From contig CAVYSE010000006.1 of assembly GCA_963771075.1 (NCBI GenBank), positions 1-64,000 of the forward strand: a DNA stretch of 64,000 bases, read 5' to 3'. The notes under the pieces were generated by a model. That model saw only the letters and a list, made by a program, of their open reading frames with translations. It had not been told where the DNA came from and ran no database searches. Within the stretch, counting starts at the first letter, position 1; each line of letters begins with the position of its first letter. The DNA comes from a candidate division FCPU426 bacterium. GTDB lineage: Bacteria > Oederibacteriota > Muellerivitia > Muellerivitales > Muellerivitaceae. This document shows, in pieces, positions 1 to 64,000 of this stretch. The position numbers and the translations under genes are program-made.

Positions 1-1
1 A

Positions 2-235
2 GAGGCATTTGCTGGGAATGTGGGTAGTGCAGCCGCTGCTGCTTTAGGTGGACATATTGGGATTTTACCAAGTTTAATTGCGGGACTATTAACCAATCCA
101 AGTTTAAGTATTCCTTCTAATTCAGATACAGCATCTTCATCACCTGATATTTCATACGACCCTAACAATGATGTTCAGTGGGTTACTGACCATTCTTCAG
201 ATCCCAATAATGATATTTCGTGGATTACTGATTGA
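2..235 (+). CDS. 3' end of a gene entering the window; probable C-terminal (toxin) tip of an Rhs/polymorphic toxin
   Basis: Frame is open from base 2 (EAFAGNVGSAAAAALGGHIGILPSLIAG...) to TGA 233-235. It has a Gly/Ala-rich hydrophobic segment, is AT-rich, and is followed by a small membrane gene and an Rhs core fragment. The toxin call comes from context. Confidence 0.4.
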   Translation, partial: EAFAGNVGSAAAAALGGHIGILPSLIAGLLTNPSLSIPSNSDTASSSPDISYDPNNDVQWVTDHSSDPNNDISWITD

Positions 236-278
236 GAGATGTACGCTGGTAAAGCTTTCTTTTTTTAGGAGAATAAAA

Positions 279-638
279 ATGGTCGCTTTTGTCGTATTGG
301 GATTAGTGGGAGGGGGGCTCATAGCGGCCTTGATGGCTATTTATCTAAGATATGCTTTTATAAATTTATCAAAATACGATGGCGGTGTTTGGGCTTTTGG
401 ACATTTGTTTTCTGTTGTTGGTATTTTATTTATTTATATCCCGCTTTCGAGTTTTTGTGTTCATACGATTTTAAAACAAGATTCTAATAAGCTTTTGTCT
501 GATCTTCGCCTTTTTTGGGTAGTGCCTTGGATAGTAACAACGCTGTTTTGGATGGTTAAAATCGCCAAGAAAAAAGAAGAATTGCGAAAAAAAGAACCGC
601 CCAAGCCGGAAGGTCCGAAAAAGATAAAATGGATTTAA
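279..638 (+). CDS. Small multi-pass membrane protein, putative immunity protein
   Basis: AGGAGA RBS before ATG 279; about 3 hydrophobic segments and a Lys-rich tail; AT-rich; lies directly after the putative toxin tip. Confidence 0.55.
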   Translation: MVAFVVLGLVGGGLIAALMAIYLRYAFINLSKYDGGVWAFGHLFSVVGILFIYIPLSSFCVHTILKQDSNKLLSDLRLFWVVPWIVTTLFWMVKIAKKKEELRKKEPPKPEGPKKIKWI

Positions 639-707
639 GAATTGAACGATCTGATAAGCGACCGCCGATGCAGGTAGTGGCGACGGCCCCAAAACGGGGC
701 GACGACC

Positions 708-1322
708 GTGGTAACCGTCAATTGCCCAAACAATCAGCTAGTGAATTTTGATCCCAACGGCAACACCGCATCCGATACCGCCTTCAATTACTTGAGCGAC
801 GGAGAGAACCGCCTAGCTGTGATCAACATGCCTGGTGGATCCCCGACAGGTTCTGCCGACACGGTGGCGTTCCAGTACGACGGACGGGGAAGAAGGGTAG
901 GGATCACAGCCCTGAACGCAGGGGGTCCGGTGACCAGTGTGGGCCAGCTTTCGAGTGCCGCCACCGTCGCTTCCTACACCTACGTATGGGCGGGGAACCG
1001 TATCTCGGAGATGAGGGACTCAACGGGCACCCAGGTCTTGAAGAGGTTCTACAGCCAGGGGGAACAGCAGGTCAACGGGACCCAATCCACCCCTTACTAC
1101 TACACCAAAGACCACCTGGGAAGCGTTCGAGAGGTCACAGACTCAACCGGAACCGTGCAAGCCCAGTTCGATTACGACCCCTACGGCAGGCAAAGGCAGA
1201 TCCAGGGGACTTTCCAACCCACCTTCGGGTACACTGGGCAATTCCAGGAGACCACCACAGGGCTTAACCTGCACATGGCTGTCGCAAAAAGGATGGTGTG
1301 CAACACTAGCTGTCGAAATTAA
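708..1322 (+). pseudogene. Orphan Rhs repeat-associated core fragment, truncated
   Basis: YD-type repeats (FQYDGRGRR) and core motif YYYTKDHLGSVREVTDSTG...YDPYGR...FGYTGQ. It breaks off after TTTGLNL, before the conserved RxYDP...DPxG end of the core. Confidence 0.85.
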
Positions 1323-1347
1323 GGTTTTTAAGAATGAGAGAAAAAAT

Positions 1348-1503
1348 ATGGTACCGAAGAAATCAACTATAAAATTTCAAACCCTTGATTGGTCGCGGAA
1401 TTTTTGGTTGTTCACGTTAGAGGTAATTTTGCTCGGTTCGTTTTTTGTAATTCCCCAATCCCTTAGTGCTCAGATGTATAAGGGGTCAGTCATCAATTAT
1501 TAA
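1348..1503 (+). pseudogene. Short ORF consisting mostly of a signal peptide, apparently truncated by the left end of the RAYT element
   Basis: MVPKKSTIKFQTLDWSRNFWLFTLEVILLGSFFVIPQSLSA|QMY, then it reads into the inverted repeat (1482) and stops at TAA 1501-1503. Below the ORF-track cutoff. Confidence 0.4.
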
Positions 1504-1505
1504 TA

Positions 1506-1534
1506 TTTACAAGTTGGAGGCAATCGGTTAGCTT
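1506..1534 (+). promoter_or_regulatory. Possible sigma70-type promoter of the transposase at the inner edge of the left inverted repeat
   Basis: TTTACA-17 bp-TAGCTT, ending 9 bp before ATG 1544 (near-leaderless transcript). Confidence 0.35.
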
Positions 1535-1543
1535 GTCGGGGCT

Positions 1544-2485
1544 ATGAGAAAACCTAGACTTCTTTATCTCGGCGGCTTGTACCACGTGATTGCCAGGGGT
1601 AATCAACGTCAAAAAACATTTTTGGCCAAGGTTGATTTTCTTAAATATCTGGAACTATTAGGCGAGCATTTGAAAACGCGTGAAATAAGGCTTTATGCCT
1701 ATTGCCTGATGCCCAACCATGTTCATCTGTTGGTAGAACAAGCCGGTGATTATCCCTTGTCCCGGTATATGCATCGGCTCCAAACGGCTTATACCCAATT
1801 CTTCAACCGGACCCATAAGAAAATAGGCCATCTTTTTCAGGGTCGGTACAAGGCCATATTGGTGGACAAGGATTCATATCTGTTGGAATTGGTTCGATAC
1901 ATTGGGTTGAATCCGTTCAGGGCGAAATTGGAGGAGAAGCCGGGAATATATCCCTGGACCAGCCACCAACAATATTTGGGCCGAGAGAATAAGCCATTGG
2001 CGAAAGTGGAAGTTGAACCAGTTTTGGCTCTTTTCAGCAAAAGGAAGAAAGAAGCCCAAAAGGCCTATTTGAGGTTCGTAAAGGAAGGCATGGGGGAAGG
2101 CCATCGGGAGGATTTGTATGATGTCCGGCAGGGACATATTTTAGGGGACCAGGAATTCGAACAAAAAGCGCATCAAAAGGCCCAACGTCCGCTGTCAGGT
2201 GCGAGTTTGAAGGTGAAGAAAACATTACCTGAAATATGGAAAGTACTTTTGAAACGGGAAGGGCATAGTGAAGATCCGACAGGCCATCGCCGAAGCCGTT
2301 TAATGGAAGAAGCGGCCTATCTAGCGTTTGAGGGGTGTGGGATAAGCCAAAGAGAGATAGGGGTATATTTTGGGAAAAATCAAAGCGCAGTCAGCCAGGC
2401 CATTAGGCGTTTGGAGATGAAGTGGAAAGAACAGCCCGGGGAAAAGGAGAAGTGGTTTCGATGGGCGCGACATTTAGAATATTAA
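1544..2485 (+). CDS. REP-associated-type tyrosine (Y1 HUH) transposase with C-terminal HTH domain
   Basis: YHVIARGN, HUH motif YCLMPNHVHLL, GHLFQGRYKA, catalytic-Tyr region RYIGLNP, YPWTS; C-terminal HTH-like segment ISQREIGVYFGKNQSAVSQAIRR. Confidence 0.92.
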   Translation: MRKPRLLYLGGLYHVIARGNQRQKTFLAKVDFLKYLELLGEHLKTREIRLYAYCLMPNHVHLLVEQAGDYPLSRYMHRLQTAYTQFFNRTHKKIGHLFQGRYKAILVDKDSYLLELVRYIGLNPFRAKLEEKPGIYPWTSHQQYLGRENKPLAKVEVEPVLALFSKRKKEAQKAYLRFVKEGMGEGHREDLYDVRQGHILGDQEFEQKAHQKAQRPLSGASLKVKKTLPEIWKVLLKREGHSEDPTGHRRSRLMEEAAYLAFEGCGISQREIGVYFGKNQSAVSQAIRRLEMKWKEQPGEKEKWFRWARHLEY

Positions 2486-2792
2486 TATATGATGACTGAC
2501 CCCGTTCATGAAGATCCGACAGGCCATCGCCGAAGCCGTTTAATGGAAGAAGCGGCCTATCTAGCGTTTGAGGGGTGTGGGATAAGCCAAAGAGAGATAG
2601 GGGTATATTTTGGGAAAAATCAAAGCGCTGTCAGCCAGGCCATTAGGCGTTTGGAGATGAAGTGGAAAGAACAGCCCGGGGAAAAGGAGAAGTGGTTTCG
2701 ATGGGCGCGACACTTAGAATATTAATAAATGATGACTGACCCCGTTCTCTTAGAATATTAATAAATGATGACTGACCCCGTTCACCCCGTTC
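2269..2792 (+). repeat. Nested tandem duplications of the element's right end (periods 240, 36 and 9 bp)
   Basis: 2269-2507 is repeated at 2509-2747 with 3 substitutions; CTTAGAATATTAATAAATGATGACTGACCCCGTTC is repeated at 2749-2783; ACCCCGTTC is repeated at 2784-2792. All copies end in CCCCGTTC. Confidence 0.95.
2489..2725 (+). pseudogene. Duplicated C-terminal HTH portion of the transposase, forming an intact 78-aa mini-ORF
   Basis: EDPTGHRR...RHLEY is identical to the transposase C-terminus; the start ATGATG is supplied by the inverted repeat. Confidence 0.7.
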
Positions 2793-2893
2793 ACTACGCT
2801 TTTGCCTGGACATTCTTTTTCATAGGTGACCCCTATTCCAATGTCAGAGACAGGTTTCCACCGCACCAGTTCCTGTGTGGAACTGGTACAACT

Positions 2894-2916
2894 GCCCATG
2901 TCCAACCGAGTGGAAG
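2894..2916 (+). repeat. 23-bp direct repeat, left of the AbiE cassette
   Basis: GCCCATGTCCAACCGAGTGGAAG; 22/23 identical to 4909-4931. Confidence 0.85.
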
Positions 2917-2942
2917 TCCACAAGGTTAGAAATATTAAAAAA

Positions 2943-3033
2943 TGTGTACATAAACTACACATAATCATATAAAAATAAACTATTTATGAAAAATAGTTAA
3001 TATTAGTGCTAAAATGTGTAGTATGACTACACA
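2943..3033. promoter_or_regulatory. Two palindromic operators (TGTGTA-N7-TACACA), probable AbiEi autorepression sites
   Basis: TGTGTACATAAACTACACA (2943-2961) and the perfect 8-bp-arm TGTGTAGT-ATG-ACTACACA (3015-3033), which overlaps the probable start codon. Confidence 0.65.
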
Positions 3034-3811
3034 AAATAAAAGCAAAATAAACAAAATAATCACAGAATGGCCCCCGCATGGGGGCATGGTCACTCAAAAG
3101 TGGCTAACCGAGAAGGGCGTTAGCAGGTTTTTAGCCCGGGAATATGTAAAAGGCGGCTGGCTAAAGTCTGCCGGGGGAGGCGCCTTTTACAAAATCGAAG
3201 GAAGAGCCGAACCTTCTTGGGAGAGCGGACTCTACACCCTCCAACACCTGCTTGATCTGCCTATCCATGCCGGGGGTGAAACCGCCTTGGTGAGGCAGGG
3301 TTATGGCCATACCGCACAAATGAATTCCTTATTTCATCCCGTTTATCTCTTTGGCCCCCAGGGAATAAAGCCGCCGTCATGGTTCCTCAAATTCAATTGG
3401 ACCGATAAGATCCAATACCAAACTACGGATTTTATCCCCTATAAAAAAGAATTCGGCTTAACCGAGGACGAAAAGACCGGCATCACCCTCTCCTCCCCCG
3501 AACGTGCCATGCTCGAAACCCTGTTGTTAATGCCCCAACACACCACCTTTGAGGGCGCGGCCCATTTTATGGAAGGTCTTTCCACATTAAGACCCGACTT
3601 GGTTATGACACTCTTAAAAGCCTGCCAATCTTTTAAAGTGAAGCGGTGTTTCCTATATATGGCGGAGCAAGCCAATCACGCTTGGTTTAAAGAACTAAGC
3701 CTTTCCAAAGTGAAATTAGGCAAAGGCAAAAGGGTTGTGGTGCCAGGCGGCACCTTCGATTCCAAATACCAAATCACTGTTCCTGCCAAGTCTTCGGTGA
3801 ACGTTCCATGA
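3023..3811 (+). CDS. abiEi: Type IV toxin-antitoxin antitoxin, AbiEi family
   Basis: N-terminal KINKIITEWP..WL..GVS...YVKGGWL; SSPERAMLE; EGLSTLRPDL..LL..C.SFKVKR; overlaps the AbiEii start (ATGA). Alternative start 3014. Confidence 0.9.
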   Translation: MTTQNKSKINKIITEWPPHGGMVTQKWLTEKGVSRFLAREYVKGGWLKSAGGGAFYKIEGRAEPSWESGLYTLQHLLDLPIHAGGETALVRQGYGHTAQMNSLFHPVYLFGPQGIKPPSWFLKFNWTDKIQYQTTDFIPYKKEFGLTEDEKTGITLSSPERAMLETLLLMPQHTTFEGAAHFMEGLSTLRPDLVMTLLKACQSFKVKRCFLYMAEQANHAWFKELSLSKVKLGKGKRVVVPGGTFDSKYQITVPAKSSVNVP

Positions 3812-4725
3812 AAGATACCGGTTACTTCAAACAAGCAAAGCTTCTATTACAGGTGCTTCCTTTCTTTGAAAAGTCAGGCAACTTTGCCCTCAAAGGTGGA
3901 ACGGCCATCAATCTTTTCATGCGGGATATGCCAAGGTTTTCTGTCGATATTGACCTTACCTACCTTCCTCTCAATCCGCGTGAAGAAACCTTAACGGATA
4001 TATCCAGGTCCCTTAAGGACGTAGCCGCCCAGGTTAGGCGGGTTTTAGGCGCCAAGGTGGATGAGCAAACTCTCAAAGGCACGGACACCACCGTCAAAAT
4101 GACCGTTCGGCAGGCGGAAGCCACGATCAAGGTGGAGCCCAATTTGGTTTTAAGGGGGACCATTTATCCGCCAGTCCAAGCGAAGCTTTGTAAGAGAGCC
4201 GAAAAAGAATTTGAATTATCAATTACGACCAAAGTTCTATCGATAGCCGACATTTACGGCGGAAAGATATGCGCGGCCCTGGACCGGCAACACCCCAGGG
4301 ATTTTTTCGACGTTAAGCTTCTTTTGGAAAACGAGGGTTTAACCGATGAGGTTCGTCGGGCTTTCGTGGTCTATCTCGCGAGTCATGACCGGCCGATGAA
4401 CGAACTTCTTAAACCCAAATGGAAGGACATAAAATCCGTTTTCGAAAAGGAGTTCAAAGGCATGACCCTTGAACCGGTGGATTTGAAGGATTTGTTGGCG
4501 GCCAGGGACGAAATCTTCCGTTCCATTCATAAGGATCTGCAAGATAACGAGAAAAAGTTTTTGCTGTCACTCAAGGACGGAGAACCGGACTGGACCCTTT
4601 TGGACTTGCCGAACATCGAACGTTTGCCGGGTTTGCGGTGGAAGCTAGGAAATATCCGCCAAATGAGCGCCCAAAAGCGGCAGGAACAATCGGATCTATT
4701 AAGAAAAGCTTTAAACTGGAAATGA
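3808..4725 (+). CDS. abiEii: AbiEii/AbiGii-family nucleotidyltransferase toxin
   Basis: FALKGGTAINLF..PRFSVDIDL and GKICAALDRQHPRDFFD motifs. Confidence 0.93.
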   Translation: MKDTGYFKQAKLLLQVLPFFEKSGNFALKGGTAINLFMRDMPRFSVDIDLTYLPLNPREETLTDISRSLKDVAAQVRRVLGAKVDEQTLKGTDTTVKMTVRQAEATIKVEPNLVLRGTIYPPVQAKLCKRAEKEFELSITTKVLSIADIYGGKICAALDRQHPRDFFDVKLLLENEGLTDEVRRAFVVYLASHDRPMNELLKPKWKDIKSVFEKEFKGMTLEPVDLKDLLAARDEIFRSIHKDLQDNEKKFLLSLKDGEPDWTLLDLPNIERLPGLRWKLGNIRQMSAQKRQEQSDLLRKALNWK

Positions 4726-4908
4726 AATGCCGGGGAAAGCCTCCCCCCTGTGAAGGGGGGCGCTATAGCCAACCCGCTTCGCGGGACGCTATAGGACAAG
4801 CTGAAAAATAAATTTTAACCCAACCCATACCAAATTATCGATTCCCTGAATATAAATTATCCCCGTTTCAGGCTCTATTAACCCAAACCCTATTTCAGGG
4901 GTGAAACC

Positions 4909-4931
4909 GCCCATGCCCAACCGAGTGGAAG
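4909..4931 (+). repeat. 23-bp direct repeat, right of the AbiE cassette
   Basis: GCCCATGCCCAACCGAGTGGAAG; 22/23 identical to 2894-2916. Confidence 0.85.
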
Positions 4932-5242
4932 CCTGCCGCATCCTGTTGACGCAAGAACCGAGGAGGGAAAGGTAGAGGCGAAAAGAAAGCTTAGAAAAGC
5001 CCCCGTCCAAACGCGGCCCGCTGCGCACCCGCCCCCAAATCATTGATATCGCCCACCGTGGAGATGCTTGACCCCTAACGGATGGCTATTGCGGATCGAC
5101 CAAATTTCATCCGACTTTTTAATTTTTAATCTTAAACCAGACAAAAAATGTGCAGAAAAATAATTTAAAAATTAATTAATTGACGGTGAAACGGATTCTC
5201 CAATAAAGTTCCCGAAACCATCCGGCAAACGAAAGGAAAAAA

Positions 5243-6031
5243 ATGATCGAAAAATCGAAAGGCCCCAAAAACCGCAGCATCAAAGGTTACGGCTGGATTC
5301 CGGATTTGCCCGACCACCGGGACCACCTTTACGCCGCGCCTCCGGTTTACTTGACCTCCCTGCCGGCCAAGATGGACCTGCGGAGCGAATGTCCGGGAGT
5401 TTACAACCAGGGACAGTTGGGAAGCTGTACCGCCAATGCCATCGCGGGCGCCATCGAGTTTGACCAGATGAAGCAAAAGCTGCCCAAGATTTTCGTCCCC
5501 TCGCGGCTCTTCATTTACTACAACGAGCGCGCCATCGAAGGCACGACCAGCCAGGACAGCGGCGCGCAGATCCGCGACGGCCTCAAGAGCGTGGGCCAAC
5601 AAGGGGACTGCCCTGAAACCGAATGGCCCTACGTTATTTCCAAGTTCGCCGTGAAGCCGCCCGCCAGCTGCTACAAGAACGCCATCCCATACCGCGCCCT
5701 GACCTACCAAAAGGTGGCGCAAAACCTGAACCAGATGAAGGGCTGCCTGGCCTCGGGCTACCCCTTCGTTTTCGGGTTCACGGTCTATGAAAGTTTCGAG
5801 AGCCCGCAGGTGGCGAAAAACGGAATCGTCCCCATGCCCACGCCCAACGAGCAGACGTTGGGGGGCCATGCGGTGATGGCCGCCGGTTACGACGATTCCA
5901 AACAAATGTTCATCGTGCGAAATTCCTGGGGGGCGGGTTGGGGCCTGAAGGGTTATTTCATGATGCCCTACGCCTACCTGACCCAGTCGGGACTTTCCAG
6001 CGACTACTGGACCATCCGTGTCGTGGCTTAA
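5243..6031 (+). CDS. Papain-like C1 family cysteine peptidase (xylellain-like)
   Basis: QGQLGSCTANA (catalytic Cys), GGHAV (His), VRNSWG (Asn), SRLFIYYNER, N-terminal YGWIPDLPD; no signal peptide. Confidence 0.93.
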   Translation: MIEKSKGPKNRSIKGYGWIPDLPDHRDHLYAAPPVYLTSLPAKMDLRSECPGVYNQGQLGSCTANAIAGAIEFDQMKQKLPKIFVPSRLFIYYNERAIEGTTSQDSGAQIRDGLKSVGQQGDCPETEWPYVISKFAVKPPASCYKNAIPYRALTYQKVAQNLNQMKGCLASGYPFVFGFTVYESFESPQVAKNGIVPMPTPNEQTLGGHAVMAAGYDDSKQMFIVRNSWGAGWGLKGYFMMPYAYLTQSGLSSDYWTIRVVA

Positions 6032-6075
6032 GGCGGGTTTGAAATCCGGAAACCAAACCTATCAAGGGGGACAAA

Positions 6076-7149
6076 ATGAAAGACTTTAATGCCAATCAAA
6101 AGTTCATCCGGCACCTATTCGAATTCGACCAGGAGAATCCGAAAACTTATTCCAAGACCACCGCGCCGGAACTGATGATCCGGGCTTCCCAGCTCAAGCC
6201 CGTGCCGTTTCCCAAGGCCCTGGCGCCCACGCCCAAACCCGCCCGCCGCAAGCCGGGCGTGAACGACGCGCTTCCGAAATGCGATTTCCTGGCCGTCACA
6301 TGGACGGTGGCCGAGGCGCGGGCCCTGTCCGACATTCTGACGCCGGGCTACGCGTGCAAAACCGACTGGTACGACTACAAGCACAATTTCGCCAGCTTCC
6401 TGCCCAAGCTGGGTCCCATGGCGCCCGCCCGCCAAAGCAAAAGGCTGGGCAGTTATTTCGTGACGAACATCGGGACCAAGAGCGTGCTTTGCATGAAGTC
6501 TGAACTGCACATGGCCCGGGATGGGAAACAGATGCCCGTTTTGGATCTTTGGAACCAGCTGATCAACGAGGTCGACCCCCAACTGGTCATCAGCACGGGG
6601 ACGGCGGGGGGAGTGGGGTCGGACGTGGTCCTGGGCGATGTGGTGGTCACCAACCAGGTACGGTTCGACTGCCTGAAGACCTTCAAAAACCAGCCCTACA
6701 GCCAGGAGCTTTTCACCTCCTCCGCCACGATGATCACCAAGGAATATCGGGAAATGCTGGAAAACAAGCTTTTCCCGGCCAACGCCGACCGGCTGGGTCC
6801 CGAAAAGCGCGGGCCTGTGCTGATCGACCCCAAGCACCCGCTGAAGGAAAAACCGGTCGTCGTCACCACCGATTTTTTCGCCTTCGACGATTCGGAAAAC
6901 ACATTCGGGCTCCAGCAATTGGGCTCGGCGGTGGAAATGGGGGACGCCGTATTGGGGCTTGCCGCCAAGAACCGAGCCCACTGCCCCCCCTGGCTGATCG
7001 TGCGCAACGCTTCGGATCCGCAGATTCCAAAGGGTGCCACTTTGGAAGCGGAGGAAACCCAAGCGGGGAAGATTTACGAAACCTACGGCTACTGGACCAC
7101 GGTGGACAGTGCCATCGCGACCTGGGCGGCGATCGCGTCTAATCTTTAG
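6076..7149 (+). CDS. Nucleoside phosphorylase/MTA-SAH nucleosidase-fold protein with N-terminal extension
   Basis: LVISTGTAGG..LGDVVV, AVEMGDA and IVRNASD resemble PNP_UDP_1 superfamily motifs; about 65-aa N-terminal extension ending in a Pro-rich linker. Confidence 0.7.
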   Translation: MKDFNANQKFIRHLFEFDQENPKTYSKTTAPELMIRASQLKPVPFPKALAPTPKPARRKPGVNDALPKCDFLAVTWTVAEARALSDILTPGYACKTDWYDYKHNFASFLPKLGPMAPARQSKRLGSYFVTNIGTKSVLCMKSELHMARDGKQMPVLDLWNQLINEVDPQLVISTGTAGGVGSDVVLGDVVVTNQVRFDCLKTFKNQPYSQELFTSSATMITKEYREMLENKLFPANADRLGPEKRGPVLIDPKHPLKEKPVVVTTDFFAFDDSENTFGLQQLGSAVEMGDAVLGLAAKNRAHCPPWLIVRNASDPQIPKGATLEAEETQAGKIYETYGYWTTVDSAIATWAAIASNL

Positions 7150-7351
7150 CCGCTGTCGGGAATAGGGGCCTGGGTCGGATTCCATCCCTGTCATATAGTT
7201 GATAAGGACAACAAAATATTTTCAAAATACCTCAATTGGAAGCCCCCCCAAGATATTTTTCCAGTAACCAATCGCTGGGGCCGTTCGTCCTAAAGTCACC
7301 CGATTCACGGACGATCGTGGATCAGGAAATCCATGACTTACGGAGGGTTGC

Positions 7352-7657
7352 ATGCAAGTATCAAGCAAGTTGCGGGTCGGCATGTTGGCGATGGCCATGA
7401 TGGGCCTGTTGGCGGTACCCATGACCGCGAAGGCGCTGGATTTGACGGTGAACGTGAATATGGACGACCAGAGCCATTTTGACTTCAAAGCCGGCATGAG
7501 ACATCACCACCCACTCATTTGGAAAGCCGCAAAGCAACTGCAGAACGCCAAGCATACCCTGTGGGTAGCCGCGGACGACTTCCACGGCCACAAGGCGGAC
7601 GCCATTTCCGCCATCAACGGTGCGTTGGACCAGCTGAAGGTCTGCGAAGCCCGCTGA
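7352..7657 (+). CDS. Small secreted His-rich helical protein
   Basis: GGAGGG RBS; signal peptide ending AKA; HHHP...DDFHGHKADAI; followed by a terminator. Confidence 0.8.
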   Translation: MQVSSKLRVGMLAMAMMGLLAVPMTAKALDLTVNVNMDDQSHFDFKAGMRHHHPLIWKAAKQLQNAKHTLWVAADDFHGHKADAISAINGALDQLKVCEAR

Positions 7658-7683
7658 TTTTTGAGAAGGCCTGAAGAAAGCCG

Positions 7684-7717
7684 AAAGGCCGCGCCTTAGG
7701 ACGCGGCCTTTTTTTTT
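7684..7717 (+). terminator. Rho-independent terminator
   Basis: AAGGCCGCG..CGCGGCCTT hairpin followed by a T run. Confidence 0.85.
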
Positions 7718-7953
7718 ATCCGTCTCTTCGGACCAACGGCGCTGCAAGGTCGACAATCCATCCAGGCATTCCGGGGGCAGTGCTTTGTGGTTTTTAGCGC
7801 CCTCCAGGAGAGAAAAAGGGGGTTAGGCCCTTATTGTTATGTTAAATATGGATGGGTAAAAAAAGTATGCGGCAGGTTCCTTGAATGGAATAAAAACCTA
7901 TTTCATGACTCTATATATATGAACGGGGTAAAATTAAGGTTCCGAGGTAAAAG

Positions 7954-8871
7954 ATGAAACGGTATCTAATTCTAATTTTATTGGGCTTTTTAGCCACATC
8001 CTTGGCTTGCACAAGACTCCCCAATCCCACCAAACCCGTTCCGAGCTCAGGGCCAACCACCTTTTATTCGACCCAGTGGGGAATGAACGCCTATGGCGTC
8101 GCGCTGAATGCCGCGGGACAAGTTTATATACTCAGTGGGGGCGTCCAGGAATTGTCCGCGACGGGTGTTCCGATCACCCAATGGAACACCGGGTTGGGGA
8201 ATCCTTGCGGAATCGCGACCGATTCTTCGGGTAATGTCTACGTCGTCAATTCCGATATCAATAATGTCGTTAACGCCGTGTTGAAGTATTCCTCGAACGG
8301 CACGCCGATCACCCAGTGGGGAACTTTTGGAACCGGGAACGGACAGTTTGAAGGCCCCGATGGAATCGCCATTGGCCCCGACGGAACCGTCTACGTGTCG
8401 GATAACGATTACAACCCAAGCGTTTGCCGCGTGGAGGAATTTTCGCCAAACGGAGCCTATCTCGGCCAGTGGGGCAGTTACGGGAAAGGAAACGGGCAAT
8501 TTGACGTCGCGAACGCGATCGCCGTGAATGCTTCGGGTAATGTCTATGTAGTGGATTATGGAAATCATCGTGTTCAAGAATTTTCAGCCACCGGCACCTA
8601 TATCACCCAATGGGGGTCGTGGGGCAGTGGAAACGGGCAATTTGAATCACCCTTAGGGATGGGGATTGACCCTTCGGGAAATGTCTATGTGGTGGATGGC
8701 TTGCTTTACTTGATTCAGGAATTCACCTCCAGCGGCGCCTTTATCACCCAATGGAATCCGCCCGCCGGCGCGCCTGGATACACGGATGAGCCCAATGGGG
8801 TCGCGATCAATTCCAATGGAATTTATATCTCGAATGTCCTCATGCCTCCAACCATCCCCGTGCCTGGTTGA
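7954..8871 (+). CDS. NHL-repeat beta-propeller lipoprotein
   Basis: Lipobox SLAC; repeated TQWG.xG.GNGQF..P.GIA.D..GNVYVVD units. Confidence 0.88.
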   Translation: MKRYLILILLGFLATSLACTRLPNPTKPVPSSGPTTFYSTQWGMNAYGVALNAAGQVYILSGGVQELSATGVPITQWNTGLGNPCGIATDSSGNVYVVNSDINNVVNAVLKYSSNGTPITQWGTFGTGNGQFEGPDGIAIGPDGTVYVSDNDYNPSVCRVEEFSPNGAYLGQWGSYGKGNGQFDVANAIAVNASGNVYVVDYGNHRVQEFSATGTYITQWGSWGSGNGQFESPLGMGIDPSGNVYVVDGLLYLIQEFTSSGAFITQWNPPAGAPGYTDEPNGVAINSNGIYISNVLMPPTIPVPG

Positions 8872-8946
8872 GTCACCCCGGCCAGGCATTCTGTCTTTCT
8901 CGATAAAGCTCCTATTGAATCCATTCTCTGCTCTCCCACGATGAGT

Positions 8947-9399
8947 TCAGAAAGTGGTATGGAAAACCCCGATGACTTCCTTGCTATGGACTTCCGGGTT
9001 GACGATCGCGAAATACTTCCGGATCTTACCTTCCTTGTCGATCACCGCGGTCACCCGGCGGCTCATTTTCTTATCCTCGTTGAAGGCGTCGTAGGCCTTG
9101 GAAACCGCGCCGTCCGGGTCGCTTAAAAGGGGGAAATTGAGGTTGAACTTCTTGGCGAAGGCGTCATGGCTTTCCAGGTTATCGGTGGAAATGCCGAAAA
9201 CCACCGCGTCCTGGGCGTGTAAATCGGAATAGTCATCCCGGAAATTGCAGGCTTCCTTGGTGCATCCCGGCGTGTCGTCCTTGGGGTAAAAATAAACGAC
9301 GACATTCTTCTTCCCCTTGAAGCTGGCTAGTTCGACGGTGCTTCCATCCGCGGCCTTGAGCTTGAAATCGGGGGCGGCACTGCCTTCTTGAAGTGGCAT
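8947..9399 (-). CDS. bcp: Peroxiredoxin Bcp/PrxQ
   Basis: YFYPKDDTPGCTKEAC motif. Confidence 0.95.
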   Translation of the reverse strand: MPLQEGSAAPDFKLKAADGSTVELASFKGKKNVVVYFYPKDDTPGCTKEACNFRDDYSDLHAQDAVVFGISTDNLESHDAFAKKFNLNFPLLSDPDGAVSKAYDAFNEDKKMSRRVTAVIDKEGKIRKYFAIVNPEVHSKEVIGVFHTTF

Positions 9400-9769
9400 C
9401 GTTCTTCCTCCTGGGTTTGATATGCCACCTTAGGGGGAGAGGGGCGGAAGAAGCAAGACACTGTCTCGGGGTCATTAGCCCGTAAAGTAAAAATATTAAA
9501 ATGGCAATGTTTCCATGTAGAAAAAAGGGGTTCCCAGGGATTAGGTTTCCCGACCCCCGAAATTGACAATCCATATCGAAAACTTCGTCCCTGAATTTCC
9601 AAAAAGGTTCATCGCTAAACATTCGACATATTTCACGCAACAAACTAATGATCGAGAAAGCGTTCCCATAGATTCCCCAAGGGCGATTGAATCGGGGAAT
9701 TAATCATGTACTTAACGGCACCGTTGAATAAAATCACTAGGATTCCTAAAACCCCGGAGAGCCCATTTC

Positions 9770-11215
9770 ATGTCCCATCTGAAAACCCTCACCAACCCCT
9801 ACCAGGTCACCATGTCCCCGGCGGACTGCTCGCTCGACCTGGGGGATGGGAGCGAGAGGGGCGAATACGTCGATCAAGACTACGTCCTGAACGTCTTGGG
9901 CCGACCGCACCGTTCCATCAACCTGATGTACTGCTACTATCCCTTCGACAAGGGCTGGCCCCTTCGAGCGTCGGAGGCCCACCCACCCAAAGGGGACCGG
10001 GCCTGGCCCTATCCCTATGATGATTACTATCCCTTCTCCGGCGGTCCCCAGGGCGATACGAAGGGTCCGGTGTTCGAACAGATGCGCGATATCCGCCGCC
10101 ATGGGCAGGATGTCACCCTGACCCTGACCATGGATTGCAAGGTGCCGGACAACCATATCCGGGTGATCGCCCGGCAGTTAAGGCCCTTTGGCCGCCTGCG
10201 GCTGCGCTTGAACCACGAGTGCGACGGTTATTGGTTCGCCTTCAACCGCCGTTATACCTATGGCGAAGTGGCGGCTTTTTTCGGCCGGTTCGCGAAATTG
10301 GCGAAGGCGGTTGCCCCGGAAATCCAGATCATGAGCTGTTGGGGAAAGGCCCTCCCCACCCGACCCCTGGCCCTGGAACATGAAAAGGAGTTGGCCCCCA
10401 TCCTCCGGGCCGCCGACCTTTGGTCCACGGATAAATACATCACCCTCGACTACGGCTGGCCGTTCCACCGGGCCGAACCCGAGCATTTGGACAAATACTA
10501 CATGCGGGATAACGTCGACCGGGTCTGGAAACAGGTCCAACGCATCCACCGGCGGTTTTGCGAGCTGACGGGGGAGGACAAGGGGTTGGAACTGGGCGAG
10601 TTCAACGCCGACGGCAATGTGGGCGGCGACGAATACCGCATTCGACAGACCCTTGATTTTTACCGGCGGGTTCTACGTTCCAAGCCCCGCCACCTGAAGG
10701 GCATTACCTACTACCAGTTCCGGGACCGCGCCCGATTGGGGTTGGAAAGGGAAGACCCCAACAATCCCATGAACGGAATCGCCACGGACATGCTTCCCGA
10801 ATACAAGAAACTCATCCAGAACCCCCATTTCAAGCCCAAGGAAAACTGGAAAAGGAACCGGGGGGCCCTGCGGATGGAATGGCGGGCCGCGGAGGATTCA
10901 GACGGTTTAGGATGGAAGGTGCCGCTGAAAAAACGGCCCATCTTCCTGGAATTACTCCTGGATCCAAAAGCGAACCTGATGATCGAGGCGGGGAATAAGT
11001 GGTTCTACAAGAAGCCAGGCGTGGAATGGGTGGATGTGACCGCCGCGGCCCAGGCATGGGGAGGAGGGAAGCCCTTTCCCATCCGCCTATTCGCCCCTCC
11101 CTCGGAAGGTGTCAACCCGGCCGGAGCTTCCAAGGTGGCCACCCGGCTTTCGAAGCCACCGGTCATGCGGCTGCACTACGAGTGGAAATCCAAATCCGCC
11201 AAAACGAAAGCCTAA
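9770..11215 (+). CDS. Divergent clan GH-A (GH26-like) glycoside hydrolase with C-terminal extra domain
   Basis: LRLRLNHECDGYW resembles the GH26 acid/base motif; LELGEFN is a candidate nucleophile; no signal peptide. Confidence 0.6.
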   Translation: MSHLKTLTNPYQVTMSPADCSLDLGDGSERGEYVDQDYVLNVLGRPHRSINLMYCYYPFDKGWPLRASEAHPPKGDRAWPYPYDDYYPFSGGPQGDTKGPVFEQMRDIRRHGQDVTLTLTMDCKVPDNHIRVIARQLRPFGRLRLRLNHECDGYWFAFNRRYTYGEVAAFFGRFAKLAKAVAPEIQIMSCWGKALPTRPLALEHEKELAPILRAADLWSTDKYITLDYGWPFHRAEPEHLDKYYMRDNVDRVWKQVQRIHRRFCELTGEDKGLELGEFNADGNVGGDEYRIRQTLDFYRRVLRSKPRHLKGITYYQFRDRARLGLEREDPNNPMNGIATDMLPEYKKLIQNPHFKPKENWKRNRGALRMEWRAAEDSDGLGWKVPLKKRPIFLELLLDPKANLMIEAGNKWFYKKPGVEWVDVTAAAQAWGGGKPFPIRLFAPPSEGVNPAGASKVATRLSKPPVMRLHYEWKSKSAKTKA

Positions 11216-11245
11216 AATTTCACCACTCGTGTCTGGGTCCTAAAT

Positions 11246-11292
11246 AAAAAAGGCCTGGAGCTTCCCCGAGGGAAGCCCAGGCCTTTTCTTTT
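11246..11292. terminator. Bidirectional rho-independent terminator
   Basis: A run + GGCCTGG-A-GCTTCC..GGAAGC-CCAGGCC + T-rich tail, between convergent genes. Confidence 0.85.
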
Positions 11293-11300
11293 ACTCCCGA

Positions 11301-12710
11301 TTACATCCCTTGGGGGGGCGGGTTCGAAGTGTTGTCCTGGCCGCTGGGAGGCGCCTGGTAGTTCTGGAGGGTCTGGTCCGTCAGGTCGGTCCCGCCCGCT
11401 TGGGCGGCCTGGTCGGCGTCGTTCGCGCCGGGGTTGTAGGGGTTCCCGAAGTTGTCGAACATGTCGTAGGACCCGTCGTTCAGGGTCAGGATGATCTGCA
11501 GGGGACGCCCGTTGCTGGTGTCCGAAAAGCTCACGCTTTTCACGCCCGAGGCCAGGTAAACCGGGTCAAAGGTGGGCGGGTTGGCGGTGTCGTAGAGGAA
11601 GGCGTCCTCGCTGTCGCTGAAGAGCTTCACGGTGCGGGTGCCGTCGGCGCTGTTGATGTCATGTTCGTTGGCATCGGTGGGCGCGGTCACGACCACCTGG
11701 TCTTCCGACGAGTTGCAGGGGATATAGTTGTCGTTGTTGTAGCAGTAGAGGTCGCCCACGTGGTAGGGGTCCTGCCACCACCAGAAGCCGTTGTTCCAGA
11801 AGCACCAGCGGTCGAAATCCGTGTCATACCACCACCAGCGCGAGGCGTAGTTGCGCGCCCAAAAGAACTGGCTTCCCGCGTACCATCCCCACCAGTGATA
11901 GCCCGAGCCGTCGATATAGTGGCAGTAGCTCAAGCCGTTGTCCCGGTGCCAATAATAGAAATTGTTCCTGGTTTCGGCGGCATTGAATCCCTGGATTCGC
12001 GCGTTCCAATCCCCCCCATCCAGCATGCGCATGCGGTCCCGCACGACGGGGTCGTTGAAATGCCTGGGTGAGAGGGCCGCGGCGCCGATCATCTGGCGGT
12101 CCACCCCGTAGTGGGGGAAGGGGATCATGGAATGGGCCCGGTCGGTATGGATCATCTCATAACGGTCGGTGATGAGATTGGGCTCGGCAGTAACGCCGAT
12201 CTTTTGCAGTTTCTTTCGCACGTAACCCTGGGTGTAGGCGTGGTGATGGACCGCCACGGCCGCTCGAACGCCCGGCGCCCGGTAGGGCTGGGGGTTGGGC
12301 CGGGTAGACAAACGCCCCTGGTTGGCGGGATTCCAGGGCTGGGCGGAGGTGGGTTGGTTCCGCTTGGGGGCCGGGGCGTTCCAGTGGAACTGCCCATAGG
12401 AGGGTTGAACGGCCTGTTGGGATTGGGGCATGGGCCGCGATTGGTTTTGCATCGCGGGCTGCTGGGATGGGAAATTGCGGTTATGGCCGCCACTGGTCCC
12501 ATGGTTCATATTGATGACAACGGGCTGAACGGCTTGGGCCACGGGCCGGGCCGGGCGGGCCGGACTGGCTGATCGGGGAGATGGGCTGTGGGCTGAAGGT
12601 GAGCTGTTATTATTTCCCCTGCCTTTACCTCCCGTAGAGTCGTTATCGGCCCATAAAGAAGCGGCTGAGATCAACAAGGTTGTTGCCAGCCCTATGACAA
12701 TAGGTTTCAT
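11301..12710 (-). CDS. Secreted hypothetical protein with Pro/Gln-rich N-region and Trp/Tyr-rich domain
   Basis: Signal peptide ending LWA; GGAG RBS; dense aromatic segment YHWWGWY...RWWWYD..RWCFWNNGFWWW. Confidence 0.8.
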   Translation of the reverse strand: MKPIVIGLATTLLISAASLWADNDSTGGKGRGNNNSSPSAHSPSPRSASPARPARPVAQAVQPVVINMNHGTSGGHNRNFPSQQPAMQNQSRPMPQSQQAVQPSYGQFHWNAPAPKRNQPTSAQPWNPANQGRLSTRPNPQPYRAPGVRAAVAVHHHAYTQGYVRKKLQKIGVTAEPNLITDRYEMIHTDRAHSMIPFPHYGVDRQMIGAAALSPRHFNDPVVRDRMRMLDGGDWNARIQGFNAAETRNNFYYWHRDNGLSYCHYIDGSGYHWWGWYAGSQFFWARNYASRWWWYDTDFDRWCFWNNGFWWWQDPYHVGDLYCYNNDNYIPCNSSEDQVVVTAPTDANEHDINSADGTRTVKLFSDSEDAFLYDTANPPTFDPVYLASGVKSVSFSDTSNGRPLQIILTLNDGSYDMFDNFGNPYNPGANDADQAAQAGGTDLTDQTLQNYQAPPSGQDNTSNPPPQGM

Positions 12711-12836
12711 TGCTTCGCTCCTGAATTGGTTTGAAACTCGCCGTATAAGTATGGACGATTGAAATTCAAATTCAATCCTTTCAGAGACTTCCGGCTGTGT
12801 ATAATTAACGCATTCTTTTTATCCAGGCGGGCAAAT

Positions 12837-14522
12837 ATGGGAAATAAAGTTCTTGTGACACCTGAATTTTCACCTCGGAGACCCAGAGACGCGGAGAAAA
12901 GCTTAATTTCTGATCGCGATATAACCGCAAAACCAATTTTGAGGACCAGTCTACTCTTGTTGGGCTTGTTGTGCTCCCTGGGGAGCATTCTGAAGGCCTA
13001 TGCACAGGATGCCATGCCCCCGGTGGATGATCTCTTAAACGGAAAAAGCTCACTGCCCGCAATGGCCGCACCCTCCCAACCTTCATCCGCTCCCGCCACA
13101 CCCGTTCAGGCCGCGCCAGTTCAGGCGGCGCCTGCACCGGCGCTACCCGCTTCCAACTCTTCGGCACCCAGTGCCCCTTCGGCACCCAGCGTGCCTGACA
13201 TACCGGATGTCCCGGCATTTCCCAGCGCCACCGATGCCCTTCCTAACGCGGGGCTTCCCGCCATACCTTCCGCCGAAACGACCATCCCCAGGGGTACGAA
13301 TGCCCCAATGGTTCCTGGCGCTACGGCACCAGCCGGCGCTCCAGCACCAGTCGGTGCTCCGGCACCTGTTGCAGCGCCGGTCCCTGTGGGGGGGTCCGCC
13401 CAGGGTGGAGCCCAGGCACAAACCGCGATGCCCGCGGTGGCCATACCCACCTCCACGCCGATTTCTACCGTCTTTGAGCAGGCGGTTGCCCTCTATAAAA
13501 TGGGTAAATATGATGCCGCCCTCAGTTTGTTCCGGCAGACGGGATCCCCCAATCCGAAGGATTACAAGCTTTTCTATTCCATCGGCGCGCAACAATTCAA
13601 AGCGGGCCACCGCCGAGAGGCGGCAATCACCTTTTCCATTGTTTGCAAGATCAAGCCCACCGAACCCATGCTGGTGTTCCTGGCCCGGCTGAAATCCACC
13701 CTGACACCGGATGAGAACAAATGGGTCGAGGACCAGGTGTCGGCTTACGGCATTGAGGAGGTTCCGGTGGGCCCCCCGCCTTCGGATTACCCCCAATGGG
13801 GAGTCCGGCTCGTTCCGGAAGTTTCCTTTCCCGGCTTTTCCGAGTTCACGGCTAATCACCAAAGCCAAATTTTATTCGCCCAAAACGCGGGCGGGACCGA
13901 CCCAGCCTACCTATATACCGGCACCTACCCCGACCTTCTGTTGGGAGGGTCGGTCGAACCCCTCTTGCGGCTCAATTCCCATTTCGAAATCGGCCTGCCC
14001 CTGGGCTATGTGTCCTTCGGCTCGATCACCGACCGGATCACCAGCAATCTTTTTGGTTCGACCACCACCAAGTTCGATTTGGGGGTGCTCCTGGCCGGCC
14101 TTGATTTCCGTTACCTGACCGGTGCCGCCCCCCTGCAGTTCTTCCTTTCCCTGGGGCCCCGGATGGGCCAAACCCAGCTCAATGAGGGGATCGTGAGCGT
14201 GTCGAGCACCAACATTTCCTATTTCACATCGACCGCCTGGGGGGCCGAGGCCCAATTCGGGTTCGATTGGGAATATGCCGATGGTTTCCTGGTTTCCCCC
14301 TCGCTGGGTTACCGCTGGATGGAAACGGGACACCTGACGGGCACGGTCACCTACGCGGGCCAGGGCGTGCTTTCCCGCCTGGAATACAACCCCCAATCCG
14401 CCACCGGGTCCCAAATCTACTACGCCGTTCCGGACAGCCAGCCCGATCCGCCGGGCATGACGCCCTTTGACCCGGACTTGAGCGGCCCGGTCCTTTCGTT
14501 GAACATTTCCGCGCTCTTTTGA
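12837..14522 (+). CDS. Secreted protein: Pro/Ala-rich linker, TPR-like helices and C-terminal outer-membrane beta-barrel-like domain
   Basis: Signal-like segment ending AYA; FEQAVALYKMGKYDAAL is TPR-like; amphipathic beta-strands and terminal Phe. Start uncertain (12837 ATG or 12939 TTG). Confidence 0.7.
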   Translation: MGNKVLVTPEFSPRRPRDAEKSLISDRDITAKPILRTSLLLLGLLCSLGSILKAYAQDAMPPVDDLLNGKSSLPAMAAPSQPSSAPATPVQAAPVQAAPAPALPASNSSAPSAPSAPSVPDIPDVPAFPSATDALPNAGLPAIPSAETTIPRGTNAPMVPGATAPAGAPAPVGAPAPVAAPVPVGGSAQGGAQAQTAMPAVAIPTSTPISTVFEQAVALYKMGKYDAALSLFRQTGSPNPKDYKLFYSIGAQQFKAGHRREAAITFSIVCKIKPTEPMLVFLARLKSTLTPDENKWVEDQVSAYGIEEVPVGPPPSDYPQWGVRLVPEVSFPGFSEFTANHQSQILFAQNAGGTDPAYLYTGTYPDLLLGGSVEPLLRLNSHFEIGLPLGYVSFGSITDRITSNLFGSTTTKFDLGVLLAGLDFRYLTGAAPLQFFLSLGPRMGQTQLNEGIVSVSSTNISYFTSTAWGAEAQFGFDWEYADGFLVSPSLGYRWMETGHLTGTVTYAGQGVLSRLEYNPQSATGSQIYYAVPDSQPDPPGMTPFDPDLSGPVLSLNISALF

Positions 14523-14585
14523 TGGGCCGATGAGGGCCCATTCGTCTTGGAAGTTCACCACCACCGCCGGTAAAGGATATTGCCC

Positions 14586-15698
14586 ATGAAAACCCGTCCT
14601 ACCCCGAAAACGAAATCCTTGAAGGGTCGAACGAGAAGTACGAACCTGGGAAAGGAAATCCTCCGGCAGGAACTGGAGATGTTCAACCGCATCATCGAGG
14701 GAATGCGAAACGAGCTTTCCTATATCGACCTGTTGAAGCTGACGGTCACCTGCGTCTGCAAGGGGTTGGGTTACGACCGGGCCGGCATCTTCCTGGTGGA
14801 ACCGGACGGCAAGAGCATCGCCCGGGCCATCGGGGTGGACGCCAAGGGACGGTTCCAGGTGGGGCATGACATCACCTTCCCGCTTTCCGCCAAGAAGAAT
14901 TACAGCACCTTCTCCGACCTGGTGAACGGCTACCGGAAGCATTTTTACACCAGCAACCTGCTCAAACTTTATCCGGACGCCAAGGAAATCGACCAGGGCG
15001 TGACCTGCAACGCCAACGTGCCCATCTGCGTGGGGAAAAAGCGGATCATCGGCGTTTTGGCGGTGGACAACCTCTTCACCCAGCGGCAGCTGACCCGGGA
15101 CGACATCGCCTCGCTGGTGAACTTCGCCACCCAGGCGGGCATGGCCATCGAGACCATCCGGCTGCATGAGCAGGTGCGGCAATTGACCATCACCGACCAG
15201 ATGACCCGCATTTACAACCGGAGGTATTTCGAGAGGTTCCTGGAGGACGAGATCGCCCGCGCCCGCCGGTACAAGCGTTCCTGCAGTTTGCTTTACCTCG
15301 ACGTGGACCGCTTTAAGCAGATCAACGACACCTACGGTCATCCCACCGGGGATGAGGTCTTGAAGTATATCGCCATGTTCCTGCGGGCCGACCTGCGCAC
15401 CATCGACGTGGTCGCCCGTTTGGGCGGGGACGAGTTCGCGGTGATCCTGCCCGAGATCCCCTCCCCGGGGGCCCTGGTGGTGGCGAACCGCCTGCACCAT
15501 AAGATGCTGGAAGCCCATCCGCCGGTGGAAGCCCTGGTCAAGGCCCGGCACAAGGTCACCCTGAGCATCGGGGTCGCCACCTTTCCCGAGAACGCCGACA
15601 GCCCGCAAACGCTCATCAAGAGGGCGGATGACAGCCTTTATAAGGCCAAAACCGCCGGGAGAAACCGTGTGGGGCCCCTGGTCAAGGTGAAGAAATAG
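14586..15698 (+). CDS. GAF-sensor diguanylate cyclase
   Basis: GAF-like N-terminal half; DQMTRIYNRR, FKQINDTYGH, RTID (RxxD I-site), RLGGDEF. Confidence 0.95.
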   Translation: MKTRPTPKTKSLKGRTRSTNLGKEILRQELEMFNRIIEGMRNELSYIDLLKLTVTCVCKGLGYDRAGIFLVEPDGKSIARAIGVDAKGRFQVGHDITFPLSAKKNYSTFSDLVNGYRKHFYTSNLLKLYPDAKEIDQGVTCNANVPICVGKKRIIGVLAVDNLFTQRQLTRDDIASLVNFATQAGMAIETIRLHEQVRQLTITDQMTRIYNRRYFERFLEDEIARARRYKRSCSLLYLDVDRFKQINDTYGHPTGDEVLKYIAMFLRADLRTIDVVARLGGDEFAVILPEIPSPGALVVANRLHHKMLEAHPPVEALVKARHKVTLSIGVATFPENADSPQTLIKRADDSLYKAKTAGRNRVGPLVKVKK

Positions 15699-15718
15699 GG
15701 ATTTCCCAAGGACTCCCC

Positions 15719-16663
15719 ATGGCATTTGAACCCGTCAATCCCCAGGCCTCGCCCGAGGCTCGGCGCCTTTTGGAAACCCTTTACTCCCTATCCGGCCAAA
15801 GGACCCTATCGGGCCAGCACAACTATCCCGGCCATGGCTCTGCCTATTCCGACCGTGCTTTTGCGATCACGGGCCGCCCACCGGCCCTCTGGGGGCAGGA
15901 TTTCGGGTTTACCGCGGAGGGTAAGGATAGCATCCACAGCCGCTACGGAAACATGGAGGAGGCCATCCGCCGGCACCGCCAAGGCTCCTGGATCACGCTC
16001 ATGTGGCATGCGGTCCGGCCCCTGGACGGGGAACCCAACGGATGGAAGGAGAGCGTCCAGAACAAGCTCACCGACGCCGAGTGGGATGAATTAACCACGC
16101 CGGGGACGGCGCTCCACCGCCGCTGGCTGACCCAATTGGATGAAGTGGCCCGGCACCTTCAAAAGCTCTGCGTGGCCGGTGTGCCCGTACTTTGGCGGCC
16201 TTTTCATGAGGGAAACGGCGATTGGTTTTGGTGGGGTGGACGCCCCGGACGGAAGGGTACCCAGGCGCTTCACCGCCTGATGTATGAGATATTCACCCGG
16301 AAATACGGCCTCCACAACCTTCTTTGGGTTTGGAACGCCAACATGGTGCGGGACGGCGGGCAGGGAACCGGCCCCTACCGGGACTATTATCCGGGGCATG
16401 ATGTTGTGGATATACTCGCCACGGATATTTACGGGGGAAACTACCAGGACCGGCATTATGAGGAACTGCTCGCGGTAGCGGAGGGAAAACCCATCGCCTT
16501 GGGCGAGATCGGGAAGGTCCCCGATCCTTCGGTGCTGGAACGCCAGCCCCGCTGGGTATGGTTCATGTTGTGGTGCGATTTCCTGGAAAAGGAAAATACG
16601 CACGAGGAGATCCAAGCCTTGTACCGGGCTCCCCGTGTGCTATCCCGGGAAGGTGTTTCGTGA
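15719..16663 (+). CDS. GH26 beta-mannanase-like glycoside hydrolase
   Basis: VLWRPFHEGNGDWFWWG, YYPGHDVVDI, KPIALGE; no signal peptide. Confidence 0.93.
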   Translation: MAFEPVNPQASPEARRLLETLYSLSGQRTLSGQHNYPGHGSAYSDRAFAITGRPPALWGQDFGFTAEGKDSIHSRYGNMEEAIRRHRQGSWITLMWHAVRPLDGEPNGWKESVQNKLTDAEWDELTTPGTALHRRWLTQLDEVARHLQKLCVAGVPVLWRPFHEGNGDWFWWGGRPGRKGTQALHRLMYEIFTRKYGLHNLLWVWNANMVRDGGQGTGPYRDYYPGHDVVDILATDIYGGNYQDRHYEELLAVAEGKPIALGEIGKVPDPSVLERQPRWVWFMLWCDFLEKENTHEEIQALYRAPRVLSREGVS

Positions 16664-16863
16664 CGCCGGGATGGGAGGGATGAATGTTCTGCCGGAAATG
16701 CAAGGTCAAAATGAGGGAACAGCCCCATTCGGCGCATAAACAACGGAAATTCGTTTGCCCCCTTTGCGGAGGGGCAAGGATGATGGGCGGAAAGAAGAAG
16801 GCGGCCGACCGGCGGCGGGAAAAGGGATAGGTTCGTTCCATCTGGCAGTGAAAAGGAATCAAT

Positions 16864-17433
16864 ATGAAAATGGACGTGAAAAAAACGGCAGTCCTAACCC
16901 TGGATATCCAGGAGGGAATATTGGGGTTCGTTCCCGGAGCCGCGGCCTGCCTGCCCAACGCCGCGAAGGCCGTGGAAACAGCCCGGAACGGCGGTTACCT
17001 GTTGATGCATGTGGGCATCGGATTTGAGCCGGGGTACCCGGAGGTGGGGCCGGCCTCGAAGCGGTTCACGATGGTCAAGGAACGCGGCGCCTTCATCAAG
17101 GGGTCGGAATCGGCCAAGACCCATCCCTCCATCTACAAGCCCGGCGACATCGTGCTTTACAAGAACCGGGTGAGCGCTTTCGCGGGAAGCTCGCTGGACC
17201 TGATCCTGCGCGCGCGCGGGATCGAGAACCTGGTGCTCATGGGGATCGCCACCAGCGGCATCGTGTTATCGACGATCCGCCAGGCCTGCGACCTGGACTA
17301 CCAATGCACCGTCGTCAAGGACGCCTGCTTCGACCGGGATGAGGAGGTGCACCGGGTCCTGACCGAAAAAGTATTCGCCGCCCAGGCGGCCGTTCTTTCC
17401 ACCAAGGATTTTCAATCGGTTTTCGCTCAATAG
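16864..17433 (+). CDS. Isochorismatase-family hydrolase
   Basis: TAVLTLDIQ, KNRVSAF, GIATSGIVLST, DAC motifs. Confidence 0.9.
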   Translation: MKMDVKKTAVLTLDIQEGILGFVPGAAACLPNAAKAVETARNGGYLLMHVGIGFEPGYPEVGPASKRFTMVKERGAFIKGSESAKTHPSIYKPGDIVLYKNRVSAFAGSSLDLILRARGIENLVLMGIATSGIVLSTIRQACDLDYQCTVVKDACFDRDEEVHRVLTEKVFAAQAAVLSTKDFQSVFAQ

Positions 17434-19692
17434 CCGCCGGATCCATGGGACCGGGAAGGAACTCCCGGTACCGCCCCCTGAAGATTCGAGGAATGGGTTT
17501 CCAACGGTTTTGTTTCGCTTCCCGCCACATAGGCCTTGAAGGCCAGGTCCGTCGTGAGGGCGGGCAGGACCAGGTTGGCGGATCCCGCCGTAACCGTGAA
17601 ATTCTGGTAGGCGGTGTCTATCCCCTTGTCCGTGTCCCACCATTCCACCGTCCAGGCCCCGTCAGGCGCCAGCCCGGAAAGTTTCAGGAGGGCCCCCTGG
17701 ACCTGGGGCAGGGTACCCGGCTTGCGGGTGTAGACAAAACCCCTCGATTCCACCCGGCCCAGGACCTTGCCCTTTCCGTTGAGCGCGTTGCACCGCAAGG
17801 CTTCCGCGTAACCGCTGATGGAATAGGACGTCACCTGGACCCAGTCCTGGCCCGTGGAATCCAAGAACAGATCATGCGATCCCTCCGGCACCTCCACCTC
17901 ATAAGCCGAGCTCGCGGTGGCGGACATGTTGTTCACGGAGGTGGGCTTGCCGTCCAGGGTGATGGTCAGGCGGTTATCCCCCCAAGAGGAAATGTTACCC
18001 AGGTTCACCCGGAATTTGCCGGGTCTGGCCATGTCCACGTGGAAGGTGGGCGGGTTACGGAATTCCGGCTTGGCGGGGCTGTAGACATAGCCCGTCAGGT
18101 TCGATGGGTCGGGCGTGATGGTGCCGTCCTGCGAGAGCGTGAAACGGTTAGCCCCGGCTTTCACGCCCCAGGCGTTTTGGCCGGGGGAGACCCCGAAATC
18201 GGAGAGCGCCTTTGAATCGATCGGGAAGGCGACCGGTTGGTAACCCCGGGAATCCAGGTCCTCACCCTTGAGGAAGTTCGCGATGCCCGTCCAGCGCCAA
18301 TAGAGGTTGAGCGGATCCACATAGTTGTCCCACCACCAGGGGAACCCCCCTCCCGCCGCCTTGGCCGTGAGGGAAGCCCAGTTGGTGTTGTGGATGAAGA
18401 TACCGGTCGGGTCGTCGCTGTTTTCCGTGCCGCCCGCGCCACCCAGCCCCATCTCCCCCACGTAAAAGGGCTTCCCCGGGTTACGGGAGCGCATTTGGGA
18501 AGTGATGGACTCCACGAGCTGGGAGGTATCCAGCCCGCCGTAATTGTGCTCCTGGGTGTATTGCATTCCCGACTTCCATACCTCGTTGGAGTTCTTGAGC
18601 GCGTTGGCGTAGCTGGTGGTGACCAGGTGGCGGTAGGGGTCGATGCTTTGAAGGTAATCCGCCATCGCCTGGTGGAACCGGGCGGATTCCCCCACGTGGT
18701 AGCGGTAGTTGTCGGTCCATTCCATCTCGTTGAAGATCTCCCAACTCATGAGCGAGGTATAGCAGGCGTATCGGGCGGCGAGGTAGCGCCAATTGCGCTT
18801 CAGGTATTGGCGCGCCTGATCGCTGGTCCAGAGTTCCTCGGGGTTGTCGAGAAAACCGCCCTTGGGGTTCGCCTTCTTGTTGTAGGGATTCTTGTCCCAA
18901 TTGGCGTTCGTCTGGCTGGAGAATTTACCGTGGTTGAGGAGGCAGAGCATGACATAGACGCCCAATTGGCCGCTGTCATCGAAGGAACTGGTCCAGTTCC
19001 CAAGCTTGTCCCAGCCGTTCGGCGTAATTACCGGGGAGGGAGGTGTCGGGGCCGTAGGAATCGGACCACTCGATCTCGGTGCTCCAGGGGGCCTGCCAGA
19101 CGCGGATGTAATTGCCGCCCGCGCGCGAAAGGGCCACCAGCCACTTGTCATAGTCAAAGGTGCGGCCCTCCTTGCCCCAGCCCATGTTCTCGCCCAGGGG
19201 AAAATAGGGGGTGCCGTCGTCGAAGGCGAAATAATCCGGGTCTTTGGATGAGACATGGATGAAACCGTGGGAATCGGAGGCCGTGACTTTCATGGCACGG
19301 GATGCCGAAGAAACCCGGCCCGAGGCATCCTGAGCGGTGATGGTATAGGACCAGTCGCCTGTTTCGTCGGGCGCGAACCGGACTTTCCAAACGGGATTAC
19401 CGGCGGGTACCAGGGTTTGGGACGCCATGGCCATGGTCCTTCGATAATTCTGGTAATAGAACCCCGAAACGGTTTGCGCCCGGCCTTGGGGGGAGATAAA
19501 GACGGCGGTGACGTCGATCTCCGCCGGGTCAAAGGGGTTCTTGTAAGTTTGGCCCAAGCCGAAGGTCGCCTCGAATTTTTCGTATTTTCCGATCGCGGGG
19601 CCGTTATCGGTGACCCCTTCGATTTGGGCGGCCTGCGCGATGGTTCCTGTCGATAAATAAACCAGCAGAGCGGTGAGGATCGGGCGGCGCAT
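17427..19692 (-). pseudogene. Secreted DUF5060/GH5-like glycoside hydrolase split by a single-base frameshift near 18983
   Basis: ORF1 (signal peptide, YEKFE..NPFDP..WKVRFAPDETG.W) ends ELDQFLR*. ORF2 continues DDSGQLGVYVML...WEIFNE...KPFYVGE. Removing one base gives ...DQFLDDSGQLG... Confidence 0.85.
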
Positions 19693-19929
19693 AGGACTCC
19701 TTTGGGTACATTGGATCGGTGAAACCAAAAGATAATAGAGCAATCGCTACATTGGCGTTCAAATGAATGGTTAATTTCCAGATGGTTATTTTATATGGGT
19801 TAAAGCGTTTAACTAATACCGGTTTTGGGGCGCTTGTGCCAAAATTTATGAATTTCCCATCTATATATTTTGTCCGGCTTTATATAAACTGCGCTTTCAA
19901 ACGGGGCTTACCTTGTTGAAAGGGTTCAA

Positions 19930-20748
19930 ATGAAAATAAAAATTTTATTGGCAGTTCTTCTTTTGATTCCGGCGGGAGGGCTTTGGGCCGCCACCCAGGC
20001 CATTTTTACTTCGGTCACAGGGAAGGTTGAGATTCGGGGACATAAGGGCCACATGCTCCGTATCGCGGAAAAAGACGCGACCGTGGTGGAAGGGGAGCGG
20101 CTGGTCACGGGGGCGAACGCCCAGGCAAACTTGCAAATCTTCGACGGATCCGAAATCAAGATCAGTCCAAGCTCTGATGTATGGTTAGACCAGCTTCAAA
20201 AACCCGACACGAACAACAAGATCATTAAATTCAAATTGGCCGCAGGCCAAATTTGGGCGAAGGTCACTCATCTGCTCTCCTCCAAATCCTCCTTTGAGAT
20301 CAACGCCGGGGGCGTGGTTTGCGGTGTGCGCGGAACCGAATACTCGGTGGCCTACGACCCCGCCACGGGGAAGGTAGATGTGGCGGTGGTGGGCGGAACT
20401 ATTTGGACGACCTCGTCCGGGGGCGTGATCAAGGTATTCAACGCGGGGGATAAGGGCACCTTTTCCAACGGCCAGTGGGACTTCCATCCGGGATCCCAAC
20501 CGCAACCTCCCCAACAACCACCCTCGACCGGCGCTCCTCATACGGGCTTTATCGCTTCCAACCCATTTTACGGGTTCAACGGGACTGGGATTGATGACTT
20601 TAACAATCACCTGACAGATTTAACGGGTGGCGTCCCAGGGGTCGTGGGTCAAACGGGGAACAACGGCCTCTCGGATCACACGGGAGGCAGCACGGGCCTT
20701 TATCCGACCCTGAATTTGCAACTGAGTTTTCCACAGTTTTCGCACTGA
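19930..20748 (+). CDS. Secreted FecR-domain protein
   Basis: Signal peptide; EGERLVTG, DGSEIKI, VCGVRGTEY motifs; low-complexity tail. Confidence 0.85.
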   Translation: MKIKILLAVLLLIPAGGLWAATQAIFTSVTGKVEIRGHKGHMLRIAEKDATVVEGERLVTGANAQANLQIFDGSEIKISPSSDVWLDQLQKPDTNNKIIKFKLAAGQIWAKVTHLLSSKSSFEINAGGVVCGVRGTEYSVAYDPATGKVDVAVVGGTIWTTSSGGVIKVFNAGDKGTFSNGQWDFHPGSQPQPPQQPPSTGAPHTGFIASNPFYGFNGTGIDDFNNHLTDLTGGVPGVVGQTGNNGLSDHTGGSTGLYPTLNLQLSFPQFSH

Positions 20749-20803
20749 TTGGCAAATAGCGTTTACCTGAATTCAATAACTTATACTTAAGGAACGGTCA
20801 TTG

Positions 20804-21982
20804 ATGAAATCAAATAAAAAGATAGGGGTCGTGATCCTCTCGGGGTTGGCTCTTTTATTTTGGGGCTCCGCACGGGCCGAACAAGAGGAACTTCAATTGG
20901 GGTATGTATACAACTCTTGGACCAGTAATTCGGTCATTCATGGATCGGAACAAAGGGTTCCCATGTCCTATTATTTTTCAATGCCGAACCTCTCCCTCTC
21001 CTTGAATACTGCCTTTGTCATGGGGGATTACATTGAGGATGCGGCCCAAGGCTTCACGGGCTCCGAATATAAGTCGAGCCAATTTTCGGATACGTCCCTT
21101 GGGATGAACTGGGGATTTGGATTGGGTGAATCGGTGAAATCCAACATCGTGGGGAGTTTGAACATCCCGACGGGCGATAACCGCTGGGAATTACAGGCCG
21201 AGAATGGCTCCATACCCTACATCTTCGAGCCGACCTACTACCATGGCCGGGATTGGGGTGGGAGCCTATTTTATACCTTGTCCTTTTCGAACCCCGGGTT
21301 GGAATATGGGATCGGCGGCGGGTACATGTCTACCGGCAAGTATGACATTACCCTTTCGGATGTTGGGACCTACAGTCCTGGTGACGCTGGAGTCGCCATG
21401 GCCACCCTGGGGTTCCGTCTTTCGCCAGGGGATACTTGGGGTTTCCGTTTTGTGAGGACTTTTCCCATTGAAGCCACCTACGCCAACCCTTCCGAAAATT
21501 TCACTCAGGGGCAGGGCTCGGTCGTAACCACCCAATGGACCAGCCAAATGGGGTCGGACCGTTTGGTGGTCAACGCCTCGTATAGTTTCTATAACGCGGG
21601 ATTCACGGCACAATCAAGCGCCCCCTATTCCCTTTCACAAGACCCGGGTGCCTATTTCGGGGACCACCTGGAAATACACCCTATCCTGGGATATGGGGTG
21701 GGAAAAGGGGTCGTAATGGAGACTGGATTGCTCTGGGATTGGTTCCAACCCAACGGGTTTCCGCTCAATTTCGGCTCCGGAAACCCGGATATCCTTTATG
21801 AGGGCGGAGGCAATCTATTGGGGGCGGAACAAAGCATCACCTTTCAACTCACCCCTGGCACCTTCTTGAGCCTGGCGGGGCTTTATCACTATGTTGAAAA
21901 TGACAACGCGGGCATTGGAAACCAGGGAACGATCACTTACCAACGCATCACAGTCGGTACCAACATGGGGGTCAAATGGTGA
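20804..21982 (+). CDS. Putative outer-membrane beta-barrel protein
   Basis: Signal peptide ending ARA; alternating aromatic/Gly beta-strand pattern; C-terminal Trp. Confidence 0.7.
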   Translation: MKSNKKIGVVILSGLALLFWGSARAEQEELQLGYVYNSWTSNSVIHGSEQRVPMSYYFSMPNLSLSLNTAFVMGDYIEDAAQGFTGSEYKSSQFSDTSLGMNWGFGLGESVKSNIVGSLNIPTGDNRWELQAENGSIPYIFEPTYYHGRDWGGSLFYTLSFSNPGLEYGIGGGYMSTGKYDITLSDVGTYSPGDAGVAMATLGFRLSPGDTWGFRFVRTFPIEATYANPSENFTQGQGSVVTTQWTSQMGSDRLVVNASYSFYNAGFTAQSSAPYSLSQDPGAYFGDHLEIHPILGYGVGKGVVMETGLLWDWFQPNGFPLNFGSGNPDILYEGGGNLLGAEQSITFQLTPGTFLSLAGLYHYVENDNAGIGNQGTITYQRITVGTNMGVKW

Positions 21983-23064
21983 AAAAATTATTATCGATCG
22001 CGGTTTTAGGCTGTCTATTCCTTTCGGGAATCCAAATAGGGTGTAATAAGAACAACAACCCTGTCCTTCCCGCAAACTCGGCGGTGTTGCAGTTATCCAT
22101 CCCTGCCAACATCCAGAGTTACGTTGCCGCCGCCAAAACGAAAAAAAGGATCAGTAAAGACGCGGTTCCCGATGCCTATTCAGGGGCCCTGGAATACAAC
22201 ATCGTTGCCCCGGGTGAAGCTCCAGTCACTGGCATCGTCCTTTACAACAGCGGATCGGATGTGAGCAATATTTTTATCAACCTGCCCAAACCGGGGAATT
22301 GGGTGGTCGCAGCCGAATGGTTCGATGTATACACCTACACGGACACTACCAAACCCATGCCTTCGAAGTTGGATCTGGGCCCATCCTTGACCGTGCAACC
22401 CTTGTTCGCGGGCGCCGATAGGGTGAATGTCCAAGGAGTTACCCCCTTCACCTTGGCCATGGGAGAATTCTTTAATACGGGGGAAGGGGTTTGTTATAAC
22501 GGCAACCTCACGGATAACACCAATTGTGATTCCTATCCCACTTATGATTGGGTCGATCTGTATTCGTTTGATACGGACGCGTTATCGTCTTCCGTGACAA
22601 GTTCAACCGGGGATATACAGGCACAATGGGATTCGACAAGCAATTCGACGGTTCTTGGAAGTTTGTCCAACGCCAATATTTACGCCTATGTTGGGAATGG
22701 GGACCTGGTCAATTACCCGATGATCCCAAGTAACGCGACCTTTTACGCCACCACGGCCTTGGCCAAAGCCGCCGTGGTGGGGGCTGCTTCGGCGGCAATC
22801 GTTCAAAACGACATATTCGCGGTTAAGGTGCCTTCGACCAACGGCATGGCCTGGGTCCAAATATGGCTGACGAACCAGATGAATTCAAGCCAGGGCAATT
22901 GCGTCGCTACAACCGCTTCCTCCCTTATGCAGTTTTGGTTCATTTACAACAAGGAAGGCGTGAACTACATGAAGTTCGACGAAACCACCTATGGCCACAC
23001 CAACTGCAACCAGAACACTTATATAGCCCCCCCCGCACCCACTCCAACGCAGTATATTTCCTAG
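21976..23064 (+). CDS. Hypothetical lipoprotein, Ser/Thr/Asn-rich
   Basis: Lipobox-like IQIGC after a hydrophobic stretch; overlaps the upstream stop. Confidence 0.75.
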   Translation: MVKKLLSIAVLGCLFLSGIQIGCNKNNNPVLPANSAVLQLSIPANIQSYVAAAKTKKRISKDAVPDAYSGALEYNIVAPGEAPVTGIVLYNSGSDVSNIFINLPKPGNWVVAAEWFDVYTYTDTTKPMPSKLDLGPSLTVQPLFAGADRVNVQGVTPFTLAMGEFFNTGEGVCYNGNLTDNTNCDSYPTYDWVDLYSFDTDALSSSVTSSTGDIQAQWDSTSNSTVLGSLSNANIYAYVGNGDLVNYPMIPSNATFYATTALAKAAVVGAASAAIVQNDIFAVKVPSTNGMAWVQIWLTNQMNSSQGNCVATTASSLMQFWFIYNKEGVNYMKFDETTYGHTNCNQNTYIAPPAPTPTQYIS

Positions 23065-23074
23065 CTTTCTTCTT

Positions 23075-23120
23075 AAAAGCCCGGGAGTTATATGTCCATA
23101 ACTCCCGGGCTTTTTTATTT
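23075..23120. terminator. Bidirectional rho-independent terminator
   Basis: AAAAGCCCGGGAGTTAT-atgtcc-ATAACTCCCGGGCTTTT perfect stem. Confidence 0.9.
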
Positions 23121-23141
23121 CGGTTGGGGTTTCTCGGGTCC

Positions 23142-24473
23142 CTATCCGGCTTGACCTAGTCTATCCAGCCGCCCGCGAACATAGGCAATAGTCTCCTTCA
23201 AACTGTAAAGCATGGGAATGTAGGTTTGGGACACCTTTACCCGTGCGGCCCTTTCCTCCAAATGCTTCATTCGGGTGAGGATCTCTTCCGTGGGACGCTG
23301 GTTCCCCAACTTGTTAATTTCGTTCTCCAACCAATGAAGTTCCCCATAGATCAGGAAAATCTTCCGCTGCATTCCCCAACCGTATAACGAGGCGATCCCT
23401 TTGATGATGGGATAGGCCAAACCCAGTACCGGTATGATCAAAACCACGAACTGTTCCACCAGGGCGGCGAGCCAAAAGGGCAGGTAACGCTGCAGGAAGG
23501 GCCGGCCCGACTTGTAGTAATGCCGGGCGTCTGGGCTGAGGGGGATTTCCAGGGCCTCCGCTGCCGGGAACTCTCCCGATTTCTGGAAGATGCCGTGCCG
23601 GGAATGGATCTGGCTGGCCGCTTCCAGGAGCAAATATTGGAGCGCCGGGTGCAGGTTCCCCTTGACGACAAGGCTGGTTTTGCTGGCGAGAAGCGTGGTG
23701 TCGTGGGGGGGCCTGTTGGATTCCAGGTCCGCCACACCTGCGGGCATGTCCAGCTTGCTCAGGGAAGGGAACACCGCGCAATAGGCGTCGGCCCTGGCGA
23801 AATTGGCGATATCAATGCCGGGGGTTATCGCCAATTTTCGCACGATCGGCGAGGCCCAAGAATTGACCAGGATGGCCGCGTCGATCTTATCCTGGAGAAG
23901 GGCATTCTCGGTTTCCTCGGGGGCAAGGCTCAACAGTTGGATGGAATTTTCCTCCACCGAATAACGTTTCATTAGCTCGGTAAAAAGGGCCCGGGAATCA
24001 CTTCCCTCCGGCCCCACGGAGACCCTTTTCCCCCGGAGTGAAAACAAACCCTTATCCGTCATGACCTTATGGGAAAAGAACCACATGGGTTCATATCCGA
24101 TGGTCCCCAGGGATAGGAGTTCGGTCGTATCGGTTTCGGTTGCCAAACCACCCATGACGAAGCCGGCATCCACGCCCGATTTGGGGTCCATGAGCCGGTT
24201 GTAATTGTCGACGGCCCCGGCGGTTGTTATCAGGTTGACGGTAATGCCGGATTTCGCCAGCAAGATCTTGTATCGCTTACCGAACAGCTCATAAGCGCTT
24301 CCGACCGGTCCGGTCGCCAGGCTCAGGGTGCGCGGGGGAAGGGGATGGAGAAGGCTGGTTAGCCAGACAAGGGCTAGGATGAGGATTGTGGAGAAGATAA
24401 TGATGTATTTCATGTTTTTCCTTGAGACCAGATGTCGCTGAGCTTCCAAACTTAGGGCTGGTTTTGTTGGCAT
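23142..24473 (-). CDS. TAXI-family TRAP solute-binding protein with membrane anchors
   Basis: PPRTLSLATGPVGSAY, TAGAVDNY, LRGKRVSVGPEGS, LHPALQYLL, PFLQRYLPFW; AAGGA RBS before ATG 24473. Confidence 0.85.
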   Translation of the reverse strand: MPTKPALSLEAQRHLVSRKNMKYIIIFSTILILALVWLTSLLHPLPPRTLSLATGPVGSAYELFGKRYKILLAKSGITVNLITTAGAVDNYNRLMDPKSGVDAGFVMGGLATETDTTELLSLGTIGYEPMWFFSHKVMTDKGLFSLRGKRVSVGPEGSDSRALFTELMKRYSVEENSIQLLSLAPEETENALLQDKIDAAILVNSWASPIVRKLAITPGIDIANFARADAYCAVFPSLSKLDMPAGVADLESNRPPHDTTLLASKTSLVVKGNLHPALQYLLLEAASQIHSRHGIFQKSGEFPAAEALEIPLSPDARHYYKSGRPFLQRYLPFWLAALVEQFVVLIIPVLGLAYPIIKGIASLYGWGMQRKIFLIYGELHWLENEINKLGNQRPTEEILTRMKHLEERAARVKVSQTYIPMLYSLKETIAYVRGRLDRLGQAG

Positions 24474-25213
24474 TTTGGTTGTCCTTTGATCATGGATCGA
24501 GGGTGAATTGAAATACAAGGCACCTCTAAGCGCCGCATTATAAAGCTTGATAAGGTTATTCGTGCATTGGAAGTGGGTTTCGAACATGAAAACTAGTTTA
24601 TCCGGTTCAAGAATTACTTTAAGTCTTGCCGAGCATTTCAAAATAACTATAAAAAACCCACCTTTCAGCGATCAAAACCATTTAGGTGAATCAATAAATT
24701 ATCATTGGATGGATTAGAGAGAATTTTATAAGGGTATTAATTGTTTTTCACATGGCGGAACAAGTCAAATGGGAAGGCGATTGGGTTCAATAGGGACCTA
24801 AAAAACACTAATTGAAGCGTTTGACGGGAACGACCAACCATAACTGAATCAGAATTATCTTTTAAAAAAAACACGTTTAAATGCAAAATTGGCATAAATG
24901 TCGAAAAAAATTTGAAACTAAAAATATCTTTTTGGAAAGGCCTCGATCGGTTCGAATTCACTTGAAGCGGGAGGGAAAGTACGAATTTGGATGAAATTTA
25001 AACCTGAAGAATATGGATTTAACCGCTACCTTATTAGGGAAATAAAGGGTTTTCGACCATTTGGGGGTTTTGCTCCATTTGACAGTCCCGTTCGGGTCGA
25101 TGGTTCTTGTGGGAAGGGTTGGGGTCCTTCAGAAAAGGCCTATGGGACCGGTCCTAAACATTGTCGGCTTTAAGGCTGGTCCCTTGGTCGTTCATCGGTT
25201 CAAGTGAACCCTT

Positions 25214-26089
25214 TTAAGGTTGTTCGGGCGCGTATCCCAGGGCCGGAAAGGGATTGGGGCTTGGAGTTTCGTCGAAACCATAATAGATCACCAAGGCTTG
25301 ATCTGGATTAAACATACCCCGGTCATAATTAAAGGCGACTTGGTAAGTGGGATTCGACTCCCTTTCGCCCATTCCCGTGCCGGCTTGTTCTTCGCATTTT
25401 TTCATCTTTGATTCTTGGCAGGCCGGCGCAGGCGCACAACCGGCCATGGCTAAATCGCAGATTGAGTTATTAGATCGAAAACCAGAACTGGGCGAAGGAT
25501 AATTGCCATAACGATAGATGGGATGGGTTTCGTAATACTGGTTCAACTCCTGTTGGTTCCAGAAATAAGCCGCCCCGATGACCCCGCAATTGGCAGCTAG
25601 GTCTTTCCCTGTGCTATTACCACGCCATTGAGCATAAGAATGGTGTTTCCCCGTGAAAAAGAATCTCCGGGCCTCACCGCCATTGACTTGCCAACCCGAA
25701 ATAGTGATAAAACTATTGGGTTCAATCAGCCATTTCTGGCCATCCTCGATTCCGCTGGGTTGGCCCGTTATGGAATTAAGGCCATCCACGGTCAAATTCA
25801 CCGCCACCCGCACTGGCAAGGGGTTGTAAAGCCTGACGGAATAACGTTCCCCCGGGGAGGCGGTTATAAAGGGGTAACCATTTTTGTCGGATTCGGACTT
25901 CACCCCCTGGCTGTCGTCCACAATCTCAACCCGAAAGAGTGTTCTTTGATCCATGGGGTGGTAAAGGATGCGGTTATCCGCCTCTTGAATAACTTCACGG
26001 ACCTTAACAGGGTAATCCTTCACGGCCCCATCGACCCGGGCCGCACCTAAGACCACCATCGCGATAAACAGTTTAACTGGGAAACGCAT
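25214..26089 (-). CDS. Secreted hypothetical protein
   Basis: AAGGAG RBS; signal peptide; GERYSVRL.N...VDGLN.ITG..GW...F.F...GVIG pattern; function unknown. Confidence 0.75.
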   Translation of the reverse strand: MRFPVKLFIAMVVLGAARVDGAVKDYPVKVREVIQEADNRILYHPMDQRTLFRVEIVDDSQGVKSESDKNGYPFITASPGERYSVRLYNPLPVRVAVNLTVDGLNSITGQPSGIEDGQKWLIEPNSFITISGWQVNGGEARRFFFTGKHHSYAQWRGNSTGKDLAANCGVIGAAYFWNQQELNQYYETHPIYRYGNYPSPSSGFRSNNSICDLAMAGCAPAPACQESKMKKCEEQAGTGMGERESNPTYQVAFNYDRGMFNPDQALVIYYGFDETPSPNPFPALGYAPEQP

Positions 26090-26277
26090 GACTTTTCTCC
26101 TTGTTTCAATGGATATAAACAAACATCAGACAATTGGACAACCTTCATTCAAAAAGGTTCCCAAAGGTGGTTAGGTCATTTTTGGGAGGGCAAGAATCGG
26201 CCCGAAAAGGTAAGATGACAGGTAAATCTTGGTACAATGGGTAAGTTAATAAGCTCCAGTTTGGAGGGGAGGTCTGA

Positions 26278-26646
26278 ATGCCTGAGGGAAATATGTTTCT
26301 CGAAAAAAGAGCCTATCCACGGGTTCCTGCGCATGTACCTGTCCGTTATCGGTTGATCGAGGACCAAAAAGAAATTGAGACTGTCTTTAACCGCGAGAAT
26401 CGAAATAAGTCCGGTAAAACCGTGGATGTGAGCCTGGGTGGTCTTTATTTGTCCGCGAATATTAGTGTCGGTGTGGGAAGCATCCTTCGTTTGGATATCG
26501 ACCTGCCAGGTCGGGCAACCGGCATCGCCTCCTTTGCAGAGGTGGTTTGGTCCAATGCGGAAGGATTAGGCCTGCATTTCCTGGCGATCAAAGAAGAAGA
26601 CAACGAAGCCCTGAAGGCCTTTCTCTCGAAACAGAGCACTTCTTAG
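26278..26646 (+). CDS. PilZ-domain (c-di-GMP binding) protein
   Basis: RAYPR (RxxxR) and DVSLGG (DxSxxG). Confidence 0.92.
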   Translation: MPEGNMFLEKRAYPRVPAHVPVRYRLIEDQKEIETVFNRENRNKSGKTVDVSLGGLYLSANISVGVGSILRLDIDLPGRATGIASFAEVVWSNAEGLGLHFLAIKEEDNEALKAFLSKQSTS

Positions 26647-26717
26647 GGGTTGACAGATTGTTTCTGGGCCAATTCAGGCCCCCATTCGCATTAAATTGAT
26701 CTTCCAAGGAGATCTTT

Positions 26718-27689
26718 ATGTCCTTTCCGACCCAGCGGATGCGCCGATTAAGAAAAACCAAGGGCTTACGGTCTCTCTTTCAGGAAACTCGCCTTACGGC
26801 CGAAGATTTTGTATTGCCCCTGTTCGTGGCGGAAGGGTTGAAGGCTCCGGAGCGCATCGACAGCATGCCGGGAGTGCATCGGCACAGCCTTTCCTCCCTC
26901 GTCCAGGAGTCCCAACAAGCCTTTTCGCTTGGTGTCCCCGCGGTTTTATTATTCGGCTTACCCAAATCCAAGGATGTTATGGCCACTCAGGCCTATGCCA
27001 AGGCCGGGATTGTTCAAAAAGCCGTGAGGCTTCTCAAAAAAGAAGTTCCTGGATTGGTGGTGGTGACCGATGTTTGCGCCTGCGAATACACCTCCCACGG
27101 CCATTGCGGGATCTTGAAGGGAAAGGAAGTGGATAACGACTCCACCCTGGGTTTGCTTCAAAAGATCGCCCTTTCCCACGCGGAGGCCGGGGCCGATATC
27201 GTGGCGCCCTCGGATATGATGGACGGCCGGGTGGGGGCCATCCGCAAGGGCCTGGATCGACAGGGCTTGGATGACACCCTCATCTTGAGTTACGCCGCTA
27301 AATTTTCCTCCGCATTTTACGGACCTTTCCGCGACGCAGCGGACTCCGCCCCCTCCTTCGGGGACCGCAAGAGCTACCAAATGCCCGCATCCAACGCGCG
27401 GGAAGCCATGAAGGAAATCATGTTGGATATTGAGGAAGGCGCGGACGCCGTCATGGTCAAGCCAGCCCTTACCGCCCTCGACCTGATCGTGAAAGCCAAA
27501 CATCGCTTTCTAACACCTGTTTGGGCCTACCACGTATCCGGGGAATTCTCGATGATCAAGGCCGCCGCCAAACTTAAATGGCTGGATGGGGACTCGGCTA
27601 TGGCCGAGAGCTTGATGGCGATCAAGCGAGCCGGCGCTGACCGAATAGTGACCTATTGGGCCAAGGAAGCCGCCAAGTTCTTCCGATGA
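26718..27689 (+). CDS. hemB: Porphobilinogen synthase
   Basis: RMRRLR, DVCACEYTSHGHCG, APSDMMDGR, FYGPFRDA, MVKP. Confidence 0.98.
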   Translation: MSFPTQRMRRLRKTKGLRSLFQETRLTAEDFVLPLFVAEGLKAPERIDSMPGVHRHSLSSLVQESQQAFSLGVPAVLLFGLPKSKDVMATQAYAKAGIVQKAVRLLKKEVPGLVVVTDVCACEYTSHGHCGILKGKEVDNDSTLGLLQKIALSHAEAGADIVAPSDMMDGRVGAIRKGLDRQGLDDTLILSYAAKFSSAFYGPFRDAADSAPSFGDRKSYQMPASNAREAMKEIMLDIEEGADAVMVKPALTALDLIVKAKHRFLTPVWAYHVSGEFSMIKAAAKLKWLDGDSAMAESLMAIKRAGADRIVTYWAKEAAKFFR

Positions 27690-27724
27690 TCCAACCGGCA
27701 ACCCCTCGACCACAGGATTAAACC

Positions 27725-28114
27725 ATGCCCCCCATCACCGACCGGACGCTCATCCTAAAAGCCAAAGCCCTCGCCCAACGGAAGCAAGCCTCGAATGATT
27801 TCCAATACGGCGACGTGGGTTGCGCCCTAGTGACCCAAAGCGGCCGCGTTTATCTCGGCTGCAGTATTGATACGGCCTGCAGCATGGGGTTTTGCGCGGA
27901 GCACAGCGCCATCGCCTCGATGCTGGCCCAAGGGGAAAGCCGGGTCCAGCGGATCGTAGCGGTGAAGTGGAATGGCCAAATCCTGCCGCCCTGCGGCCGC
28001 TGCCGGGAATTCATGTCCCAATTGAGCCGAAACCAGCCGGACATCGAAGTGATTTTGGGCCTCCGAAAGAAGGTGCCCTTGCGGAAACTTTTGCCCCACC
28101 GCTACGAGGGCTAG
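27725..28114 (+). CDS. cdd: Cytidine deaminase
   Basis: CAEHSAI and PPCGRCRE zinc motifs. Confidence 0.88.
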   Translation: MPPITDRTLILKAKALAQRKQASNDFQYGDVGCALVTQSGRVYLGCSIDTACSMGFCAEHSAIASMLAQGESRVQRIVAVKWNGQILPPCGRCREFMSQLSRNQPDIEVILGLRKKVPLRKLLPHRYEG

Positions 28115-28308
28115 GCTTCGCAAGCCGACCTTACATGCAACTGATATGGAGATTGGTATAGTACCGATTACCTTATTCGTTCTTAGAGGTCAAATCGGCG
28201 CAATGACAACTTGAAATCAAACTGAAACACTGCTGGATCACTACCTTCGTTGTCAGGTTACGACGCATTCGTTAAACTGAACCCGTAAACGAAATTCATC
28301 GAGGCCCC

Positions 28309-29610
28309 ATGAGGAAACCCTACCCAACCCATCGCTCCCTAAAGCTCTTTGAAACCGCCCAAAAACACCTAGTGGGCGGCGTGAACAGCCCGGTTAGGGC
28401 CTTCAAGGGCGTAGGGGGAACCCCACTTTTTTTCGTTCGTGGCAAGGGCCCCTATTTAATCGACGCGGATGGGAACCGCTATATTGATTTGGTTGGTTCT
28501 TGGGGCCCTCTCATCCTGGGTCATGCTCATTTAGGGGTTTTGAACCAGGTACAAAAGACCATGCGCAAGGGATTCACTTTTGGTGCCCCTTCGCCGTTGG
28601 AAGCGGAACTGGCGGTCAAGGTCAAGGATGCCTATCCCTCTATCGAGAAGATCCGGTTCGTATCCTCCGGGACCGAAGCAACTTTCAGCGCCATCCGCCT
28701 GGCTCGGGCGGTCACGAGACGAAATCGTATCCTCAAATTCGATGGTTGCTACCACGGTCATGGGGATTCTTTGCTGGTCGCCGCAGGAAGCGGCCCCGCC
28801 ACCCTGGGTTTGCCGGATAGCCCGGGAGTGCCCGGAGAGATCGCGTCTTTAACCTTAAGTGTGCCCTATAACGATCTGGATTCGGTGGCGATGGCTTTTG
28901 ATCAGTTCAAGGATATAGCCGCCGTCATCGTGGAACCGGTGGCTGGAAATATGGGTCTGGTACCTCCCGAACCCGGTTTTCTGGAAGGTTTGAGGGAAAT
29001 CACCCGTAAGAACGGGGCATTGCTGATTTTCGACGAAGTCATGTGCGGTTTTCGAGTGGCTTTGGGTGGGGCCCAGGAGCTTTACCCAATCAAGCCCGAC
29101 CTGACCACCCTGGGAAAGATCATCGGAGGCGGAATGCCGGTGGGGGCTTACGGGGGCCGGGAAGAGCTGATGAACCAAATTGCGCCCCTGGGTCCGGTTT
29201 ACCAGGCGGGAACCCTATCGGGCAATCCGGTGGCCATGGCAGCAGGTATCGCGACCCTGAAAGCACTCAAGAACGATCAGGTCTATCCCAAGCTGGAACA
29301 GGTCTCAGGTTTTGTTGAGGAAGGGATCAAGCGCGCCCTTCAGAAAACCAGTGTTGAAGGATGTTTCCAAAGGGTCGGAAGCATGGGAACACTTTTCTTT
29401 ACCGCCGGTCCCATTCGCAATTACAAAGACGCGAAAAGGAGCGATACAGCCCGGTTCGCCAAGTTTTTCTGGGGCATGGCCCGCCGGGGCGTCTACTTGC
29501 CGCCCTCTCAATTTGAATGTTGGTTCTTCTCGGACGCCTTAACGATGGATCTCGCCAAGAAAATTGTGAAATCGGTTGGAGAAAGTTTGGAGGAAACCGC
29601 CAAAAATTGA
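28309..29610 (+). CDS. hemL: Glutamate-1-semialdehyde 2,1-aminomutase
   Basis: GGVNSPVRAF, GCYHGH, GKIIGGGMPVGAYGG, YQAGTLSGNP. Confidence 0.98.
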   Translation: MRKPYPTHRSLKLFETAQKHLVGGVNSPVRAFKGVGGTPLFFVRGKGPYLIDADGNRYIDLVGSWGPLILGHAHLGVLNQVQKTMRKGFTFGAPSPLEAELAVKVKDAYPSIEKIRFVSSGTEATFSAIRLARAVTRRNRILKFDGCYHGHGDSLLVAAGSGPATLGLPDSPGVPGEIASLTLSVPYNDLDSVAMAFDQFKDIAAVIVEPVAGNMGLVPPEPGFLEGLREITRKNGALLIFDEVMCGFRVALGGAQELYPIKPDLTTLGKIIGGGMPVGAYGGREELMNQIAPLGPVYQAGTLSGNPVAMAAGIATLKALKNDQVYPKLEQVSGFVEEGIKRALQKTSVEGCFQRVGSMGTLFFTAGPIRNYKDAKRSDTARFAKFFWGMARRGVYLPPSQFECWFFSDALTMDLAKKIVKSVGESLEETAKN

Positions 29611-29641
29611 TAAACTTTCAGGTGAAACTGGGAGGTGAAAC

Positions 29642-30277
29642 TTGAATCATTTCATGAAGATTAACCGGTTTTTCACTCTGTCCTTGGTTTTCGGATTAGC
29701 GTTTTTCGCCTTTCAAAAGGCTTTCGGTGACATTGAGATCGACCTAGGCGATTCCAAAAGCGCTCCTGCCCCCTCAAAGTTGGCCTCGCCCACGCCAGCG
29801 CCTATTTCCATGTCGAACACCTCTCAAACTGTTCCCCCAAGCACCAAGACACCCATGATTGGAGCTGCGATGAGGGGAGAAAATACTCCCACAAACCAAG
29901 GAACACCTAACTCCATTGATTCCTCCCCCGCGGGAAATGGCCAGCCTTCTATTACCCCTACACCGGTGGTTCAGGTCATTCAGGGAGTCCTTAAGGCCAA
30001 GGATATCTACGAAGCTGGAATTAAGGCTTACAAAGAGAAAGATTATGACACAGCCATCCGTTATCTGAAAAACGCGGTTATCAAGAGCGATCCTTACACG
30101 CCCAAATACATTTATGCCGAGGCCTACGCTACTCTGGGCGTTATTTACCAATTTTATTTCCCGGTGGAGGGCCATCTCCAGACCGCGAGGGAGTATTACA
30201 AGCATGCCCTCCGGTATGAGTCGACGAATCCCACGGCATTGAAGTACCTGAAAAAGCTGAAGACAGAAACCCAATAA
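29642..30277 (+). CDS. Secreted protein with Pro/Thr linker and C-terminal TPR-like domain
   Basis: GGAGGTG RBS; signal peptide; YEAGIKAYKEKDYDTAI. Confidence 0.8.
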   Translation: MNHFMKINRFFTLSLVFGLAFFAFQKAFGDIEIDLGDSKSAPAPSKLASPTPAPISMSNTSQTVPPSTKTPMIGAAMRGENTPTNQGTPNSIDSSPAGNGQPSITPTPVVQVIQGVLKAKDIYEAGIKAYKEKDYDTAIRYLKNAVIKSDPYTPKYIYAEAYATLGVIYQFYFPVEGHLQTAREYYKHALRYESTNPTALKYLKKLKTETQ

Positions 30278-30312
30278 GCGAACAGTCGAAAAATAGCGAA
30301 CAAAAAAAAGGA

Positions 30313-31422
30313 ATGGACTTGAAAGTACTACACATCGCCTTCGCCACTTTGATCCTATCACTGGGCGCTTCGGTGACATGGGGCTCGGAGGATTTGGACC
30401 CCCTTTCAATTTCCCTTTTCGCGCTTTACGGGACTCCCGTGCAACCCACCTCCTTGGGCTTCAGCAATTACGATGGGTTGGGGTGGGATTTTTTGGCTGA
30501 ATACCACCCGACCCGTTACGCTTCGTTGGGGCTTGGTTACGAGACCGCGACTTTCTACGGCACACCCAACCTGACCGCCGGCACCCTGAATTTGGAAGGA
30601 AGGTTTTTTCCCATGGCCGGTTGGAGGCTACCCTATGACCCCTACGTGGTGGGGGAAGCGGGTTTGAATTTATCCTCCGCCACGTCCACCCAGTGGGGAG
30701 GCGCCTACGCCTTGAAAGCGGGCTTGGGCACCCAAGTGGCTTTTGTGGGCCCGTTATCGCTGGATTTCGCCATTGAGAGCCATTGGATGGGGAATTCGCC
30801 TAACTTTTTTCAGTATGTGGACTTCCGCATGGGCCTTGATTTCGCGCTTCCCATGAAAAATCCCCAGACTCCAACCCCAACAGCAGCCCCCACCGCCGCG
30901 GCCAAACTGATGATCAGTCCCACCCCCAGCGAACAAGTCACGCAGGTCATAACCCCCTTGTACATGACCACCCCGACCAACACTCCGACCCCGGTGTTTA
31001 CCGACACGCCTACACCCCAACCGGTCATTCAGGACATCCCTGGTTCGCGGATGAAAAAGTATTATTCCATCGGAACGAAGGCTTTCGCAGCGGGGAATTA
31101 TAAAAAGGCCCTCGTGAACCTGAAGAAGGCGGTCGCCATCAAGGAAAGTGTTAAGTATTACTATTACGCCGAATCCTACGCTACCATCGCGGTCATCTAC
31201 CAGTTCCATAGTACTGTGAGGGGCCATTTGAGATTGGCTCTTGAAAATTACAAGAAGGCCGCGAAGATCGACCCGGATACGATGGCGGTGAAACTGTATT
31301 ACAAGAAGTTGAAAGACAAACTTTCACAATCCTCTTCCACCACGCCTGTGGAAAACGGAATAGCCGCCACGGCGTCCCCAGCTGGTTCCAACCTGTCGAT
31401 AAACCCTATCCCGGCGCCCTAA
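30313..31422 (+). CDS. Small outer-membrane beta-barrel + Pro/Thr linker + TPR-like domain
   Basis: Signal peptide; OmpA/OmpW-like strands (PYVVGEAG); TPR region paralogous to the upstream gene. Confidence 0.75.
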   Translation: MDLKVLHIAFATLILSLGASVTWGSEDLDPLSISLFALYGTPVQPTSLGFSNYDGLGWDFLAEYHPTRYASLGLGYETATFYGTPNLTAGTLNLEGRFFPMAGWRLPYDPYVVGEAGLNLSSATSTQWGGAYALKAGLGTQVAFVGPLSLDFAIESHWMGNSPNFFQYVDFRMGLDFALPMKNPQTPTPTAAPTAAAKLMISPTPSEQVTQVITPLYMTTPTNTPTPVFTDTPTPQPVIQDIPGSRMKKYYSIGTKAFAAGNYKKALVNLKKAVAIKESVKYYYYAESYATIAVIYQFHSTVRGHLRLALENYKKAAKIDPDTMAVKLYYKKLKDKLSQSSSTTPVENGIAATASPAGSNLSINPIPAP

Positions 31423-31482
31423 TCATTCAGAAAAGTTTCAAGCCCGCCGGATCCGATTGAGTCGGGAACGAATTTTTCGGGT

Positions 31483-32265
31483 TCAGTTCACGAATTGTCG
31501 GATTCGCTCGATCTTTGTGGCTTTGCCATTCTCCGGGTCCACCGATATAACGACCGCCTGGAAGAGATAGGGAAGCTCCTCTGAAACCTCGAATCGGGCC
31601 GGGGCGCCGCTCAAAAACCTTTGCAGGATCGGCTCGGGTTTCATGCCAATCAATGATTTGGAGGAACCCGTCATTCCGATATCCGTCAAATAGGCCGTTC
31701 CACCGGGCAAAATCTCCTCGTCCGCGGTCATAACGTGGGTGTGAGTGCCGGTGACGGAGGAAACACGGCCGTCCAGGTAAAAACCCATGGCCCTCTTTTC
31801 GCTGGTGGCTTCGCAGTGCATATCCACCAAAACCACCTTGGCTTTTCCCTTAACCTGTTCCAGAGCCCGATCGGCGCACTTGAAGGGACAATCGATGGCG
31901 TACATGTAAACCCGTCCCATAAGGTTCAAAACCGCCACGGGGATTCCCTTGCAGTCGAAGATGCCCAAACCCGAACCTGGGTTTTCCGATGGATAGTTGT
32001 GCGGTCTCAGGAGGCGCGGGTCCTTGCCCAAAATTTCCTTCACCTCTTTTTTTGAAAATATATGATTGCCTGAGGTGATTACGTCGATTCCCATATCGAC
32101 CATTTGCTTGAAGGAGTCGGGTTGGATGCCGGTACCGTTGGCGATGTTTTCCCCATTCGCCACTATGAAATCAATGGAGTAATCCGCTTTCATGCGGGAG
32201 AGACTGTTATGGACGGCATGTCGGCCGGGTTTTCCGACAACGTCGCCAATCATGAGGATGTTCAT
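31483..32265 (-). CDS. ymdB: TIGR00282/YmdB-family metallophosphoesterase
   Basis: IGDVVGKPG, ANGEN, TSGNH, DMHCEATSEK, GTHTHV. Confidence 0.95.
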   Translation of the reverse strand: MNILMIGDVVGKPGRHAVHNSLSRMKADYSIDFIVANGENIANGTGIQPDSFKQMVDMGIDVITSGNHIFSKKEVKEILGKDPRLLRPHNYPSENPGSGLGIFDCKGIPVAVLNLMGRVYMYAIDCPFKCADRALEQVKGKAKVVLVDMHCEATSEKRAMGFYLDGRVSSVTGTHTHVMTADEEILPGGTAYLTDIGMTGSSKSLIGMKPEPILQRFLSGAPARFEVSEELPYLFQAVVISVDPENGKATKIERIRQFVN

Positions 32266-32429
32266 GGGAAAGCCTTTCTGGCATGGAATTGCCCAAAGAG
32301 TAATCAAAAGAGCCGGGAAAGGCAATTGGATGGCAAAAGAAAACATTCACCGCGACGACGTGAATAAAGGAAAAAAACCTAAAATTCATTCTGAAACACT
32401 AAGAAGTGAAGAACTTTGAAAAGTAAATT

Positions 32430-33481
32430 GCTGAATTCAACCAGTAAGTGCAACACCTAGGCGAAAGACTTGCTCCGGCGTTTTGAAGCCAAGACACTTG
32501 CGGGGACGACCATTGAGAATCCGTTCCACGCGCCTGACTTGAGCTGGGGTTATGTTAGCAAAATCGGTTTTCTTCGGATAGAAGCGTCGAATCAAACCGT
32601 TGGTGTTTTCCACGGTGCCTTTTTCCCAACTGTGGAATGGCAGGCAGAAGAAAGACCTAGTGCCCAAAACGGCATTGACCTGGAGGTGTTCGACGTTCTC
32701 CGAGCCGTTGTCATAGGTGATGGTCCTGCGGAGTCCCTTGGAAAATTGACCGAGGCGACGATTGATAGCCATACGGGTATTTGACGCGGATTTCTGGGGC
32801 AGCCAAGCAAGTTTTACCAGTCGGCTCTTTCTTTCGACCATGACCAAGATAGAAGCTTTGCTCTGCCTGGAAATGATAGTGTCCATCTCCCAGTGGCCGT
32901 ATTGGTCCCGTGCCTTGACGATGGCAGGGCGTTGGGTGATTGAAACGCGTTGTGGGATATGGCTTTTGCGGTGATTGTGGGAATGCCATTGCCGAAGTCG
33001 TTTTCGATGGGAGCGAGCCAAGAAGGGAATGAGATGCCGAGCTTTGCTATAGATGAACTGGTAGACGGCCTCGTGGGAAATGGAGATTTTGGATTTCTCC
33101 TGGTGAAGTTGACCGGCGATTTGTTCGGGTGAAAGACCTTGCCGAAGTTTACGCAAGACATACCGGCGCAGTTCGGGTTTCTTGAGCCGAAAGTGAGTTC
33201 GAGAGATCTGGTTGCGCAAGATGGCCCGATCGTGAGCCCTGGCAGGAAGATACCGGCCGGGACGTAAGGGAGGGGCGTTGCGCTTCAACTCTCGGGAAAC
33301 GCTGGAAACATCACGGCCAAGGCGTTTGGCGATTTTTCGCAGGGAAAGGCCTTGAGCCTTCCAAATAGAGATTTTTTCACGTTCGGCTAACAATAGATGC
33401 CTGTAGGATTGTTTCATGAAACTTAGGATAACCCCCGGGTTCTGCCGGGCCTAAGTGTTGCACTTCGTTATTGAACTGGGG
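32430..33481 (-). mobile_element. IS30-family insertion sequence
   Basis: Imperfect inverted repeats TTCAAccagtAAGTGCAACAC (32436-32456) and GTGTTGCACTTcgttaTTGAA (33455-33475); ATT on both flanks (32427-29, 33482-84) as probable target duplication. Confidence 0.9.
32437..33417 (-). CDS. IS30-family DDE transposase
   Basis: HTH (SLRKIAKRLGRDVSSVSRELKRN), SPEQIAG, GHWEMD, TYDNGSE, WEKGTVENTNGLIRRFYPK. Confidence 0.97.
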   Translation of the reverse strand: MKQSYRHLLLAEREKISIWKAQGLSLRKIAKRLGRDVSSVSRELKRNAPPLRPGRYLPARAHDRAILRNQISRTHFRLKKPELRRYVLRKLRQGLSPEQIAGQLHQEKSKISISHEAVYQFIYSKARHLIPFLARSHRKRLRQWHSHNHRKSHIPQRVSITQRPAIVKARDQYGHWEMDTIISRQSKASILVMVERKSRLVKLAWLPQKSASNTRMAINRRLGQFSKGLRRTITYDNGSENVEHLQVNAVLGTRSFFCLPFHSWEKGTVENTNGLIRRFYPKKTDFANITPAQVRRVERILNGRPRKCLGFKTPEQVFRLGVALTG

Positions 33482-33553
33482 ATTAACGGAATTAACTTAA
33501 AAATTCTTTTGGTTTTCTTCGCGTCTTCTCGGCGAATTGATTTTTTTTGGCCG

Positions 33554-34162
33554 TTATTTGCCACAAGGATGGTAGCCGGTTTCGCAAAGAACCGCCTTGA
33601 CCGGGATATCGTGGGGACCGGCAGGCACCTGCTCCACGAGTTGGAATGCGTACCCCAGGCCCACCACCAGGCATGATTTTTTCAATCGGGGAATGACCCT
33701 GTCGTAAAAACCCTTGCCGAAACCCAATCGGTTTCCGTTACGGTCAAAGGCGAGGCCGGGGGCCAACACCAGTTCCAAATCATTCCAGTCGGCCGCCTTG
33801 GTCGACGTCGGTTCCAGGATGCCGAATGGACCGGGCTTCAAATTCTTCAGGTCCGTGACCAGGTGAAACTCAAAATGAGCCATGTCCTTGGTGACCTTAG
33901 GAAGATAAAGCTTTTTTCCGGAAGAAAGGGTGCCTTCCAATATGGGATAGGTGTTGATCTCATGGGGTATGGAGGCGAAAGCGCCTATTCCCTTGGCTTT
34001 TAGGTATTCGGGCCTGGCCTTCAGGATGTTCCAAACCCCCTGGGAGGCGGTTTCGGCGAGGCCTGAATCAACCGAATCCCGAATTAATTTCAGCTTTTCC
34101 CTCAATTCGTTTTTGGAATCTTTTGGTGTTTCCATGGGGGTCAAGGGGTCCTTATTCGCCAT
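33554..34162 (-). CDS. 5-formyltetrahydrofolate cyclo-ligase
   Basis: K.ELREK, GPFGILEP, PGLAFDRNGNRLGFGKGFYDR, HDIPV. Confidence 0.95.
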   Translation of the reverse strand: MANKDPLTPMETPKDSKNELREKLKLIRDSVDSGLAETASQGVWNILKARPEYLKAKGIGAFASIPHEINTYPILEGTLSSGKKLYLPKVTKDMAHFEFHLVTDLKNLKPGPFGILEPTSTKAADWNDLELVLAPGLAFDRNGNRLGFGKGFYDRVIPRLKKSCLVVGLGYAFQLVEQVPAGPHDIPVKAVLCETGYHPCGK

Positions 34163-35510
34163 GCGATTGTTCCTTTTTCCTGGAGGCTTCGGTTGATGCC
34201 TGGGCCAATTCCTTCAGGTGCTCCATCCAGGCCTTAATCTTAGCCTCATACCCCAAATGGGTGGGAATGTAATATTGGGGAAGGTTGGGAGCGTATTCCT
34301 GACCCACGTAATGGTCCTGAAAATTGTGGGCGTACTGGTATCCGACCCCCTTGCCCAAGGCCTTCATGCCGGGGTGGGGCGCGTTGCGCAAATGATCAGG
34401 CACCTCTTTGGCGGTTTCTTTCTTCACATCCTCTGTCGCGTTTTCCAAGCCCATGTAGGATGCGTTGCTCTTGGGCGCGGTCGCCAAGTAAACCGTGGCT
34501 TGGGCAAGGGGAATGCGCCCCTCCGGCAAGCCAAGGAATTCAAAAGCCTGCTGGGCGGCGGAAGCGACCAACAAGGCCTGGGGATCGGCGTTGCCCACGT
34601 CCTCGGAGGCTGAAATCACGAGCCGACGGGCTATAAAACGCGGGTCTTCCCCCGCATACAGCATTTTGGCGAGCCAGTAGAGGGCGGCGTCCGGGTCCGA
34701 TCCCCGGATGCTCTTGATGAAGGCGGAGATGGTGTCGTAATGACCGTCACCGGTGGAATCATAACGGATCATGCGTTTCTGAATGGATTCCTGGGCCACT
34801 TCCAAAGTGAAGTCGATGGTCCCATCCTTTTCGGGAGGGGTGGTGAGGACACCGACTTCCAAGGCATTCAAAAGGGTCCGGGCATCCCCGCCGCAAGCCT
34901 TGAGCAGGTGGTCCGCCGCCTTGGGTGAAAGCTGGACAGGAGTTTGTCCCAGGCCCCTTTCCATATCCCTAAGGGCTCGTTCCATTATGAGGCGCAGATG
35001 TTTTTCCTCGAGAGGTTTTAACTCGCATACTCTTGAGCGGGAAAGGAGGGCGTTATTAAGGGCAAAGAACGGGTTTTGGGTGGTCGCTCCCACCAAAATC
35101 AGTGTGCCTTGTTCCAGGTGCGGAAGCAGGGCGTCCTGTTGGCTTTTGTTGAAATGGTGGATTTCATCAAGAAACAGGATGGTCGAGCGCTGGTAGAGTT
35201 TTTTGTTTTCCGTAGCCTCATCGAACACCTTGCGGAGGTCGGCGAGGCCTGAGGTCACGGCATTGAGGGCGGTAAATCGGCTCTTGGTACGCCTTGCGAC
35301 CAAACGGGCAAAGGCGGTCTTGCCGGTTCCAGGAGGGCCGTAAAGGATCAGGGATATGACCCGGTTGGATTCAAGTAGCCGACGCAAAAGTTTTCCCTCG
35401 CCCAGCAAATGTTCCTGGCCCATATATTCCTCGAGGCTTTTGGGGGACATGCGGATAGCGAGGGGGCGGACGGGGTCTTTTTCTTCCGGGATCGAATCGA
35501 ATAAATCCAT
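34152..35510 (-). CDS. rarA: Replication-associated recombination protein A
   Basis: PLAIRMSP, GPPGTGKT, DEIH, HYDTISAFIKSIRGSDPDAAL. Confidence 0.96.
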   Translation of the reverse strand: MDLFDSIPEEKDPVRPLAIRMSPKSLEEYMGQEHLLGEGKLLRRLLESNRVISLILYGPPGTGKTAFARLVARRTKSRFTALNAVTSGLADLRKVFDEATENKKLYQRSTILFLDEIHHFNKSQQDALLPHLEQGTLILVGATTQNPFFALNNALLSRSRVCELKPLEEKHLRLIMERALRDMERGLGQTPVQLSPKAADHLLKACGGDARTLLNALEVGVLTTPPEKDGTIDFTLEVAQESIQKRMIRYDSTGDGHYDTISAFIKSIRGSDPDAALYWLAKMLYAGEDPRFIARRLVISASEDVGNADPQALLVASAAQQAFEFLGLPEGRIPLAQATVYLATAPKSNASYMGLENATEDVKKETAKEVPDHLRNAPHPGMKALGKGVGYQYAHNFQDHYVGQEYAPNLPQYYIPTHLGYEAKIKAWMEHLKELAQASTEASRKKEQSHGE

Positions 35511-35576
35511 TGAGTTTTATCTTGCGCCGTTGAAGTGGGGTGGATTTGGATGGCTAAAATGGTGAAAAATAAAAAA

Positions 35577-35755
35577 GCCCCCGCCTGTGCCGGTTGAAAC
35601 AGTACTCTTTTGAGGCCTGACAAGAGTCAGGTGGGTTCCCGCCCGGACGGTTCAATCGCTTCCGAAGAAGACTATCCCCGGCAGGTGTATGGGAACCCGT
35701 TTTTTGTTTTGTGGCTCAAAATTTCCCATTCCAAGGTCGAACACCGCAGAAGGCC
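35577..35755 (-). ncRNA. ssrS: 6S RNA
   Basis: Minus strand reads GCCTTCTGCGGTGTTCG..TTGAGCC..GGGTTCCC...GGGAACCCACC..GGCCTCAA..CGGCACAGGCGGGGGC, a long rod with a central bubble followed by a T run. It lies in the zapA / 5-formyl-THF cyclo-ligase neighbourhood typical of ssrS. Confidence 0.88.
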
Positions 35756-35763
35756 TGAAGGCT

Positions 35764-35791
35764 ATTCTAGGACCCGCCCCATCGGTGTCAA
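35764..35791 (-). promoter_or_regulatory. Sigma70 promoter of 6S RNA
   Basis: TTGACA-16 bp-TAGAAT on the minus strand, just upstream of the RNA 5' end. Confidence 0.75.
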
Positions 35792-36010
35792 GTTGGCGAA
35801 ATCTTTAGTAATCGGGGAAGTGTCGGTGGGCCTTGACAAGTGTTCCGTTTTGTCTGTTCAACTCAAATTTGAATAGGGGCGAGCGGAAAGGTTCCAATCA
35901 ATTGTTGAGTATTGGGAAATCCTTCGGCACAATGCTTGGAATTCGAAGTTCCCGAATTGCCAAGAAGGTTGGAATGGGTTTTCGCGCAGTCATGTGGGGG
36001 AGGTAGGTTG

Positions 36011-36301
36011 ATGCCGGTTATGGTTAGAACATTCAATATACCCCGATGGATGGGGCCGTTTTTGATCCTGGCCGCCCTGGCCCTGATTCCGTTTGCCCTA
36101 GTGTTGGCTTTTTCCTTAGGGGCCCTGGCGGTGGGCCTATTGGCAGTGCGGACCCTTCTTCCGGGTTCGGCCAGGCCCGCGAGCGGGCGGGTCTTCCAAG
36201 GTCCGCCCAAAGCATCTTCCCAACGCCTCGACTCTTCCCACCATCCTGTTCGGGTATTGGACGCTGAATATGAGGTAAAGGAAACCCATGAAAAAGAATA
36301 G
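36011..36301 (+). CDS. Small membrane protein
   Basis: GGAGG RBS; long hydrophobic segment; C-terminal VLDAEYEV; overlaps the glgP start. Confidence 0.7.
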   Translation: MPVMVRTFNIPRWMGPFLILAALALIPFALVLAFSLGALAVGLLAVRTLLPGSARPASGRVFQGPPKASSQRLDSSHHPVRVLDAEYEVKETHEKE

Positions 36302-38819
36302 CCCGGTTAAAAAGACGAAGCAGACCCAACAAACCGATGCCTCGGACCATCCCACCAGTTTTGCGATCGACCACGATTACCACAAAGGGGTTTCCCCAGA
36401 TGATTTCAAGCATTCTTATATCAACAACCTGAAATACCGCCTGGTGAAGGAGGAGGAAACGGCCACTAATTATGACCGTTTCCTGAGCCTAGCCTACGGA
36501 ATTCGGGACCGGTTGGTGGAGAATTGGGTTTCGACCCAGCGGGTATACCGTTCCCAGAAAGTCAAAAGGGTCTATTACTTTTCTCTCGAGTTCTTGATAG
36601 GACGGACGCTGGGAAATTCCATCCTGAACCTTCGTATTGAGAAGAACCTTTTAAAGGCGATGGACGAGTTCGGCCTCAAACTGGAGGAAGTACGCGATGC
36701 GGAACTGGACGCGGGTTTGGGCAACGGGGGATTGGGCCGTCTGGCGGCATGCTTCCTCGATTCGTTGGCGACCCTTGAAATTCCCGCTTACGGTTACGGA
36801 ATCCGCTATGACTACGGCATTTTCCGCCAAAAGATTGTGCGGGGTTACCAGGTGGAGGAGCCGGATGAGTGGCTGGCCAAGGAACATCCCTGGGAAATTT
36901 CACGTCCCGAATACACCTATCGAGTAAGGTTCGGGGGAAAGGTGGTTCAACGGACCTCCCGGAATGGAAAACTGGTATTTGACTGGGTGGACACAGAGGA
37001 TGTGCTGGCCCAGGCTTATGACACCCCGGTTCCGGGCTATGGAAATAAGACGGTCAACAACTTGAGGCTTTGGTCCGCCAAAGCAACAGCGGAATTCGAG
37101 CTGGAATTCTTTAACAAGGGAAATTATTTCGCCGCCACATCGAAAAAAACCGAGTCGGAAACCATTTCCAAGATTCTCTATCCCAACGACAACAACCTGG
37201 AGGGCCGGGAATTGCGCCTGAAGCAGCAGTATTTCTTCGTTTCAGCCTCAATCCAAGACATCCTGCGGCGGTTCAAGCGGGAACATGCCAATATCCGGGA
37301 ACTGCCCGAGGCGGCCGCCATCCAATTGAACGATACCCACCCCACCATCGCCATCGCCGAACTGATGCGTGTGCTGGTGGATGAGGAGGGCCTGGAATGG
37401 GAGAAGGCCTGGGCCATGACCAAGTCTATTTTCGCCTACACCAACCACACCCTTTTGCCCGAGGCGTTGGAAAAGTGGTCTCTGGCCCTTTTTGGAAAGT
37501 TGTTTCCCAGGCACCTGCAGATCATCCAAGAGATCAACGCGCGCTTCCTGCGGGAGGTGGCGCTCCGCTATCCCGGGGACGTGGACCGCCTAAGGCGGGT
37601 ATCCATATTTGAGGAGGGGCCGGATCCCCATATCCGAATGGCCTATTTGGCGATCATCGGAAGCCATTCGATCAACGGCGTTTCCAAGCTCCACTCGGAA
37701 CTGTTAAAAACCTCATTACTACCGGATTTTTACGAATTGTTCCCGGACCGTTTCAACAACAAGACCAACGGCATTACCCAACGCCGATGGCTTCGTAAAT
37801 GCGACGCCTCCCTGGCCAATCTGATCACCTCGCGCATCGGGGAAAATTGGATCACCGAACTCACGGAGCTTAAGAAGCTCGAGAAATACGTTTCGGACAA
37901 GAAGTTCAAGGATGAATGGCGCACCGTCAAACTCCAGAACAAGGAGAAATTGGCGGCCTTGATTGCCGCCGAACACCGGGTAGCCGTTAACCCGAACACC
38001 CTCTTTGACGTGCAGGTAAAACGGATGCATGAGTACAAACGCCAACTTTTGAACGCGCTCCATGTCATCGCCCTCTATCGGAGGCTCAAAAACGATCCAT
38101 CCTCCGTGGTTACTTCCCGCACGGTGCTTTTCGGCGGGAAGGCGGCCCCGGGTTACGCCATCGCCAAGCTCATCATCAAGTTCATCGGTTCCATCGCCGA
38201 CGTGGTCAATGAGGACCCACAGATCAAAGGCAAACTGACCGTTTTGTTCATGCCTAATTACCGCGTTTCGCTTGCGGAAAAGATCATCCCTGCCACCGAC
38301 CTGTCAGAACAGATCTCCACCGCCGGAAAGGAAGCCTCGGGCACAGGCAATATGAAATTCGCCCTCAACGGGGCCCTGACCATCGGCACGCTTGACGGCG
38401 CGAACATTGAGATCATGGAGGAGGTGGGCGAAAAAAATATCTTCATTTTCGGTCTCAAAGCCGATGAAGTGGCCAGGATTAAAAGGGAAGGATACAAACC
38501 CTGGGAATATTATGAGAAATCGCAGGAGCTAAAGGGAGTATTGGACTTGATCTCTAGCGGATTTTTCTCCCCGGAGAATCCTGAGCTTTTCAAACCCATC
38601 GTCGAATCGCTCATGTCGCATGACGAGTACCTGCTTTTGGCTGATTTTGACAGTTACCTGGAATGCCAGGACCGGGTAGCGGAACTTTATCAGGACCAGA
38701 ACAAATGGACGGAGATGTCCATCCTCAATGTGGCCCGCATGGGTAAATTTTCAAGTGACCGCGCGATCGCTGAATACTGCAAGGACATCTGGAAGATCAA
38801 AGGGGTAAAGATCCCATAA
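36288..38819 (+). CDS. glgP: Glycogen/alpha-glucan phosphorylase
   Basis: LGNGGLGRLAACF, QLNDTHP, KRMHEYKRQ, EASGTGNMKF. Confidence 0.98.
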   Translation: MKKNSPVKKTKQTQQTDASDHPTSFAIDHDYHKGVSPDDFKHSYINNLKYRLVKEEETATNYDRFLSLAYGIRDRLVENWVSTQRVYRSQKVKRVYYFSLEFLIGRTLGNSILNLRIEKNLLKAMDEFGLKLEEVRDAELDAGLGNGGLGRLAACFLDSLATLEIPAYGYGIRYDYGIFRQKIVRGYQVEEPDEWLAKEHPWEISRPEYTYRVRFGGKVVQRTSRNGKLVFDWVDTEDVLAQAYDTPVPGYGNKTVNNLRLWSAKATAEFELEFFNKGNYFAATSKKTESETISKILYPNDNNLEGRELRLKQQYFFVSASIQDILRRFKREHANIRELPEAAAIQLNDTHPTIAIAELMRVLVDEEGLEWEKAWAMTKSIFAYTNHTLLPEALEKWSLALFGKLFPRHLQIIQEINARFLREVALRYPGDVDRLRRVSIFEEGPDPHIRMAYLAIIGSHSINGVSKLHSELLKTSLLPDFYELFPDRFNNKTNGITQRRWLRKCDASLANLITSRIGENWITELTELKKLEKYVSDKKFKDEWRTVKLQNKEKLAALIAAEHRVAVNPNTLFDVQVKRMHEYKRQLLNALHVIALYRRLKNDPSSVVTSRTVLFGGKAAPGYAIAKLIIKFIGSIADVVNEDPQIKGKLTVLFMPNYRVSLAEKIIPATDLSEQISTAGKEASGTGNMKFALNGALTIGTLDGANIEIMEEVGEKNIFIFGLKADEVARIKREGYKPWEYYEKSQELKGVLDLISSGFFSPENPELFKPIVESLMSHDEYLLLADFDSYLECQDRVAELYQDQNKWTEMSILNVARMGKFSSDRAIAEYCKDIWKIKGVKIP

Positions 38820-38989
38820 GAAACATGCGGCCAAGGCTTTGCCGCGAAGACGTGAAGGAAAGCCAAATCTTGTTTTAAAGAAATCTTTTAGTCTATTCAG
38901 TTGGTTGTTTCGAGGTGAGAAACACATGTTTTCTTGGAGCGTGCGTTTTCGCGTTGGAAGTGGTTTTGTCGCTGTTCGAACGAAAGGTT

Positions 38990-39871
38990 TTATTCGAGAA
39001 TGGCGTCGATCTTACGGAAGAGAGCCTGAAGCTTTTCGTTGGTAGGAAAACTGGGAGGCGGCTCCAATTCCGCGGGGGATTTGAGAACGGATGGGCCTTT
39101 GGGTTGAGCCGTTTTTAATTTCTCCATCTCAATCTGGGCGTCCTTTAGTTCCTTTTGCGCTTTTTCCAGTTCTTCCAAAAGCTGCTCCGCGTCCTTGTCG
39201 GATTTGCCTTTGGCGTTTTGTGAAAGATCAAGTTCTTTTTGCGCTTTTACCAGCTCTTCCTTGACCTTTTCCATGTCTTCCTGGTTTTTTTGCATCTCGG
39301 CCTTTGTTTCACCCAGGGTGATCTTCAATTCGTTGATTTCCTTATTTTTCTCTTCTTCTTGTGTCTTTTGTGAATCAAGGGTCAACTGTGCCTTTTCGGC
39401 CTGCTTTTTCAGTTCGACAACCGTTTCTTGGGCCTTAAGGAAATCTGATTCAATCATCGATATCTTTTTCTTCGTTTCCTCTAGGTCCACCCGTGCCTTG
39501 GCGGCTTCCTCGATCAGCTGGGTTTTGTCCCCCGCTTCCGCCTTGTAACGGTCCAATTGCTCTTTCATTTCAAGGGAGTGGCGCAGGGAACCGTCTTGGG
39601 AACGCTTCATTTCCAACAGGTTTTTTTCGAGGGTCTCGATCAATTTAAGGTTCTCGCCCTTTGCTTTTTCCATGCGGTGGTATTCGTCGGCGATATTCAT
39701 GGCCGCCAGGATGGCTACTTTGGCGGCGGGGGCGGAGGATTTACGGCCAATATCCGCCATCTTGGCGTCCACAAACTTAGCCAGCTCCGAGATGTATTTA
39801 GGGTCCGCTTCACCCTTCAGAGTATATTCATTGCCGTAGATGTGGACGGTAACGGATTTGATGTCAGCCAT
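38990..39871 (-). CDS. zapA: Cell division protein ZapA with long coiled-coil extension
   Basis: VTVHIYGNEY..LAKFVD.KM..KVAILAAMNIADEY, followed by about 200 aa of Lys/Glu heptads. Confidence 0.85.
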   Translation of the reverse strand: MADIKSVTVHIYGNEYTLKGEADPKYISELAKFVDAKMADIGRKSSAPAAKVAILAAMNIADEYHRMEKAKGENLKLIETLEKNLLEMKRSQDGSLRHSLEMKEQLDRYKAEAGDKTQLIEEAAKARVDLEETKKKISMIESDFLKAQETVVELKKQAEKAQLTLDSQKTQEEEKNKEINELKITLGETKAEMQKNQEDMEKVKEELVKAQKELDLSQNAKGKSDKDAEQLLEELEKAQKELKDAQIEMEKLKTAQPKGPSVLKSPAELEPPPSFPTNEKLQALFRKIDAILE

Positions 39872-40220
39872 GTTGTTCCTCCGAAAGCGATTCGGAGTCT
39901 TCCACCAAGTGAAATTCTTTGGCTAAGGTTTCCAGCCTCTGCAGGTTGGTCTTGACCTTCTTCAGGTCTTCGAGGGCCTCGTCATATTGGTGTCGTAGGC
40001 GAGTTTCCTCCGGGCTGGGGCCCGGGGCGAGTGCGGGGATAGCAGGGGCTGGTTCCGATTCCTTTTCTTTCAATTGATTTTGAAGAAGGACGTTTTCTTT
40101 CATGAGGGCCGCATTGGCGTTTCGGAGTTGAACGATGGCTTCCAAGAGCCGGTTGATCCGGTTTTCAAGTAGTGGCCAGGGGGTCGGCGGCTCGATAGGA
40201 AAGAGTTCATCGAATGGCAA
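39864..40220 (-). CDS. Small coiled-coil protein (ZapB-like position)
   Basis: LENRINRLLEAIVQLRNANAAL; overlaps both pheT and zapA. Confidence 0.7.
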   Translation of the reverse strand: MPFDELFPIEPPTPWPLLENRINRLLEAIVQLRNANAALMKENVLLQNQLKEKESEPAPAIPALAPGPSPEETRLRHQYDEALEDLKKVKTNLQRLETLAKEFHLVEDSESLSEEQHG

Positions 40221-42618
40221 TGGAGAATATCTCCTTCAAATAGGAAAGGATCTTAGACACGGACTCGTTTACTTCGGCGTCGGTCAGGGTTCGGTCCGAA
40301 TGTCGGAACCGAAGCCGGAAGGCCAGACTGCGGGACCCCTCAGGAACCCCTTGCCCCCGGTAGTGGTCAAAAAGGGCCATGGAAACCAAAAAGGGAGGTT
40401 TTGAGGCCTTAACCCCTTCCAACACTTGAGCCGATGTTACACCATCAGGTACAACCAGGGCAACGTCTCTCCATGCCTCAGGGAAGCGGGGCAGGGGTTG
40501 GTAGTGGGAAGATTCGGCGGGTTCCTCACCCATAAGCGTTAGGTTCGCCTCCACAGCCGCGACAGGGCCTGTGAGGCCGAAGTTTTTCAGGGCGCGGGGG
40601 CTCAGCATGCCTCCCCATATGAGTGTATTGCCGGACCCGTCACAGGCCCTAAAACTTTCACTATTTTGGTAGGGCATGGTTAAAACCCCGTATTCCCACT
40701 TGGATTCCTTCAAACGGGCGAGTTTTACCAGGCTTTCGGCCAAACCCTTCGCGTCATAAAAGTCAGAAGGACGTTCATGGGCGGTCCAGGAAGGTTCTTG
40801 AATGAGTCCGGTGGCTACTGCGGCGATTTGGTAGGTTTCAGCCGGTCCCTTTCCTTTGACCGGGTGGAAGACCTTATTCAACTCATAGAGCGCGACCCGG
40901 GGCTGTTGGTGGGCAAAATTCAATTGAAGGTTTCCCAACAAAGAAGGCAACAAAGTGGGCCGCAAGACCTTTTGGTCCTCTGTGATGGGGTTGAGGAGGG
41001 CCTGGCTTTCCCTTAAGGGGTGGTCTGGGCCCAATAGAAGATGGTCCGCGTAATCGGGAGGCAGGAAGGTGGGATTCACCGCCTCGTAGAAACCATTCTG
41101 ATGTAAAAGAAATCGGGTTTCTTCCTCGAAGGGGATGGCAGAACCCACTGGTGAGAGATGGGAAGAGATCTTGGGGGCCTGGACTTGGATCAAGTCATAT
41201 CCCGCGACCCTTGCCACTTCCTCGATGAAATCTATTTCACGGGTCAGGTCCAAACGCGAAGAGGGCGGTGTGATCCTGAAGATCCCTACATTGGAGCCTT
41301 TCTCAAGGGTACAACCTAGATTTTTCAAGATCACCAATTGCCTTTCTTCAGGGATCTGGGTTCCTAAGATCGTATCAGCCCGTTTAGGCCGGTAATCCAC
41401 CGCGCTAGGAATTGATACTTCGCCCTTTTTTGACAGGATACCTTTACAAAGGCTTCCACCTGCCAATTCCAAAAGAAGTTGAGCGGCGCGGTTCAAGGCT
41501 TTCTCAACGCCATGTGGGTCCACCCCACGCTCGAAGCGGTAGGAGGAATCGGTGGAGATGGCCAATCGCCTGCCGGCTTTGCGAATTCCGCCGGGTTGAA
41601 AAAGGGCGGATTCCAAAAGGATGTTTTGGGTGGTTTCGGTAACTTGAGAATTGTTTCCGCCCATGATCCCGGCGAGGGCAACCGGCTTGTCGGCGTCCGC
41701 GATGACTAGAAAGTCTTCTTGAAGGTCACGAATGGAGTTGTCCAATAATGGGATTTTCTCGCCTGATTTGGCCTGTCGGACGATGATTTCTTTTCCCGAA
41801 AGCTTGTCATAATCGAATGCGTGAAGGGGCTGGCCCATTTCCAGCATGACGTAATTGGTCGCATCCACCACATTGTTAATGGAACGCTGGCCTAAACGCT
41901 CCAGGGTTTGGCTGAGCCAACGAGGGGAGGGGCCAATTTTGACTCCCTCCAGGACCCTGCAGGTATAGAGGGGACAGAGAGTCGGGTTTTGGATCGTGAT
42001 CTTGGTTTTGGTTGCAATAGCCGGGCCGGCTTCAACAGGAGAGACTGCATCCGGGAACCGGACAGGACAGTTGAAGAGAGCTGAAATCTCACGAGCTACA
42101 CCCAGATGACTTAAGAGGTCTGGGCGATTTGGGAAGATTTCAAGCTCAAACAAGGTGTTAGGTAGGTCCATGTATTGTAAAAAGTCAGTTCCCACCGGGG
42201 CATCTGGTGGAAGGATGAGGATTCCCTCGGCGTCCTCGGCCAAACCCAGTTCTTTTGCCGAACAAAGCATTCCGAAAGATTCAACGTTTCGTATTTTCGT
42301 GGCTTTGATCTCAAAATTGCCGGGTAAGACCGCACCGATCCTAGCTAGGGGGACTTTTTGTCCGGGAGCGATGTTCTTAGCCCCGCAAACAATCTGTAGG
42401 GTTTCGGTACCAATGGAAACCTTGGTTAAGGAAAGCCTGTCGGCTTGGGGGTGTTTGTTTACTTCCAAAATCTCGCCTACGACCACTTGAGTAATATCTT
42501 TTCCAAAGGTTTGGACCGACTCCACAGGTATGCCGGCTTTTATCAATTTATCCAGGATTTCGGGGAGGGGAGCGGAGCAATCGATGTATTGACGGAGCCA
42601 TTTTTCAGAAATAAGCAT
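40207..42618 (-). CDS. pheT: Phenylalanine--tRNA ligase beta subunit
   Basis: IS.KWL, HPQADRL, IVCGAKN, GMLCS, PNRPDLLS, RFERGVD, C-terminal FDX-ACB (SLAFRL..RTLTD). Confidence 0.97.
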   Translation of the reverse strand: MLISEKWLRQYIDCSAPLPEILDKLIKAGIPVESVQTFGKDITQVVVGEILEVNKHPQADRLSLTKVSIGTETLQIVCGAKNIAPGQKVPLARIGAVLPGNFEIKATKIRNVESFGMLCSAKELGLAEDAEGILILPPDAPVGTDFLQYMDLPNTLFELEIFPNRPDLLSHLGVAREISALFNCPVRFPDAVSPVEAGPAIATKTKITIQNPTLCPLYTCRVLEGVKIGPSPRWLSQTLERLGQRSINNVVDATNYVMLEMGQPLHAFDYDKLSGKEIIVRQAKSGEKIPLLDNSIRDLQEDFLVIADADKPVALAGIMGGNNSQVTETTQNILLESALFQPGGIRKAGRRLAISTDSSYRFERGVDPHGVEKALNRAAQLLLELAGGSLCKGILSKKGEVSIPSAVDYRPKRADTILGTQIPEERQLVILKNLGCTLEKGSNVGIFRITPPSSRLDLTREIDFIEEVARVAGYDLIQVQAPKISSHLSPVGSAIPFEEETRFLLHQNGFYEAVNPTFLPPDYADHLLLGPDHPLRESQALLNPITEDQKVLRPTLLPSLLGNLQLNFAHQQPRVALYELNKVFHPVKGKGPAETYQIAAVATGLIQEPSWTAHERPSDFYDAKGLAESLVKLARLKESKWEYGVLTMPYQNSESFRACDGSGNTLIWGGMLSPRALKNFGLTGPVAAVEANLTLMGEEPAESSHYQPLPRFPEAWRDVALVVPDGVTSAQVLEGVKASKPPFLVSMALFDHYRGQGVPEGSRSLAFRLRFRHSDRTLTDAEVNESVSKILSYLKEIFSIAIR

Positions 42619-42702
42619 TGGAATTCCTTGGAACCTCATGAGCGAATAGTGTGATGGTTTGCAAAGTTTAGATTAGCCGAAAAACCCTGTCAATCAATCG
42701 CT

Positions 42703-42836
42703 GTCATTGCGAGGTATGCCCGACGAATAGTCGGGTTTTAATGACGAAGCAAACCCAGTTTTGATCTTCCATTAAAATTACTTCGATAACCAACCGTGAA
42801 ATGAGTTCGCAGCGCCAAATCATTCGGGCTCGCAAT
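42703..42836. repeat. Degenerate palindromic REP/MITE-like element
   Basis: GTCATTGCGAG...GACGAAGCAA...CTCGCAAT with inverted ends (ATTGCGAG / CTCGCAAT) and internal hairpin CCCGAC-gaata-GTCGGG. Confidence 0.5.
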
Positions 42837-42953
42837 AATAACTATTTGAACCTTTTTTTGATGAATTCGTGTGTTCCTATCCTTTAAGCTAAACCCGACT
42901 TTAATAAGGCCTTAAATTTTTAAGCATTCTACAAGAGAAGGGTGGTGGTGGTT

Positions 42954-44049
42954 TTGGCGTTGTTCGAGTTGGACGTCAGGGAATTGGAACGCAAATTCAC
43001 CGAAGTGAGGGATCATCTTTGACCCCGCTCAGGTCAACCGTGACATTGAGCGCTTAGAGGCTCAAACCACCCAACCTGACTTCTGGAGCAATCCCAAGGC
43101 CGCACAAGAGGTCACTTCACAACTCTCCCGACTCAAGGATACCCAGGCCCTGGTCAATGATTTCGAGAAGCAGTACCACGACCTATTGGCCTGCCAGGAA
43201 CTTCTGAAAGACGAGCACGACCCTGCCCTTTTGGCCGAAATGGAGCAAAGCCACAAGCGCTTCGAGGTGGATTTTCGGAATTTCGAATTAAAACGCAATT
43301 TCACTGGAAAATACGATTTCAATAACGCCTATGTATCAATCCATCCCGGCGCGGGCGGCACCGAAAGCCAGGATTGGGCCAGCATGCTTTTGCGCATGTA
43401 CCTGCGGTGGATGGAATCCAAGGGCTATGAAGTGGAAACTCTCGACTATCAAGTCGCCGATGAGGCGGGCATCAAGTCCGTTTCCCTTTGGGTGAAAGGC
43501 CCCTGGGCATTTGGTTTTTTAAAGGTGGAAAGGGGCGTTCACCGTCTGGTCCGAATTTCTCCATTTGACGCCAATAAGAGGCGCCATACCTCTTTTTCAT
43601 CGGTGGATGTTATGCCGGAAGTCGAAGATGTGGAATTTGAAATCCGATGGGACGACATCAAGCTCGATACCTTTCGTTCCGGCGGCAAAGGCGGACAAAA
43701 CGTCAACAAGGTGGAAACAGCCGTTCGCCTGACCCACATTCCAACAGGCATCATCGTGGCATGCCAAACCCAGAGGTCCCAGCTTCAAAACAAGGAACAG
43801 GCCCTGAAGATGCTCAAAGCCCGTCTCTTTACCTATTACCAGGATATCCATGACGAGGAAATGGCCAAGGTGGCGGGATCCAAGAAGAAGATCGAGTGGG
43901 GAAGCCAAATTCGTTCATATGTTTTCCAGCCTTACCAATTGGTCAAGGACCACCGAAGTGAGGTGGAGGTCAACGATATCAACCGGGTCATGGACGGGGA
44001 CCTGGACCCATTTATCGAAGCGGCCCTAAAAGCGAGATTGGTCGAATAG
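42954..44049 (+). CDS. prfB: Peptide chain release factor 2 with programmed +1 frameshift
   Basis: Short frame ...EVRDHL ends at CTT TGA C (43017-43023) with SD-like GAGGGA upstream; the +1 frame continues DPAQ...DFWSNP...; SPF and GGQ motifs. Exact start (TTG 42954/42960 or GTG 42948) uncertain. Confidence 0.96.
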
Positions 44050-44184
44050 TTTTTGGAGTTTAACAGTTGAACTTTAATTCGGCTACATTCGGGTCTCTCG
44101 GAAATGGTGCTTTTAAGTAATGGAAAGATGAAAAAGTTTGATATTCCAAATTCGTTCTGGATTTTTTATGGATTTGTCCCTGCA

Positions 44185-44213
44185 TTGACCCCCCTCAGGC
44201 TCATTGTTATGAT
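44185..44213 (+). promoter_or_regulatory. Sigma70-type promoter upstream of lysS
   Basis: TTGACC-17 bp-TATGAT with a TG extension. Confidence 0.55.
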
Positions 44214-44259
44214 TCACGGGATTTAGGTCCTAATACAAACGGCCATTAAGGAATCTTTC

Positions 44260-45768
44260 TTGTCCGAACTCAACGAATTCGTCAAAATTCGCCTCGAAAA
44301 GCTGAAAACGCTACGGGAAAAGGGAATTAATCCTTATCCTTCCGCTGCCTTTCCTCAAACCCACCATTCAGCGGATATCATCGCCAAGTATCCTCAACTT
44401 CAGGCTGGGGAGCATGTCGAGGGAGACAAGGTCTCCCTCGCGGGACGGCTCATGACCATTCGGGGAATGGGTAAAAGTTCATTCGCCCACTTACAAGATG
44501 CCAAAGGGCGCATCCAGATTTACGTCCGGTTAGATGGGGTCGGGGAAGCCAACTACGAGCTTTTTAAGTCCCTCGATCTGGGCGATATTTTGGGTGTCAC
44601 AGGATTTCCATTCAAAACCAAGACGGGGGAAGTTTCCGTCCATGTGGAATCTTTCCAATTGCTATCCAAGGCTCTCCATCCACTTCCTGAAAAATGGCAT
44701 GGCCTGACAGATTTGGAAACCCGCTACCGCAACAGGTATGTGGATTTAATCGTCAATGCCGATGTTAAGAAAACTTTCGAAATCCGGTCGAAGGTGGTGG
44801 CCGCTATCCGCAACCACATGGATTCCCAAGGCTTTTTGGAAGTCGAAACCCCCATGATGCATCCCATCCCTGGCGGGGCCACGGCACGCCCCTTTGTCAC
44901 GCACCACAACACCCTGGATATAGATCTTTACCTTCGCGTGGCGCCTGAGCTTTATTTAAAACGACTGGTGGTGGGGGGCTTCGAGCGAGTTTACGAGATC
45001 AACCGAAACTTCCGCAATGAGGGCATCAGCATTAAGCACAACCCCGAATTCACCATGTTGGAAGCCTACCAGGCTTATGGAAACAATGAAACCGCCATGA
45101 CCCTCACCGAAAGTTTACTCGCGGAAATGGCTAAGGCTGCCGGCCAAGGGCTCAAATTCAAGACTGGAGAAGTGGACCTAGATTTCACCCCCCCTTTTAA
45201 ACGTATGCCCCTTCTTGGAGCTTTAAAAGAATTGGGGGGTGTGGATTACGACACAACCAGCATTGAGGAATTGCGCAAAAGAGTTTTAGGCACCAACGCC
45301 CAAGTCAAGCATTTGGACAAACTTTCCAAAGCGGAATTGGCTTATCTCCTCTTTGGGGAACTGGTCGAATCCAAACTCATTCAACCGACCTTTATCACCG
45401 AATTCCCCGTTGAAGTTTCTCCCCTGGCCAAGGCAAGGTCGGATAAGCCTGAATTGACGGAACGGTTCGAACTATTCATTTATGGAAGGGAAATAGCAAA
45501 TGGCTTTTCCGAATTAAATGACCCGGTGGACCAGCGCAGGCGATTTGAGAAGCAAGTGGAATTACGCCAGGCTGGCGATGAGGAAGGAATGTATTTGGAC
45601 GAGGACTATATCCTCGCTCTTTCATATGGGATGCCCCCTGCGGGCGGGGTTGGAATTGGAATTGATCGTTTGTTGATGCTCTTGACCAACAGCCCCTCGA
45701 TTAGGGACGTAATACTTTTCCCTCTTTTGCGGCCTCGGGGCGACGAGGAAACGGTTGTTTTTGAATAA
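44260..45768 (+). CDS. lysS: Lysine--tRNA ligase (class II)
   Basis: PLPEKWHGL, EVETP, RNFRNEG, HNPEFT, GIGIDRL; TTG start. Confidence 0.98.
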   Translation: MSELNEFVKIRLEKLKTLREKGINPYPSAAFPQTHHSADIIAKYPQLQAGEHVEGDKVSLAGRLMTIRGMGKSSFAHLQDAKGRIQIYVRLDGVGEANYELFKSLDLGDILGVTGFPFKTKTGEVSVHVESFQLLSKALHPLPEKWHGLTDLETRYRNRYVDLIVNADVKKTFEIRSKVVAAIRNHMDSQGFLEVETPMMHPIPGGATARPFVTHHNTLDIDLYLRVAPELYLKRLVVGGFERVYEINRNFRNEGISIKHNPEFTMLEAYQAYGNNETAMTLTESLLAEMAKAAGQGLKFKTGEVDLDFTPPFKRMPLLGALKELGGVDYDTTSIEELRKRVLGTNAQVKHLDKLSKAELAYLLFGELVESKLIQPTFITEFPVEVSPLAKARSDKPELTERFELFIYGREIANGFSELNDPVDQRRRFEKQVELRQAGDEEGMYLDEDYILALSYGMPPAGGVGIGIDRLLMLLTNSPSIRDVILFPLLRPRGDEETVVFE

Positions 45769-45954
45769 AGAAGAACCGAAATCTAACGCAAAGACACTAA
45801 GACGCTAAGAAAGATAAAATTGTTTGAAGAACCAAAATTTTAGGCCCCAATCGAAAGGGCATTTTTTTTACACATCAAGATTTACCTCGTAGCTATGCGA
45901 AGAAAGATGGTTGGTCATTGTTTCGACAGTTTCGATTTCTTTTAAAGGCTTGAC

Positions 45955-47208
45955 GTGAACCTTCCTTTTGAAATCTTCCTGGGGTTGCGTTACCTGCGCT
46001 CAAAACGCAAGCGCAAGGCCATATCCATCCTGACTTGGCTATCTGTCGGGGGTGTGGCCATCGGGGTGATGGCTCTTAATGTTGTTCTATCGGTCATGAA
46101 TGGGTTCGATGACGACCTGAAGTCGAAAATTGTAGGACTTAATGCCCATATCGTGGTGGCAGGGTTTAAAAACCGACCGCTAGGCAATTACCAGCAAATC
46201 ACGGAAGCCATCCGCACCATGCCCCATGTTAAATCGGTGGGCCCTTACGTTGAGGGCCAGGCGCTTGCCCGATCCAAGGAAAGGTCTTTGGGAGTCATGG
46301 TTTGGGGCGTGGACCCTAACGCACCCCAGGCCATCGCTGATTTAAACAAGTTTTTGTGGAGCGCCAAGGCCACGGATTTGCTTTTGCCGGCTAACCCGGG
46401 TGCGGGACGAAGCGAGCGCATTTTCCTAGGGGCGGAACTGGCTCAACGTCTCCAGGTAACGGTGGGGGATGACCTGATCCTCTTTCTGCCTATTCTTCAG
46501 CAGACTCCTTTGGGAATGATGCCTCGCAGTTCGAAGTTCCAGGTGGTTGGTATCCTTTCCACGGGTATGTATGACTATGATTCGGCTTATACCTATGTTT
46601 CGCTGGAAAATGGGCAAAAAATGTATCAACTTGACCCCAATGTGACCGGGGTCGCGGTGAAGGTGGACGACGTGGATAAGGCCCCGGCCGTTGCCAAGGC
46701 TATCCGGGAAAAATTCAATGGAGTTTATTTCGTACAGGATTGGTTGCAGATGAACCACAATCTCTTCGTGGCCCTTCAGACCGAGAAGTGGGTAATGGGC
46801 ATTATTCTTTTCCTCATCGTGTTGGTGGCGGCCCTGAACATCGTAAACCCCCTCACCATGATGGTGATCGAAAAAACACGGGAAATCGGTATTCTCAAGG
46901 CCATGGGTAGCACGGATAAAAGCATTACGCTCCTCTTTATATTCGAGGGTATGTTCATCGGCGTTATCGGCATACTGGTAGGCCTTTTGGGGGGGTACGT
47001 TTTGTGTGAAATCATCGCCCGGGTCCCTATCCCTATGCCGGGCGGAGGAATGGTTTATTACATTGACCGCTTACCGGTGAAAGTGGAACCGGGTCTTTGT
47101 TATGGGGTCATCCCACTCGTGTCGGTCGTGCTTTGTTTTTTGGCGACCCTTTACCCGGCCCTCCAGGCGGCGAAGTTAGAGCCTGTTGAAGCAATTCGTT
47201 ACAGTTGA
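45955..47208 (+). CDS. lolE: Lipoprotein-releasing ABC transporter permease, LolC/E family
   Basis: GLRYLR, VLSVMNGF, EKTREIGILKAMG, YPA..AAKLEPVEAIRY. Confidence 0.92.
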   Translation: MNLPFEIFLGLRYLRSKRKRKAISILTWLSVGGVAIGVMALNVVLSVMNGFDDDLKSKIVGLNAHIVVAGFKNRPLGNYQQITEAIRTMPHVKSVGPYVEGQALARSKERSLGVMVWGVDPNAPQAIADLNKFLWSAKATDLLLPANPGAGRSERIFLGAELAQRLQVTVGDDLILFLPILQQTPLGMMPRSSKFQVVGILSTGMYDYDSAYTYVSLENGQKMYQLDPNVTGVAVKVDDVDKAPAVAKAIREKFNGVYFVQDWLQMNHNLFVALQTEKWVMGIILFLIVLVAALNIVNPLTMMVIEKTREIGILKAMGSTDKSITLLFIFEGMFIGVIGILVGLLGGYVLCEIIARVPIPMPGGGMVYYIDRLPVKVEPGLCYGVIPLVSVVLCFLATLYPALQAAKLEPVEAIRYS

Positions 47209-47226
47209 ATAAGATCAAGGTTTGAA

Positions 47227-47907
47227 ATGGAAATATTAGAAGTCGACAAGGTCACCAAAACATTTCGTCTGGACGGGCAGGAAATCAACGCCCTGAAAAA
47301 CGTCTCCTTTACCTTGGACGCGGGAGACATCACCGTCGTCCTAGGCCCATCGGGGTCGGGCAAGAGCACCCTGCTTACTTTACTAGGGGGATTGAGCAGC
47401 CCTTCCGAAGGTAAGGTCTATTGCCGACACCAATCCCTGTATGATTTGAAAGGGCATGCTTTGGCCGGGTTGAGAAACAAGTTTTTTGGTTTTATTTTCC
47501 AGTTCCACCATTTGATGCCCGAATTAACAGCCCTTGAAAATATCATTCTGCCGGGCAGGGTTGCCCGAAAACCCTACGAATTATGCTTGGATCGGGCGAA
47601 GAAACTTTTATCACAAGTTGGACTTTCGAATAGAGCGAATCACAAACCCGGTGAGCTTTCCGGGGGGGAACAGCAAAGGGTGGCGGTTTGCCGAGCCATG
47701 ATGAATGAACCGGAAGTGATCCTAGCGGACGAGCCCACCGGCAACCTGGATTACAAAACCGCCGATGGAATTCACGATGCCCTTTGGAACCTTTGCCAGA
47801 CCGAGGGCCGGACCCTCATCGTGGTGACTCATTTTGAGCCTTTGGCCAAACGTGCCGACCATGTGCTGACCCTTCAAAACGGCCAGGTCACACAAAAACG
47901 CAATTAG
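47227..47907 (+). CDS. lolD: Lipoprotein-releasing ABC transporter ATPase
   Basis: [34 protein letters not shown]. Confidence 0.93.
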
Positions 47908-47997
47908 GACCCTGGCCACTGAGCACATTCTTACTGTTTTTTGTCTTATTTCTGTTAATTTATCCCCTTTCAACCAAACGGGAGCGTTTTAAAAGAA

Positions 47998-48561
47998 ATG
48001 ATTTGTCAAAAATGCGGGCAAAGACAAGCGACCGTTTTCTTTTCCCAAACAGTGGGAAATGAAACCACCCAGGCGCATTTGTGCGAGGTTTGCGCCCAGG
48101 AACAGGGTCAGTCATTCGGGGTCTGGAACGCCCTGAATTTCCATCCCTTGGCTGCCCTCACGGGTCTGATCCATCAAATACTACCGTGGAATACAACCGC
48201 TGACGGTTCTGGGGGAGAGGGTGCTTCCGCCTTCCCCGCTTCTGAGACCCAACTTCAGTGTCCACATTGTGGCTACCAACTATCCACCTTTAGACAAAAT
48301 GGCCGCCTGGGGTGTACCAAGTGTTATGAAACCTTCGCGCCTTTTATGGATAACCTCATCACCAGCATCCACGGTCATGCCCGACACGTGGATGAGAAGG
48401 CTCCGACGAGTCTTGCGGATGAACCTGCCCAGGATACCGGAGCCGCTTCGTCCGATGCGATTTCCGCGATGAGGGTGAAGATGCAGGAAGCCATTAAAAA
48501 AGAGAAGTTCGAAGAAGCGGCGAGGATTCGCGACGAGATCAAAAAGTTGGAGACAACCTAA
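47998..48561 (+). CDS. mcsA: McsA (CXXC zinc motifs + UVR domain)
   Basis: Four CXXC motifs, GRLGC..CY, C-terminal EKFEEAARIRDEI. Confidence 0.93.
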   Translation: MICQKCGQRQATVFFSQTVGNETTQAHLCEVCAQEQGQSFGVWNALNFHPLAALTGLIHQILPWNTTADGSGGEGASAFPASETQLQCPHCGYQLSTFRQNGRLGCTKCYETFAPFMDNLITSIHGHARHVDEKAPTSLADEPAQDTGAASSDAISAMRVKMQEAIKKEKFEEAARIRDEIKKLETT

Positions 48562-48562
48562 A

Positions 48563-49624
48563 ATGGCCTTTGAGGAATTGCTGAAAAGTTCAGATGAATG
48601 GTTTTCCCAATCCGGCCCCCTGAACGGATCGATCGTGTCCGCCCGTGTCCGTTTCGCGCGAAATTTTGAGGGCCGGAAGTTCCCGCACCATGCGAGCGCG
48701 GCGGAACAGCGCGAAATCGTGGAGACCGTCCAGCGGGCGTTCCTCACCGAACCCGATCTTTCCCATCTTCAATTCGTCCGATTGAACGAGGTTTCGTCCC
48801 TCGACCGGCAATTCCTGACTGAACGCCAACTCATTTCCGCCGAGCACGCGGCCAGCTTGGGGGAAAGGGCGGTCGCCTTTGACGAAAAGTTGGGATATAG
48901 CTTCCTCATAAATGAAGAAGATCAAATCCGCTTGCAGGCTTTTCGGAGCGGGCTGAGCCTAAAAGAGGCGACCCAGACCCTCACCCAGGTGGAACGCCGG
49001 TTGTCGGAAAGATTACCCTTTGCCCTTCATCCCGAATACGGCTATTTGACCGCCTGTCCCACCAACCTGGGTTTGGCCTTTCGGGCAAGCGTCATGGTTC
49101 ACCTGCCCTTTCTGGTCTATTCCAACCGGATCGCCCAGGTGCTTCAAGGGGTCGCCCAGGTGGGTTTAAATGTGCGTGGCTTGCAGGGGGAAACCACCCA
49201 AATTGCCAGCGCTTTCTTCCAGATCTCCAACCAGACTTCTTTGGGCAAAACCACGTCCGAAATCGTGGAACACGTGGAGAGGGTAGCGCGTCAAATGGTA
49301 GAGGCCGAAAGCATGGCCCAAAAGGCTCTTTTCCAAAAGGAGAAAGATAAGGTGGTGGACCGTATCTGTCGGGGCCTGGGCACCCTGAAGTACGCCCGGT
49401 GGGTGGATCTGCAGGAAGGCCTGGATGGGCTTTCGGGCCTGCGAGTGGGTGTGAACCAAAAATTATTACGTGGCATCGACTTGCCAATTTTGAACCGGCT
49501 TCTGATCATGATTCAACCGGCGCATTTGGCCAAACAGTCGAAAGGGGAAATGAACCCCCAAACCGAGTGGGCCGACCGAGCCCGGCTGCTGAATCAGGTG
49601 TTGAAAAGCGTGGAACCGGTATAG
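48563..49624 (+). CDS. mcsB: Protein arginine kinase McsB
   Basis: RVRFARN, INEEDQ, GYLTACPTNLG..RASV..HLP, FQISNQ. Confidence 0.92.
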   Translation: MAFEELLKSSDEWFSQSGPLNGSIVSARVRFARNFEGRKFPHHASAAEQREIVETVQRAFLTEPDLSHLQFVRLNEVSSLDRQFLTERQLISAEHAASLGERAVAFDEKLGYSFLINEEDQIRLQAFRSGLSLKEATQTLTQVERRLSERLPFALHPEYGYLTACPTNLGLAFRASVMVHLPFLVYSNRIAQVLQGVAQVGLNVRGLQGETTQIASAFFQISNQTSLGKTTSEIVEHVERVARQMVEAESMAQKALFQKEKDKVVDRICRGLGTLKYARWVDLQEGLDGLSGLRVGVNQKLLRGIDLPILNRLLIMIQPAHLAKQSKGEMNPQTEWADRARLLNQVLKSVEPV

Positions 49625-49704
49625 GCACCTCAGGCTTAATTCATTGATTTATCCACCCGGTTCAGTTGAAATAAGGAAACGAGAGCTTTTTTAAGGAGCA
49701 TTCA

Positions 49705-52158
49705 ATGTTCGAGCGATTCACGGAGCGGGCAAAAAAGGTCATCAATCCCTTAGCCAAGGAAGAAGCCAGAAGGCTAAACCATAACTTCATCGGTACCGAG
49801 CACTTGCTTTTGGGTTTGATCCGCGAAGGCGGCGGAGTGGCGGTGGCCGTTCTGGAATCCTTGGGCGTGGATCTGGAGTCGGTGCGCATCGAGGTGGAAA
49901 ACCTGACCACCCCCTCCTCCGATACGCTGACCATCGGCGATCCTCAATTTACTCCCTCGGCCAAAAAGGTATTGGAATTGGCCGCGGAAGAATCCCAAAA
50001 ACTCGGGCATAACTACATAGGAACGGAACATTTGCTCTTGGGGATCATTCAGGAAGGTGAGGGCGTCGCGGCCCGGGCCCTAGAAAACTTGGGGGTTTCC
50101 TACGAAAAATCCCGGGATATGGTTATCAACTTGTTGGGTGGCACCTTTCCGAAGTTTTCCAAACAAGTCAAGAAATCCAAAACCCCCGCCCTAGACGCCT
50201 TCGGCCGGGATTTGACCCAAATGGCCAGGGAATCCAAATTGGATCCAGTTATTGGGCGCGAGGATGAGATCGAGCGTGTCATCCAAATCCTTTCCCGACG
50301 CACCAAAAACAATCCCGTCCTAATCGGCGAACCGGGAGTCGGGAAGACGGCTATCGCCGAAGGGTTGGCCCAGAGGATTAAGGAAGGGAACGTACCGGAA
50401 TTACTCCTGGACAAGCGAATCGTCACCCTGGACTTGGCCGCGCTTGTGGCTGGCACCAAATATCGTGGTGAATTTGAGGAAAGACTGAAGGCGGTTATTA
50501 ACGAAATCCGCCAGTCGGGGAAAGTCATTCTTTTCGTGGATGAGCTTCACACCTTGGTGGGAGCTGGCGCCGCCGAAGGAGCAATCGACGCATCCAACAT
50601 GCTTAAACCCGCCCTGGCACGGGGTGAACTGCAGTGCATCGGGGCCACCACCCTGAACGAGTATCGCAAATACATCGAGAAAGACGGGGCCTTGGAACGC
50701 CGTTTCCAGATGATCATGGTGGATGAACCGTCGGTGGACGAGACCGTCCAGATTATCAAGGGTTTGCGTGACCGTTATGAAGCCCACCACCGTGTACGCA
50801 TTACCGATGACGCCGTAGAAGCGGCCGCCCAGTTGTCCCACCGCTACATTTCTGGGCGTTTCCTTCCGGACAAAGCCATCGACTTGATCGACGAGGCGGG
50901 AAGTCGCACAAGGCTCCGAATCACGACCATGCCGCCCGAGATACGGACCCTGGAAAAAGACCTGGAAAAGATCAAACAGGAAAAAGAAGAGGCCATCAAA
51001 ACACAGGAGTTTGAAAGGGCCGCCGACCTGCGCGATAAGATGAAGAAAATGAGATCCAAACTCGGGGAAGAAAAAGAGAAATGGGAGAACTTGAAGAGCA
51101 AGGAAGAGGCCTTGGTCACCTGGGAAGATATCGCTTACGTCGCTTCTAAATGGACCGGCATCCCCATGATCAAACTGGGCGAAAAGGAAAGCGAAAAGCT
51201 CCTTCGCATGGAAGAGGAACTCCATAAACGCATCGTGGGGCAGGAGGAAGCCATTGATTCGCTCGCTAAGGCCATCCGGCGTAGCCGGGCGGGCATTGGC
51301 AATCCCAAGAAACCTATTGGAAGCTTCATGTTCATGGGGCCCACGGGCGTTGGAAAGACGGAACTTGCCAGGGCATTGGCGCAATTCCTGTTCGACGACG
51401 AGGATGCCCTGATCCGTTTCGACATGAGCGAGTACATGGAAAAGTTCAATGTGTCCCGGCTGGCGGGGGCTCCCCCGGGTTACGTGGGCCATGACGAGGG
51501 CGGCCAGTTGACCGAGAAGGTCCGCCGCAAGCCCTATAGCGTGGTTCTCTTTGACGAGATCGAAAAGGCACACCCGGAAATTTTCAACGTGATGCTCCAG
51601 ATCCTGGAGGATGGGCGCCTGACCGATTCCCTTGGCAGGGTGGTGGACTTCCGCAACACAGTGGTCATCATGACCAGCAACCTAGGCGCGAGGGAAATTG
51701 GGATCGAGAAGACCCTGGGGTTCAATCCCGAGTCCTCAAACGGTGCTTCTTTCGACAGCATGAAGGGAAAGATCCAAAACGAATTGAAGAAGGCTTTCAA
51801 TCCTGAATTCCTGAACCGTGTGGACGACATCATCACCTTTCATCCTCTCGACCGGAAACATATAGAGAAGATCGTGGACATCCTGCTAGCCGACGTGCAG
51901 AGCCGTCTTAAGGAAAAGAAAATATCCCTTTCGCTCGACGCTTCGGCCAGGGATTTCCTCATCGAGAAGGGCTACGATAAGGTTTATGGCGCCCGGCAGA
52001 TGAAACGCACCATCCAAAAGTATGTCGAGGACGCATTGGCTGAGGAAATGTTACGGGGCAACGTGAAGGATGGCAAAGCTCTCGTTCTGGGTTCCGCAGG
52101 TGAGAAGCTGGCTTTCCAAGCTACTGAAACCGAACCGGCATCACCCACGGCCGTATAG
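49705..52158 (+). CDS. clpC: ATP-dependent Clp protease ATPase ClpC
   Basis: MFERFTERA, two Clp-N repeats, two AAA modules ([16 protein letters not shown]), UVR middle domain, LGF loop. Confidence 0.97.
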
Positions 52159-52172
52159 GGAAAGGGGGGCCT

Positions 52173-55100
52173 ATGCCCGACCTACCCAAGCCCAGGAGGC
52201 CCCGTTGGCTCTTGGGGTCAATGGGTCTATTGGCCCTTTTGGGGCTTTGTTTCCTTCTTTTTAACCACTTAGTTGAGCTGGAGCTCAAACCCTTGATCAT
52301 CAAGGGTTTGAGCCAGGCCGTTCAAGGTCCGGTATCCCTTTCCTCTGTCACCGGTAACCTGGCCGGAGATGTGGTGATAAAGGACCTGACGCTAGATTTG
52401 CCCGGGTCACCCTGGCGGGTATATTTGAAAACCAACCAGGTCGAGGTCAAACTAGACCTGTTGAATCTCCTTCTTAAACACAAGGCGCTGGAAAACAGTG
52501 TTGTATCCCTCACCCTCTCCCAACCCCAGGTGGACCTGATCCGCGTTGATACCTCCTCTAGCCCCGCGACCCAGTCCGGTCCTTCTGCCACCCCAACCAA
52601 CGCGCCTTCTTCGATCCGGATACCAGTCTTTCTTGTCCCCGCACCCCGTTTATTCGTAAAGGGCGGGTCCCTTCAAATAAAAGCGGGGAAGGAACCCCAA
52701 ACCTTGATCACGGGGACGGATTTCGAGGCCTTCTCAAACGATGGCACGGATTGGTCCCTGATATTGTCCGCGCGGCCCGCAGACGCTTCCCAAGGGGGTT
52801 CCCTGCGCTTTAACGGCAGCCTACATCTCGATAGCTTGAAGGTATCTGGGAAAATCACCCTGGCGGACTGGCCTCTTGTTCAGGCGGGTTTGTTGCTAGA
52901 GGATCTGGCGGGATGGCAGATGACAGGGGGAAAACTGAACGCGGATTGCCCGATCGTCTACCAGCCAGGCCGGGGTTGTTGGTTTGATGCTCGCGTTGAC
53001 ATGGTAGACGCTTCCTTGATATCGCCCAAGCCGTTGGCTTTTTCCTTCGATAATATAAAAGGAAGGGTAACGGTTCGCCCCGCCGAAATCGAAATTCCGG
53101 GAGACCTTACCTTTAACACGAATGGGACTCTATGGAAAGCCCATGGCCTGATGCCCCTGGATGGAAGGACAATCCAAATACAAGCCTCCACCGAGGATCT
53201 CGCTCTATCCAGTCTATCTGTTGGGTTGCTCAAACTGAAAGGCGCTCCCTGGGAGGGTAAAGGTAAGGCTTCCCTCAATGTAGAGGGGACATTTCAAAAA
53301 CCCATACTCACGGCGAATGCGCAGTTGGGGTCCTCCCACCTGGGAGACATTATCTTGGATGGTTTTCAGGCCCAGGCTACTTATGAGGACGGACAGCTGG
53401 TTTTGAACCAACTGCAAGGAAATCTTTACGACGGAACCTTCACCGCCCAGGGACAAATCGGGCTTCAAGATCCCCTGAATGAACCCATTTCCATTACGGC
53501 TGATTTGAAAAATTTAGATATTGGAAAGCTTTTATTTTCCTTCGGCTGGAATGATATCGTTGGAAAGACGCAGGCCCAAATTCAGATATCCCACTCCCTC
53601 CAAGATCCCGTTATTTCCATGGTAAACCGGGCCGATTTTGACGCATCCCCGACCCATGATGCCTATTCCATGCAGAATGTTTTCAATTGGGCAGAAGGCG
53701 TGATCACTTTGAACTCAAAGATCAACGGACAGGACCAAATGAAGGCGGAGGTGAGACAGACTGCGGATGGATGGAAATTGCAACAAGCGGAACTTTCGGT
53801 ATCGAAAGCGGGTGGCCGGTTGACTGGGTCAGGATACCTTCCAACGGATCCGGATCAACCGATGAACCTTACCTTCGGGACCCCCCATGGAGAGGAGATC
53901 GCGTTGGAGGAAATTCCATTTTTTCATGAGAGGTTCCAGGACATCATGGGACCCGTGGAATTGAACATGCATTTTTTTGGCACCAAGCATAACCCCGAGT
54001 CCTCGATCCTTCTAAATGGGCCAAGCGTTTTAATCATCAAGCGAACGATGAACCCTAATATCAAAAAAACCAACCTGATCAAACTAGAGAATTACCCCCT
54101 GTCCGTCGATTTGGAATCGTCCAAGGGCGTCATGACCATAAAAAACCTGGATTACGGACCCATCTTCTCAGCTCGGGGCCAATGGGGATTACGGGAAGAT
54201 ACCATGGATTTAAACTTTAACGCCCAGGGTTTTCCCATCCCCACGCTGGCGGAAGTTTCGGGTTGGTTGAACCCACCTCAGCCATTGGAAGGCCTTATGA
54301 CAGGCCGGCTTCACTTGTCGGGCCAAAGGAAAAACCCCGTGCTTGATGGTGATGTGTTGGTAAGCCAATTCAAGTTGGAGGATTGGTGGTCCGATCAAGT
54401 GGAAGCTTCAATTAACCGGGACCAGGGCAAACTGATCATCCGCAAACTTAAGTTCACCCAAGGCGTCAATAGCCTGATCGCCAGCGGCAGTTGGGACACC
54501 AGCACTCAGCCCGGGACCATGAACCTGAGATTTTTCAGTAAGAATTTCCAATTGCGTAAGGGGCCTTTCCTGACCGGGAACTTCCTTTGGGATGCCCAAA
54601 CCGGTACACCTTGGTTCAAGAATTGGACAGGCCGCTTTTATTCCGACGGCTTCCGCATTGGGGACGGAAAGGTTCGGGGCTATGCCTTTTCTCGTTTTTT
54701 AATCGACGCTTCCTCTCAGGACCTTTCATTGGAAGGCAAGTTCCAGCTGGGAGATTCGGTGGAAGGCCGAGGGTCTTTTAATCTGGGTGAAAAGATCCCG
54801 ACACTCAAGGGGTCCCTCACCATCAACCCAGTCTTGATTTCCAAGATTCCTGATTTGGAGCAATTCATCCCGCCGGACTTGAAGGTGGAAGGGATCCTCT
54901 CGGGGAAAATCCGCTTCGGGATTGGAACCTGGGATAAGCTTCCCCTGACCGGAAACCTCCAGATCGCGGACGGGAATATTGCTAAAAAATACGCCTTCGA
55001 GAACCTGAGTTTGTCCTTCGCGGGAGACCGTGCCCATCTGGAACCTACCATTCGTCTGGAACAGAAAAAAACCTCCTATGAGTTGACCGGCACCTTGGAT

Positions 55101-58037
55101 TCCCCAAACGGATTTTGGGCGCCTGACGCCCGAGTGAACTTGCGGGGGCCTTTTAATGACAGCCTGGACCGACTTTTGCTCCTGGCCGACTTGGATCCCG
55201 CTGTGCATCACGCCGGGGGCTCCTTGAAGGGAGACCTCGTCATCGGGGGCACCTGGTCCAAGCTTGATTTCGATTTTTCCATGAATGGGAGCAATCTTCA
55301 GTTCGATGACAACCAAGTGATCTCCAGCTCCCTCCATTGCGGTTACAGTGATCGAAGGGTATTCCTGGACAAGACCCGGTTGACCTTGCCTAAGGGTGAA
55401 ATCAATATTGACCGTGGAAGCTTGGTGATTGACCCGTCTGATCCTTCCCATCTTTCGGTTGCGCTTTCGGGATCTACCCAAGATCTTTCCATTTCCCTTT
55501 TTAACCTAACGAACCGAGCTAACTTGACCGGCGATCTTTATTTGGGTGAAACCAAGGAAAAACCTACTTTCGCCGGACGCTTTTCCATCCTTGATTCCGA
55601 TCCATCGACCGCCAAGTCGGCCATTTTTGAACTCAACCTTCGGGTGAAACAAAAGATCGTAGACCTTCTTCCTCTTGGCAATGGAAAACCCCAGTTGGTG
55701 GGCGGCCTGGATCTTTCCCAGCCGGATAAAATATTGTTCCAACAGATACAACTTCTAAACGCCCCGGGTTCTTTTTCCGTAGATGGTACGCTTGATCTGG
55801 CAGGGGAAAGCCATTTAACCTCGGACGCTAAGGACATCCCTATCCAGGACGTGGCTAAATGGATTCTTCGGGATTTCCCATTAACCGGCAGGGCCAATTA
55901 CCATTTAGTTTTTGATGGCCCCCTTAGCCATCCGCTCATGACCTCCTCACTCACCGTAAACGGAGGACAGGTGGGCCAGCTGAAGTTCGACCTCTTAACG
56001 GCGCAATTGAGAGCCAAGAACGACACCCTCTACTTAGGCAACGAGGATACCCCGGTGGAGATCAGCCGAGTCGGGCTTTATGACTTCACCCTTTCCGGCA
56101 AGATGCCCCTAGCCCTCACTTCCTCGACTCGGGCCGAGACCCAGAACAGGGAAATGGACATAGTCGCGAAAATGGATAAGGGCGATTTCAGTCTGTTGTT
56201 GGCTGCGGGTCTGGCGAAGGATGCCCATGGTTTAATGGATTTTGACGCCCACGTGACGGGTACGCTGGACAACCCGGTAGTAAAGACCATGGACCTCACG
56301 CTGAACCAATGCCGGATGGTGCCTTCCATGATCGCTCAATCCCTTGAAGATATTAATGGTCGTATCAAGGTGCGCGACAATAAGTTGGCGGTAGAGGACC
56401 TGAACTTCCAAGTTGGCCAGGGAAGGGTTTTCATCACATCGCCTCCCATCGAGCAATCCAAGATGGTGATGGAGAATTTCATTCCCCAATACCTGGATTT
56501 CATGGTGCGCACAGTGGGGAACCATGGGCTTTGGCTCAATGTACCCACCATCATGCATAAGGGGGAATGGGGCGAGGTTTATTTTTACGGGCAAACCCCG
56601 GAAGACCCACTCCTCATCCACGGGCCCCTGACCGAACCTCATGTGATCGGCACCGCCCTGTTGGATACCGGACACTACACTTTTCCGCCGGAACCCGCTT
56701 TAGACGAACATGGAGAAAAAATCGAATACCGGGAATTGGCCAACGTGTTTTTTCAACTAAATCTGGTTTCAGGAAAAAACACTTGGTATTCCAACGATTT
56801 CAATACCATGTACCTGGATTTGAAAGTTGATCCAGGGGACGTCATCACCATTGAGGGAAAAGATTCAAACCGCACCGCCGAAGAGGCCGGTATCCAATGC
56901 CATGGGAAGGCGGGGTCTAGCAGCGGCTTTTTGCGGTATCTAAGCCACGAGTTCAAACTGCAGGAAGCGAGCCTCACCATCCCTAAGGGAAAGTTACCCT
57001 TCATGGAGGGATCGGCAATCGACAAATTCCCGAATGTGGATTTGATGACGCCGGGCGGGGCAACAGAACAAACCGACATGGATGTGAATGTTTATTTCAA
57101 AGGTACCTTCGGTAACATTGATTTCAGGCTGGACTCCAATCCGCGTTTCAGTACCAACGACAAGGATGTCCAACAAAAAGTTCTTCTTTCCTACATTATT
57201 TTCGGTCGGGACATGACGGGCTATTCCGGTCAGGCCTATTCCAGTCAGCAACTTCAGCAGATTTACCAACAGAATGCGGGACAAGTCATATTGCCGGCCT
57301 TTATTGACGCGATTAACCGGATAGGAACCAATTACCTTTCCGGTCAGATACGGCCTGCTATCTCCAGCCTCTTCGGCATTGACGCCCACGTCAAAGGAAA
57401 TGTAATCCCGGGCGGCTCCGGCCCATCCAGTTCCGCGACACCCGTCGTTGGCGCGCAGGCCTTGGAGGCCACAGGCAACAGTCTTGCGGCGGCCACTTTG
57501 CCCATGGTCCAGTTGGATTTAATCAAGCCGGTGGACTCGCACCTTTCCATCGAGTACACGGGTGGTTTGGGAAGGGACATCGTCAGCGGGGCCAGCCTAT
57601 TTCAGGAACGGGTTGGGATGAACTACAACGTCTCCAAGAACTGGAGTTTTTCAGGTTCGGTGGGACAAAATGACTGGAATCAAAATGACGAAAGGGTGGA
57701 GACTCGGTTCAAGACCGACTTGCCGGATATCATCGCCCCCAAGCCAGGTGACAAGGAAAAACCGCGCTTTGAGCAGGCCGACTTTTACCCCATTGGAAAC
57801 GGTAAATACCATCTTACCTGGACGCTGGACAAGGTCACCAAGGGTTCGGTCCATGTTTTCGATGCATCAGGCGCGGTGGTTCAGATTTTAACGGAGAAAA
57901 CGGATTGGGATTACCGGCACAATATGGACGTTGCGAATTTGAATGAGAGCCAAGACTATAAAATTCTCATCTCCGCCAAGGATCCAAATGGGAACGAGGC
58001 GGTCTCGACCTTGAAAATCCCTGCGGTTTCCGAATAG
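52173..58037 (+). CDS. tamB: TamB/AsmA-like bridge protein with C-terminal FN3/Ig-like extension
   Basis: N-terminal TM anchor, about 1900 aa of Gly/Leu-rich beta-strand repeats, TamB-like C-region, directly upstream of bamA. Confidence 0.75.
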   Translation: MPDLPKPRRPRWLLGSMGLLALLGLCFLLFNHLVELELKPLIIKGLSQAVQGPVSLSSVTGNLAGDVVIKDLTLDLPGSPWRVYLKTNQVEVKLDLLNLLLKHKALENSVVSLTLSQPQVDLIRVDTSSSPATQSGPSATPTNAPSSIRIPVFLVPAPRLFVKGGSLQIKAGKEPQTLITGTDFEAFSNDGTDWSLILSARPADASQGGSLRFNGSLHLDSLKVSGKITLADWPLVQAGLLLEDLAGWQMTGGKLNADCPIVYQPGRGCWFDARVDMVDASLISPKPLAFSFDNIKGRVTVRPAEIEIPGDLTFNTNGTLWKAHGLMPLDGRTIQIQASTEDLALSSLSVGLLKLKGAPWEGKGKASLNVEGTFQKPILTANAQLGSSHLGDIILDGFQAQATYEDGQLVLNQLQGNLYDGTFTAQGQIGLQDPLNEPISITADLKNLDIGKLLFSFGWNDIVGKTQAQIQISHSLQDPVISMVNRADFDASPTHDAYSMQNVFNWAEGVITLNSKINGQDQMKAEVRQTADGWKLQQAELSVSKAGGRLTGSGYLPTDPDQPMNLTFGTPHGEEIALEEIPFFHERFQDIMGPVELNMHFFGTKHNPESSILLNGPSVLIIKRTMNPNIKKTNLIKLENYPLSVDLESSKGVMTIKNLDYGPIFSARGQWGLREDTMDLNFNAQGFPIPTLAEVSGWLNPPQPLEGLMTGRLHLSGQRKNPVLDGDVLVSQFKLEDWWSDQVEASINRDQGKLIIRKLKFTQGVNSLIASGSWDTSTQPGTMNLRFFSKNFQLRKGPFLTGNFLWDAQTGTPWFKNWTGRFYSDGFRIGDGKVRGYAFSRFLIDASSQDLSLEGKFQLGDSVEGRGSFNLGEKIPTLKGSLTINPVLISKIPDLEQFIPPDLKVEGILSGKIRFGIGTWDKLPLTGNLQIADGNIAKKYAFENLSLSFAGDRAHLEPTIRLEQKKTSYELTGTLDSPNGFWAPDARVNLRGPFNDSLDRLLLLADLDPAVHHAGGSLKGDLVIGGTWSKLDFDFSMNGSNLQFDDNQVISSSLHCGYSDRRVFLDKTRLTLPKGEINIDRGSLVIDPSDPSHLSVALSGSTQDLSISLFNLTNRANLTGDLYLGETKEKPTFAGRFSILDSDPSTAKSAIFELNLRVKQKIVDLLPLGNGKPQLVGGLDLSQPDKILFQQIQLLNAPGSFSVDGTLDLAGESHLTSDAKDIPIQDVAKWILRDFPLTGRANYHLVFDGPLSHPLMTSSLTVNGGQVGQLKFDLLTAQLRAKNDTLYLGNEDTPVEISRVGLYDFTLSGKMPLALTSSTRAETQNREMDIVAKMDKGDFSLLLAAGLAKDAHGLMDFDAHVTGTLDNPVVKTMDLTLNQCRMVPSMIAQSLEDINGRIKVRDNKLAVEDLNFQVGQGRVFITSPPIEQSKMVMENFIPQYLDFMVRTVGNHGLWLNVPTIMHKGEWGEVYFYGQTPEDPLLIHGPLTEPHVIGTALLDTGHYTFPPEPALDEHGEKIEYRELANVFFQLNLVSGKNTWYSNDFNTMYLDLKVDPGDVITIEGKDSNRTAEEAGIQCHGKAGSSSGFLRYLSHEFKLQEASLTIPKGKLPFMEGSAIDKFPNVDLMTPGGATEQTDMDVNVYFKGTFGNIDFRLDSNPRFSTNDKDVQQKVLLSYIIFGRDMTGYSGQAYSSQQLQQIYQQNAGQVILPAFIDAINRIGTNYLSGQIRPAISSLFGIDAHVKGNVIPGGSGPSSSATPVVGAQALEATGNSLAAATLPMVQLDLIKPVDSHLSIEYTGGLGRDIVSGASLFQERVGMNYNVSKNWSFSGSVGQNDWNQNDERVETRFKTDLPDIIAPKPGDKEKPRFEQADFYPIGNGKYHLTWTLDKVTKGSVHVFDASGAVVQILTEKTDWDYRHNMDVANLNESQDYKILISAKDPNGNEAVSTLKIPAVSE

Positions 58038-58100
58038 GGAGGCATCAAACCAGCCCCTTTTCGTCCGCTCAGCCGTCCAAATAGGCGGAAGGGGATTCGT

Positions 58101-58130
58101 TTGCCCTATTTCCTTTTATCATGCTAGAAT
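58101..58130 (+). promoter_or_regulatory. Possible sigma70 promoter upstream of bamA
   Basis: TTGCCC-18 bp-TAGAAT with a TG extension, after a hairpin at about 58052-58096. Confidence 0.4.
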
Positions 58131-58198
58131 TACCGCCTTTGCGTGGACCCCTCAGCGCTTATTCGGTCCGTTGTTCCGGGGGAGACCTTCTGGAGTGA

Positions 58199-60559
58199 AT
58201 GATTTTGCCCACATATAAATCAAATCGCCTTGTCATTGCCCCTGCTTTTTTTGGGTTGACCCTTTTGGTCATCAGTTTTGCTTTTTTTGCCCAAGCACAA
58301 ACCACAGTTCCGTTGCCCGTCACAGGTACTGGAGCCAAAATTGCCGCCTTGAAAGTGGAGGGTAATAAAAACGTTTCCGCTCTCCTGATTTTCGGCCACT
58401 TGAGCGAAAAAGAAGGCGATCCATTTTCCATGCGTAAAATCCGCATGGACCTGCACAATCTTTTCTCGATGGGCAATTTTACCAACGTAAAAGCGGAGAT
58501 AGGCCAGGGAAACCACCCGGGCGAAATGATTTTGACCTTCAAGGTCGAGGAGAGGCCCTTATTGGGCAAGATTATTTTCCGCGGGAACAAGAAATGGGAC
58601 TCCCATAAATTCCTCGAGGAAATGAAAAGCTCTCCCGGGGAGGCGTACGATCCCGCCAAGGTCAACGGCGACTTGGATGCGATCCGACACCTTTACCAAG
58701 ATGAAGGTTATCCTACCGTACTCGCCACCGCCACTACCCAACTAGATGCCACGACCAACAAGATGACTGTGATTATTGACATCACGGAAGGGGACCAAAT
58801 TAAGGTCGGATATATCACCGTGATCGGCAACAAAGCCTTCAGTTCCCAGAAGGTTGCCAATCAAATGAAGAAAAACCGGGAAGGGGAGAAATACCAACCC
58901 GAATCCCTGGCGGACGACTTGAAAGACATCGAGGATTTTTACCACGATGAGGGTTACTTGAAAGCGGTGATCCTGAGCCACAAGGAAAAACTCAGCGCCG
59001 CCCGCAAAAGAGTTTATTTGTACGTCACGCTTCAGGAGGGGTTGCAATACAAACTAGGTGAGGTTCAATTCCACGGCAATGTCCAGTTCGACGATGTCGA
59101 CTTGAAACGCACTTTGAACCTCGCATCGAAAGAAGTGCTCCGCCAGAAAGATTTGGATGAGGGAACCAAGAGGGTCAAGACCCTTTATGCGGATAAAGGT
59201 TATATCTACGCGGGAGTAACTCCCCAGTTGAGTTATGACGACGATTTGAAGAAGACCGATATCACTTTCAATGTGGTGGAGGGTCAGGTGGCCTATGTCC
59301 AGGACATCAAGATTGTTGGAAATTACAAAACCCAGGACTATGTAATTCGCCGGGAATTGCTCATCAAGGCGGGGGATAAGTTCGAAGCGGATCGGATCAA
59401 GGCTTCGGCGAGCGACCTGTATAACTTGGGATACTTCGATGAAGTAAATCCGGAGGTGGAACCGGGGGATTCGCCGGGGAAAGAAATCCTTGTTTTCCGC
59501 GTCAAGGAGCGCAAAACCGGCACCATCAGTCTGGGCGGCGGCTACAGCTCGGTGGATGGATTTATTGGAAACCTGAAGCTGGAAGAAGCCAACCTCTTCG
59601 GAAAGGGTCAAAAGGTGAATTTAGACCTGCAGTTCGGGGCCAATGAAAACAGCATCAGCATTGGCTTTACCGAACCATGGCTCTTTAACACGCCTACATC
59701 CCTGGGATTGAATTTATTTGATACCACCCGGATCTACACTACCGCGGTTCCAGACCCTACCTATGGTTCCACGCAGTTTTATACGGAAGTGAGCGTGGGG
59801 GGGTCCATCAGCTTGGGTAGGCGTTTGAGCCGCTTTTGGACCATCAACGGGACATACCTGCTGGAAAACGTGCAGATCAACAATGTGGGGCAGTATTACC
59901 AAACTCCCGGGACACCCCAATATATCCAATCCTCCAATTCCACCACGTCCAGCTTGACTCCCCGCATCACTTTTGACAACCGTGACAATTACTTTGACAC
60001 CCACACGGGGTGGAAGCATCAACTATCCCTGGAACTTGCCGGTGGGCCGTTGGGAGCCGACAACAACTTCATCAAGTTGATCGAGGACTCGAGCCGATTC
60101 ATCCAATTACCATTGGATTTCGTGTTCGCGGAGCATGTGCGTTTAGGGGCGGCCCAGGGCTACTGGTACGCCGGGCGCGGCTACTCGGATGTCCCCATTT
60201 ACGAGAAGTTCTACGCGGGTGGCACGGATACAATCCGTGGCTACAATGAGAGAACGATCGGCCCCATTCAAGGGGGGAATGCGCTCTTCGTCTCAAACAC
60301 CGAAATTCATCATCCCATCGCCGGCCCCTTGCGGGGAGTGGTTTTCTTCGACACTGGTGACGCTTGGAACTCCGCCTTTGATGCATTCGCCGGGGAAAAC
60401 CAGGTTCAGTATGGCGCGGGAATCGGATTGCGCCTCACCATACCTGGTACCATCATGGATATCCGACTGGATTATGGCTGGCCGATTGATTCAACACTGC
60501 CCATTACTGCGGCGCCGCCGGGCGGAGTATTGCATTTTAATCTGGGCAACCTGTTCTAA
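58199..60559 (+). CDS. bamA: Outer membrane protein assembly factor BamA
   Basis: About 5 POTRA repeats, VKERKTG, NLFGKGQ, IRGY motif, C-terminal Phe. Confidence 0.96.
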   Translation: MILPTYKSNRLVIAPAFFGLTLLVISFAFFAQAQTTVPLPVTGTGAKIAALKVEGNKNVSALLIFGHLSEKEGDPFSMRKIRMDLHNLFSMGNFTNVKAEIGQGNHPGEMILTFKVEERPLLGKIIFRGNKKWDSHKFLEEMKSSPGEAYDPAKVNGDLDAIRHLYQDEGYPTVLATATTQLDATTNKMTVIIDITEGDQIKVGYITVIGNKAFSSQKVANQMKKNREGEKYQPESLADDLKDIEDFYHDEGYLKAVILSHKEKLSAARKRVYLYVTLQEGLQYKLGEVQFHGNVQFDDVDLKRTLNLASKEVLRQKDLDEGTKRVKTLYADKGYIYAGVTPQLSYDDDLKKTDITFNVVEGQVAYVQDIKIVGNYKTQDYVIRRELLIKAGDKFEADRIKASASDLYNLGYFDEVNPEVEPGDSPGKEILVFRVKERKTGTISLGGGYSSVDGFIGNLKLEEANLFGKGQKVNLDLQFGANENSISIGFTEPWLFNTPTSLGLNLFDTTRIYTTAVPDPTYGSTQFYTEVSVGGSISLGRRLSRFWTINGTYLLENVQINNVGQYYQTPGTPQYIQSSNSTTSSLTPRITFDNRDNYFDTHTGWKHQLSLELAGGPLGADNNFIKLIEDSSRFIQLPLDFVFAEHVRLGAAQGYWYAGRGYSDVPIYEKFYAGGTDTIRGYNERTIGPIQGGNALFVSNTEIHHPIAGPLRGVVFFDTGDAWNSAFDAFAGENQVQYGAGIGLRLTIPGTIMDIRLDYGWPIDSTLPITAAPPGGVLHFNLGNLF

Positions 60560-60637
60560 ATTGTTCTGCGTGGTTGGACACTGGTTTTTCCGTTCGGTCT
60601 CCTTGTCGTGCGGTTTTCGGGGCCGTATCCTATTGCC

Positions 60638-61411
60638 ATGAAAATCCTCTTGACCAACGATGATGGTTTTGACGCTCCAGGTTTGAGCGCGTTGTTTGAA
60701 GCAGTGAAACACATGGGGGATATCTTCATTTCAGCCCCTGATGAGCAGGCCAGCGCGAGCGGGCATTCCATATCACTTCGGGAGCCCTTTAAGGTCCAAG
60801 TCGCCTCATGGCCTGGTTCTGCTCACGCTTATCGCATTTCGAGCACACCAGCTGATTGTGTGCGAACCGCAGTTCTCAAACTTCTTCCCGAGAAGCCTGA
60901 CCTGGTGATTTCGGGGATCAATCAGGGAGCGAATTTTGGTTCACTGATCCTATATTCCGGCACAGTCGCCGCAGCGGCAGAGGCTGTCCTGCTGGGAATT
61001 CCCGCCCTGGCAGTTTCACTGACATCCCATCATTCTCGTGATTTTTCCGTGGCGGCCGATTTTACCGCCAAACTTTGCAAGCGGATCGGGACGAAACCTC
61101 TTCCCACAGGGGTATTTCTTAACGTAAACGTACCTCCTCTTCCGGGGAGTCAAATCAAGGGTGTTGCTCTCACCGCCCAAGGGCAATTCCGTCATATTGA
61201 CGATTTGGAACCTCACCATGAAATGGAGGATCATTTCTCCTACATTCTAGACTCCCCTCACGAGCCAGTGGATGAACATCCCGAGACTGACGTGCATCAG
61301 GTGAAGCATGGGTCCATTTCGGTTACTCCACTTCAACTCGATCTTACAGCGCGCGAACATTTTGGATATTTCGCAGATTGGCCGTGGAACCAAGGCTTAT
61401 GGAAGGAATAA
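60638..61411 (+). CDS. surE: 5'/3'-nucleotidase SurE
   Basis: ILLTNDDG, TPADCV, SGINQGAN, YSGTVAAA, LNVNVP. Confidence 0.96.
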   Translation: MKILLTNDDGFDAPGLSALFEAVKHMGDIFISAPDEQASASGHSISLREPFKVQVASWPGSAHAYRISSTPADCVRTAVLKLLPEKPDLVISGINQGANFGSLILYSGTVAAAAEAVLLGIPALAVSLTSHHSRDFSVAADFTAKLCKRIGTKPLPTGVFLNVNVPPLPGSQIKGVALTAQGQFRHIDDLEPHHEMEDHFSYILDSPHEPVDEHPETDVHQVKHGSISVTPLQLDLTAREHFGYFADWPWNQGLWKE

Positions 61412-62349
61412 AGTCGGGTGCGCTGATACCTGTTGGTTCGCTGCCTTATGTTGATACAACGCAAGCTGTTCAAGCCCATCTGCGGTATTTTCCAGAGATT
61501 CCGGCCTGGCCCCAACTGCCTAAACGTGCTTTGGGGGAAACCATCCTTTACCAAGGTCTGGGTGGCCTTTCGTTGGAGGATGACGTAGCTTTGACCGAAG
61601 GAGATGGAACGTGTTTTTTTGAGTTCCTTCGAACTTTCCCATCAATTCCAACTCAGCAAATTCTGGCTGTGAAGGGTCAGGTGGGAGGTCCGATCACATT
61701 AAGTTCTTTTTATAATGATGACACGGGTCGGCTTTTCAAAGATAAAGCCGACAAGTTGGATAAGCTAGCCCGGCATTTGTCCCAACATTTGCAATGGCAA
61801 ATCCATCAACTTTCCGCGCTAGGCAAACCGGTAATCTTTTTTTTGGATGAACCGATCTTGGGCCGGATCTTTGATCGGAATTCGAAGGGTCTTGGAAGGG
61901 AATGGGCAATCCCATTTTTGGATTCCTTGTTTCAAAAGATCAAAGAAATGGAAGCCTACAGTGGTATCCATTGCTGCGGGGAGGGGCCGTGGGGCTGGCT
62001 CTTTGACCTGAAAGTAGACTTTATCCATCTCGACACATCGCGATTTGGCCCGGATTTGATCCAAGACGCCCAGGCCCTTTGTGCTTTTTACGAAAGGGGA
62101 GGTTCTCTTATTTGGGGGGAAATACCTACTTCGCAAATTGATCATTCCGTAGGAAATTATTTAAAGGCCTGGGATCTCAAAGCCGAATCCCTCGTGGAAA
62201 AAGGAATCCCTCGCGGATACATTATGAAACATGCTTTTTTTTCAACCTCCTGCGGTTTGGGCGCCTCGACCTTGGAGGATTGCGGTTTTGCCCTGAAAAT
62301 GTTGAAAATGTTTTCTGATGAATGGAGGAGGCGTAATGCCGCGGAATAA
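61399..62349 (+). CDS. Cobalamin-independent methionine synthase II-like (MetE C-terminal fold) protein
   Basis: GSLP, WPQLP, KGQVGGPIT, FLDEP, GIHCC, SCGLG. Confidence 0.75.
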   Translation: MEGIKSGALIPVGSLPYVDTTQAVQAHLRYFPEIPAWPQLPKRALGETILYQGLGGLSLEDDVALTEGDGTCFFEFLRTFPSIPTQQILAVKGQVGGPITLSSFYNDDTGRLFKDKADKLDKLARHLSQHLQWQIHQLSALGKPVIFFLDEPILGRIFDRNSKGLGREWAIPFLDSLFQKIKEMEAYSGIHCCGEGPWGWLFDLKVDFIHLDTSRFGPDLIQDAQALCAFYERGGSLIWGEIPTSQIDHSVGNYLKAWDLKAESLVEKGIPRGYIMKHAFFSTSCGLGASTLEDCGFALKMLKMFSDEWRRRNAAE

Positions 62350-62413
62350 TCCGCCCTTTTTACGTTGATTAGTCTCGAAACCGCATCTTATGATTAAAAG
62401 ATTGGAGGGAGCA

Positions 62414-62635
62414 ATGTTAGAAGAAGTAAACCGAGTCATCTCCGAGATCCGTCCCATCCTTGAAGCGGATGGCGGTAATATTGAGGTTGTGTCGGTCTCT
62501 AATGACGGAATTGTCAGCGTGAAGTTAAAGGGCGCCTGCGTCCACTGTCCAAGCTCGATCATGACACTCAAGCAGGGCGTGGAACGCATCCTTATGGAAC
62601 AAATTCCAGAGGTAAAGGAAGTAGTCGCGGTCTAA
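62414..62635 (+). CDS. NifU/NfuA C-terminal domain protein
   Basis: IRPILEADGGNIE, GACVHCPSS..TLK.GVE. Confidence 0.93.
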   Translation: MLEEVNRVISEIRPILEADGGNIEVVSVSNDGIVSVKLKGACVHCPSSIMTLKQGVERILMEQIPEVKEVVAV

Positions 62636-62800
62636 CACGCTCGCCGATTGTTTTGCCTTTTTATTTGGGGTTTCTATCGAAGTCTTTTATACTGTGGCCA
62701 CCTTTCTTTTCCAACTCCCAAGCTTATGCCGTTTAAAACATCGTATTCCCGGATCGACCAATGGATTCGGTGAAATTTTATTTTTCCTTGAGGGGGAGAC

Positions 62801-64000
62801 TTGATCCCGCGTTACAGCCTTCCGCAAATGGAAGCTATTTGGTCCGAAGAATCCAAGTTCAATGCATGGCTTCGAGTCGAATTGGCCGCTTGCGAGGCTT
62901 GGGCAAAACTTAAAAAAATTCCACCAAAAGACTTGCGAATCATACTTAAAAAAGCCAAGTTTAACGTCAAGCGTATTGAAGCGATCGAGCGCAAGACCAA
63001 CCACGACCTGATCTCCTTTCTCACCTCGGTGGCAGAAAACGTTGGTCCTTCCTCGCGGTTTATTCACTTGGGTTTGACTTCGACCGACGTGGTGGACACC
63101 GCCCAGGCCATACAGTTGGTTCAGGCCTGCGATATAATTTTGGGCCAATTAAGCCGTTTGAGAAAAATCCTCCATCGTCAGGCTAAGGCGCATAAATACT
63201 CCATGATGATCGGACGCACCCACGGAGTGCACGCGGAGCCGGTTACCTTTGGATTGAAAATGGCCCTCTGGTACGACGAGGTGGGACGGGATGTCGAAAG
63301 GCTGGAATTGGCCCGCAGGCAAGTTGCTGTGGGAAAAATTTCCGGTGCGGTTGGCACCCTCGCCAATATCGATCCTCGGGTCGAGAAGTTCGTTTGCGCC
63401 CGTCTTGGCTTGGCTCCCGCGCCCGTTTCCACCCAAACCCTTCAACGGGACCGCCACGCTTTCCTACTCTCGGTTTTGGCTGTCATCGCTTCCTCCCTCG
63501 AAAAATTCTCCACGGAGATTCGCAACCTCCAGCGCACCGAGCTATTGGAGGTGGAGGAATTTTTCGCCGAGGGTCAGAAGGGTTCCTCGGCCATGCCACA
63601 CAAGCGGAACCCCCTCACGGCTGAGCGGGTCGCGGGCCTTTCCCGCGTTATCCGGGGCTATGCGGTTGCGGCCCAGGAAAATGTTGCCCTCTGGCACGAA
63701 CGGGACATCACCCATTCTTCGGCGGAGCGCGTCATTCTTCCCGATTCCACCATCCTCCTTCATTACATGCTCGAGAAATTTATCAATGTCATGGACAAAC
63801 TCAATGTTTATCCAAAACGTATGCTGGAAAACATCCAGCTGACCCGGGGTCTGGTCTCTTCCCAAAAGGTGCTCCTGGCCCTGGTTGGAAAGGGATTTAC
63901 ACGCGAACAAGCTTACGCCATGGTCCAACGCAATGCCCTGAACGCCTGGAAGAACCAATTGAATTTCAAGGATCTCATATTGGAAGACGCGCAAGTGAGG
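62801..64000 (+). CDS. purB: Adenylosuccinate lyase (runs off the window end; missing from the ORF track)
   Basis: TTG 62801 after GGGGGAG: MIPRYSLPQMEAIWSEE..., IHLGLTSTD, GRTHGVHAEP, KGSSAMPHKRNP. Confidence 0.96.
   Translation, partial: MIPRYSLPQMEAIWSEESKFNAWLRVELAACEAWAKLKKIPPKDLRIILKKAKFNVKRIEAIERKTNHDLISFLTSVAENVGPSSRFIHLGLTSTDVVDTAQAIQLVQACDIILGQLSRLRKILHRQAKAHKYSMMIGRTHGVHAEPVTFGLKMALWYDEVGRDVERLELARRQVAVGKISGAVGTLANIDPRVEKFVCARLGLAPAPVSTQTLQRDRHAFLLSVLAVIASSLEKFSTEIRNLQRTELLEVEEFFAEGQKGSSAMPHKRNPLTAERVAGLSRVIRGYAVAAQENVALWHERDITHSSAERVILPDSTILLHYMLEKFINVMDKLNVYPKRMLENIQLTRGLVSSQKVLLALVGKGFTREQAYAMVQRNALNAWKNQLNFKDLILEDAQVR

Follow-up and report, generated by a model that had tools for sequence, protein, structure and literature searches.

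The window, a stretch of 64,000 nt from a candidate division FCPU426 bacterium, contains an array of nested tandem copies of the right end of a TIRtron, all sharing one outer boundary. We interpret these copies as scars made by the element's own enzyme through nicking, inward re-copying and early re-ligation, a reading to which we assign a probability of about 45%. That the TIRYT enzyme is the cause of the scars is itself highly probable. End duplication is a hallmark of the family at both terminal inverted repeats (TIRs), and the window array is likely an unusually clear, recent and nested case of this family-wide scar, mapping the cut site of a HUH transposase that has received little study.

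The element and its enzyme

The element measures about 1.03 kb and is a TIRtron (TIRYT, TnpA-Y1 subclass 2.1). The names TIRtron and TIRYT come from Di Nocera et al. 2013 (PMC3733652), and subclass 2.1, with the motifs NHVH and Y[IV]HLNP, from the text of Quentin et al. 2018 (PMC6006769). The features are listed in Table 1.

Table 1. Features of the TIRtron, its right-end array and the adjoining foreign ends (window coordinates)
Feature	Position	Strand	Description
Left TIR	1482..1507	+	26 nt, begins GGGGTCAG; 96% complementary to 2718-2743 and 2754-2779
TIRYT gene, 313 aa	1544..2485	+	PF01797 (Y1_Tnp) 6e-16; HUH; C-terminal DnaA_C-like HTH
Copy 1 of 240-bp unit	2269..2508	+	Final 217 nt of the gene, first right TIR 2478-2503, outer GTTCA
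78-aa ORF	2489..2725	+	HTH tail alone; arises from the 240-bp junction
Copy 2 of 240-bp unit	2509..2748	+	Second right TIR 2718-2743; junction base T2748
36-bp-period copy	2749..2783	+	Contains third right TIR 2754-2779
9-bp-period copy	2784..2792	+	C-run and outer bases; outermost boundary of the element
Tail (~33 nt) of multi-copy IS110-family element	2793..2826	+	PF01548 + PF02371; elsewhere sits inside TIRYT TIRs
TGACCCC and outer bases	2827..2840	+	Remnant of the right TIR of another TIRYT; junction also in runs X1 and X2

The PF01797 match bore out the first-pass annotation of the gene as a Y1 HUH transposase; the enzyme being of the HUH type, a DDE insertion sequence was ruled out. The HUH motif is N58-H59-V-H61 (NHVH, residues 58-61), and YIGLNP at residues 119-124 is a single change away from the subclass motif. 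H59, H61, Y119, N123 and P124 were unchanged across 75 aligned sequences, and because of this invariance Y119 is the putative catalytic tyrosine. The Bac_DnaA_C/HTH match of the protein was weak (E 0.0083; 16.6 bits, below the cut-off of 31.5), and the domain was found at E 0.01 or better in 52 of the 75 aligned members. In the predicted structure (pLDDT 92) the C-terminal domain was helical and confident. The top Foldseek match of the model was TnpA-REP (4ER8, 5.9e-06), followed at ranks 2-10 by IS200/IS605 TnpA (IS608, ISDra2); a PDB sequence search gave one match, which was spurious.

Both ends fit the TIRYT consensus GGGGWSAS (GGGG[AT][CG]A[CG]), and the left TIR is the same in all four genome copies described below and in G004, a genome of a different genus. 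Of 76 inverted repeats, the 25 longest included none that forms a short-loop hairpin at an end of the element, and Rfam gave no matches in 1-6000. The motif TGACCCC alone is not enriched in the window (17 occurrences, 14.9 expected).

Upstream of the element, window 1-1481 holds pieces of Rhs type: an open frame that ends at 235, a membrane ORF of 156 aa (168-638) and an Rhs fragment (708-1322, PF05593). An ORF from 1348 with a signal-peptide-like start continues into the left TIR and appears to have been truncated by the element. A 41-nt partly palindromic repeat at 1266-1306 (also in C15, C27 and C1) has 30 BLAST matches in the genome; it lies within 300 nt of 4 of the 15 TIRYT genes, whereas the 1-kb test range takes in about 1.5% of the genome. 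Downstream, an AbiEi/AbiEii type IV toxin-antitoxin pair (3014-4725) is bracketed by a 32-bp direct repeat (2885-2916 and 4900-4931, 88%).

Nested duplications at the right end

Nested duplications of 240, 36 and 9 bp with one fixed end were present as first described, and exceeded chance as judged from other CCC sites (10 of 3000, see below). The array consists of a 239-nt direct repeat (2269-2507 and 2509-2747), a 35-nt direct repeat of period 36 (2713-2747 and 2749-2783) and a direct repeat of period 9 (2775-2783 and 2784-2792). Alignment of the 239 nt confirmed that the 240-bp copies differ at three positions (2389/2629, 2473/2713 and 2488/2728). All copies share the terminus CCCCGTTC, at 2507, 2747, 2783 and 2792. 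The bases at the junctions are A2508 and T2748, and A2793 is assignable to either side; microhomology at the 240 junction is zero and every junction 31-mer occurs once in the genome.

The duplicated DNA spans the TIR partners listed in Table 1 and therefore consists of gene tail, right TIR and 4-5 outer bases. The common end was thus correctly placed just beyond the right inverted repeat. The further idea that variable lengths of flanking DNA are copied did not hold, the copied part here being the transposase tail, the TIR and only 4-5 outer bases; duplication of host flanking DNA was ruled out, the copied unit being the element's own end. Copy 1 of the 240-bp unit carries the end alleles T2473/T2488, as does the copy on C18, and copy 2 carries C2713/A2728, as do the copies on C3, C15 and in G004, with T2629 private to it. 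The 78-aa ORF, without Pfam matches at 0.001, is likely a by-product of the 240-bp junction.

Eight of the 16 listed public sequencing runs were examined, all as Logan contigs, in which absence proves nothing. Among the matches listed, the 240 and 36 junctions were not found in the contigs of these eight runs, and according to the depth table no contig bridged 2473-2539. In a contig of run X1, position 2738 was joined to 2784, without the 36 and 9 copies, and in a contig of run X2, 2498 was joined to 2784, without all three duplications; a Logan contig could, however, skip a long loop. In both runs the right flank was the same as in the window and met the element end without the 9-bp copy. As the joined form lacks the 9-bp copy as well, a single-end form of the site exists elsewhere. 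The window array is likely derived and its duplications are likely recent, since in two other runs the site lacks part or all of them.

These missing junctions, and the two runs carrying the site without them, are also what an assembly or polishing artefact of a multi-copy element would give, and polishing could create mosaic alleles. Such an artefact is nevertheless very improbable: the junction 31-mers are unique in the genome, comparable duplications occur at 38 loci from many independent assemblies (mostly as units of 7-20 bp) and in the complete isolate record L317, and the assembly shows none at 70 ends of its other multi-copy elements.

End duplications throughout the family

Loci were drawn from relatives, named genomes and metagenomes; judged by record titles, several phyla are represented. 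A gene match was present in 253 of 255 loci and a TIR pair in 153 of these, and 125 passed a stricter filter, which removed L050, a locus with visible duplications at both ends; in a held-out set 25 of 54 loci passed. Among plasmid records, 7 of 13 matches were examined and one had a canonical TIR pair, and the viral contigs searched contained no relative. Each end was tested for a tandem duplication spanning the terminal C-run of the TIR. A search for the pattern GMCCCCN{3,30}TGMCCCC over 31 genomes was too unspecific.

In the first set 36 of 245 TIR ends carried a duplication (left 19/123, right 17/122) and in the held-out set 10 of 47, giving 46 of 292 ends at 38 loci, three of them from this genome. 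Applied to further CCC sites of these loci, the test was positive at 10 of 3000, and a more generous test was negative at all 70 ends of 35 multi-copy elements of other kinds in this assembly. These 35 were left from 62 repeat loci after 6 near contig ends had been skipped and 21 TIRYT or IS110-in-TIR loci set aside. Within this genome 17 of 3673 TGACCC sites passed the test, 10 of which are TIRs by inspection. Because related loci are not independent and Fisher p-values therefore overstate, we place weight on the effect size.

Duplications with a common endpoint thus do occur at homologous loci, as had been anticipated, and their excess over both controls makes the link to the enzyme well founded. 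A process confined to the right end, as first supposed, was ruled out by the equal scar rates of left and right ends.

Most scars are units of 7-20 bp, below read length, and in most duplications the locus-specific outer bases are repeated exactly. In L317 one constant 30-bp unit is repeated. Long units recur: 120 bp in G014, 161 and 275 bp in this genome, and about 175 bp nested with 16 bp in G016. Left-end repeats about 650 bp apart (C28:305930-306580) and 512 bp apart (G014 C4, L309) restart at the same outer bases; being interrupted by other DNA, these were left out of the counts.

Mobility, mosaicism and foreign ends

In the genome (28 contigs) 23 matches to the element were found, four of which are near-identical full copies (99% or more) at different sites. 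The copy in G004 is identical to the window enzyme at 311 of 313 aa. The unit therefore moves, and judged from this identity it likely crossed genera recently; a TIRYT homologue is present in 41 of 61 related genomes. The proposal of a local duplicator rather than an ordinary transposon was accordingly dropped, and nothing indicates selection for a role as diversifier. No benefit of the duplications to the host was apparent.

Five copies (window 1482-2508, C18, C3, C15 and G004) show mosaic combinations of alleles at 17 variable sites, suggestive of frequent recombination among them. GTTCA directly follows the TIR in C6, C18, C3 and G004, and the C18 copy has its own 8-bp duplication ending at this GTTCA boundary. 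In the window element the shared array end is the boundary that travels with the element.

As 2793-2840 consists of the tip of an IS110-family element and a TIRYT TIR remnant, the end of the window element abuts the last ~45 nt of a different element. Comparable junctions, in which the outer boundary of a TIR meets an internal or terminal piece of another element, are present at C6:91053, in G014 (L309) and in runs X7 and X8. At C6:91053 and in these two runs, internal stretches of the window element are attached to TIR ends of other origin. At C6:91053-91210, outside the window, two 66-bp internal pieces of the window element (2342-2407, then 1942-2007) lie between foreign TIR ends, a joint also present in run X11. 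The IS110-family element of 1334 bp (PF01548, PF02371) is found at C19:78942-80275 and seven more loci; its insertion point within TIRYT TIRs is the TGA of TGACCCC, and at least two TIRYT families are affected. Short TIR-bounded units occur at C18:82556-82976, 95547-95967 and 96997-97692 and at C16:19681-19899; the ~420-bp units of C18 hold the transposase tail only, and one has a 275-bp end duplication.

Alternatively, ends of other copies could have been inserted one after another, each by a one-ended event, at a TIR hot spot, which would build the array with no local re-copying. The two end haplotypes of the 240-bp copies, the mosaicism of the copies, a GTTCT end like that at 2744-2748 in run X8, TIR ends with differing outer bases stacked in L076, L217 and L218, and the foreign DNA at 2793-2840 all agree with this. 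We nevertheless hold it to be improbable, since the exact repetition of locus-specific outer bases in most duplications is given only by local copying, and since at position 2335 copy 1 of the 240-bp unit agrees with copy 2 and differs from C18.

Geometry of the junctions

Positions are given relative to the third C of the TIR. In 43 of 46 duplications the outer end overlaps +5 to +13. Outer ends, at about 4-12 nt outside the TIR, are common within arrays, and inner ends vary. The inner starts fall at -6/-7 in 19 of the 46, at -5 to -1 in 20 and deeper than -8 in 6. The parser, which missed the window array, L037, L180R and L202L, detected seven arrays with three to six copies; in each of them the outer end is common (+6 to +9) and the inner starts differ. 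A counter-example seen by eye is the right end of L180, in which the inner ends are fixed and the outer ends variable. Outer bases 1 to 6-7 are T-rich and partly common between copies.

Among 42 junctions of units of at least 9 bp, 13 were blunt, 9 had one or two extra bases, 10 had 1 nt of microhomology and 10 had at least 2 nt. In simulated blunt joins 56.5% had no microhomology and about 16% had 2 nt or more; the latter class made up 10 of 33 observed. Microhomology is thus enriched and not required. A fixed cut dinucleotide was not found at either the inner or the outer junction; among blunt junctions C^T was seen at 3/14 outer and 5/14 inner ends, and the dinucleotides were mixed.

Direct repeats of at least 5 nt flanked 16 of 120 elements (13.2% of random pairs) and repeats of at least 6 nt flanked 8 of 120 (3.0% of random pairs), so that 5-nt target duplications were not in excess in these 120 elements. 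Two DNA searches of five related genomes yielded no empty sites, and the rows returned by flank-pair BLAST of 128 elements were self-matches. In L030, L038, L164 and L212 the outer flanks of the left and right TIR are mutually inverted over 10-45+ nt.

Proposed mechanism

HUH cleavage leaves a 5'-phosphotyrosine and a free 3'-OH (PMC3333891). Building on this chemistry, we propose that the HTH domain would keep the enzyme on the TIR, where it would nick the strand reading inward, a few bases ahead of the GGGG run, and remain tyrosine-linked to the element-side 5' end. The 3'-OH on the flank side would then prime host strand-displacement synthesis into the element. The new strand would halt early, mostly in or just past GGGGTCA and sometimes after 36-275 nt, and its 3'-OH would attack the phosphotyrosine, so that it is rejoined to the displaced end. 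Each round would add one copy, leaving the outer end unchanged and creating a new inner end. If the attacking 3'-OH came from a strand primed at the TIR of another element, stacked elements and end fragments such as 2793-2840 would result. The duplications may thus be by-products of an aborted rolling-circle-like transposition step.

This nick-extend-religate route would account for the fixed outer end, the variable inner ends, the symmetry of the TIRs, the tolerated unpaired bases at junctions and the stacking. That 22 of 42 junctions lack microhomology and 9 of these contain one or two extra bases fits a joining step needing just a free 3'-OH. The nicked strand would be the inward-reading one, strand being a property that sequence alone cannot show. 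Since the 240-bp copies carry different end haplotypes, both present elsewhere, the route further requires gene conversion or a join in trans. Action on a duplex TIR is an assumption, given the report in PMC3333891 that TnpA-REP does not bind double-stranded substrates. The fixed inner end at the right end of L180, the constant 30-bp unit of L317 and the microhomology excess count against the re-copying route.

The cluster of inner starts at -6/-7 and the C^T inner starts of blunt junctions point to a second cut, on the other strand. In an alternative that builds on this, the enzyme makes two cuts in each event. These could be staggered nicks, at C^TGACCCC on the outward strand and at an outer position on the inward strand, followed by fill-in and rejoining. 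In a BIME-like version, the outward strand would be cut both times, first at a variable inner site and then, on the newly made strand, at the fixed outer site. The TIR consensus GCC-TGA resembles the iREP-I site of TnpA-REP, TGCC^TGA (in PMC3333891), and the fixed inner start at the right end of L180 agrees with two cuts. We regard two cuts as unlikely, though worth serious consideration: 26 of 46 inner starts lie in the C-run or beyond -8, without a common dinucleotide, the three inner starts of the window array are not C^T sites in register, and the extra bases at 9 of 42 junctions suit polymerase-made ends better than clean cuts. The excision scar expected of two facing TIR tips gave 2 matches against 3 in the control.

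Alternatively, the enzyme may merely nick, or block a fork, at the TIR, with host repair making the duplication when a 3' end at the outer site realigns after slippage or switches template. The microhomology excess and the many units that restart within the C-run agree with this, and at least 6 outer bases are common to the left and right flanks in 13 of 120 elements, against 0.7% of random pairs, which suggests end-to-end switching. With more than half of the junctions, that of the 240-bp unit included, devoid of microhomology, we consider host repair as the source quite unlikely.

If nicking, re-copying and re-ligation are correct, the scars tell where to seek the cut, 4-12 nt outside the C-run at both ends, and predict the tyrosine-bearing strand and the expected product. 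They would be natural evidence for a nick-extend-religate amplification so far only modelled for REP/BIME arrays. The genome studied here offers an intact, recently moved and horizontally transferred copy, and a compact site-anchored nick-and-ligate enzyme could serve as a DNA tool.

A broader and somewhat doubtful proposal is that TIRtrons are widespread active HUH transposons both ends of which act as rolling-circle-type origins on duplex DNA, an HTH-guided tyrosine nuclease nicking outside each TIR and ligating the bound end to any nearby 3'-OH. If true, one reaction would explain transposition without target duplication, nested self-duplication, stacking and the capture of gene pieces between TIRs, by a transposition chemistry distinct from those of IS200/IS605, REP and IS91.

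Comparison with known systems

The window element shares with described TIRtrons a RAYT-like Y1 HUH enzyme, a DnaA_C/HTH tail and GGGGWSAS TIRs (texts of PMC3733652 and PMC6006769), and TIRs are also described there as dispersed, dimeric or clustered (PMC3733652). Beyond these descriptions, we report a recently mobile unit and quantified nested end duplications at both TIRs. A mechanism, a cut site or end duplication was not found in the text available from PMC3733652 and PMC6006769, the main text of the former having no match to 'duplicat', and our literature search found no paper on end duplications in TIRtrons; Figure 9 and the supplements of PMC3733652 may hold cases. The first-pass annotation named no characterised precedent for the pattern. 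Our literature search agrees as far as TIRtron scars are concerned, but the class had already been named and a nick-extend-religate model exists for TnpA-REP: in the BIME amplification model of Ton-Hoang et al. 2012 (PMC3333891, Fig. 7B), a nick, extension of the 3'-OH and re-attack add a tandem unit.

TnpA-REP (RAYT) is the closest solved fold (4ER8) and shares the 5'-phosphotyrosine chemistry. Unlike the window enzyme, it is described as binding single-stranded REP hairpins with a GTAG guide and cutting at C^T, and REPtrons appear not to move as a unit (PMC3333891). The window element differs from a REPtron in its TIRs, HTH tail, lack of a fixed dinucleotide, variable unit length and mobile gene. 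Its assignment as a REPtron/RAYT was rejected on the score of 60.4 bits against profile NF047646 (cut-off 80) and on the four copies at 99% or more flanked by TIRs, as opposed to a single non-mobile gene with GTAG-type REPs.

With IS200/IS605 TnpA (IS608, ISDra2) the enzyme shares the Y1 HUH core (PF01797), and as in that group target duplications are not in excess here. In general outline those enzymes have about 150 aa, subterminal hairpins and one active strand, whereas the window element has a protein of 313 aa, inverted ends and symmetric scars. Membership of IS200/IS605 was ruled out by the length of 313 aa, the motifs NHVH and YIGLNP and the TIRs, as against about 150 aa, DH[VI]H, Y[IV]ENQ, subterminal hairpins and no TIRs.

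IS91 elements and Helitrons also combine a HUH nick with flank-primed strand displacement and imprecise termination. They have one origin and one terminator, with read-through past the terminator into the flank; IS91-type elements encode a Y2-type enzyme and have distinct ori and ter ends. An IS91-type element was ruled out by the Y1_Tnp domain and by ends that are inverted copies with equal scar rates. In the window element, unlike IS91 and Helitrons, the two inverted ends appear to act alike, and the duplications run into the element.
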